64,000 nt of DNA from Ramazzottius varieornatus (Eukaryota; Animalia; Tardigrada), in NCBI GenBank assembly GCA_001949185.1, contig BDGG01000009.1, positions 1,291,624 to 1,355,623 of the forward strand, given 5' to 3'. Of this stretch, positions 1 to 64,000 are shown piece after piece (positions within the stretch are counted from its first letter, which is position 1; each line of letters opens with the position of its first letter). The notes below the pieces were generated by a model. That model did no database searches and was not told the origin of the DNA. It was given only the letters and a program-made list of their open reading frames with translations. The translations under genes were made by a program, and so were the position numbers.

Positions 1-1012
1 GCCCAGTCTTTCCGACACGACCTGCATGATGGCACAGACCAGACACTGCCGGCGGCCTTGTTCTGCCCCGGGCAAGAGGTAGCAGAGGAAGAGGTGGATG
101 GTCTGCCGGGCAATCTTCTCCTCCAGGTGGCGCTGACGTCGAGTCAGCCCTCGCTGCAGCTCAGTGTGGCGCTCTGGGACAGCATCAAGCTGCTTCTCGT
201 CAGGCGCATACCTGCTCGTATCCCCCACAGCGTGACCCTTCTCCACCTCCTCTCTCAGTTGTACTGCGATTTCCTCAAGATGTCTCGCGCGCTGCAAGCA
301 GAGATGAGGGAAGAGCTGTCGAGCAAACAGCTGCGCCACGTTTGGAACGCCTTGGTGGACACTTACTTGCAAGAGCGAGACTTCCTTCTCGACAAAGGCC
401 GCATGTGTGACTGGCTGGTACAGAAACTGCCAGACAATGAGCTGGCCACTTTTCTAAAGGTACACTGCTTTATGGTGCAAAGAAATACTTTTCGCATATT
501 TTGTATTGGTTGATCATCCTCCTTCCTTCTTTCAGGTCTCCGACGATGACGAAACATGGAGCTACTCGCCAGTCGATATTTTCCCCATTGGCCTGACTTT
601 CGAGCTAACTTGCGCTTCGCAGGAAACACGGGGTCTTTTGGCCATAGTGGCGCAGAAGCTGTCCATCGTCACAGCCGCAGCATCGCTTTACGATCCGGTC
701 AGCCGCTCCCCTTCCTCCTCCCGGCCGCTCCCTGATTTTGATCTGATGCTGAAAAAATACTTGGAGGAGCTGGACACGACATGCAGCTCGACTTCTTCTG
801 CGGCAAGTAGCGGACAAGAGGACGACGATGTGGATGGCGGCGCGAAGAAGCTATCCAGGTTTGAACGACCATCGAACGATACGGCTTCCTCAGCAGATAA
901 GGATAGGGAGTCCCTTAGTTATGCCTTTCAGTCTGTTCGACAGACGCGTAACCACTTGTCAGAGTGGTTTACCGGGCTGTCCACTTTGCTCAACGATCTC
1001 GATTCACTGTGA
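1..1012 (+). CDS. 3' part of an unidentified protein-coding gene (last two exons)
   Basis: Open frame from base 1 to a GT donor at ~460 (..ATFLK|gtacac), acceptor ttcag at ~535, then frame VSDDDETWSY...LNDLDSL to TGA at 1010-1012. No family motif recognised. Confidence 0.65.
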
Positions 1013-1203
1013 TGTTTCATCATAACTTAAAACATCACATTCCGTAATCTTTACTAGTAGCGCTTCGATATTCGCTTGATTCAGTTATTGAATCGGAACT
1101 AGTGATAACAGGTTATTAATGTTCAATCGGTAACTTCGAAAAGGACAATCATTGTCTATAATATAGACATAATAACATCGGCGAGTTATTGTCAAACTGG
1201 TTA

Positions 1204-1546
1204 CGAGGTAAAGGACATAATTCTGGCATACCGATTTTCGCACCATAATTCGGGCAACGCGAAACGTTTAAACATTATCGTCAACGCTTGATTCATCTCT
1301 CATCGTACGCTTGTTGATACAACATTAGGCTTTTTGACATTGGACAGACCCATCCCCATCCCTCCGGGCCGAATTCCCGTGCTCCACATCGCTTTGTCGT
1401 TCTCAAACCTATTGAAACTTCAAGGAGAGAGATCGGTCTATCTCAGGAAACAAGGAGCAGTTCATTACGCCCAGCAAGAGCTGAGAAAAAATATGCCCGA
1501 ATTACGAGTGAAAAACCACTATGCCCGAATTATGTCGTTTACCTCG
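1204..1546. mobile_element. Tc1/mariner-like MITE (~343 bp) with ~55-bp imperfect TIRs
   Basis: Left end ta|cgaggtaaaggacataattctggcata...ataattcgggca matches the reverse complement of the right end tgcccgaatta...tatgcccgaattatgtcgtttacctcg. TA on the left, AA on the right (TSD probably mutated). TA-CGAGG termini are mariner-like. Confidence 0.7.
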
Positions 1547-1942
1547 AACTTCCCAGCATAGGTAAATGCCGTGGAACATCATTACTGGCTTACAACTGCC
1601 GACTTCGATAGTGTTGAGTGCCGGCTATGCTTGCCAGCAGATGACTACTCCGTAAACCTGCAAGCTTAATTATCTTCAGTGGCCCCTGGCAAACACCAAC
1701 AGATGGATAGAACAGCTAACTTAGGCCGCGTACCCACAGTTTCAAAATTTGCCGGTTCATCGCGATCGATCAGTGTTGAGGTCGGCATGACATTGTGCAC
1801 AAATCTTTTGAAGTTTTGGCTTTGCATTGCATATATTACGGAAGCTACGGGCAGGTATCACTAACCGCGATAACGAGACAGAATTATGTGAGTGGTACAG
1901 TACTGTAACGGTTGCTTTATTGGCACACTGGTGCTCGGCAAG

Positions 1943-2320
1943 CACTGATGTGCTGCTGAAGCGCCCGTTGCTGGAAGGAAGAACGCCGTAAAGTATCCTT
2001 GACGTCATACGTCGAGGCGTTACGCGGGGCAGATTTTAGCCATGACGTACAAATTCTGTGACGTATATGACTGTTAATTTAAGCGAAGAGTCAGCTCACT
2101 CAATCAACCGCTGCTATAGCTTGGACATGAAAAGAAGAAAGCGATCCTTTGGTTAATTGACTGCACCACTTAGCTCGAGATTTGAAAACGCATTGTTACT
2201 GGCATTCGATGTCAAGGTTTCCTGTATACGAGTCTGAGCTCCGGTAATTTTATGGTCTACCATTTGCGCGTTTTGGCTTACCGTACTCCGACAGACGCGC
2301 GGTTTAGCAGCACTACAGTG
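1943..2320. mobile_element. MITE family A, copy 1 (378 bp; CACTG..CAGTG TIRs; 8-bp TSD tcggcaag)
   Basis: TIRs cactgatgtgctgctgaagcgc / gcgcggtttagcagcactacagtg; exact direct repeat tcggcaag at 1935-1942 and 2321-2328; near-identical inverted copy at 18506-18891. Confidence 0.93.
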
Positions 2321-3006
2321 TCGGCAAGGCAGCTACAGTGTAACATTGCCCCTACGATTTTTGTTATCGATGGATTTTCCATTTCCGTCAAAAGTTCTTG
2401 TTTGGCATCACAATATTATTGTACTAGGGTCTGTGATGTCATCCACCTGTTGCACGTAATGGTGCGTACGTTTGGCGTGTATACGGACAAAGGGTGGAAC
2501 GTCGTCTTCATTGAAACTGAAATTCATTTAGTACAATATCGGAGAACTTCTTTCTGGAGGAGCTCATCTGTGGCGTCGGCGCAGTACGTTTGGACCATAG
2601 GTTGGGGGCATCTGTCCATCGGCAGCCGGCAATGCCTGCAGGGTGAGTGGATGTGCTGATGCTGTATGTTGAACTCAGCGGAAGAGGAGGTGACGCGGCT
2701 TGTCCGTACGCCGGTAGTGCCTCTTCGGTATACTGAACAGGCCATCAGACTCTGATCATGTTTTGTTACAGAATGTTCTCTTTATCTTTCGTTACAGCAT
2801 TCTCCCGGAATCCAGAATGATGGTTTACAGCCGAAGCCGATAAGAGCCCCATCCTCTGACACTACCTCCTGCTTGTACGAAGGAACGATATTCATCTAGT
2901 CGGCTGACGATTGCCCCAGGACATTGCGCTGCTTCATCTGGTCTGACGAGCTGGATAGTTAGTTGCGGGTGCTGCTGCCACTGATCCGCAGAGGAACAGC
3001 TAAAGA

Positions 3007-9688
<6,682 letters not shown>

Positions 9689-11531
9689 TGCGCTCACGCT
9701 GTGATCTTGAAATCTCATTGTCATTTCGTTCTCCTGACTTGTTGTTCAAAAATTAGTCTCCGATCCCGGTTGACTTTTAAAGAACAGTTATTTTTAACTT
9801 TTTTATCTTAGCTTTACTTTTTATCACAGGTCAGAAGTCTACTCTCTCTCTCGGACACTTTATCAGTATTGATTGGTGTTTGCGTTGCGTCTCCTTGCGT
9901 ACGGGTTTGGTCCTGGCTTTTAAAGCCCCATTCGCATTCAAAAGTCATTCGCACGTATTAGGTGCTATTTTCAAAATCTTGAATCTCCGCGCAATCGGTC
10001 AAGTGTCAAGTTCTTATCCGAGGAAAACGCCGTGTAGTCTTTTGCGACTTCATGGACCCGCTTTGACGGGTGACCGACAGGTGGCGCCACCGTTTTTATG
10101 ACGACCTTAGCCAGCGTCCCTGAGATGGATTATAACGGTAACTATTCGATGCAGCCGGAAGTGTTTTTAAGCAGAGATTCCACGTTACGCAGTTGTACAT
10201 GGAAATCTCGGATGTTATTTAGTTTTTGAATCAGCTTCTGAAAGCGACTTTGTCCTCGTGAATAATATACGTATTGAGCGACTGCAAACTGGTTCTTCAT
10301 ATGCAAAGCAGAGATGACGTCGCCCGGAAATCGTGCGAAGTCTTGCCAGATTAAACACTATAGAGGTACAGGAAATCGAGCACCAGCATGTTCTGTGCAA
10401 GTTAGAACTTGAAGGTACAGTAAATTCATCTGCTGTCGTCGACGAGAACCAGAAAGACGCGTGTGAGCTTTCAAATTCCGCTGGCTCATCACGATCGATG
10501 ACTGCATATATCAACATGTGTAAAAACCTCCTCGGTTCAATGGTTCGCATAGTCAAAATATGAACAGATTGGTTCCCTGTAAAGCATGGCGAGGGCGGAA
10601 GGTGTCAGCAGCTTTGTGGTTCAAAGTACTTTGCGGTTGTTTCAAGATAAGAAATTATTGGTCATTTTCCAGCGACAGCTACTGTAGACTGTTAGCTGAT
10701 CGTGATCATTCCAAAGGGAAGTAATATGAGGGCCTGGCTCGAAGATTAATAATCTTTCTCATGCAGGCCAATGGACGATGGGTGTAAATACTGCAGGAAG
10801 GTCAAAATAATTCGACGTAATGCAGACTACAGCCGTCGGTTCTCAAGGTCTGCAGGATGCGTACGGAGGTTACAATTATAGCGATCAGGCTAGATTCATT
10901 TCGACAAGCGGAGGAGAAATCTTGTCGGCTCAATAGGATTTAGTACTTGGTTCACCATATGATACCTGCAAATTACCGGCGGGATTTTGTCGAATGACAC
11001 TGTCCGTTTAAATTAATGCCGGTGAATGTTAATTACCGTTATGTGGGAAAACTGCTTGTCACGATGATGTCATGGCCGTAAATGTTTACGGGCGTAAGGC
11101 TTACATACGGACAAGCTGACACTCGAATCAGTTTTGTTATCTCGTGCAGTCGTGCTGCGCTTCCTCCCTGGTCCTGGATTGGATAACTTGATCTTCTACG
11201 ACGTTCCCGTTATCTTGTTGAAGGGCTTTTCCTCTGTCGTAAGATTCTGATGTACATGCATGCAGTTTGGTGTTCCAATTCATGGTTGAGAACCGAGGCG
11301 CAAAGACTTATGCTTGAAATCTGTTGATCACTCTCTAAAGGGTTGATCCTGGAAACTCGTCTTCTCGACCCAGGAGATCAAGTTCGGTGTTCGTTTGCTG
11401 GACAAGAGGACAAGTTTTCTACCAGCCGCTAGCCTGACGTCCGCTTTAAGCGGCGTTATATTGCCCCCTCTTATCCCGGCATGTTGGAAATTCAGTTTAT
11501 CATGGATGATCGTCCTAATTAAAAAGCGAAC

Positions 11532-17857
<6,326 letters not shown>

Positions 17858-18505
17858 TTTGGAGCACAGCACCTCCACTTGAAATAATTATGTTCCCTAA
17901 TCTCTTGTTGATTTCCTATTTGACAATTCAATTCGAAATTTGATTTACCGACGAAGAAATGACTCTAGTTCTTTTATTTCTGCTTTCAAATCTTACGTCA
18001 GATCAACTTAGATGGTTTGTTTTTAACCGTCGACCCGTCCTTTCAGTTTCAGGCACAAGTACGAATCCTTTTAATAGAGCCTCACTCTGCACAAAAATAA
18101 TTGCCGTTTCACATGGTACTGAAAGCTGGCGATCTTCGAGGAGCTTTATGGTACTTTTCATGGACGGCCCGCGAATTTCGGTAGATTCAGATTCCGTAAC
18201 CTTCTGTCACCTCCAGTTAGATCTGGTCTGAAGATCCCGGTGTTGTTTCGTCTTTTGGGGATCACAGGATGACTCTCTCGCGCTGACGTCAAGCGCCGAA
18301 AACACTGTTGGACGGAGACAGGCCGGGGATGACCGGTAGAGGTGTCTGCATCGGCCTGCCAGAATTCCTCTTGCGCAGTACAGTTTGTCAAGCCTTCTAC
18401 GGCTTCTTCTAGGTACATCCCGTGCCGATAATTATGGTCGGTGAAGAGCATACCCAGAGTTTTCTCTCACGTCATACAGGCTCAACTCGTCAGGTAGCCC
18501 AGGTC

Positions 18506-18891
18506 CACTGTAGTGCTGCTGAAACGCGCGTCTGTCGGAGCATGGTAAGCCAAAACGCGTAAACTGAAAATGGTAGACCATAAAATTACCGGAGCTGAGA
18601 CTCGTATACAGGAAACCTTGACATCGAATGCCGGTAACAATGCTTTTTCAAATCTCGAGCTAAGTGGTGCAGTCAATCAACCAAAGGATCGCTTTCTTCT
18701 TTTCATGTCCAAGCTATAGCAGCCATTTGATTGACTGATCTGACTCTTCGCTCAAATTAACAGTCATTTACGTCACAGAATTTGAACGTCATGGCTGAAA
18801 TCTGCCCCGCATAACGCCTCGACGTATGACGTCAAGGATACTTTACGGCGTTCTTCCTTCCAGCAACGCGCGCTTCAGCAGCACATCAGTG
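18506..18891. mobile_element. MITE family A, copy 2 (386 bp; 8-bp TSD cccaggtc), inverted relative to copy 1
   Basis: TIRs cactgtagtgctgctgaaacgcgcg / gcgcgcttcagcagcacatcagtg; cccaggtc at 18498-18505 and 18892-18899. Confidence 0.93.
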
Positions 18892-19246
18892 CCCAGGTCG
18901 CTGCCTGCATGGAAGGAAGATCAATCGATTTTTCTCGATGGACTCTCGCTCAGAATCTCTGTCGGATTGACTCTTTTGCCTCCTCGGTAACTCGACGCCA
19001 CAAGTCTATACCGATGTTACGTATTTGGTGGAGTTTATGGCCGGTAAAGTTATTTTTACGATGTACCCAATTTTCTTACACGCTCATGTTAGGCTGCCAT
19101 CTTACAGGTGATAGAGGTGAAGCCCGGGACATCTAAACTCATTTTGGGGATCAGCTCGCCTGGACACCTTCTTCCGAGGCTGAAACTTTGACGCTGCCAG
19201 CGAAAGCGCGGGTTGTAGTGAGTGGCATACTGGACTGTGGCGAATA

Positions 19247-22200
19247 ATGCAGGCAGCCAAGAGTGAAGAAGCCGTTCGCGTTTTGGTTAGATGCCGTCCC
19301 TTGTCGGACAAAGAAGTGGCTGCAGGCTATAAGCCGTAAGTACGACCAAGCTTCCCACAAAAGTAGTGCTACCATCATCTTTCTCTAGGGTCGTTATAGT
19401 GGACAACAAGGCTAGGAAGATAACGGTCAAGACGGATAAAGCAGAGAAGGGGGAGAAAGTTTACACTTTCGATGGAGTTTATGGCAGTGAGTAAGTGACA
19501 AGAGACGGAGAAGATCAGTGGCCACCGAGTGCAGTACACCTTGTTTATTGGCGTTGTTTCACTGGGACTGCAGGTCGACGCAGGAAGATGTCTTTAACGG
19601 TTCCATACGGTCACTGGTCGACGCTGCCCTTCAAGGGTTCAATAGCACCATCTTTGCTTATGGACAAACCGGCACGGGCAAGACTTTCACCATGCAAGGT
19701 ATGTATGTATCTGCGCGAGGTTGGTGGTAAAAGTTCACAAGATATTTTGATCGAGCCAAGGACGCTTCTTGTAATGCGCCAACTAAGTTAGTATCATGGC
19801 GGGGTGATGTCTTTGCAGGAAGTTCGAAAGATCCGGGGATAATTCCGCGCTCAATGCAGCAAATCTTCAGCCACATTGACTCGTCCATAAATGAACGCTA
19901 TCTGGTCAACGCATCCTACATGGAAATCTACCAGGTGTTTACTTCTTTCCTGGCCGCTGCTAATCATAGTACAGGATGTTTCCACCGTTATGTCCTCCTG
20001 ATACTACCAGAAATAAAGCTGAATCCCTTCTTTCAGGAAGAACTTCACGACCTATTGCGGAAGCAGGGCAAAGAGGAGAATGCAAAAAAGATTGAGATTA
20101 AGGTGGACCAAAATGGCTCCATCTACGTCAAAGTAAGTGCCAATGTCAAGTACTGGCATCTGTCGGGACATTGTGGTGCCAGTCCTCGAACGATCGAACC
20201 TTTCGCTGCATGGGCATTGGGCTTTATGTTTGTTCGTCTATCTTTAGCACCTATCGCAGTATCAACTGAAAAGTGTTCGGCATATGGAGAAGATGATGGA
20301 GCGTGGCCAACAGAATCGATCAGTGGGGTGAATATAAACGGGAAATGTTGGCCTGTTTGACTTCTTTGGCATGATTAAAAATCGATCTGTGTGCAGGTCA
20401 ACCGACATGAATGAATACAGCTCCAGATCGCATGCAATCTTCACCGTTAATATCGAATGCAGCCACTTGGGTCTCGATGGCAAGGAGCACATCAGAGTGG
20501 GCAAGTTGAATCTGGTCGATCTGGCCGGGTCGGAAAAGCAAGCCAAGACCAACTCTTCGGTTAGCACCTTTTTCCCTTGGATTTCAGTGTCCTTTTCGCC
20601 TGTTGACCGCCTGTGTCTTTGCAGGGGGAGCGTTTCAAGGAAGCCACTCAGATTAATCTCTCCCTTTCGACACTTGGCAAAGTTATTAATGCCCTGGTGG
20701 AAAAGTCCTCTCATGTTCCGTACCGCGATTCAAAGTTGACAAGATTGCTGCAAGGTACAGCTGCGGAATGTGTGTCTTAGTGCCTGCTTCTGCTGTGACA
20801 TGGTGTTTCTTACTTATACTTCATAGATTCACTGGGCGGAAATTCCAAAACAATCATGGTGGCCAATATCGGTCCGGCCAGTTATAATGTCGAAGAAACT
20901 CTGTCAACACTAAGGTACGCTCGTCCATGCTTGTCCTGTGCCTTTCTCAAGACTTTGAGCGGCCATGTCCATATTACGCCGCCTCATCAACTTGCAGATA
21001 TGCAAATCGAGCAAAGAACATCAAGAACACACCGCACATCAACGAAGACCCAAAAGACGCCAAACTGCGAGAGTACCTGGACGAGTTGTCCGCGTAAGTG
21101 TACCCACTGACGGACTACAACCATCGATTTCCCGCTGAAGAGAGTCAAAAATTGTAGGCTGCGGGCCAAACTGGCTTCGCGCTCTTCAAATGGTTCAACA
21201 AGCGCCATCAGGAATGGGCAGTTGAATTTGGCTGACGTGGACGACGAAGAAGCCACCGAAGATGAGAGCTACATTTCGGCCCAGCAAGCGTTGAACAAGG
21301 AAAGGAATGCCATGTTGGCCGACACTGGTCTCAACGAGCAGGTATGACACAGTGCCAGGTCGAGATTCTTTCTGTCAATGGAAATTCATGTGTCATTTTT
21401 GACAGGAGAAACGGCAACTAGCCGAGGATTTTGCCCGTAAGGAAGAAGCCCTGAAAGGACGCGAGGTGGAACGGCAAGAGTTAAGGGCAAAGGTGGAGTC
21501 CATCGAAGAACGCATGCTTCGCGGACACTTGGTCAGTGTCCGCGAAAGACTTTCTGCGCAAGAAGAAGATTTGCGACGGAAACAGCAGGAGTTGGACGAA
21601 CAAGAAGTACGCTTCAGCCTTCAGGCAAACTGCCTCAATAGGAAAGGTGGGTTTAAGTAGAGGAGAAAGTCATCAGTGCGCTGTTTGTATAGAGAAGGGA
21701 GAGTGACGTCATCGCGGCACTGGACCGCGAGCACAGGGATGTGGCGCAGAAGAACAGTACCGTCTCCGTCCTCAAAGCAAACATTGACGTAACGAAAGCA
21801 AAGACTGCCAAGGTAAGAGCATTGGTGGTTTCAGTATGCATGACTTGTGCTCAGCCTTCTCCTTTCTTGCTCAGTTACAAGCCGAGCAGGAGGAACTGCG
21901 CAAAGCCATAAAAGAGGAAGAGGCCTTGGCCCGCAGTATCGGTCATACTCAAGTCGAGGAAGTGCAGCAGCTGCAGCAGCGAGAAGCTTTACTGTAAGAA
22001 CGGACGGATGACAGAGCGACGCAGCAAACCTTTTCCCTTCGATAGTGCGGAGCAGTGTCCCAGCTATCGTCTACTTTTGCATCGCTCTTACCTTTTCAGG
22101 TGGACCATGATCAACTACTTTGTCCCTGCCAACTCGTGGGAACCTCTGCTGGAAGGTGCCGCTTACAGCGCAAGGAGGCGAGACTGGAGTCTACCGACGT

Positions 22201-22892
22201 ACGTCTCAGAACTAGTTTGGTCCAGCCATCTTCCCCCCAACCATATAATAACGCTCTTTTCCCCCTAGTAAGTCGCAGTCAGTGACAAGACCTCCTCTCT
22301 TTCTCAATTACTCCGACGAACGCAAAAAGTACTTGGAGGAGAAGTACAACAGCCTTTTGGTATGGGCGATCCCCACTTGGTTTCTAGCCCTGGCGGCCAG
22401 ATGAATAGTTTCTCTTTGTAGTGGGAAAACATTCTACCTGTGCCGGTAGAGATGGATGATGTGGAAGGTAATAAGGAAACTACAGAGGGTGAAGCTACAT
22501 TCGATGCCGAAGAGGCTGTCTATAACAAAATGCTGGCTGGAGCTCTAGACGCTGCCTGCCATGAGGAAGACATCGTGGTTGATGCAGAGTATGTTACAAA
22601 GGGCTCCAATGTCAAGACCTTATTCGATTGAGTTCTTTGGTGTCTGAATTCAACTTTTTCAGTGTGTATACCATTGAGCGTGAGCCGTCATCTGGATATA
22701 GCGGGTCGTCCCACTCGCAGTCCTTGTCGCGCAGCAGTGCTGCCACCCCTAAACCCTCTCGGTATGTTCCGTAGCTTTCTTGCTCTCCTGTCAGATGAAG
22801 CCTCGGTCGCAATCGGTGGCATTAATTTCAGAAGTCCCACTGACCAGAAGCCACTAGAAAGATATCCTTCGGCTGGAGGCTGGCTCAAATGA
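19247..22892 (+). CDS. Kinesin-2 family motor (KIF3-like)
   Basis: [19 protein letters not shown]; P-loop [13 protein letters not shown]; switch [10 protein letters not shown]; switch [14 protein letters not shown]; [14 protein letters not shown]; [13 protein letters not shown] neck; coiled-coil stalk; tail ends [11 protein letters not shown], similar to the KIF3 'YPxARG' tail. Confidence 0.88.
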
Positions 22893-23262
22893 GGTAAGCT
22901 GCTGGTGGGCTATCGGGGTGATGGGGACAGCAGACTTTGGACCACGACCATGTTGATATCGAGGCCGACCATGTTGATCTATGTTGATGATAATATCTCG
23001 ACAAGAAGTCTTTCGGCTGAATGGGCAAGTTAGCTGTCGGATCGTGCAGTACTTTGATAACCATACCGCGTGATAGACGCAGCGAGAACGTTGCTTCTTC
23101 CCCGCTTTGCGTTCGTTACTCTCCGCTTGGCGTCTGATCTCCTCGTCTTTCTGTCACAAGCTTCTGACCACATTGCTTCGATCGAAGTTCGGCGCGAAGA
23201 TTCCAGGTGTTTATTGTGAAATTAAATCTGGGCCCAAGATCCCTTTCTCTTTGTTTGGTAAA

Positions 23263-26200
23263 ATGAACAAATGTTTGCTCATCGCTTTGTGGATTTTCTT
23301 GCTGCAATATTTCCACGTGGGAAATTGTGTGGTGGCTGCTCAATGGCGCAAAGTCAAACGTCGGGGTGATCCACCCGCGATGTGCGGGTATGATGTATGT
23401 TAGTCGGTCCTTTCTCCCCTGACTGTTTGGTTGTACAGTCCTACCTGCGAGATGTGACAATTGCTTTTTCTGCGACTGAACATCAGTTTTGAACGGGATT
23501 GCTCGCAAAACGTCTACGGCGAACAGTGTGGCGAGTCTCGTGGACATATGAACCGTCCAGAACTGAAATCGGGCGATTCAACTGTCACATCTCGCAGGTA
23601 GGACTGTACTCGAATTCTTGCGCTCGAAAAACATGGAAGAAGTAGGGCTGTTTTTTATTTACTTCTAGTCCTGCCCAAGCGGTAAACCCGGCATGGTCAA
23701 CGTGCACATCATTGCCCACACCCACAACGATGTCGGATGGTCAGTACAAACAAGCCCAATAGTTTTTGCCATCTATCTTGTCCTTTTCTGTCATTTTATT
23801 TCGGAGCATTTTCCATTTTTTAGGCTGAAGACCGTCGATCAGTATTACTATGGATCGAGGGGAAACATTCAGGTAGGTGAACAACCCGCTTGTCGACATT
23901 CATGTGTGGCGTTCTGTACAAAATACTACTTATGCATTGTGTGTTCAGATCGCTGGAGTTCAGTATATCCTGGACTCTGTGGTGGATGCGCTAATGGAGG
24001 ATGAATCTCGGAGGTTCATCTACGTGGAGACGGCCTTCTTCTGGCGGTGGTGGCTGCAACAAGATGACCAGATGCACCATACCGTCCACCGACTGGTCAA
24101 AGAAGGTATACACTGTACTGTGCTGTACTGCGCGCGTTATCGACCGAAGATTGCTACCTTCACGGGAAAAAGCGATGTGGCGCCTTTTTGCAGGTCGCCT
24201 GGAATTTATCAGCGGTGGATGGAGTATGAATGACGAAGCCGTGACCCACTATAGTTCCATTATCGATAATTTCGCCTGGGGACTTCGCAAGCTCAATGAC
24301 ACATTTGGCCTGTGCGGCCGACCAAAGGTTGGCTGCTGTCAGCTGTTCTCCTTTGGACAACGTCCACCTTCTATCTCTGTCTGTTGCAGGTCGGATGGCA
24401 GATCGACCCTTTTGGCCACTGTAAGTGTCACTATACTTTCCCCTCGTTTATCGTCTATGCCGAGGTATGGTTTGTCTAAAGTTGTGTCGCTTTTTGACGT
24501 CAGCCCGCGAGCAAGCCGCCATCTTTGCCATGCTGGGCTTCGACGGAGCCTTCTTGGGGCGAATCGACCAGCAGGTGCGTATTGGCACATGTGCACTTTG
24601 GCCCTGGGCTTCGACAAGGAAACAAGCTTGTGCTGTAGGATAAAGATACACGGGCCGCCGAGAAAACAATGGAGATGGTCTGGGAAGGCAGTGACAGCTT
24701 GGGTCAAGCGGCGGACCTCTTTACCGGCATTCTGCCAAACGTCTACTGGCCTCCTGCCACCTTCTGCTTCGACCTGCTGTGCGGTGAACAACCCATCATG
24801 GTAAGCACATTCCCTTCTTTCCATGAAAATTGACCTGAGCAGTCTGTTGCCTCAATTGCGTCATAGGCCTTTGCTGTGATAGGATGATCCCAGGTTATCA
24901 GACTATAATGTGGACGAGCGCGTCGACACCTTTATCCAAGTAGTCCAAAATCAGACAAAAATGTACGCCACCAACAACCTCGTCATCACAATGGGCAACG
25001 ACTTTAATTATCAGCAAGCCAACGTCTGGTTCAAGAACATGGACAAGCTCTTCAAATACGTCAACGCACGAGTAAGGCTGATTAGATGAAGGGCCAAAGG
25101 CCAACCTGTTCATCATCTATTTCTGTGTTGGTATTTTGACACATGTGCTGTCTTTAATTCCAGCAAGCAAACGGGTCAAACATCAATTTATTTTACTCGA
25201 CACCGTCCTGCTACTTGAAAGCTCTGAACCAAGCCAACGTGTCGTGGCCCGTCAAGAATGACGACTTTTTGCCCTACGCTTCCGGGGCCCACACTTACTG
25301 GACGGGCTTTTTCAGCAGCCGACCGGCCTTCAAGCGAATGGAGCGAGAGGCTTCCTCTTTCCTGGCGCAGTGCAAGCAGATTGATGCGTTGGCTGGACTG
25401 GGTCCCCAGGACCAGCACGAGGTGGCGCAGCTGCGCGAGGCAGTGGGAGTGGCGCAACACCACGATGCCATCACGTAATTCCATCCATCCTTATAACGAG
25501 CAGTCTTTGTACCAACACATGACTAGAGTAGCCTTTTGCAGAGGGACAGAACGGCAGCATGTAGCTGACGATTACGCCAGACAGCTGGCTGAGGGCATCG
25601 GAGAATGTCAAGACGTGGTGGCCGATGGCATCAACAAGCTATCCAAGGTCTCCTCGCCCATCCAGTATCAATTCTGCGACTTGCTGAACATTAGCCAGTG
25701 CCACGTGACGGAAAACCTCGGCCAGGTTTGTCGTCCTCAGGACACCATGCTCGACCTTAGGAAATGCTCCCTTTGTGCCTGATGACCTTAGCCGCTGCTT
25801 TCCCTTGTTAGACAACCATCGTTTTATGGAACTCTCTTTCGCGGACAGTGAACCATTACGTCCGTCTGCCCGTCAAAGATGGCGACTATAGCGTTACAGG
25901 AGCAGGCAACAGCGATGTGCCGGTACAGATAACGCCCTTGCCCAAAGAGCTGCTGACTATCCCTGGGCGCATCAGCGCAGCTACACACGAGCTAACCTTC
26001 CGCGCCAAACTGCCACCTGTCGGATTTGCTACTTACCTCATCAAAAGTACGAAACTTGTCCTGTAACAGTCAAGGCACAGTAATCCACAGAAGGCTGTCT
26101 AACCAGGACTGTAGCTGACACTTTCTGACAAGACTCGAACATTGACTGTTTGTTGCAGAAGTTTCCAAATCGCGACCCAAGAAATACAATCGAGGACGAG

Positions 26201-28045
26201 TTCTTCAGCGGACAGCCCGTAGTGACTATTTGCAGAACGAAGATGTGGTTGTGCAGAACGAGGTACAGTATCAACGGGCAGTTGGTTTGTCCTTACAGAA
26301 GATGAGTTGCTGTTGGAAAGCTGCTGCTTTGTTGCAGTTTCTGTCGCTGGCTTTCGATCAAGCTACGGGAGCGCTCAAGTCGCTGACCAACCTGGAGAGT
26401 AAAGACAGCATCGCCATCAGCCAAAGTTTCGGCTACTACATCGGCTCCGTCGGCGATAACTCCAAGGAGGAGTTGAGAGCAGCAGGCGCCTATATATCGC
26501 GACCCAACTGCAGCGACGGATGCTGGAAGGAACTGAAGAGTAACGGCTCCTATGAAGTTGTCAAGGTAAGATGTGCATGTCTCAAGGTAAGGCTGGCCAG
26601 GACGCCTTGTGCATTGCCTGTAGGGAGCCCTGGGACAAGAAGTGCGCCAGTACATCAACCCCTGGATCTCGCAAGTCATACGGCTGCATACCACTTCCAA
26701 GCATGTCAACTTCGAATGGCAAGTTGGGCCAATTCCCATCGGGTGAGTACATGACCGACATCACTTGTCAAATTCATTGTTGCTGATGGGTTGCTGCTCT
26801 GCAGGGACGACGTCGGCAAAGAGATTATCTCGCGCTTTTCCACCAGTATGAAAACGGGCGAAGAATTCTGGACAGACTCCAACGGTCGCCAGAACATTAG
26901 AAGAGTGTAAGGCAACCTTGTGTATTTGTCCACCGTGCTGCACACCCACCCTATTAATAACACGATGACGTTATCATTCATAGTCGCAACTTTCGCTCTA
27001 CCTTCAAGATAAACATTACGGAGCCTGTTGCCAGCAACTACTACCCGGTGGTCGACCGGCTTTTCGTCCGAGACAATGGACAAAAGACGCAACTGACCAT
27101 TCTGACCGATCGCGCTCAAGGTGGCGCCAGCTTGAATGAAGGCCAAGTGGAACTGATGGTACAGTATGTGCTTGCACACATGCGCTTAACATAACAACAA
27201 ATTCTGTTCGGCAGGCATCATTATAGCAATTCTTCACTACGATTGATCTGTTTCCTTGTCGTTTTCATTCTTGGAACGCATGGAAGATTGTGTACTATTG
27301 GGGTTGAAGATTGGCTTTTGGCTGTAGGTGCATCGGCGTCTGCTGGTGGACGACTGGCTGGGTGTGTCGGAGCCTCTGAACGAAGTGGGCCTTGGTCAAG
27401 GGCTGGTCATACGAGGAACGCACCGTCTCATCTTGGCCAAGATTGACAAGTCCGCGGCCCGTTATCGAGCCTTGAGCCAGGCAAGTTACTGGCATCCTAC
27501 CATTCTCTTCACAGCGGTTACAACGCAAGAGTCAAGGCTGGAGGCGCTGAAACAGTCCAGCGTAAGTTGACGATGGCTTACTGCCTCTGCCCCACCTTCC
27601 TCCCTATCCACACTTTCTGTAGTATACGGGCATAGCCGACGCCCTGCCAGACAATGTCAATCTTCTGAGCATCGAGCAATGGAAAGGCTCATCCTTGCTT
27701 GTGCGTCTCGAGCACATGTTCGACATCAACGAGGACCCACTCTTGTCCCAGCCCATTACTGTCGATCTGCAGCATGTCTTTCACGACTTTGACATTCTCG
27801 CCATCCGAGAAATGACGCTGGATGGAAACATCGCTCTGACAGACGTCAACAAATTGACATGGCAAAAACGGGCCTCAAATGGTAAGATCTCCCATCTACC
27901 ATCGTCCAGCGATATCACGTCTTTCTATCACGGTGTGTTTTTTACTGCAGCTCCTCGCAGGAAAGTTTTTGTCAGTGTGGCCAACACAACTGTAACGCTT
28001 TCCCCGATGGAAATCCGTACATTCCAGATCGAAATCAAGCAATGA
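23263..28045 (+). CDS. MAN2B1: Lysosomal alpha-mannosidase (GH38)
   Basis: Signal peptide [14 protein letters not shown]; [22 protein letters not shown]; FIYVETAFF; GGWSMNDEA; GWQIDPFGH; TMGNDF; [10 protein letters not shown]; QHHDAITGT; ends [15 protein letters not shown]. Confidence 0.95.
23436..23606. mobile_element. Young Tc1/mariner-type MITE (171 bp) in intron 1 of the mannosidase gene
   Basis: Perfect 24-bp TIR cagtcctacctgcgagatgtgaca ... tgtcacatctcgcaggtaggactg, flanked by TA on both sides. Confidence 0.9.
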
Positions 28046-30915
28046 CAATATTGTTGAAGCAGTACAGTATCTCGGTGGCTGAAGCAGTGTTGATGTGGTG
28101 TTTCTGGCATTTTACTCACACCATCAATTCATTTTTTATTTGAGGGTCTTTTTGTAATCTATCTATACTTGACTACTGTCTCATGTTGATTGGGTTCAGA
28201 CGCGAGAAGCGCCTTGTTGCGAACAGTATATGGAAATAACGGCGTGTCATCAAGTACATGTGGGCTGAAAGCGTGACAAGTCTGCCGATCAAGCGGCGGT
28301 AAAGGTTCTCAGCAGCAAGCCGAAAAGCTTGAGGCTAGCTACAACTTCCGTCTCCGGCGTCTATAAGGCAAAGTACCTGACAGTCGTGTCGTCTGACTTC
28401 CTCGAATAAACGAGGGCATAGTACGCACATCATGTGCCTCTATGGGCACCGCTCATCAATTCCACATTCTTTGGCACGGCCATACTGTATTTGTTGTTGA
28501 CCGCGGCCATTTCTTTTCCAAATGGCACAAAATGTACAACATCGAGTATCGTTTTGCGCTGGCAATCCGCACAAAATCGCTGACAGTGGAGATGGCCGGT
28601 CGAGCAGACGAGTAAGGCTCTGCCTTTTGGCGGCTGGGTCTTTGCAGCGTCATAGAGCCAGACCAAGGTCGCATACACATGACCGATATCACGCCACAAG
28701 CTCTCATCCATATTTTACGGACACCCAGGAATCCACACACGACCTCATCAAGAATGGCTCTTGTTAATAGATTCAATCAAACAAACAAACAAAGAAGTGT
28801 ATTTCATTTCCGCTTGAAATCGAATCCATAATGATAAACTAGTTGGGTGGGTTCCCACTGATCTTTGGCGGTTACGAAAGTTGTAGTGTACATGGATAGC
28901 CTGGGTGCCGCTTCAGACAAGGTTACAAGTTGCGGTTACAACAATGTCGTCTAGAGTACGTACAGACACAGATACACCTGTCAGCTATCACTCCCGGAAA
29001 GGTCTTTGCCACATTTTTTTTATAATTTTGCTGACTGCTGGATAAAAATGACCCCTATGCATGGCCACATCCCGGATACTCTGTCTGTACCTGACCGCAG
29101 CTTCCGCGGCCACATGTTGGCCAGCCGGCGTCGGCATTCTGTCGGCAAAATCCATCGAGTCTTGCCGAAAAACCTTGGCCGCTTCTGACAAACAAAAATA
29201 TAGCTAGCTCTATCAATTGCAGCATCTGAAGAGCTGCCCGCTATTCTCAATCATGTGTGCATGAATGGACTGCAAGCTCTGCATCAGCTGGAGCATCACT
29301 TTGGCGGAATTAGAGCTTCGCGGCAGACGGACCGGTTGGCGCATTGCTTCGTGACGGACCGCATGGATGTTGCCTCTGAATTCCATCTCGTCGTGCAGCC
29401 GAGTGCTTTTGACAATGAAAGCTCGTGACAACATTAGTCGTGCACGACCCCCAAGCTCTACAAGTCAAAGCTGACATTGAAGAGACAAGAGCCTTTGGGC
29501 CAGTTTGCACACAGCCATAAAGAAAACAGTCTCGTGATGGTCCGTCCGTGGTCGCATCTGAATTAAGACTACGGTAACAAGTTTAGTCGCAGTATGAAAC
29601 ATTTGTCTCGTGCCTTTCATCTGATTGTTAGGCTATGGCATTATATCGCGCAGCTTCCTTCCGTTAGACCCTAAAGTGGATAATGCAAAAGGTACAAGCT
29701 TGGTTCTCGACACAGAGGTGCCCTTATTGTCTGGACAATTAGCTAATGACACAGAGACATCTTCCGCCCATATATACGGGAAGTAACAAAGGCTGCATCT
29801 CTTCATTTCCATCGTCTAGTGAGCCTGCCCAAGCCGAGTGTCTTTCCTAAGCAACGGCTAATTACGCTGTTCACACGCCGTTCCATCTATATAATATGGC
29901 CTGTGTCCAGGCCAGCCGTCCAACAGCAATAATTATAACTGGGAACCTCATGCCGCTTCGCAAAATAACCTGTCGCTCGGAAGGGGCAAGCACAAAGAGA
30001 CTCTTCTTCTATCATTTCCAAAGCCATAGCGCACGCACGCACTTGCCCAATTCGATCAAGAGATGCAGTATTGTACCTCCGATCGATGATGGGAATGATG
30101 TGCTGTAATAATACAAAATGATAAGACAGCGTCAAACCGGTCCACCGTCATTGAAAATGTCGAAAAAAAATCCAGTGAATAACAGTGAGGCAGTGTGATA
30201 ACAAAGAAGAGGAGGTAGCCACTGGTCAAACACGCTTTGTAAGTTATGCCACATGTCAAAATTAATGCTTTGTCTCTACCATATTTTTCTCATCCAGCCA
30301 TCACCACCATTCATCATACAATGACGGCCCACTAATAATGTAAGGTGTCAGGAGACCAGCGAGGAAGCCAGCAAAGCACTTCCCTAGATATAGACACACC
30401 ATATTATGCCGTCTATCCCCACAGAGCAAGCCACGCTGCCTGGCCCAACGGTACCTGTTGCGCTTTTAGCTACAAGTCTAGCTTTAGGAAATTAAGCGGT
30501 TCTTTGATGTATCCGGGAAAGGCTGGAAAGATTGCTTCGTCCACGCGGATCCGCTGCTGTCGTTTTTCTGCCAAAGAAGAAGGGTCGCATACTGCCGGCA
30601 CACACTAACGAGTGATTACGTTCGGACTTCCTGATTGCTGCCTGACTGCCGACACAACTCTTTGTTCTTCACGCCTGCATTTATCACCGGAATATCACCA
30701 CCCGAAAAACTTGGCCTAGGTGACGCTTTGGCCAATCTATTCAACTGAAAATCAGATGGTAGATTTGAGCAGTGCCGCAGTGGAATAATACTGAGGCATC
30801 TTCAGTCCTCCAGGCTTATTTATCCATATTATTATCTCCTTGCTTCATCTGTCTCTGTATACGTTTTTTTAACATCTGCCAGTATTACGTCTTGGCTGTA
30901 CATTGCTGGCAGCTG

Positions 30916-30936
30916 CAACCAACCAACCAACCAACC
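30916..30936 (+). repeat. (CAAC)5 microsatellite upstream of the P450 gene
   Basis: caaccaaccaaccaaccaacc, followed at ~31037-31078 by degenerate (CCAT/CCAG)n. Confidence 0.8.
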
Positions 30937-31283
30937 GCCCGATCAAATCAAGCAAAACCGGCCAAAGTCTCCATCGGTGCTGTACAGCTGACTTTGGCGA
31001 ACTTGACATTGATGCGCCACTCCGCAGCTCGTTCGATCCATCCATCTATCCGTCCATCCAGCCGGCCAGCCAGCCAGTGAGCAGCCACTTCCAACCAAGT
31101 ACTTAAAGCCCCTCGCTGTCAAACTTCAAGATCTACTCTGACCAAGTCATCTGGCTGTAGCCACCACGCTCCACCATTTTCTCTTTTGCACGGCCTTTTC
31201 CATTGCCACAGCAATACGGCAAAGGCCGGCAAGGACCGAAGCAGCTTTCCGATACTTCACTGGCCTTTGATCCTTTATTCGAC

Positions 31284-33862
31284 ATGTATCTCATCTTCTT
31301 CAATATTGCCCTCTGGTCCGCCGTCGTCTACTGCATAGCTCGGACCATCAAGCAGTCCTTCGAAGCCGAAGTTCGCCACATCATCGGCCTCTTCAGGGAC
31401 CCCAAGCTGCCGCCTGGACCTTTGGGCATTCCCTTCTTTGGCTCTCTGTCGTCGGTGGCCGGTACCGACAGTTACACAGCCTTTAGCCAACTTGCAAAGC
31501 GTTATGGCGGACAAGTCTTTCTGCGGGTGGGCAAAAAGAATATTTTCGTCATGCGCGAGCCAGCAATGATCAAGGAAGCCTACCGACAGACCGCCTTCTC
31601 CGACCGGCCCAAAACTTTCTTCAAAGACAAGGACCTCATTGGAAACAAAGGTACGCCAATTTTTTCAACACTCTTCTTGAGGACCCGTGGCACCCATTAG
31701 GCAATAATTGCTGCCGTAGCAAATTCCTTGCGCCCATCCTCAAATTTTCTGCTGAAAGTGATGTACAATGGGAAATGACCGGGTGAGAAAAATTCTTTTA
31801 TGGGAGGCTTGGCTGTGGAATCCCTGGATTTTCCATGACGGAAAAAATTTGTAAATGCTTTTCTGGCGATGGAAAGAAAACCGGGGATCAGATGCGAACT
31901 CGGCGTGGGATTGACAGGTCACTTCCTTCCAGCGGCCATCTCCTCACTTGGTCGGTCGAAGAGGGTAAAGCACGACGAGCTTCAAGTTCATTATCAAGGC
32001 ACTAGAGATGCTAAGGGAAAACATGACATTATGGCGTTGCAATGTATACGTGAAACGAGATCGTGTGTTATCCGGTAGTCTCTTGTTTGCATATGCAAGT
32101 GTAGCGCTGAGGCTAATCTCTGCCATGCAGCTTCCCGGCCATTGGATAGTCTCGTGAGAAACGCGCAGCACTGTAATACAAACTCTATCTTGCAGGCATC
32201 ATCCAATCGACGGGCAACGTATGGCAAGGTATGTAGAGTGTACTTGTGGTTTGAGACGAGAGCTTCCTCATTCAACGGTATTTTTCCCCCTTAACTTACA
32301 GAGCATCGTCGTTTGATCCTCTCAGCTTTCCGTACCATTGGACTGAAATCCTCAGCGTCCGTCACGCCTCGGCCTCAAACTTCACAGATAGCTGAAGTCA
32401 TGCTTCGTGATGTTGAAGAGTACCTGCAGTTCGTCGACCAATTCGTCGTTAACCAAGCGGACGGTCACATCATGCTGGAGAAGCTGACGGGTCGCTTGGC
32501 CGGCTCTTCCATCTCCTCGTGTGTCTTCGGCCTGAAAAAGTCCTTCGCCGACAAGGAGTTCTCACATAATGTGGAGGTGATAGAGGAAGGCTTCTTTGTT
32601 GGTGAGAAGGTGGCGCCCTTCGAGCTTTTCCCTCTGCTGAAGAGTGTGCCCGCCTTGTGGAAGCCCGTCCAGGCCAAGTTGAAGCAGAACCACGGCTGTA
32701 CTTGCAAGTACTTCCGCAGTCAGATTGACGAGAAGGTGGCCACTGAGGCTGCCTGTGATAAGGCAAGGCCAGACAGCCTTATAACCATCTACCGCAACGA
32801 AATGGCCAAAAGAGAAGCCTCCCTCCAGCCTCAGATCCTATCAGGTACCTTTCCCCCTCGACTTGTTCCGTCAGACACATTGCACCAACAAAACCCTCAT
32901 TATTGTGGTTGGCTAACCTTCAACGTTGACAAAAACCATTTTTGTGGTTGGCTAACCTTCAACGTTGACAAAAACCAACTTCCTGCCTAAGCTCGAAACA
33001 TCATTTTGACCCAACCGCACACATCCAACCTTCCGCAACGTCGATATCAAACCTTCTAGCCTGCCAATTTTATCTTACAGAAATTCAGTTGATGCAGACA
33101 ATGACGGACATGTTTTGCGCCGGCACCGAGACGGTCAAGTATTCCCTGATGTGGTCCATGCTGTACATGGCCAAACACCCGGAAGTCCAAGCCGCCGTCC
33201 AGCAAGAGCTCGACGCCTTCGTACGGTCCACCAACTCGTCGCCCAGTTGGCAAGACGTGTCGCTTCTACCCTACACGGAAGCCACCATCCTCGAGTGCTT
33301 ACGAATTCGGCCTGTTCTTCCCTTTGGACACCCCCGTGCTGGTAGGCACCTTATCCAGCCCTCTTTCCTTCCCTGCACTATTCTGAGCCTTGATGAAATT
33401 ATACCAACTCCATTCTACTTTCAGTTCACGACGAGGAGGCGGAAATTCGTGGCTATACCATCCCCAAGAATACCGTCGTTCTGGCCTTGATTTGGGATAT
33501 TCATCAAGACCCTCGTTACTGGGAAAGCCCGCTGGAGTTTCGGCCTTGTCGTTTCATAAATGCCCAAGGACGAACTTTCCGACCAGAGAACTTTCTACCC
33601 TTTGGCACCGGTACGTCTCACGTCTTTACTTCACCTCTCTAGATGATCTGATTTCGATAACCTTGGTTCGTCGGTAGGTCGAAGAGTCTGTCTGGGCGAC
33701 CAAATGGCCATGATGGAGCTCTTCACAGCATTCGCCGCTCTCTTACTACGATACAACTTCAAGCCCTCCCCCGACACCACTTCGGTCGACCTCAGCTGGA
33801 AGATACTGCTGAGCTTACTCATACCCAACGACTTCCGAATCTCCCTCTCCCTACGCTCTTGA
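31284..33862 (+). CDS. Microsomal cytochrome P450, CYP2 clan, most like CYP18
   Basis: N-terminal TM anchor, then PPGPLGIPFFG; C-helix GIIQSTGNVWQEHRR (cf. CYP18A1 GIINSTGKLWKDQRR); I-helix DMFCAGTETV; K-helix ECLR; heme motif PFGTGRRVCLG split by an intron; stop at 33860-33862. P450 identity is firm; the CYP18 subfamily call is tentative. Confidence 0.9.
32898..32975 (+). repeat. Intronic 39-bp tandem duplication (2 copies, 1 mismatch)
   Basis: catt(a/t)ttgtggttggctaaccttcaacgttgacaaaaac x2 within a P450 intron. Confidence 0.9.
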
Positions 33863-34038
33863 CCGACTTTGGTCGACTTGCAAGCAATCCTACATTCCAT
33901 TTTGATGCCGTCGCGACCACATTGTACACATTTTGAGAAAAAGACGGTCTCATCTCTAGCAAAACATTCCAATCAAAGACTACAGCCTTCTCGGCCCTAC
34001 CTATATCCATATGGACTCTTCTGCCGGGAACTCCGAGA

Positions 34039-35499
34039 TCAGGACACCTCATCGGCCATTCCATAGTCGTCGGAAGCTTCTCGTTCAACAGGTTCCTGAA
34101 GCAAAAGAAAACCTTGTGTTTCTCCGTTGTGACAAAAATGTATATTCTGTATATTCACCATTGGTTCCTTGTGCTCTAGATCTTCCCCGTATTGAATACT
34201 GTTGTCGATGATCATCAGTGTTTCCCCAATACAGTCTTCATCCGTCCGATCGAAGGCAAGGAACGATACGTAGCTGTAATCTTCGAACTGCAAAGAAGTA
34301 CTTTTTTGCTGAAGCTGGCTTTATTTAAATTTGTAAGCAATAAACAATTCCTAAACAATAAGCATTACACGTAGGATTAGACAAATAACGACCTATACAA
34401 GAGCGAGTAAAAGAAGACATACCAATGTTGAGATGGCTTTAGTCAGTTTTAGATGCTTCCGTAGCCAAGGTTCGTCTTCCTCTTCGCGTAGCAGATCAGT
34501 GTCCATGTCGAGGAACCTGAATCAAGACAAAGTTCTGTAGCAGGTAGGAGAGGGCTTGGTAGCAAGCAGTGCCACAGGCTCGAGGTGAACCTGCCTCTGT
34601 ACTGCGTTCCTGTCATGCTCGTTGAGGAGGTCCATCTTTGTGACCAAGTTAACGTGGGGTATCTCCAGCGTTATCATGGCCGACAGAGCCACCAGCGCAC
34701 CCGAGAAGAACTTGGTTGCCTCGTTCATGTAGTGGGCGTCAAGGAGGAAGACGCCGCAGGTCCGGATATTCCAGTTGTCCAACTGTTTAATGAGGCTTTT
34801 CATCACCGGCAGGTGCGTATATAGCTCGATCTGCCCTGTTACAGACCATGTCACGTCGCAGTCACAAAGCACCATAGTCGTAAGGACCAACCTGGGCAGT
34901 CGAACAGGAAGTAATCATCCTCCACGCAGCCAAGTTTTTCATCCAGCCAGTCGAGATTTTCGATGAGGTGCCTAGAAAACAAACCCAAGAGTAGAAACCG
35001 ATGACCAGAGAGATCGTCTAAGCAAAATGGCCAATATGCATGCATGCCCTTACTGCAGACAGTAGACCAGTCCACCATTGGGTCCAAGAAGTAAATCTTC
35101 GTCTTCAGTGACATCATCCAGGCTTATTAACTCGCGTATATCTAGAGAGGACAAGTGTTTCGAGCGCGGTCTGGCATCTGGATACATAAGCTGGATTGAT
35201 ATCAACAACGTGCCGCCACTTACCACCTATGACATCGTACTCGAAATACTCGGCAGCCGGATCCAGATTGATGACATACACATTCCTTCCTATCGCCTTG
35301 CAGTGGTTGACAATTGTAGAACAGTAGCTGGACTATGATCATTGAAAGCAAAGAATGACAACGAAAGGCTTATACGGGGATACCAGCAGTTCGAATTTTT
35401 AGGCAAGTGCGCTATGATCATCTAACTCAGACTGACCGAAAGCTGTCGTCTTACCTTACCACTTCCTGCCGGTCCCATGATCAACTGTGCGTAACGCAT
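34039..35499 (-). CDS. GPN3: GPN-loop GTPase 3
   Basis: [15 protein letters not shown]; VINLDPAAE; LGPNGGL (GPN loop); [15 protein letters not shown]; [11 protein letters not shown]; [10 protein letters not shown]; ends ADEVS*. Confidence 0.95.
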
Positions 35500-35906
35500 C
35501 TTAATGATCCAAAGGTTCTGTTCCAGATTAGGATTCAGGAAACTGGACGAACTTGAAGGCTCAGCGAAGAGAAGTTTAGGGAAGGTAGGTCTGGGGAAGA
35601 GAACTGCTGGATGACAGTGTAATAGCGTAATGTCATACGCGGTGTCTAGTATGAATGGAGTCAAGAATAGTGATGTAAACGATGTGTCATCCAGTGACAT
35701 GAAATTTGATTCAGGGACTCAGAGTGTATACTTGTATTTAAATTTGTTCCGGACTCCTGAGTCGATTTGATCTGAATCTATCATCTGGACGTTTTCCCTG
35801 TCGTATCCTACTTCCTGCAAGCCACTGATCAGGTTAGCGAAGAGACTTGTATAGTAAAGTGGGAAGACCGGAGTACCATCTTCTGAAATCTCCGTTTAAC
35901 TTCATC

Positions 35907-36884
35907 ATGCCTGTAAGTGAACCATCTAACTTTTACTCGATGTTGGGCTAGATCGTTGCGTTTAATCATTCCTCTTTTTTATCCTGTATAGGCTTACCAT
36001 TCTCAGCTTACTTCCGACAAGCGTATCGGGAACATGGCTTTATTGCCACTCAAGACGAACTTTAAAGGTCCAGCTCCCAAGATGGCTACTGAAGGTATCA
36101 TATTGTACATGAGATTGTATTGAATGCAGTAGCAGCTGCTGTGCAGTTACTGCAATAGCTGGTACACAGTGTGGTACACTACATCTATAATCGCTCTACA
36201 TAACGATTTTTGGATGTTCTAGGAGACGCACAAGATATCATCGACGAAGCGATTTACTTCTTCAAGGCTAACGTGTTCTTCAGAAACTACGAGATAAAGT
36301 CGGAAGCAGATCGTGCACTGATCTACGTGACATTGTATATTGGCGACTGTCTGAAGAAGCTGCAAAAGGTGTGGTCCACGGTCAAAGCAGCTATTCCTTG
36401 CGTTTTTAACTATATCGTCCAGTGTCTTCTCTGGTACTTACAGTGCAGCAACAAGAGCCAAGCCATCAAAGAACTGAGCACCTTAGCTCTCTCGACATAT
36501 CCGCTTCCAGGAGAAGTCGGCTTCCCTTTAACATCCATGTATGCAAAACCCAAAGACAGAGCTGAAGAAGGTGGGTTCTTTATAGTCTCCGTTTCCCCCA
36601 TGGGCCAGTGAACCTTACTCGACAAAGCGCACACTTTTCCCTAACTTGCTTTTGACAGATAATATGAGGGCCTACTTCCAGCAGCTTCGACAGGAGACTG
36701 GCATGCGACTGATTGACAAAGTCATCGATCCAGCCACGGATAAACCGAGCAAGGTTCGTGGTTTCAAGTTCCTCGTTGTACGGAAAACATCCACACTACA
36801 TGCTCCATGATATTTTTTTAGTGGTGGCTGTGCTTCGCGAAAAGGAAATTTATGGACAAGAGCATGAGTGTTCCTGGTCAATAA
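35907..36884 (+). CDS. ARPC3: Actin-related protein 2/3 complex subunit 3 (p21-Arc)
   Basis: MP|AYHSQL...[17 protein letters not shown]; [31 protein letters not shown]; [13 protein letters not shown]; [15 protein letters not shown]; 6-nt first coding exon. Confidence 0.97.
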
Positions 36885-37193
36885 TCTGCGAATAAGAAGT
36901 TTCTGGTCCATCGGCTGCTGTCTTTTCCGTCAGAGCTGCGCAGTTCGCCTACAGCGAGTCCTCCTGTGCCTACAGTACAGGTTCCCACTTCGTTTCAATA
37001 TTTCACTTCTTGTTTTATCATTTTGAAGATTTCCGTTTTTCTCAAACGATCATCATATTTTGTACAGTCACTGTTAGAGCCGCAAAGAGACAAAGACACT
37101 CGCTACGTTGAGCGCATATCACAATGGTAGAACTTAATCGGGTTGAGACGAGTCAAAGCGACAGCCCGAGTATATGCGGGACTTGGACTTCCT

Positions 37194-39168
37194 TCACCTT
37201 GTTAAAACCTGAATTTTGCGAAACTGGTGGATGTACCTGGCAAAGCTTGATGGTGATATGGTGACGTGAGCAACCAGGAACTGACTGTCGGTCACATCAG
37301 CTTCCAGAAAGTGGACATGAGCTTCTCTATAGAGCCAACTACAAAAGAGAAGAGGATCGTTGCTGTTTGGATCATTACTGCGAATGCGACATGCACCAAA
37401 AGCTCAGTCACCGGGCAAATCTTCAACTACAGTCACCTTACCTCAGTTCAGCTCCGCCTTGAGGTACCCTGATCTGTTTCTCCGTTAGACCAGTGTTACC
37501 AAGTAGAACAGCTTCTATCCGCTCACGCAAGGAGTATAGTCCCGTATTGGCCGTCGCCGAGGTGAAGATGGCGTTGTCTGCTGCACTCACCTTTTCGGGG
37601 CTCTTCTCGATCCTACAACAGCACCGAACATGCAAAACGAGAGTATATTCTGACGAGCTACGCTACTTTCGACCGAGGATGGTAATGGGCTGCTTGCCAC
37701 AAAGCCCAGGCGCACTTACTCTGGAAGCATGTCGACCTTGTTACAAACTTCGATCATACTGTTCAGCAGCTTCTCGGGAAGGGCCAGCTCCCGAAGCTGT
37801 TTCAGCACAGTTTCCTTCTGCGACTTTGTGTCCGGATGACTAACGTCTCGTACCTTCATAATAACCAAGAGACGAGACCATTAGCGAACTTCCTTCTTGC
37901 CCTCGGGCACCGAGAAGAGTTGCAAAGACGCACTTAAAGTTTTCTTACGTGTACGAGAACATCGGCCTCACCAATTTCTTCCAGAACAGCGGCGAAGGAG
38001 GCAATCAGACTGGTTGGAATATCAGAAATGAAGCCGATGGTGTCCACATATAAGACAGACACACTGTTGGGCAGCCTTCCTCCGTGTGATGTGACATCCA
38101 GTGTGGCGAAGAGCTTGTTTTCCGGCTTCATGGTGACGTCTCCTGTCAGAGCTTTGATCAACGAGGTCTTCCCGCAGTTGGTGTAGCCGACCACCGCCAC
38201 GCTGTTTATTTCGTTCTTCTTGCGACCCCGACGCAAGACTGCTCGGTTACTGCGAATCTTGTCCAGTGCGGTCCGCAGTTTCCCTTCTCGGTCCTGCAAC
38301 ACATCCGCACCAACTGTCATTACTCATTAGTACTTCAGCATTATAAAGACAGTGAGGACAAGTCGGCCACCCAGAAATCGACCAGTATTTGAGGGTGGCC
38401 GACTTACCCTGCTTGCATCTGCGTTACGGAATCCGATTACGAGTCTCGGTCTAACTTCCAGAGCTCAGACATACGTACCCTCATTATTTGCCTCTGTAGA
38501 TCCCTCGTTTGACCGCTACCGGAGCCTGCCATCTGAATGCTCGATCCTGGAACCTCACCGATTCCGCCCAGAAGTGCCCGGAAGTAGGGCAGCTCAGCCA
38601 GCGCAACTTGAAGTTTGGCTTCTTTGGTTTTGGCGTGAGCGCGAAATATCTCCAAGACGATTCTATATCTGTCAAAGACAGGCATCCCGAAAGTTTCCCT
38701 ATAGAAGGCCAACTGTTTCTTTTTCAAAGTATTGGAACCAAAGAAGATGGCCGACGCGGAAGTGCGGCAGCTCCGCACAGCTTCCTGAAGTTTCTCAAAG
38801 TTGCCTCTGCCAAAGACGTGTGTACTGTCGTAGCTGCTGACAGGAAGAATAATATGGTCTACAATCTTCCATCCCAGGGTTTCAACCAGCGTCTTGTTCT
38901 CTTCCAGTTGCAGCTGCGGCGTGGTCAGATAGTTTCTATTGGGGCCTATCTTGATGCGAGGTTGAATCAAGAAGAGCTGTTGACTAGTCCCGGGAATGCG
39001 CAGCAGGTCGCGAGCAAGCTCGTATTCCGCCTCCTCCGGCAGCTGCCACGGGGGAACATCTTCGTCCACTTGTTCAAAGCTGGATGCCGAGCGCGCTGTC
39101 ACAGATGGTCCACATCGACAACGCAGGTAAGAGGAAAGCAGTCGACCGGAAGTGCTCTTGAAAAGCAT
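37194..39168 (-). CDS. GTPBP6: Mitochondrial HflX-family GTPase
   Basis: Transit-peptide-like N-terminus; VFDRYRIVLEIFRAHAKTKEAKLQVALAELPY; VAVVGYTNCGKTSLIKALT; LFATLDVT; YVDTIGFISDIP; C-terminal GAELSWLYREA; stop at 37194-37196. Confidence 0.93.
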
Positions 39169-39526
39169 CCTCAATGCGGTGACAGTCGTTAGCTGAACAC
39201 TTACCGGCTTCCATCCACCGGTATTAAATCGCTCCCTTCCTTTCCTGTTGGTAGAGTAGTGTGCGTTGTTTCCTGATGGAGCTAGAGGGGACCGGATCCG
39301 GGAGTTGCAATCGGAGTCATCCGTCCACCATGCACTTATTTCATAATTTATTAGGCTTCTGCAATCTGCGGCAGTGCGGCGTCGAAGGTGTCCATATAGC
39401 CGGCCCTGGGGCGCTCAAATAGCCCTAGAGGCTCAAGGAAATTTTGTCATTTCCGTGTCGGGCACCCCGGGAGTCGCCACGCATCACGGAGCCTGAGCGC
39501 CTGCCAAGAGTAAACAATCCGATTAG

Positions 39527-39912
39527 CACCGAAGTGCTGCTAAACCTCGCCTCCGTCTGAGCACAGTGAGCCAAATAAGCAATAACTAAAACATCTGGCC
39601 ATCAAGAGGACGCGGCACCGACTCGTGAAGTGGAAACCATCGCATCGAACGTGGTTCTGTTGCTTCTTCGAACCCTGTGGCAGGGCAAGCACTCAATCAA
39701 TCGAGAAACTAATGTATTTTGTGTCAGTTCCTGGCCGCGGGAATGGTAGATTGACTGATCTTCCGGTTTAATTACACAGCGCTATTCTATCAGGAGGAAA
39801 TTCATTACGTCATTACGAAAATCGGCCCCACACTGCACCTTGACGATATCAATCGAGAGCTTGATCATGCGGTTTGCTCATCAGCAAGGCGATGTTTAGC
39901 AGCACATCAGTG
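39527..39912. mobile_element. MITE family A, divergent copy 3 (386 bp; 8-bp TSD ccgattag)
   Basis: Ends caccgaagtgctgctaaacc / tttagcagcacatcagtg; ccgattag at 39519-39526 and 39913-39920; collinear internal blocks shared with copy 2 (gactcgt, ggaaacc, catcgaa, tcaatcaa, gattgactgatct, acgtcat). Confidence 0.85.
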
Positions 39913-40069
39913 CCGATTAGTTTTCCTCGCCTGACCTCGGTCTCGCGGAATCGTCGGTGGACATTAGACAATGGAATATCTCCCGTTGGAGGTGGATTCA
40001 GTTTGATATTAATTTGTTTCTCCTGTTGTGGTTGCAGGTTTTCGGCAGACGGTTCGTGCAGCAGAAGAG

Positions 40070-41522
40070 ATGGAGGGAAAGCGGAAACATCGAGAAGACG
40101 CTTCGATTTCCGGCAGCGTGTCTGGCGACAGCGTCAACGAGATGGAGAGCGTCCACTCTGCACGTCCAAACGTGTATCTTCCGTCGAAATCTTTACCGAA
40201 GTTTGGTGCAAAGCTGAGCGTGGTTGGAGGACAAGAGGAACAAGTGCGGGAGAGGCTCGAACGCATCTACGACAGCAAACTGCGTGCCTTCCAGCATGCG
40301 AGATTCTGTGACGTTTCTGTGAGGTAAATACTTAGATGCCGCCAGCCAAAAAGTTCGTGCCATGATCCGTCACAGGAGGTGCACCACCCGTTCACAGACC
40401 TGCAAAGCTTGGGGTCCACCAATACTTCTTAAGCTGAGGGTCCAGACTATTTTTCCGGATCAGCTGTCTTGGGGTGGGAGTGCACTCCTCCCAGGATCAT
40501 GGCACGAACCTCGTACAGCAGGCGGCATCCATGGGTCATACGCAGTAGTAATTCAGCACCGTGTTATAGTGACAGCCGTTTCCCAGTGGATGGTCCGATA
40601 TTGTTATTGCAGAAGCAATGCTGGGAAAGGAGAAGACCGTGGCCAGTGCGGAACTCTGGATGCTGCCGACCTTACCGTGTTCGTCAAGCGGCTTTCCGGC
40701 GGTTTTAGACAACATTTCGGTCAATGCCGCAACGATGCGCTGACCGGAAGTCAAATGACCATCTTGAGTCCACTGGAGGCCTTCTTCTTGGTGGACTTGG
40801 TGAGCAAGCTCAGCTGGGACCCTAGTTGACTGTGCATATGTCTGTCTTCCGTCCGGCCTGTGAGTAGTATGGCTCTTGCTTTACAGGGAAGTCTTGAGGT
40901 CAGAACCAAGTCGGGATGCCCACTTCCTCTGCAAGATTTCAGAGCAATGCTGGAAGCCCAAGTTACCAATTTTGCATCACGATACAACATCTTCTCTGAG
41001 GTTCATCGCTCGACTCAGCTCATCCTCAAGCCTTACAGTAGCGCCGGAGGAATAGAGCATCCGATGAAGGAGACAAGTGGCGGAGGAGAGGAAGTACAAG
41101 CCGAAGATTTATCCGCATTGGTGCAAGTCAATACGGCAGTCTCGGATGATCGGCATGAGGGCTCTTCCCTCTTTGCGGGATCAGCAGATTCTGCCAGCTC
41201 CGTGGTGGAAATGCCATCGTACGATTTTGACAGATGGATGTCCAGCGTTGCTGCAGCAGCGACAGCAACAGCTTCGAGTTACCCGCAAAGTCTGCAGCCG
41301 GCCTTTAGCTGTCATTCCAAGTCGTCTGGCTCAACGTCCAGCTCCCTCTTTGACGTTGTCCTGACCGACTATCAGAAGAAAGACATTGCGTTTGACGACC
41401 TTTTCATGGCCCTCCTCCATGGCCAGCACTCCAATGCCACCGTCTACTTTGCCCGAGACGACGTTGGAGAGCTGAGCGGCTTTGCGGCAATCCTGGCCGA
41501 TATCCCTTCTGTGCACTACTAG
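40070..41522 (+). CDS. TSEN54: tRNA-splicing endonuclease subunit Sen54-like
   Basis: Three coding exons; SLPKFGAK..RERLER; VFVKRLSGGFRQHFG..LSPLEAFFLVDL|GSLEV..PLPLQDF..YNIFSEVHR resembles the Sen54 N-terminal domain (GKFWQTMG..LHPEEALYLLECG..PLSIQEAY); C-terminal VYFARDDVGELS resembles LIFALVDHGDIS. Confidence 0.7.
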
Positions 41523-41708
41523 AGGCTGTAAGTTCTCCCTCCTTCTGGTTCTTCTTGGGTGCTTCCAGGCAGTTCCTTGCGATCAGAGTGTAGCTACGTA
41601 ACGAGGGCCATATCCTGAGTGGACTTTTCGGTGAACGATTGCTGTAGTAGGGTCCATTTTGTGTAAGCTGCGTGGGGCAGGGACAAGGAAGCATACGTCC
41701 GGTGAACA

Positions 41709-42475
41709 ATGACGGGGAGGGATGGGCGAAGCCCCAAGGAGGATCCGCTGCAGTTGGATCGGCTCCTTGTGGAGCGTGTCAAGCATTATGAGCCGGACGA
41801 CCAACTTGTGGCGCGAGAGTTCAACCGCCAGCAATGCATGAGGGGTACGCCGACTTGCAAGCTTTGATACCATGATACTTGACAAGTGAGCAAGTGAGCA
41901 CATTCAAGCTTACCAACAAGAAGCTTACCAACAAGAAGCTTACCATAAGCACGAGGAAGTCTTCTTCCTTCACTGCGTACTATGGCTTATTGCAGATGTG
42001 GCCATCACCAGGAAGATCATGTCGGATCACGATCGCATGGATGACCATGAACCACCAGGTAACCTATCGTCTTGCCATGTGCTGTCTACTGTGAGATAGA
42101 TGGGCTAATGTACAGTGCTGCATATCTGTGTTGACATAGAGGACTTCATGCGGCAACTGAAGATTCTGCAACAGCCTCCTCATGAGCGATACGATCTGCC
42201 CCTGACCAGTGCCCAGGAATATGGCTTCTACCAGGCCACTTCCGCGGTGAGATTAGCTAACATGGCACTTATCGTCTGCGAATGGCATAGACCACGGCAG
42301 CATTCTTCCGCTATCACCTCTGACCTGCTCTCTTTTCTGTCACTTCCTACAGGTTACCAACGACCGCAGGGATATTCGCTTCAACTTTCCCAAGCTTCAC
42401 ACCGAAGTTACTGAGATTCCCGATCTCTTCACACGCGACAAGAACTATGAGAAGATGTTGAAGCATCCAGGATAG
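41709..42475 (+). CDS. CFAP144: Cilia/flagella-associated FAM183/CFAP144-like protein
   Basis: Four exons: MTGRDGRSPKEDPLQLDRLLVE...; VAITRKIMSDHD (cf. ITRKPMSWHD); PPHERYDLPLTSAQEYGF (cf. KKYPEPQTESQEIGW); DRRDIRFNFPKLHTEVTE; stop at 42473-42475. Confidence 0.72.
41906..41945 (+). repeat. Intronic 15-bp tandem repeat (2.7 copies)
   Basis: aagcttaccaacaag aagcttaccaacaag aagcttacca. Confidence 0.85.
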
Positions 42476-42782
42476 AAATACGGCAGCAACACGGAAGAAT
42501 AGTGCGTATCACTGGCATTCTTCTTTTCTGCCATGTTATGCCTTTCTTGGCGCGAGTTTGTCTGGCGCATATGGCGTTGCTTGACAGCCACAGCTTCAAG
42601 AGCGTATTGTGAATGGCCATAAACTATGGAAATGACAGTGGGAATAACAGTCCGTACTCCTACTGTCGCAAGTTAAGGGCTACTCAACATAGCAATCGAA
42701 CCTCTGTCAAGAAACGTCCAACTGTATTCAGTGCAGGAATATGTTCGAAATAAACAGAGCAGTCTACTGTGGAACGATCTTA

Positions 42783-43413
42783 TCACGTTGGAGGAGGTGG
42801 AGGAGCGTGTAAGTCTGAGGACTCTAGAATCTTTTTCCTGGCAGGGCATTCGTCGTCGTCGCTGATATCGGAGACGAAAGACGACTCTGTCACGTCCGAC
42901 TCGGCCTCCAAGTCTTCGGAATCACTGGAGTATTCAAACAGGCCTAAATTCTACAAAAGCCACATATTCCTTTAGTGACATCGACAGTACGTCGATCTCC
43001 ACTATCGACGAAGAATGTTTTGCAACGAACTTACGAATTCGACCGCAGTTTCACCGTCCTCGACATGCTCAATGTCCAATTGTTCAGGACTCTGCACCGT
43101 ATCCATCCTTCTCTGCAGCTCTTCTTCCGATGACTTCATGACCGGAAGAAAACCCTTAACACGGTCCATTATTGCCAATCCTGCCAATATAGTCAGATGA
43201 GATCCTTTCTTCACTGTTATGTATTGATTCACTGCGTCGAACTACAGAGACATTACCTCGTTTCTTGATCTTGTCGGCCTCTGCTGCCTTGGATTGTTGG
43301 TCCATCTCAAAGGGTCGCTTGCGAAGCAAGAGCATCGAGGGAAAAGGTGAGGGGTTGGGAGCGCATTCCAACTTTCCTCCATGATGAGACGAAGGCGTCG
43401 TGTCGTCGTTCAT
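42783..43413 (-). CDS. NOPCHAP1: NOP protein chaperone 1 / C12orf45 (DUF4598)-like
   Basis: IMDRVKGFLPVMKSSEEELQRRM..QLDIEHVEDGETAVEF|NLGLFE plus an acidic tail matches the DUF4598 pattern (LDQVQTFLPQMARANEKL..FNIENID..IQMDVALFE). Confidence 0.75.
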
Positions 43414-45693
43414 GATAGCGAAATAATCCACCTCTTTCGCTCTCTGAATTGACTACCGACCCTCTCCTCTTTTCTTCTAGTCGTTCCACGCACCACAAGA
43501 TAGCCGCAAGACGCACAAACTGTCTGATGGTGGTACGACAGGCAGGATCCGGAAAACAGCAACGAGACAGAAAGTTAAAAACTTGCTAGACGTACAGTAC
43601 AGTATAGTAAGGAATACGGGCCGTCGACAGCTCGTTCTGCTCACTCAAACGTACAGTACCCTGCTGAAATGCAGCACGTCCCCAGGAACAATTTTACTTC
43701 ACTGAAGGATGCTATCGACAAGATGGATGGAGACAGAAATCAAGAAGAGGCCGTAGAAATACAGAGTAAAATCATCAGCGATGGCCGGATGAATTACCCA
43801 GTGCATTACCGAAAACACAGAATGGCTTCCCAACATCACCTCATGACCGGCAATCATCACAATCAAGCATACAATTATGTTTGTTATTGCTGGTTTCGTA
43901 CAACACGGTGGCCGAATAGTAAGCAAGTACAGTAGAAAAACAAATGATTGAAATGAATGCTAAGAATGAAAATTAAACAGAGAGCCCGTAATACTAGAGA
44001 GTTTGCGAGGACAGGTCAGGTCTCATAAACTGACATCATATTTGCGACTCTCAGGTTGCAGTCTCAGATTTGGACAAATCAACTCCGCCCCAATCAAGCT
44101 TTATAAGAGTCAGAAGTGACGTCACCACCTGTGCATGCAAAGAATTTCGCCTCGCGGTCCCACGTTTGTGCACTCTCATATCGCAATGCTGGCTCTGCCG
44201 ACCGGAAGTAAAAAACTCTGACCGGATCTGCAGTGGTGTCTTGACTCTTGACCATCTTTCACTCTCCCGAACTCACTTTAACATTTTGCATGGCACGAAA
44301 AGGAGACGACAACACGCACGATAAGGCGAAAGTCAAAGGAGGCACATCGAAGACATATCCGATAACGCGAGGGATACGCCTGTTTGCTCAGTTTCTACTT
44401 CAGCAACTTTGGTGCAGCTTCCTAATGTCTAAAGCCTGGCTAGCCGGCATTACAAACACCCGCAGACCACATAATGGGCAGCCTCAACTGGTTGCTCCGG
44501 GGTTAAAGCGGCCATCGTTGCTTAATGCTGACTGCGCCGAGAGTTCATGACAGTCCGAAAGTGATACCGCTCTCGTTCGTCGAATGTCAGCCGGCTAGCC
44601 AGACTCCTAGCCTCTGGTGATCTGGAAGTATCCTGGTGCTATGAAGTTCACGGATAACAGCAAATCTTCAAGCTTGAGCCGCGTTTCCTCGGGCATTGTG
44701 AGACTGAAAGTGCGCGACTGAAGTGGGGTTAGATGCGTGTAACGTTGTGTCGTAATCCCATGTAAAAATTCGAAACCGCACGCTGCGGTCTAAAATCACG
44801 AAAGGGGTAGTCTTCAGGCAACGGAACGCGCAGAGATACGCAAAAGTTAGAGGAGATAATGTACCGGACGGTCTTAGAAATCAGTCTCACCGAAATTTCA
44901 GTTTTCCATGAGACCAGTCGGTCACGGTCCCAGAATTGAAGTCTCGGATTCCGAGTTGACCAATAGCAGCGTTTCAGCGTGCTCGAGCCGGCCCACGACC
45001 CGTCGAAGCATGAGACCGAAAGATGAGAGTGGCTTTTTATGAGACCTGACTTGTCCTCGCCATCTCTATACTGCCAGACGGAAGAGATAACCAAACACCA
45101 ATGAGACACTTGATCGGCTTTCCGCTCTGGCATATCGTGGTCACTCGTCAGTTCGATAACATCTGAAACGTGATGTTTCGCAATGTTTCAAGGAGCTGAC
45201 GTCTTCTGATAAAGTTGCGCCTGCGGAAATCACTGCGTTTGACCTGAGAACTGGACTCTTACTGGAGCATGTAAAAACTGCTAAAATTGGGTTCGAACAC
45301 CGGATCTCCGGTTTGGGACGAAAGAATGTGCGCACCGATGACAAATTTTCTCTTTCGACCGGTTCACAGCAGGCCGTACGTGACGAATGGGTAATTTTTG
45401 ATTTTGGGCTGGGTAACTCATCCGGCCATCGCTGGTAAAATCCTCCCCAAATAAAATGAAAAAAATCACATTGCAAAATGTCAAAACAGTCCGTTGCCTC
45501 CTAAGACGGCGGATTTACAGGGACTCTTGGCAAACGACACGGTGAGAAGTGCGAATGGCCCGAAGCAAGAGCTGGGTGACTGGGTCGCTTGCGGAAACAT
45601 TCTTCTGGGTCCTTGTCCCATCTAATCTTCCTGGTTCCAGATTCACAGGTCGGAGAAGGACCAAGATATATATTGTATGGCAGCTGTCACTGC

Positions 45694-46800
45694 TCACTTG
45701 ATGTAGGTTTGCAGCAGCTTCAGGACGTTTTCGTACACTTGTTCCACATCGCGATTGCCGTCGATCTAAAAATGAAGGTCTGTTGACTCTGTTCCTCATG
45801 CAATATCCAGGTTTGGCTTGCTAATTAAGTGTCCGTTCCTACTCTGGCTATAAACTGTTGTATCTGCAGGTCTCTTAACATAGGCTGGGTGTACTTGACG
45901 TAGTATTGTATTCTTTTGTGGACAATGTCCGGCTTGTCTTCTGGTCGGGTGCCATTCTTACTGCGCATCGCTGTTCGGTCTGCCAGGACGGTATCCGGGC
46001 ATTCAATGACGATAACTAGAGTGGCTTTTCCAAACTGCAAAGCGCACTCGCACATACAACGCTTATTGTCCGAAAAGTCCAGTTGACAAAGGTGGCCTTT
46101 GCTACTTACTGATGGTCAACTTACATCGGCTTCCCAGGCGGTCTTCTGTTCGGGATCTCTGGGGTAGCCGTGTACTAGGAAAGGTTCGCCCTGTTCCAGG
46201 CTTCGGTAGATGTTCTCTCGCATCACTTCGTGGGCATCCATCTATGCGATAAAAAGATCTGGAGAACCCACCAATACCTCAGAGGAGGAACAAGAGGCAC
46301 GCTCACCGACTCGCAGAGGTTGCCAGCTTCGATATTCATTTTACATCGTTTGGCTCGAGGTGTCGGGTCCCTGTTATCGCAGGAGGCCGCTTCTTGCCGA
46401 AGTAGCTCACCCATCGACAGATGAACATAACCAAGACGTTGAGCTACCAGCTTGCAGACTTCCGCCTTCCCTGCCGAAGGTCCGCCTGCAAAAACCTTCG
46501 TATTAATTATAAAGTAGGCCACAGAAAGTTTCGGTAAGCAATCACATCTCCTTCACATGTCAACCGGAAGTTCGGTGCATGGCCGGCTTGATGTGACTGC
46601 ACGTGATGCCACAAATGACGAGCATGTTTGCTGTCCCTACCAAATACTAGAACGAAAGGGAGTCCAGCCTTTTGTATGGCAGCGGCTTCCGGTGTTCTGT
46701 TCTACGAGCATTCAAACGTCAACGCCAACATGGTACGGAGGCCCAGACGGAATGTAAAGTGGGTTACGGCTCTGCCCACCTGGTTCCAGGTCCGAAACAT
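45694..46800 (-). CDS. Adenylate/UMP-CMP kinase family protein (AK1-like), divergent
   Basis: Six exons: MFRTWNQ|..LPFVLVF|GGPSAGKAEVC..GYVHLSMGELLRQE; FLVHGYPR; GTRPEDKPDIVHKRIQYY; IDGNRDVEQVYENV..TYIK*. Confidence 0.85.
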
Positions 46801-47036
46801 CGTGATACAATCGGCGGATCTTCAGTGTGAGAAACAAAGGGCCTGTCTGGCTCGTGAACTTTACTGCAATTTTCGTGTTCACAGCTTATAAGTGGTGGTC
46901 GTCTAATTTATATACATATCCGATCGACAGATACGGTAGATTTCGCTAGCAACTGTTGCGCTCAGCAAACAAATAGTCTCTATCGCCACAGCGGCAATAA
47001 AATCTGGGTCGGCGCGCAAAATTGAGTTTCTATTGC

Positions 47037-47692
47037 CTAATCAGAAAGGGCTGCCATTGCGAAAAACCTGAATTCTTCCCAGTCAATCTCTGCGTCACCG
47101 TTGACATCGTACTCTTTGAAGATCCTCAAAATCTGGTTTTCTATAAAAGGAGGAAGCGTTAGACAGCAGCGAAGAAAGAGCGACATGTACCATGTGTCGC
47201 AACGAGTCTAACCTTCGAGATTCCATAGAAAGCCAACGTCGGTGAATTCCTTTGCCGAAATGGATCCAGAGAAATCTTCGTCCATCAAGGTGAAGCACAT
47301 TTTGGCGTGGCGCAGAATAAACTTCTTTTCCAGCTTGTTATAGGCAGCGACCATCAGGCAGACTAGGACGTAGAACTCTTCGAAGATAATAAAGCCCCGA
47401 CAGCCTTTGTCCAGCATATCGAAGACCCGAATGATGCGGCGGTCGGTCAGGTCCGTTACATGCTTCATAAACTGCAAAGCATCTCAATAGATACGATGAC
47501 ATGATTTGCGACTGCGGATAAATGTGCGAAGCCTACTTCATAGAAAATGGCATCGTTCCATTTTCCGTCGGTATGGATGTCCAAAAGATCGTAAAGTTCA
47601 TGTAGCAACTGGGTTTGGCGTGCATTGAGCCAAAGTTGGGCGCGGTCGAGATGCAGACTCTTGAGGAACTCGGACGTCAAGTTCAGAGGCAT
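47037..47692 (-). CDS. EFCAB9: EF-hand calcium-binding domain protein 9 (CatSper-associated) orthologue
   Basis: Spliced (introns 47472-47536, 47141-47212): MPLNLTSEFLKSLHLDRAQLWLNARQTQLLHELYDLLDIHTDGKWNDAIFYEFMKHVTDLTDRRIIRVFDMLDKGCRGFIIFEEFYVLVCLMVAAYNKLEKKFILRHAKMCFTLMDEDFSGSISAKEF..FKEYDVNGDAEIDWEEFRFF. Collinear with recalled vertebrate EFCAB9 (FLWYLYLDK..LNDVLFYHFLHHVTDL..VFDMLDW..FYMLVCMLLA..FMYRHSRPVFDLLD). Confidence 0.85.
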
Positions 47693-48506
47693 TCCACTAC
47701 TCGGCTTCGCCGCTTCGCCAGTCTGCGTAACAAGCAAATGACACTTTTGTAGATACGCTGTAACTTCGAAGGTTCAAAAGCGTTGCAAGTTACTATAACT
47801 CTGAGCTGCTAGGATACCTGCCTGATAGCTACCGGATGACGGTGGTGGCTTCCGCTACCCCATTGCAACTCACAGCGGCGCACGACTGCACTTCCGGGCT
47901 CCTGAGTTTCGGGATGGCGCTTCCTGCAGCACACTCATTATATTATAGAGCTATTTCGATTTCAGTAATACATGTGCCGCTTTCTAAAGCACTTACTGCC
48001 ATCAGAATTGTCACCTAAATGAATTTGCTCTACGCCCGAACCAATTTCGCACTGGAACTGGGCGGAAGTAGACAGTGGCGCCATTCTACGTGTCGTGTCA
48101 CGTACCGTACCCGGAGTGCGGACTGAAAGTCTGAGAATGTTCTGGCAAAAGTCCAGTTAGAGATCTGATCAGCCCGAATTTATACGTTGAAGATGGCGAT
48201 AATGATCGACACGGATCACAAGGCTTCTGCAGTTCCTGCCAGCTAGGCCGACCACTCTTTACATAATATGGAAAATTAAAGCCTCAGCTCGGCCAGCTTG
48301 CCAAGAAGCGTTTGCTGAACTCCATTAGCGTTGGTTGATCGAGGTGAAACGTTCTCCCCTCGTGGTGCACATCTTGAGCCCGAAGGAGCATCTTTCTCGG
48401 GAAAGAAGGGCCCAAGGTTGTTAACCACCCACTTGCACGATAATCGTAGTGCCCTTTGATTGCAGCGTACTGTGGAATGTGGACTGTGATCGAAGAGGAG
48501 TAGACT

Positions 48507-49147
48507 ATGGAACCAGTCTGGCCCTCAAAGGTGAGTACGGAAGACGACGATGTTCCTCCTTCTGGTCGACCTCGACTGATGCGTCGCACTTCTTCACTGT
48601 TGGACTGCATGAAGTACAGCATGTCCATGGCTCACGAAGTTCCTCTCGACAATCTCCGCAAGAAATATTCTTCCGAAGGTGGGTGCTCTTCTGTTGACTT
48701 GTACTTGACGACATTGTCTGATCGATCTATTAATATAACCTATAATTGATAAACTATGCGCCAGCAGACTCGAAAGTGGGTGGGTGGGAGCTCGGCGCGG
48801 GAAAATTTGAAAAAGTTTGTAACACACTGGGTTTCGGTTTCAGAAGCATGGAAAACAGGAGGTCAAGTTCCGGCTGCAAGATTGTCGCGGAAAGCATCCT
48901 TTGCTGAAGGCGTCGAAGATGCTTCCTCGGTGGACTCTGAACTTGCTTCCAGATTTCAACAGCTAACTCGCATGCGCAATGCCGAATTCCGAAGAACGCG
49001 CTATGATAGCGCTCCAGCTTCCATTGTGAGTACAAAGTGCAGACAAATCAGAGATTGTATGAACTTGGACCCACACAGCATAAATTAAATCAGCTGTGGC
49101 GACAGTTGTCGGTTCTTGAAGTAGGGGAGGCTACGTCTATCCCGTAA
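48507..49147 (+). CDS. Small orphan protein (~135 aa, 3 exons) rich in basophilic kinase motifs
   Basis: Exons 48507-48678, 48844-49025 and 49094-49147 join in frame via GT-AG introns: MEPVWPSK..RLMRRTSSLLD..RKKYSSE|EAWK..LSRKASF..FRRTRYDSAPASI|LWRQLSVLE..IP*. Confidence 0.6.
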
Positions 49148-49660
49148 AAGAGGATTTTTCGTTGGTGATTATATTTCTTTTGTGAAATTTGGCCTAGTTA
49201 CTCAGTAAAGTCAGATGACGTAATGCAAAGTCCAAATATTGCACATCATACGTTTTGATTCTTGATTGAATTGGCGTTTCCCCCACAATAATCTTGCATT
49301 TGGGACGGGATTCGGAAGAGCAAAAACAGTGAGTGTGTTTCTTTGTTGGAAAATCTCAGAACGTAAATTATTGCAGCACATGGTGAAGGCTAGAGGTATT
49401 CCAACTGGTACATCGGGTGCAGCGGACATACTGTGAGTTCGGATGCAGAACAGCGGAATGGAATGTGTTGTGTTAACAGGCCTATGGCTACTTTGTGGTC
49501 TCGAGTCAGACTGATGATGTGGAAAACCTCTACAGCTGACTACAAAGAGGAGAACGGTTGGTCTAAACTATGTTGGTGTCCTGAGCGCTGACGGGCTGTG
49601 TGTTTTGTTTGGCAGGCTAGTGGACTGGGGTTGTATCGAAGCAGCAGTTGGGTCTCCTCG

Positions 49661-52600
49661 ATGGGAGACGCCTCCATGGATCAAGGTTCATTCGATAACG
49701 TCGACGGACTACTTTCTCGGGCTGGAACCCTGCCCTATGTCCCTGTACTGGCCCACTGGTTCTTTATTCGCAAGGACAACAGCAAGGAGACATGGGTGCC
49801 CTTCACTCTTCACGATAGCAAGGAGCTGGAGGAGGGTTGGGATCGCTGTGAGCATTGGCTTTACACATCCCTTTTTGTTACCTAATATAGTTATGAGGCA
49901 GACTCAACAGAGAAACTGCGCTGTTCGAGGAAGAGTGATCTAGTCCATTTCTCTGTGTTGGTTTTAGACAGACGAGGCGAGAAGAGCTTCGCATTCATCC
50001 CGACACAAGGAGGCCGTTACGACGTGGACCTGAAAGGACGCAAGCTGGTGGCAGTCTACTGGGAAGAAGAGCCGTTCCCGGTCCGACGAGCCACCTGGTT
50101 CTGGAAAGTTACGGGTGACTTGTGGATCCCTTATGAAGAGACCATCGCTGATAAGCTCGAGGTAGCCCTTCACCGAGCAATGTACAGGAAGCCGAAGAGC
50201 GTCTATACCCTGTTTCGCTGTTATAAGAAAGCCGTTGATCTGTTAGAATTATAAGTAAGAATATCCGTTTGCTGTTGTGAAATATTTCGGTTATCTGTGC
50301 AGGGCGAATACAAGTTGATATGCAGAACTGGACAATGGCAAAAGCGCATCGACCTGCCGGGAGGAGAAACTATCATTCTGCATTCGGAGACGGCGATGAT
50401 CCACTATGATGCCACCAAGAGCTGGGCCGACGTGGCGGTGGGTCTTCGTTGAGGGCTAAGATGTACCGTTAGGCGGCAGAGAGAGATGTTGGTTTTGGTC
50501 ATTGCAGGAGACACTATACAAAAACCAAAAGATTGTCAAGCGCGGATGGGAGGGAACGTGTACTCCGGACGAGGGAGAGTGGGAACCCGTCGATCACCTC
50601 GTCTTTGTCTCCCACGGGTGGGTTCGTCTTGCCTCAAGTGGTCGCAACCCTTATTGCCTACAATCCGTCTTCTCTTTCTAGAATTGGATCCTACTGTGAC
50701 TTGAGATGGAGAACGCTCAACCAATGTGGTAAGTTGGCTTCTTTGCCGTTCCAACCTGATCGCTGAAGGAAGCATCATTTCGTCCTGTAATCAGTTGGGC
50801 TACTTATAGTTGACGCGTACCGCCTTATGAGCAGGAACCTCCTTCGGGAGCATTTCAACTTTGCCGGCAAGAAAGGCAAGACTTTCCGCGTGGAGTTTAT
50901 ACCCATAAACTGGCACGGCATACTGCACAGTGACAATGTCGAGCTGGAGAACCGCATCAAGCGAATCACCCTCCCAAGCATTCCCATCGTTCGGTGGGTT
51001 CACTTCGCCTCGGTCAACTGCTTTGTACACTTGCCTTTACTCTCGTTTTTCTAGGTATTTCGCCAACGATTATGTGCTGGACATTTTGTTTTATTCTAGT
51101 CCCATGTTTTGTACGGTAAGTAGGCTTTTTTTCAACCTTGTTGAGCTTCCCAGTGTAATTTAAAAGAAGCGCCTTTGTCGCTGCATGAAGGATGTAAATT
51201 GCACGACTGTATCGTTATCTTTGTTTTTGCAGGTGATTGCCAACCACGTTGGCACAGTTATGAACCGCGTCTATTCCCTCTTTCAAAAACGCAACCCAAA
51301 TTTCAAGGGCAGCGTCTCCATTCTTGCTCACAGCTTGGGTAAGTCCGCCAAGACTTACCTACGGTCCTGCGGTACCGCGCGCGGTGAAAGCAATGCCTAA
51401 TACACCTTGCTGAGGCTGGTTATGACTCTTTCAGGTTCGATTGTCATGTTTGACATGTTGTCGCACCAGCCAGATGCCAATCCGGAGAATGAGAGGAAGA
51501 ACCCTATGGAAGCCTCCTTCTCCACCATGTCCAATATTCTGGATGTGCCAGGCGAACTCCGCACCCCCGTCTCAGGCATCAGCCTTGTCGATCCTGATGC
51601 CAGGCCTGGATATAGCCGCCAAGGTAACTTGCATTAGGTTGCCTTGAAATATCCCCCGCTGGTTTCTTCAAGGAGCTTATTGGGACTGTGTATGACGGTA
51701 CTTACCTGGGTCAGGTTCGTCAGCCCAGGTGACGGCGGACTATATAGTTCCTCCCTTCGGTGGAGCTGGTTATCCTTCGGTCAGGTAGTTTACACAGTCA
51801 ACTCTCAAAATATTGTATCATACTGGTTCAAGTCCTCTTCACATGAGGAATTGCTACTTGATAGGTATCCAGTTCTCAAGTTCAAACCGTCGGGATTCTT
51901 CGCCATCGGATCTCCGGTGGGCATGTTCTTAGCTGTACGGGGTGTGACCAACATTGCGGAAGACTACTACCTTCCCACATGTCCGCGAGTCTACAATATC
52001 TTTCACCCGGTAAACCGGGCAGCAACGTTTGTCAAATGCATTCTGCACCAGTGTAGGTAATGCTTGTGTTTCATTGCTAGACGGATCCTGTGGCTTACCG
52101 AATCGAGCCCCTCCTCATTCCCGAGGCCTGTAAAGTTCCGCCATCGATGATCGACCACCATAAAGGACGCAAACGTCTTCATCTCGGTAAGCCTAAGGTT
52201 CATGGTCTATTTCTAGGCTCTAGTATAGCTGGCCTACATAGACTTCTCTGGCTTGTAACGCAGAAGTTCAGAGGAACATTGCTTCGGTGGCCTCGACACT
52301 CAAGACCAGGCTTCTGGATCCTGTGAGGATGCTGTCTAGCATGGTTGGCATTCCCGACTTTGCCAGCAGGTTCCGAGCCAAGGCTCAAGATGAGAAGCAG
52401 GAAGGCGTGAATGCCACCACGCCAACCGAAGAAAAAGTCAGAGGCGAACGAAGCAGTGAGTTTGGTCCAGCGGCACCCACGCCTTCCACCAGCACCAGGA
52501 ACTCCTCGGATGGACAGATGCCCAAGATCAAGTCCTTTGGCATGCTGAATGGGGGTGAACGGATAGACTACGTTCTGCAAGAAGCGCCCTTGGAAAGCCT

Positions 52601-52811
52601 CAATCAGTACCTTTTCGCTCTTCACAGCCACGCAGTCTACTGGTAATCAATAAGCACTTGTTCCTCTTTTATTGCATCACTTTCTTCAACTGAATGCTGT
52701 TATAGGGACTCTGAAGACACCCTTCTCTTCATGCTTCGCAAAATCATCGAGGTCGAAAGAGACAACATAACTGCTTCGACGGAGGAAGAAGAAAACGAGC
52801 CTTATATCTAA
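49661..52811 (+). CDS. Intracellular phospholipase A1, DDHD2/SEC23IP (PAPLA1)-like
   Basis: HWFF..WVPF..DS; GGRYDV; VYWEE..VRRATWF; [11 protein letters not shown]; [10 protein letters not shown]; lipase motif AHSLGS; FFAIGSP; DDHD domain [29 protein letters not shown]; stop at 52809-52811. Start codon tentative. Confidence 0.92.
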
Positions 52812-54217
52812 GTTGGCCTTTTTCTTCGAATGCATTTGTTTATACTAACGGGTGATTTACCTTTACCTTCAACCTTGACGAACGTAGTCTTTCTCCTTAA
52901 TAAGTGCGCCCTCCGCAGACATCGGCTATATGACCCGCTGCCGAGGTGTTCCTGTGATTTGGTCAGCCGCGCCTTGTCTAGCCTTGCGGACAATAAGACA
53001 TGTTGCCTTGTTCGTCTATAGCTTGGGGAAGGAAAGATGTTTGGCAGAGGTGGCGCACCGTGGTGCTTTGTCCAGATTTTCGACAAGACAATTCAAAGTC
53101 ACTGGGCAATTCTGAAAGCAATTTGTGAGGGATTGCCGTCAAGGCCCCTCATCCCGCACTAGAATCCCTTGACGACTCACAGTCATAGTCCCATCCGTCC
53201 GAGTGCCGTGGCGATCTCGTGCTTGTGGTGGCTGACTTTCTCTGCGTCTCGTATCTACAAAAGCGGACCTGTCTAGGAGGTCCACCGTAGGTCGGGACAT
53301 CTAGAGCTTTGTCCAGACTCTAGAGTCTAGTGTCCGGACAGCTCCCATGAAAATGGGCGGACATGATGACTAACCGAGGGGCGGAGCGTTGGTTCAATTT
53401 ATCTCTTGATTGGTCGGAACATGGGCAGCAAAGTACGTACAGCCTTGCCTCTCTCTCCACTTTTGACTTCTCCCCACTCCGGTGCCAGACGGTTGGTTTG
53501 TATGGACATGGACGTCACGCTACAAAGTCAAACGATTCATTGGGAATTTTTCTGGCGTGAGATGCTTGGGATGCGCCGCAGGGACAGGCAGCGGGTTTTT
53601 TTTGCCATGAAAATGGCTGCATGTCTTTCTGACTTTGTTTCCGCCGACTCGTCATTAGCATCTTGGTCAGTGATGCGTTTTCCTCCAGGAAGCGGATATG
53701 GGAGCGCCGCCCGTGTCAAGTCCAGCTCTCATTGTGGTCTGCAGAGAGAATTAACTTCTGAGATCATCGTGAGAGCGGCGTTTGACCGCTGAGCTATAAC
53801 CAACATATCCCGATGAGTCCCGACGAGCAGATGGACCACGGTGAATGTCGTCGTGTCAATTTGTCCGATGGGGAAGCTTGACCCGCTGTTTTGCCAGCAC
53901 TTCGCCGCTCCGAAGTTCATAGCTAATTTTTATTCTCTTTGTTGCTCTGTTCGTCTGGTCTCTTTGAAAAGAATCTCGGTTGCCCGTCCACCAAAGTCTT
54001 TCTGCGTCGATGATGTTGGCAATCAAATTTTAGGCACCGGAGTCTGCGCAACGTGCTGCGTGTTGCGCAACATGTTTGTCGATTAAGCTGAAGTGATCTT
54101 GCAGGAATCCGAAATTGCTGGCAACTGTCGACCAGGCGGCGAGCAGGTAGACCTCAAAGCGGTGTCTTTCGAATGGACCGGGCTTCATTGAGGCCATTAT
54201 GCTAGGCAGCAAGGGTC

Positions 54218-54374
54218 ACACGCACGGCGCCTAGTTTATCGGTCCAGACAAAATAAAGGGCCACCGGCCGAAAGCCGCAGCTGATAGATAAACTGACCAA
54301 TCATTTAAGGCGTTTCCGCTTTCGGCCGGTGGTCAATGGTTTTTTCCCGGCCGATAACTACGTGACGAGCGTGT
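54218..54374. mobile_element. Degenerate palindromic (MITE-like) element
   Basis: Outer arms acacgcacggcgcctagtttatcgg / ccgataactacgtgacgagcgtgt; inner perfect 15-bp inverted repeat ccaccggccgaaagc (54261-54275) / gctttcggccggtgg (54318-54332). Confidence 0.6.
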
Positions 54375-54635
54375 ACTGCTGGAAGTTACGTCACTTACGT
54401 ACGGTTTGGTGTGCGGGTTCGGTTACGTTTGGGCACGGATGGGTTCGGACTGATCGCTCACTCAGCAAACGTGATTGGTGAAACGTCCACGGTCCGCTTC
54501 CTTCAACGGCTACTGTGAAGCTTCCACCGCTTCATCCGTTCTTCCCCAGTCTGATCTTGTTGCGACCTATTGATTGTTGCGACTTACTTTTCGCTGGGGC
54601 AATTGTGGTAGGTGCTGGAGCAAGATCGTTTCAAG

Positions 54636-55926
54636 ATGCAGAACATGGGAGCGTTGCCGCAGCGTGTCGAGGGAGCTGCCAGCAACCAGCTGGACAATCC
54701 GACTTCTTCCTTGTTCGTTGAGCTGCAGAAGATGCAACAAGGTAAGTCTCCTGTTACTTTACTCCACGCTGTGCCTGCAGACTACTCTTGAAAACAGCAA
54801 TGTGTGTTCTTGAAAGCAGACAGCACTCGAATCACTGCCCGAAGTCAGGAACTAGAAGCGCAACTGAAGGAACTGCGTGAAGCTGTGGCGCAAGGTACGT
54901 ACTTCCTCCCAACTGCTCAAATTCGTTCTTCATCAGCGCTCCTCCTACTTGCACAGGAAACGATCAAGAGAAGACTCTGGACCACGACAAGGACTCACTC
55001 TTCGGTAAGAACCTTCAAGCACGCTATGTGTGCTGAAAGGCTCCCAGTACTTAAACCGAAGCTTTTCGGGGTCACGGTCAACGTTTGGAGCTGTAAAAAT
55101 CGTTATTGGAAAGACAATATTCAGCTCTCAAAAAGCGAGAAGATAGCGAAACAAAAAAACAAACAACTACCCATGGACAGACTTTCCTTTCTTTACATCT
55201 AAAGCGTTTGGAGTTTGGACCATACATCTGGTTGTCCTCCAGTCATTGCCAGTTTCCCGCTGGTTCAATTAAGGTGCTTGTTTTCTGGAAGCCCTGACGC
55301 TTGTCTTTCTTGTAGCCGAAGATTACAAGACTTTTGGGAATATCGACGCTCTTCTAAAAGAACTCGAGCAGTAAGTCGACGTTGAATCTTCGCAACTTGA
55401 GCGGTACAGTTCCTTCCTGAACCTTTGGGAATCGAGTGAATTCTGTATTTTGCAATCGTATTCCTTTCTGTGTTTCCAGACTAAACGCCAAGGAACAAGA
55501 ACTAAACACGGAAGTTAAACTTCTGTCGAAGAAGTCCGCAGATGCCATCCAGAAGAAAAAGATGATCAGGTACTCAAAGTCATCTGACGTACTTTGTTCT
55601 GGATTTGATGAAATGATAACAATGTCATGCCTCCGCTTCTGCCTCCGCTCAGCACTTGCGGCTTCCACTCTGGAGAGAGTAACTCCAGACAAATGTTGGT
55701 CTTCTTCCAGGAGAGTTCATCTTCAAGAGTTGCTGCGCCTGATCAACTGTGGACAAGACATCACAAAGCACTACGTAAGTCGGTGGTTTCATAGCCGCTC
55801 CACAGAGTTTAGCCTGCCCAAACGGTGATGGCTTCCCAGGTTGTGGATCTGCGCCACCAGATTACAGCTTTCGAAAAGGAAGTGGAGCATCTCAAGAAAG
55901 AAAGTCTTGTGGATAAATGGCGCTAA
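54636..55926 (+). CDS. Uncharacterised coiled-coil protein (~175 aa, 7 exons)
   Basis: All six GT-AG introns join in phase: MQNMGALPQRVEG..LFVELQKMQQ|ADSTRITARSQELEAQLKELREAVAQ|..|..IDALLKELEQ|LNAKEQELNTEVKLL..|RRVHLQELLRLINCGQDITKHY|VVDLRHQITAFEKEVEHLKKESLVDKWR*. Confidence 0.75.
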
Positions 55927-55960
55927 AGGTAACCCACAAAGCTAAAAGCATTCAAAAGTG

Positions 55961-58644
55961 TCATGAAGGCTCTTCGTCAACATAAGTAAAGTCGAAGGAT
56001 CTCCACATTTCCGTAAACTTTGTTACAGCTTTCATTTGTTCGTTGAAATTCGGTGTCATATTCTTGAGCCAGAGGCTGGGTGAAGCGTCAATCATTCCCC
56101 CGATGACTTCTCTGCCGAAATAACTCGGAAACTTTCTTTCGTCTTCGATAATGTGTGCGTAACCTCCTTGCATTCCAAAGTCTACGGCAAAGTACGGAAA
56201 GTTCTTTGGTATCTGTAAAGAAAACATCGCAACTTTACATTCCAGAATAATTTGATATTTCGATCCAGGAAAACTCAGAGAAGCTTCAGAAGATCGTTAC
56301 CGCTTGTCGGATATTCTTTTTGGATAAGTCGACCAGCTTGACATTGTTGGCCCATTCGCTTTCCGACTCTAGGATAGCCTTCTTAAAGTACATGGGCGCC
56401 GTACTGCCAGCGTCTTTGTCCAGAGGGACACACTCGATTCGGGTATGTGGGTGGCTCTTGAGGTTCATGACGGTCTCCATAAAGACACAATCCATGTCCT
56501 GTTGCAAGAACATGTTGGTCAGAGCTCGCCTGAAGCTCTGCATCTCCTCCCAGACATCCTCGTCCAGGCTTGTGCTGGCGGAGACATGCGGGATGGGACA
56601 AACGAGGCAGTGGCCTTCCGTCAGAGAAGCGTAGGGTGGAAGCACCAGTAAGGACTTTTTCCCCACGGCAATGATCGCATTCTTCGCCATCTTACCTGCA
56701 AAATTCCGAAACTATTACGAGAGGTCGCACGCGTCCCATACTATCGTGTGTGACAAAGGTGCAATTGTCAGCTACTTGAAGCGATCTGCAAAAAACGGTC
56801 GGTAAACACAACTGACGCATCTGTCAGGGATGTGCATACGGCAACCTAAGCATTTACTACGGCCAATAGGTGTACAAGTGCATGGAACGTGAGAACGGCT
56901 GGCTTTCCCATCTAATCATTGTTTGAACACTGTTCTCATTCAGTAGTAAAAAATTCCTTGTTTTGATTAGACTGATATGTGCTGTGAGTGGATTACCTCC
57001 TTCCATGCAGTACAAGCAAGAAGACAGCGCTGAGCTCATCTGGCGGTGTTCCATGATGGCTTTGTCGCGGTCGGCCAAGCTCATCTGGTCCAGCGACTCT
57101 TTATTCAGCGCCTTCTTCATCAGTGCCTCATCCATGCCGTACTCGTCATCCACCTTCTCCGTCACTTTGCCGGCCATGCGAGCAAAGAAGGCGTTCTGGT
57201 CTTGGGCACTCTGCATCCGCTCCATCGATACCAGCTCTATCAGCGAGTACTTGTCGTCGTCGGCAAAGTAACGCTGCCGTTCTCCGTCCTTGTCGTGGCT
57301 GGCCACCTTGGCCTTCTTAGCTTGGCCCGCTGCATGCATGGCGGAGGAAGAAGCCACAGGGTAGTGGAAGCCTTTAGCGTGGGCCCGTTGAAGTAGCACC
57401 CACTCTTTGGCAGGCTTTGACGATACGGCATCTTTGGAAGAACCCTCTCGTGCCACACTGGCCGAAGCAATCTTGGCCCGTAACTGAGAGACCATCCCCG
57501 TGTCGCCCATCAACTCAGCCCGTAAGATGCGGGCATTTAACTGGTTCAGTTCGGCCTCGCTGAGAAAGACTTGCGCTTCAGGCCTTTCTTCACAGTCAAT
57601 TTCGCCTGGGCAGCTTCCTGCCACAGATGACGGAGACTTGTTATCTTCCTCCTTCCTAGCGGGTAACACCTTTGCTTTTCTTGAAGGTGAGTGGGAAGAT
57701 GGTAGAGGCTTTCTAAAGGTTTGCGCACGCTGTGGGATGGCTTCACCTGGCTTAACGAACTTGGGTTTCTCGACAGATGTGTCTGTCCGCTCCGAGCCAC
57801 TTCCACGCCGGTGGTATCGTTCTCTCGAGCGGCTTCGACTTCTTCTTCTGGATGAATCATCACGCCAATTTCTTTCATACCTGTCGCGCGGCCTGTCTCG
57901 ACCCTGACGATCATCCCGACCGTCTCTGCTTCCAGCTGCCCCTTCGCGCTCCTCGGCGTCGCGGATTAGACCTTCCAAATAACTCAACGAGCCCCACCTT
58001 TCCGCCGCCATGTCTTCCATACTTCTCTTCTGATTCTTGGCTTGTTCAGCTAAGCGAGAATAGGACTTGCGCAGCCAGGAAAGTCCACCGTCGCCAAACT
58101 TGGCAGCTGAAGCTGACTCAACCGGAAGTGAAGCGTCAGCCACCGACTTGTCCTTCCTCGGCTCTGTGTCGCCCCGCACGAGTGGATTCAGCTCACGCGA
58201 CTTGTAGACTCTTTCCGTCTCTGCAGCTTGGGCAGCCTTGACTTCAGCTCGTTTATGCAGAGAAGGCTTTCGCAGATCTTGTCGACTGACTGAAGGGAAG
58301 AGGAAGGAGCTTTCGTCCGAACCCATCCATTCGTGTCGTTTAGTCTCAACCGGAGTCAGGGCTAGGACGGTAGTGACAATGGGCTCATCCGATGGATTTG
58401 TTGAAACAGAGGGAAACAAGGGTTTGGCTACAGGTGTTGATGTCACTTCCGGTGGCACTGATGGGCCAACATCGGAGCTGACGTTCTCCTCCTCCGTCTT
58501 GGCGTCCTTGAAACAAAGCTTCTTCTCACGCCGCTCCTTCCTATGCTTCTCTTTCTTGGGTTTCCTCTTCTTGTCCGACTTGGAGCGTTCATCTGAAGAG
58601 GGCTCCGAGTCGTCATTCTTATCCTGCCAAACGACGTCGTCCAT
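55961..58644 (-). CDS. CWF19L2: CWF19-like protein 2 (CwfJ C-terminal domains)
   Basis: RELNP; GDGGLSWLRKSY; MAAERWGS; LNARILRAELMGD; RYFADDDKYSL; CLYC; SLTEGHCLVCP; APMYFKKAILESESEW; PYFAVDFG..GYAHIIEDE..FGREVIGGM. Confidence 0.95.
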
Positions 58645-60723
58645 AGTCTGAGTTATACACCTGTCAGGTACATGTATCAAGCTCGGACAAACCCACGTCC
58701 AATATGGTTTTATTACGATCTTATTTCCACCCCTGCCCGGCCACAGTTTACCAGCCAGATCCCGTGGGAAGTAAAGTAAGGTGGCACGGAGATACGAGGA
58801 TTCGAGGAATAACCCGAAACAAAGATAGATCAAAATGGCCAGAGCTTAGAGCGAGACACGCGATTCTGATTTCCATGACTCGATCAAAAAATTAATGTTG
58901 ATTGATGTTATGGGACATATATGGGGTGACATGACATTATGGCACACACATGACAATCAAAAGCTGTGTCGTCACTGCGGCAATGACATCATCGCGCCAA
59001 GCTCTTCGATAGGTGGCAGTAACAGTGGCAGACGATCAAGACCAACGGAAGTAGCCACCTGCCCGTTGTCGGGAGTAGCCATTGTTCGTCTGTGAAGCGT
59101 GGATTGAATCTATCAAGACACGACAGCTTAGATGAAGCTTCGGCGAGGCGAAATACTCTTCCCGCTGGATCTTTGTAAGCCTTACCGGTGTACAATTTCC
59201 ATTGATTCTCGTGACGTCGGTTGACCATCTCTGCCACCCTAATCGCTTGCGGCTGAATATTCACTTTTAGAGGAATATGGGTGTCTGTCACATTGTGACA
59301 CACCCTAAATGAAAATAAGTAAATTATTTCGGATTTTTGCCATCGTTAGAAAGGCATACAAATCTGATAAAATGTAAATGATGAGGGTAATCTTCACTCA
59401 CGCTTTGGTGTGTTTTACTGAACTTTCGGGCTGCACGCGAATACCGGCTTTGTCCGTGTTGAACTCCCGTGCATTGTTATATACGGAATGTAGAAGAAAA
59501 TCAAGAGAATCAGGATACGATGGATCGTGCGGAAGAGGAAGTGTCCGAGCGACTTCCTCTTTGGTGTGATGCACCGGCTTGTGAATGGCGACCATTTATT
59601 ACGCTAGCTCCACAATACCATACCCTGTAGTACTGGTGTTATGAACAGTGTTAGTATTTCATCCGTTAGCAGAATGGCCGGGAAAGAACCGGGAAAGAAA
59701 CAGCTAAGACAATTAGTACAGTCCCACCTATGGGAAAAAGATTGCCCTGATTTCCCTCTATGTTTCTATGGGTTAATTATTGACCATCATCGATGACCTT
59801 TGCACCCATATGTCGATCTTTCTTTACCAACACATTTCCCAATATTATTGTTTAACGGATTTGCCCTCGATGAGAATTCGCCTTTCAACCGGCCGGCTGG
59901 ACACGGCTTTTTACGTTCGCAGCTATCTTGCCGTCATTTGGCGCAAATTTACCAATTTGATTCCAGCAAACCGATAAAAGAGTTCTCTACATTTGGTGGA
60001 ACTTGATCGCGCAGTTCCTTGTTAGTTGCTACCTGTAGAAAGAGGCTGGCCTGCTTAAAGCCAATTATTATGCGGGATGTTTGCCGGCTGTTGAGTGCCA
60101 GTTTTGATCAACTGACTTGTTGTGCGATAAATGAGAGATCGAGGTGAATCTTTGTGTGCTGTGCATACAGGAGTGATGTCTATAGAGTCCATAGTCCCAA
60201 ACTGGCATCGGGATGGACAGATCGACCGGGAAGAATGCAATAAGAAACCCGCGGCAGCTGGCAAACTTCCCACTCTGTTTCCGTATACTCTGATGGATCC
60301 ACAATGGAAACGTCCGGCCGGCAAAACTTAGCCTGCTTAAAAGCCAGCCAAACACAAGTCAATGTGTAATGCTGAGAACGGAAATTTGCCATCTCTTAAC
60401 CAACTGAGCATGATCGTAATCGAATAATAATCGTTAGTCAACGTACGCGCTCTTTACTTGTCGATCTTTCCGCTGTCCTTTCTTGTGCTTCGCCTCCTTT
60501 CTTCTGCCGCTTCCGATGCTGCTGTTTATTTAATCCTGCCTGCTGTACGGGTACATGACAAATAAAGGAGCAAGCTCTTTGTGGACTTAGTTTGTCTAAC
60601 AAGCCTCGTCGAGAACGATGCCGACTTTCTTGCCGGGAACCCAGTCAGTAATCAGGCCTTTAACCGCCTTCGATCCTTGTCGCTTAATCTGACAGCTGAA
60701 ATAAGTACCTCGTGGAAATCAAC

Positions 60724-63700
60724 ATGTCATTTAACTCGGCTATTGACTGCACGAAAGGTAAGGATGAAATGACAAGCTTAACACTTACGCCAAGGGACGT
60801 GTCGTAATTACCTTGTGGCAGCTTCCGTGTCCAATAAGCAGCAGCCTTGCTCCGACAAGTAGGGGAAATGTCCATTTGTAAGCAATTTGTCAAGTCACCA
60901 AATGATATTATTCAATATTTCTGTTGCTCTCATGAATACCCATCTACGCATACACGATCTGATCTAATATTTTAAAATCGATCGGCTCAGGTTTGAAGTA
61001 AACGCTGCATACCCAACAATCCATTTTGCGGGCTGAAGCTGGTCGTTATAGTTGGCGAACCCCACCGGCCGCCAACTAGTATCCGTACAAACTGTCCCTG
61101 ATCAACCTTTGCTACGTTTGTGTATTGCAGCCTCCAAGGAGCTCTGGGAAGAGGAGAGCGACAACAAGGCCACTGGACAGAGCGACGGAGCCTCGCTAGA
61201 AGCTTCTTCGTCGTCGGGCCAGAGAACGCCCACTCAGACCAGCCAGCTCTGCAGGGTCTGCGGTGACAAAGCCTCGGGGAAACATTACGGTGTGCCAAGC
61301 TGTGACGGCTGCCGCGGCTTCTTCAAGCGAAGCATCCGCAGGAACCTGGACTACGTCTGCAAGGAAAAGAGTGCTTGCATCGTCGACTTGAACCGCAGGA
61401 ACCAGTGCCAAGCTTGTCGCTTCCGCAAGTGCTTGCAAGTCAAGATGAACCGCGACGGTAAGCTTCCAACCTCCTCATAAGTCATTCCTGAAATGCCAAC
61501 TAGTGAATAATTCTTCATCAACCATTTTATTGAAATTTCAGTAGAAATTAATGAAAGGACTTTCTCGGCCCGAGGCATGCGCTAGATAAGGCCATATAAT
61601 CTACTATGGTCTTTTTGCGCCTTTCCGGGATTTTGTAAGCTTTTGCTAGCGTCTAGTTTTTGGTAAGCAAGCTTGTGTTGGAGTAGCGGAGGAGGAAGTG
61701 AGTAGCCAAAGGTGACAGTTTCAGTCATGCTCTTCTTTGTGAGCAAAGCGAAGCTTCCCTAATAAGCGGCTTGGATCGATCGAGTTCGTGGCTTGGGAGG
61801 ATATTTTGCAAACTGTTGGTTGATGATCAGATGGTTAGTATGCTGAGGTAATTGAGGACTGCGAGAGCTCTGTTGAATTATTAGCTATGGAGGGCCAGTT
61901 GGTCACGTTCCCACGAAGCTTCCTCGGCCTCAGCGCGGGATGACTGACCGCGCCTTAGTGACTGCTTGGAGGGACCAATGGATTGAAAGAGCGCTCGATG
62001 GCCCGATCGATAACCAAGGAGAACTGGTGCCATCACAGCTTTGGCCGTTGACGGTCGATGTCGTCAATGAGCCCTTCTGAAGAATGTACTTGTCATGGGA
62101 ATGCCCGCCTGACTTTACTTACCATCCACAAGCCATCAAGTAGTCGACCAAAGGATTAGGTTACTTGACATGTCCTACACCCCCCAACCTCATTTGGAAA
62201 AATAGCCCGCGCCTTCGGCATCTTGCCAAAGGCTTCTTACCCAGCTGACGAAGACTTAATCTTGTCGCAGTCAATTCTGCACATCGAAAAAGACAAAGGT
62301 CAATCAACCAACCAACCAAGGAGGTATCGAGCTCCCCAAAAAATCCGCAGTGTGGCCCTTTCTCTACAAAGTTGTATGTCAGGCCCGTGCCCGGCACAAC
62401 CCGGACTGATAGTCCATGAAAACTTCGTAGGAAAATGGGCAAATTGCGGACCTTTTGGGACCTCGATACGTCCTTGCAACCAACCAACCAACCAACCAAC
62501 CAACGCTTGTCTGCATTTAAGCAAGAAACACGACAAATGGAATCAATGCCATGTCGGTTATTAACCTGCTTATTTTTGCCGGTAGCTGTACAGCACGAAA
62601 GAGCGCCTCGTTCTTTCCCCTACAGAAGGAGTTCCTCCAACGCCTCTCCATCATGTGACGTCAGCCACACTCCCTTTTCGCTTTCGTCCCTCACTTCCCG
62701 CTCCAGCGCCTTCTTCCCCAACGCCACTGAGCTATTCATGGACCGAATGTCGTCTTTGGCCATGCTCCATCCGCCCTACACCAACTCCTCTCAGACAGCC
62801 TTTCTCTCCGGCCATGTTCTGCAACCAGTTCCGCTGCCAAGTAGAGCAGACTGCCTCCTGACTCCTGCACAAAATACCGCTGGTCCCAGATCGGTTACCA
62901 TTGGTTCTTCGCACACCGCATTCACCCCATACCGTAGTAATAATGAGAGACGCACTGATAAACACCTACCGCCAACGTGTGGCGATGCCTCCATCATGTG
63001 CAGTTTTAATACAGCCATCACGGAAGCCCAAGCTGGTTGGCTGCTTTTCTCTTGTGTGCGCTGGGTTCGCGCCTTGCCCTCGTACCATCAACTTCCGACC
63101 GCTGATCAGATACTTCTCTTGCGCAACTCCTGGCTGGAACTCTATGCATTGACATATCTGACCACACTGAAAACCGGTAAGACTTACTTCACCATAATGC
63201 TCGAAAATTATCCCCGTAAATATTAATTACCCTAGTCCATTGGTTTCCAGATGCGAGGGAAGCGACCCTTTTGATAGAGCGCGCTCCCGTTGAAGCTCGA
63301 GGCTTCGCGTCGGCTATGGTCAAGTTGACAGAGCATCGTCTGGACCCAACCGAGATATCGTTGCTTCGTGCAGTTGCCTTGTTTCGACCAGGTACCTATG
63401 TTCATTCCACACTAAGAAGTTAAAAACAGACATTCTATGGGTATGGGGGAAAAGTCATAAAGTCAGCCAGGTGGTGCTGGAGCTGTAACGTTAGCCACCG
63501 AATATCAGGAGTAAGACATTAGCAAGCCTACGCTTTATAAGATGCGGCTAACTTTATAACCTCGGCCTACGCCGGCTAACTTTACAACTTTTCTCTTGTA
63601 TGCATGAATCGTAAATTATCAATATATCCATCAATGACGATGTATGCCAGCTCTTGTCTGAACTTTTGGACGAATGAAACTGTATCCTTCTAGACGTCAG

Positions 63701-63917
63701 AGGACTGAAAGAGAAGGCGCTGGTGGAGACGTTCCAAGATCAAGCCCAGCTGGTTCTAGCCGACCACACCCAGAGTAACAAGCTCCGCTTCGGCAAATTG
63801 CTATTGCTATTGCCGATGCTTCGAAGCCTGGATGCCCAAGGCCTTGCTAGTCATTTCTTCAAGAGCTCCGTCAAACCGGTGGATGTTCTTCTCACCGAGA
63901 TGAACTGTATGATGTGA
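60724..63917 (+). CDS. NR2E6: Nuclear receptor NR2E family, PNR-like / NR2E6
   Basis: [53 protein letters not shown]|AVQHERAPR (P-box CDGCRG, as in insect PNR-like/NR2E6); [45 protein letters not shown]; putative first exon [11 protein letters not shown]|. Confidence 0.85.
62477..62504 (+). repeat. (CAAC)7 microsatellite in the long NR2E6 intron
   Basis: caac x7; a shorter run at ~62301-62318. Confidence 0.85.
63442..63600. mobile_element. Degenerate TA-flanked palindromic MITE in the last NR2E6 intron
   Basis: Left ta-tgggggaaaagtcataaagtcagcc..tgtaacgttagcc versus reverse complement of the right end ta-caagagaaaagttgtaaagttagcc..ttataaagttagcc. Confidence 0.55.
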
Positions 63918-64000
63918 CATGGTCTTCTTCATTTCAACCTTGGCCACCTAACTCAAGAAAACTGTTATCTTTGATAACTTGCGGTATGCAATAACCAAAA

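Follow-up and report, generated by a model that had tools for sequence, protein, structure and literature searches.

EFCAB9 has been described in the mouse as the product of a testis-specific gene and as a protein that depends on CatSper1 (10.1101/459487). Its partners there are CATSPER-zeta and ARMH2, the first of which has been described as mammal-specific (10.1101/459487). Across genomes, the gains and losses of EFCAB9 parallel those of the CatSper genes (bioRxiv 10.1101/459487; PMC12638846), and CatSper itself is present in brachiopods and has a heterogeneous, patchy distribution among arthropods (PMC6660944). Our literature search met neither CatSper nor EFCAB9 in any account of tardigrades. 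Ramazzottius varieornatus is a eutardigrade (Ecdysozoa, Panarthropoda) of which only females are known (PMC11191345). We analyzed a stretch of 64,000 nucleotides of its genome (hereafter, the window; positions 1,291,624 to 1,355,623 of contig BDGG01000009.1), which lies on contig C9 of the 55.8 Mb and 200 contigs that we searched. Our conclusion, held with good confidence, is that the gene at 47037-47692 is a single-copy, vertically inherited orthologue of EFCAB9 and part of a retained CatSper set, for which we propose a mouse-like role.

The gene is encoded on the minus strand in three coding exons separated by two introns. Exon 1 (47537..47692, minus strand) opens with the conserved start MPLNL, is 52 codons long and encodes the N-terminal, non-EF segment; it is followed by intron 1 (47472..47536, minus strand), of 65 nt, bounded by GTAGGC...TTGCAG and in phase 0. 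Exon 2 (47213..47471, minus strand; 86 codons plus one base) is the bearer of the EFCAB9 family core and encodes HVTDL, the first EF-hand (EF1), FYVLVC, FILRH and the second EF-hand (EF2). Intron 2 (47141..47212, minus strand; 72 nt, GTTAGA...TTATAG, phase 1) splits a codon as G|AA, which is read as Glu. Exon 3 (47037..47140, minus strand) contributes the remaining two bases, 33 codons including the third EF-hand (EF3), and the TAG stop at 47039-47037, for a product of 172 aa. With the start, the TAG stop and both GT-AG introns in order, the intact 3-exon gene that had been proposed from the letters of the window is borne out. So is its protostome, tardigrade origin: translations of the window exons are identical, in order and with no mismatch, to GAV03437.1 from residues 28, 80 and 167 onward (span 28-199), a record labeled "hypothetical protein RvY_13860 [Ramazzottius varieornatus]".

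The public RvY_13860 model begins further upstream than the gene as we describe it. Its N-terminal extension of 27 aa, which is missing from the 172-aa proteins of Hypsibius and Paramacrobiotus, is derived from an upstream exon (48034..48084, minus strand; 17 codons, MAPLSTSAQFQCEIGSG) and, across a 311-nt intron with GT...AG boundaries (47723..48033, minus strand), from a 5' part of exon 1 (47693..47722, minus strand; TGEAAKPSSG, 10 codons). The upstream exon is not conserved in the orthologues and its coding status is doubtful, and the adjoining 47693..47722 segment is probably 5' UTR. Residues 1-30 have a pLDDT of 52-64 in the AF2 model described below. We took the ATG at 47692, common to the 172-aa orthologues P0002 and P0152, as the likely conserved start codon.

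Several other features of the window lie close to the gene. About 0.5 kb downstream, on the same strand, lies a gene of adenylate-kinase type with two or more exons (45825-46522, minus strand; Pfam ADK, P-loop GGPSAGK), and an exon of FAM183 (CFAP144)/sperm microtubule inner protein type, an axoneme-type gene, lies less than 5 kb away (42115-42411, plus strand). Upstream, two Ser/Arg-rich ORFs of 80 and 110 codons share one frame with a single stop between them (48507-49088, plus strand); they have no Pfam match, are unannotated, and are placed head-to-head with the first exon of the RvY_13860 model. This pair could represent an orphan gene with a bidirectional promoter common to EFCAB9. A WWE-domain ORF (49955-50251, plus strand; E 5e-5) belongs to a separate neighboring gene. 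Scanning the window for X-box (RFX) sites gave 6 one-mismatch matches where 5.5 were expected, none of them near EFCAB9.

Identity was assessed exon by exon, and full-length work relied on the database proteins P0151 (GAV03437.1) and P0152 in place of a model joined by ourselves. Exon 2 alone matched the solved EFCAB9 chains 7eeb_I and 9ubw_I at E 1.8e-15 to 3e-15. Pfam recognized no domain in exon 1, whose top solved-structure match, which is collinear, is to residues 8-50 of mouse/human EFCAB9 and is weak (E 0.27). At full length, residues 9-167 of P0152, the Paramacrobiotus protein (89% identical), aligned with residues 8-166 of EFCAB9 without a gap at E 6.5e-31. A search of 1.84 billion representative proteins with exon 2 found 174 proteins, the named top matches being EFCAB9 of sea star, fishes (loaches), snake and amphioxus; it further matched tardigrade proteins named EFCAB9 as well as protist and chytrid homologues. 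A word-indexed search with P0151 returned 3 matches only. The motifs HVTDL, VFDMLD, FYVLVC and FILRH are present in the gene, together with DEDFSGSISAKE and DVNGDAEIDWEE.

The predicted structure gave a concordant result. An AF2 model built from 36 homologues (pLDDT 87.4) had EFCAB9 as its two best Foldseek matches, 9lwo_A (TM 0.77/0.83, rmsd 1.8 A) and 7eeb_I (TM 0.69/0.78), with an rmsd of 1.8-1.9 A across both EFCAB9 chains. The protein also has the EFCAB9 build, namely three EF-hands (an odd number) within a compact two-lobe fold. The original prediction had asserted an end-to-end alignment with vertebrate EFCAB9 that includes non-EF signature motifs, and the gapless P0152 alignment, the exon 2 E-values and the fold all uphold it; each of the signature motifs it named (HVTDL, VFDMLD, FYxLVC and FxxRH) is found.

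The three EF-hands differ in the state of their Ca2+-binding loops. The EF1 loop, DKGCRGFIIFEE (47376..47411, minus strand; residues 73-84), is degenerate: its positions 3 and 5 are G and R, respectively. All three tardigrade proteins are without oxygen ligands at these two positions and have I or V at position 9; a canonical DxDxSG EF1 loop is found in Strigamia, Asterias, amphioxus and protists. The EF2 loop, DEDFSGSISAKE (47247..47282, minus strand; residues 116-127), is canonical, and its D116, D118 and E127 are invariant in a 12-sequence alignment. The EF3 loop, DVNGDAEIDWEE (47073..47108, minus strand; residues 150-161), is near-canonical, with A at loop position 6. EF2 and EF3 thereby match the expectation of two near-canonical C-terminal loops: both are canonical-like and retain every ligand position, Glu-12 included. 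With ligands complete in EF2 and EF3 and EF1 degenerate, Ca2+ binding by tardigrade EFCAB9 would most likely be by the C-lobe only.

The genome was then considered for the channel with which EFCAB9 co-distributes. Pfam Ion_trans had 105 matches, most of them in four-repeat channels or in Kv-, CNG- and HCN-type genes, and four were single-repeat CatSper-like genes; their subunit assignments reflect best matches, not a tree. The CatSper2-like gene (L023, C1:806899-807824; pore TIDHW) has CatSper2 as its top solved match. For the CatSper1-like gene (L028, C1:7741007-7741990; pore TFDDW), the highest score over a single stretch is that of CatSper1 (86.5 bits), and four-repeat channels total higher only by adding several stretches. 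The CatSper3-like gene (L009, C13:48249-48806; pore TSDSW) is assigned by named orthologues: the nearest proteins that bear a name, at 62% in H. exemplaris, 61% in P. metropolitanus and 40% in a crinoid, are all called "CatSper3", and no CatSper is found among its top 60 solved-structure matches. The CatSper4-like gene (L052, C21, about 83600-84800; pore TQRGW) has CatSper4 as its best single-repeat match for both exons tested, at E 1.8e-8 for the pore exon; a protein atlas look-up of that exon gave generic ion-transport clusters only. The pore genes examined give long open exons.

Three of the four CatSper-like genes thus carry a TxDxW filter (TFDDW, TIDHW and TSDSW), and the CatSper4-like one reads TQRGW (L052:4405-4419, equal to C21:84404-84418, plus strand), where mouse CatSper4 has TQDGW. 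The same pore Arg occurs in P0177, a 68%-identical protein of another tardigrade assembly. Because a second tardigrade has the same Arg, TQRGW is, judging by sequence, a lineage feature and not decay of the strain. The public CatSper4-like model RvY_18774 (P0176, 202 aa) begins inside S5, is without S1-S4 and skips S6; exons for S1-S4 are found just upstream at L052:3609-4203, within a gene region spanning L052:3609-5437, and the annotation appears truncated.

Additional genes of the set were sought by domain. A single open frame on C5 matched CATSPERB_C (PF15149) at E 5.7e-13, a match that passes the cut-off of the family. Exons for a Na/H-exchanger, a voltage-sensor and a cNMP-binding domain follow one another at C4:2806766-2809982 and C9:88788-96911 (plus strand), and exchanger exons followed by voltage-sensor exons are found at C4:2812429-2815494, C2:1151509-1154027 and C17:300095-303721 (plus strand). 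The exchanger/sensor/cNMP order is the domain order of the sperm Na/H exchanger sNHE (SLC9C1). Judged by domain order, up to five loci are of sNHE type, two of them with the cNMP exon; the gene is apparently multi-copy, with a tandem pair on C4. The Pfam CatSper-delta and CatSper-gamma beta-propellers and CatSper-tau (PF15729) gave no match in a six-frame exon-wise search, which is weak for divergent proteins.

EFCAB9, which is single-copy in the R. varieornatus genome, therefore co-occurs there with CatSper1-, 2-, 3- and 4-like genes and CATSPERB_C; as EFCAB9 and CatSper genes are found in one genome, the published co-distribution rule holds here. The original prediction had offered a choice between a retained, under-described CatSper system and an EFCAB9 working independently of CatSper, and had called for a genome search for CATSPER1-4, B and SLC9C1, among other genes. 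That search yielded CatSper1-4-like pores, CATSPERB_C and sNHE-type loci. The four CatSper-like pores together with CATSPERB_C support the retained system, and with CatSper genes present the alternative is not needed.

The most likely mechanism is that of the mouse orthologue. The N-terminal helical segment stands where calmodulin has its first EF-hand, with the three EF-hands after it. EFCAB9 would belong to a subcomplex on the cytosolic side of CatSper, the Ca2+ channel of the flagellum, and would lie under the pore. The C-lobe (EF2 and EF3) would bind entering Ca2+, and the N-lobe, with its degenerate EF1, would probably serve as a docking surface and not as a Ca2+ site. EFCAB9 would link Ca2+ and pH with the gating of the channel and the organization of its arrays, and it would be predicted to be expressed in male germ cells of sexual relatives and to associate with the channel. 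Given an EF1 without two of its Ca2+ ligands and an Arg in the CatSper4-like pore, the sensor and channel may work differently from their mouse counterparts.

In a species known from females alone, the sequenced strain could make use of the gene in sperm only by way of rare or cryptic males, and the one real oddity of the locus is that an all-female species retains the CatSper gene set intact. EFCAB9 shows no decay: its reading frame is free of stops and frameshifts, every splice site is kept, and no substitution is radical. The three tardigrade EFCAB9 proteins are of equal length, 88-90% identical and free of indels; CatSper3 is 63% identical between Hypsibius and Paramacrobiotus. The 27 sites that vary among the three EFCAB9 proteins are chemically mild exchanges, and they fall outside the EF-hand loops except for one I/V in the degenerate EF1 and one K/E in EF2. 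This conservation was mostly earned in sexual ancestors and therefore is no proof of present-day function.

The alternative that deserves the most weight, though it is unlikely, is that this true EFCAB9 has no function in the all-female lineage and is intact because sex was lost recently or males are rare. Terminal branches leading to the two all-female species (0.11 and 0.096) are roughly double the one leading to the sexual P. metropolitanus (0.043). The lineage-specific changes behind them number only 9, 8 and at most 7, however, and the rate difference between all-female and sexual species is not significant. Nor would a relic be expected from the undamaged reading frame and splice sites, the long open exons of the pore genes, or a TQRGW pore that, being common to a second tardigrade, is no strain-specific decay.

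Continuing selection in the present-day animals can be put forward in two forms. The first, which we regard as distinctly unlikely, is that a modified CatSper module, with a dead N-lobe EF-hand and an Arg at the CatSper4 pore, is under selection even in all-female tardigrades; if true, it could point to work outside sperm, to cryptic males or to a channel whose ion selectivity has changed, and bdelloid rotifers, with their EFCAB9-like genes, would offer a parallel. In the second, to which we give a slim chance, EFCAB9, with or without CatSper, is selected for a non-sperm function, such as one in sensory cilia, oocytes or embryos. A mouse EFCAB9 that is testis-specific and CatSper1-dependent argues against such a role, as do the CatSper set that co-occurs here in the manner predicted by the sperm-channel rule and the accumulation of the high conservation mostly in sexual ancestors. 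On its side are an intact gene, highly conserved (88-90%) in two all-female species, R. varieornatus and H. exemplaris, and the EFCAB9-family members of bdelloid rotifers, genus Rotaria. Bdelloid rotifers are known as ancient asexuals.

It is highly improbable that the gene encodes a common EF-hand protein of calmodulin, centrin or NCS type whose likeness to EFCAB9 is superficial. Pfam does report generic EF-hand families only, and exon 3 alone is a generic EF-hand (PF00036, E 9e-7) that many EF-hand proteins match better than EFCAB9 does. Against this, the next-best solved protein for exon 2 is NCS-1 at E 4.9e-4, 11 orders of magnitude behind EFCAB9, and P0152 matches calmodulin at E 1.7e-10, a gap of 20 orders of magnitude; the EFCAB9 alignment is gapless from end to end, non-EF N-terminus included. 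The fold match is likewise specific to EFCAB9, as other EF-hand proteins (calmodulins, centrins and NCS) reach a TM of <=0.53 against the AF2 model. Contamination or horizontal transfer, by which the gene would not be a tardigrade gene at all, has a negligible probability in view of its short spliceosomal introns, its position among animal genes on a 1.9-Mb contig, orthologues at 88-90% identity in two other tardigrade genomes, and a single clade of tardigrade proteins with 100/99 support.

The reading that we prefer, of a vertically inherited EFCAB9 within a retained CatSper set, can be placed against what databases already hold. Orthologues had been named in Hypsibius exemplaris (OQV16549.1, "putative EFCAB9") and Paramacrobiotus metropolitanus (XP_055355702.1, "EFCAB9-like"), and CatSper3 of both species is likewise named. 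EFCAB9-family proteins with the diagnostic motifs are also found in Strigamia maritima (P0018), Gordionus sp. (P0041) and Rotaria spp. (P0062), where they are unnamed or bear generic EF-hand labels. The EFCAB9 family tree was not used for placement: its deep branches were unresolved, and Strigamia and Gordionus were joined by long branches.

These observations temper two statements of the original prediction. That CatSper was lost in arthropods and nematodes is too broad for arthropods, in which its distribution is heterogeneous (PMC6660944) and a centipede has an EFCAB9-family member. The surprise of a tardigrade EFCAB9 is smaller than claimed, relatives having already been named EFCAB9; what stands of it is that the gene is intact in an all-female species. 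No new kind of system is revealed. The documented range of EFCAB9/CatSper now extends to Tardigrada, and with the centipede and nematomorph homologues it shows that the ecdysozoan ancestor already had an EFCAB9/CatSper unit, which insects and nematodes later lost. What becomes of male-only genes once males are gone can also be examined here, by comparing the intact sperm-channel gene set of two all-female tardigrades with that of a culturable sexual relative. The tardigrade-specific degenerate EF1 and CatSper4-like filter Arg, in turn, offer natural variation at positions important for Ca2+ sensing and selectivity.

Comparison with known proteins can be ordered by distance. Calmodulin, centrin, calcineurin B and NCS-1 have EF-hand units in common with the window protein, and their similarity to its C-lobe reaches E 1e-10 to 1e-8; they differ from it in having four EF-hands and no EFCAB9-type N-terminus or motifs, and their TM is about 0.3-0.53. 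Members of the family from Asterias, Branchiostoma, Strigamia, Gordionus, Rotaria, Fabomonas, Chlorokybus and a chytrid are 33-43% identical. These invertebrate and protist proteins share with the window protein the core motifs LHLD, F[YF]xL.C, EKxF..RH[SA][RK], DxDxSG loops and GFLFN; in most of them EF1 is canonical and the C-terminus carries a basic tail, features that the tardigrade proteins are without.

The orthologues of Hypsibius and Paramacrobiotus are the closest, each with 172 aa, no indels and 88-89% identity to the window protein. They begin and end where it does, their EF1 is degenerate in the same way, and they differ from it by mild substitutions only; the R. varieornatus record differs from theirs in its "hypothetical protein" label and in the 27-aa extension from an extra exon. 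Mouse/human EFCAB9 (7EEB chain I, 9LWO chain A and 9UBW chain I) is about 33-34% identical over ~159 gapless residues. Unlike it, the tardigrade protein stops right after EF3 and has no C-terminal tail. The loops also differ: position 12 of EF2 is Glu in the tardigrade and Asn in the mouse, tardigrade EF3 also having Glu-12, and the tardigrade EF1, without ligands 3 and 5, has Glu-12, whereas the mouse EF1 is degenerate otherwise and has Gln-12. Common to the tardigrade and mammalian systems are the odd number of EF-hands, the compact fold, the motifs, and the co-occurrence with CatSper1-4 and CatSper-beta.
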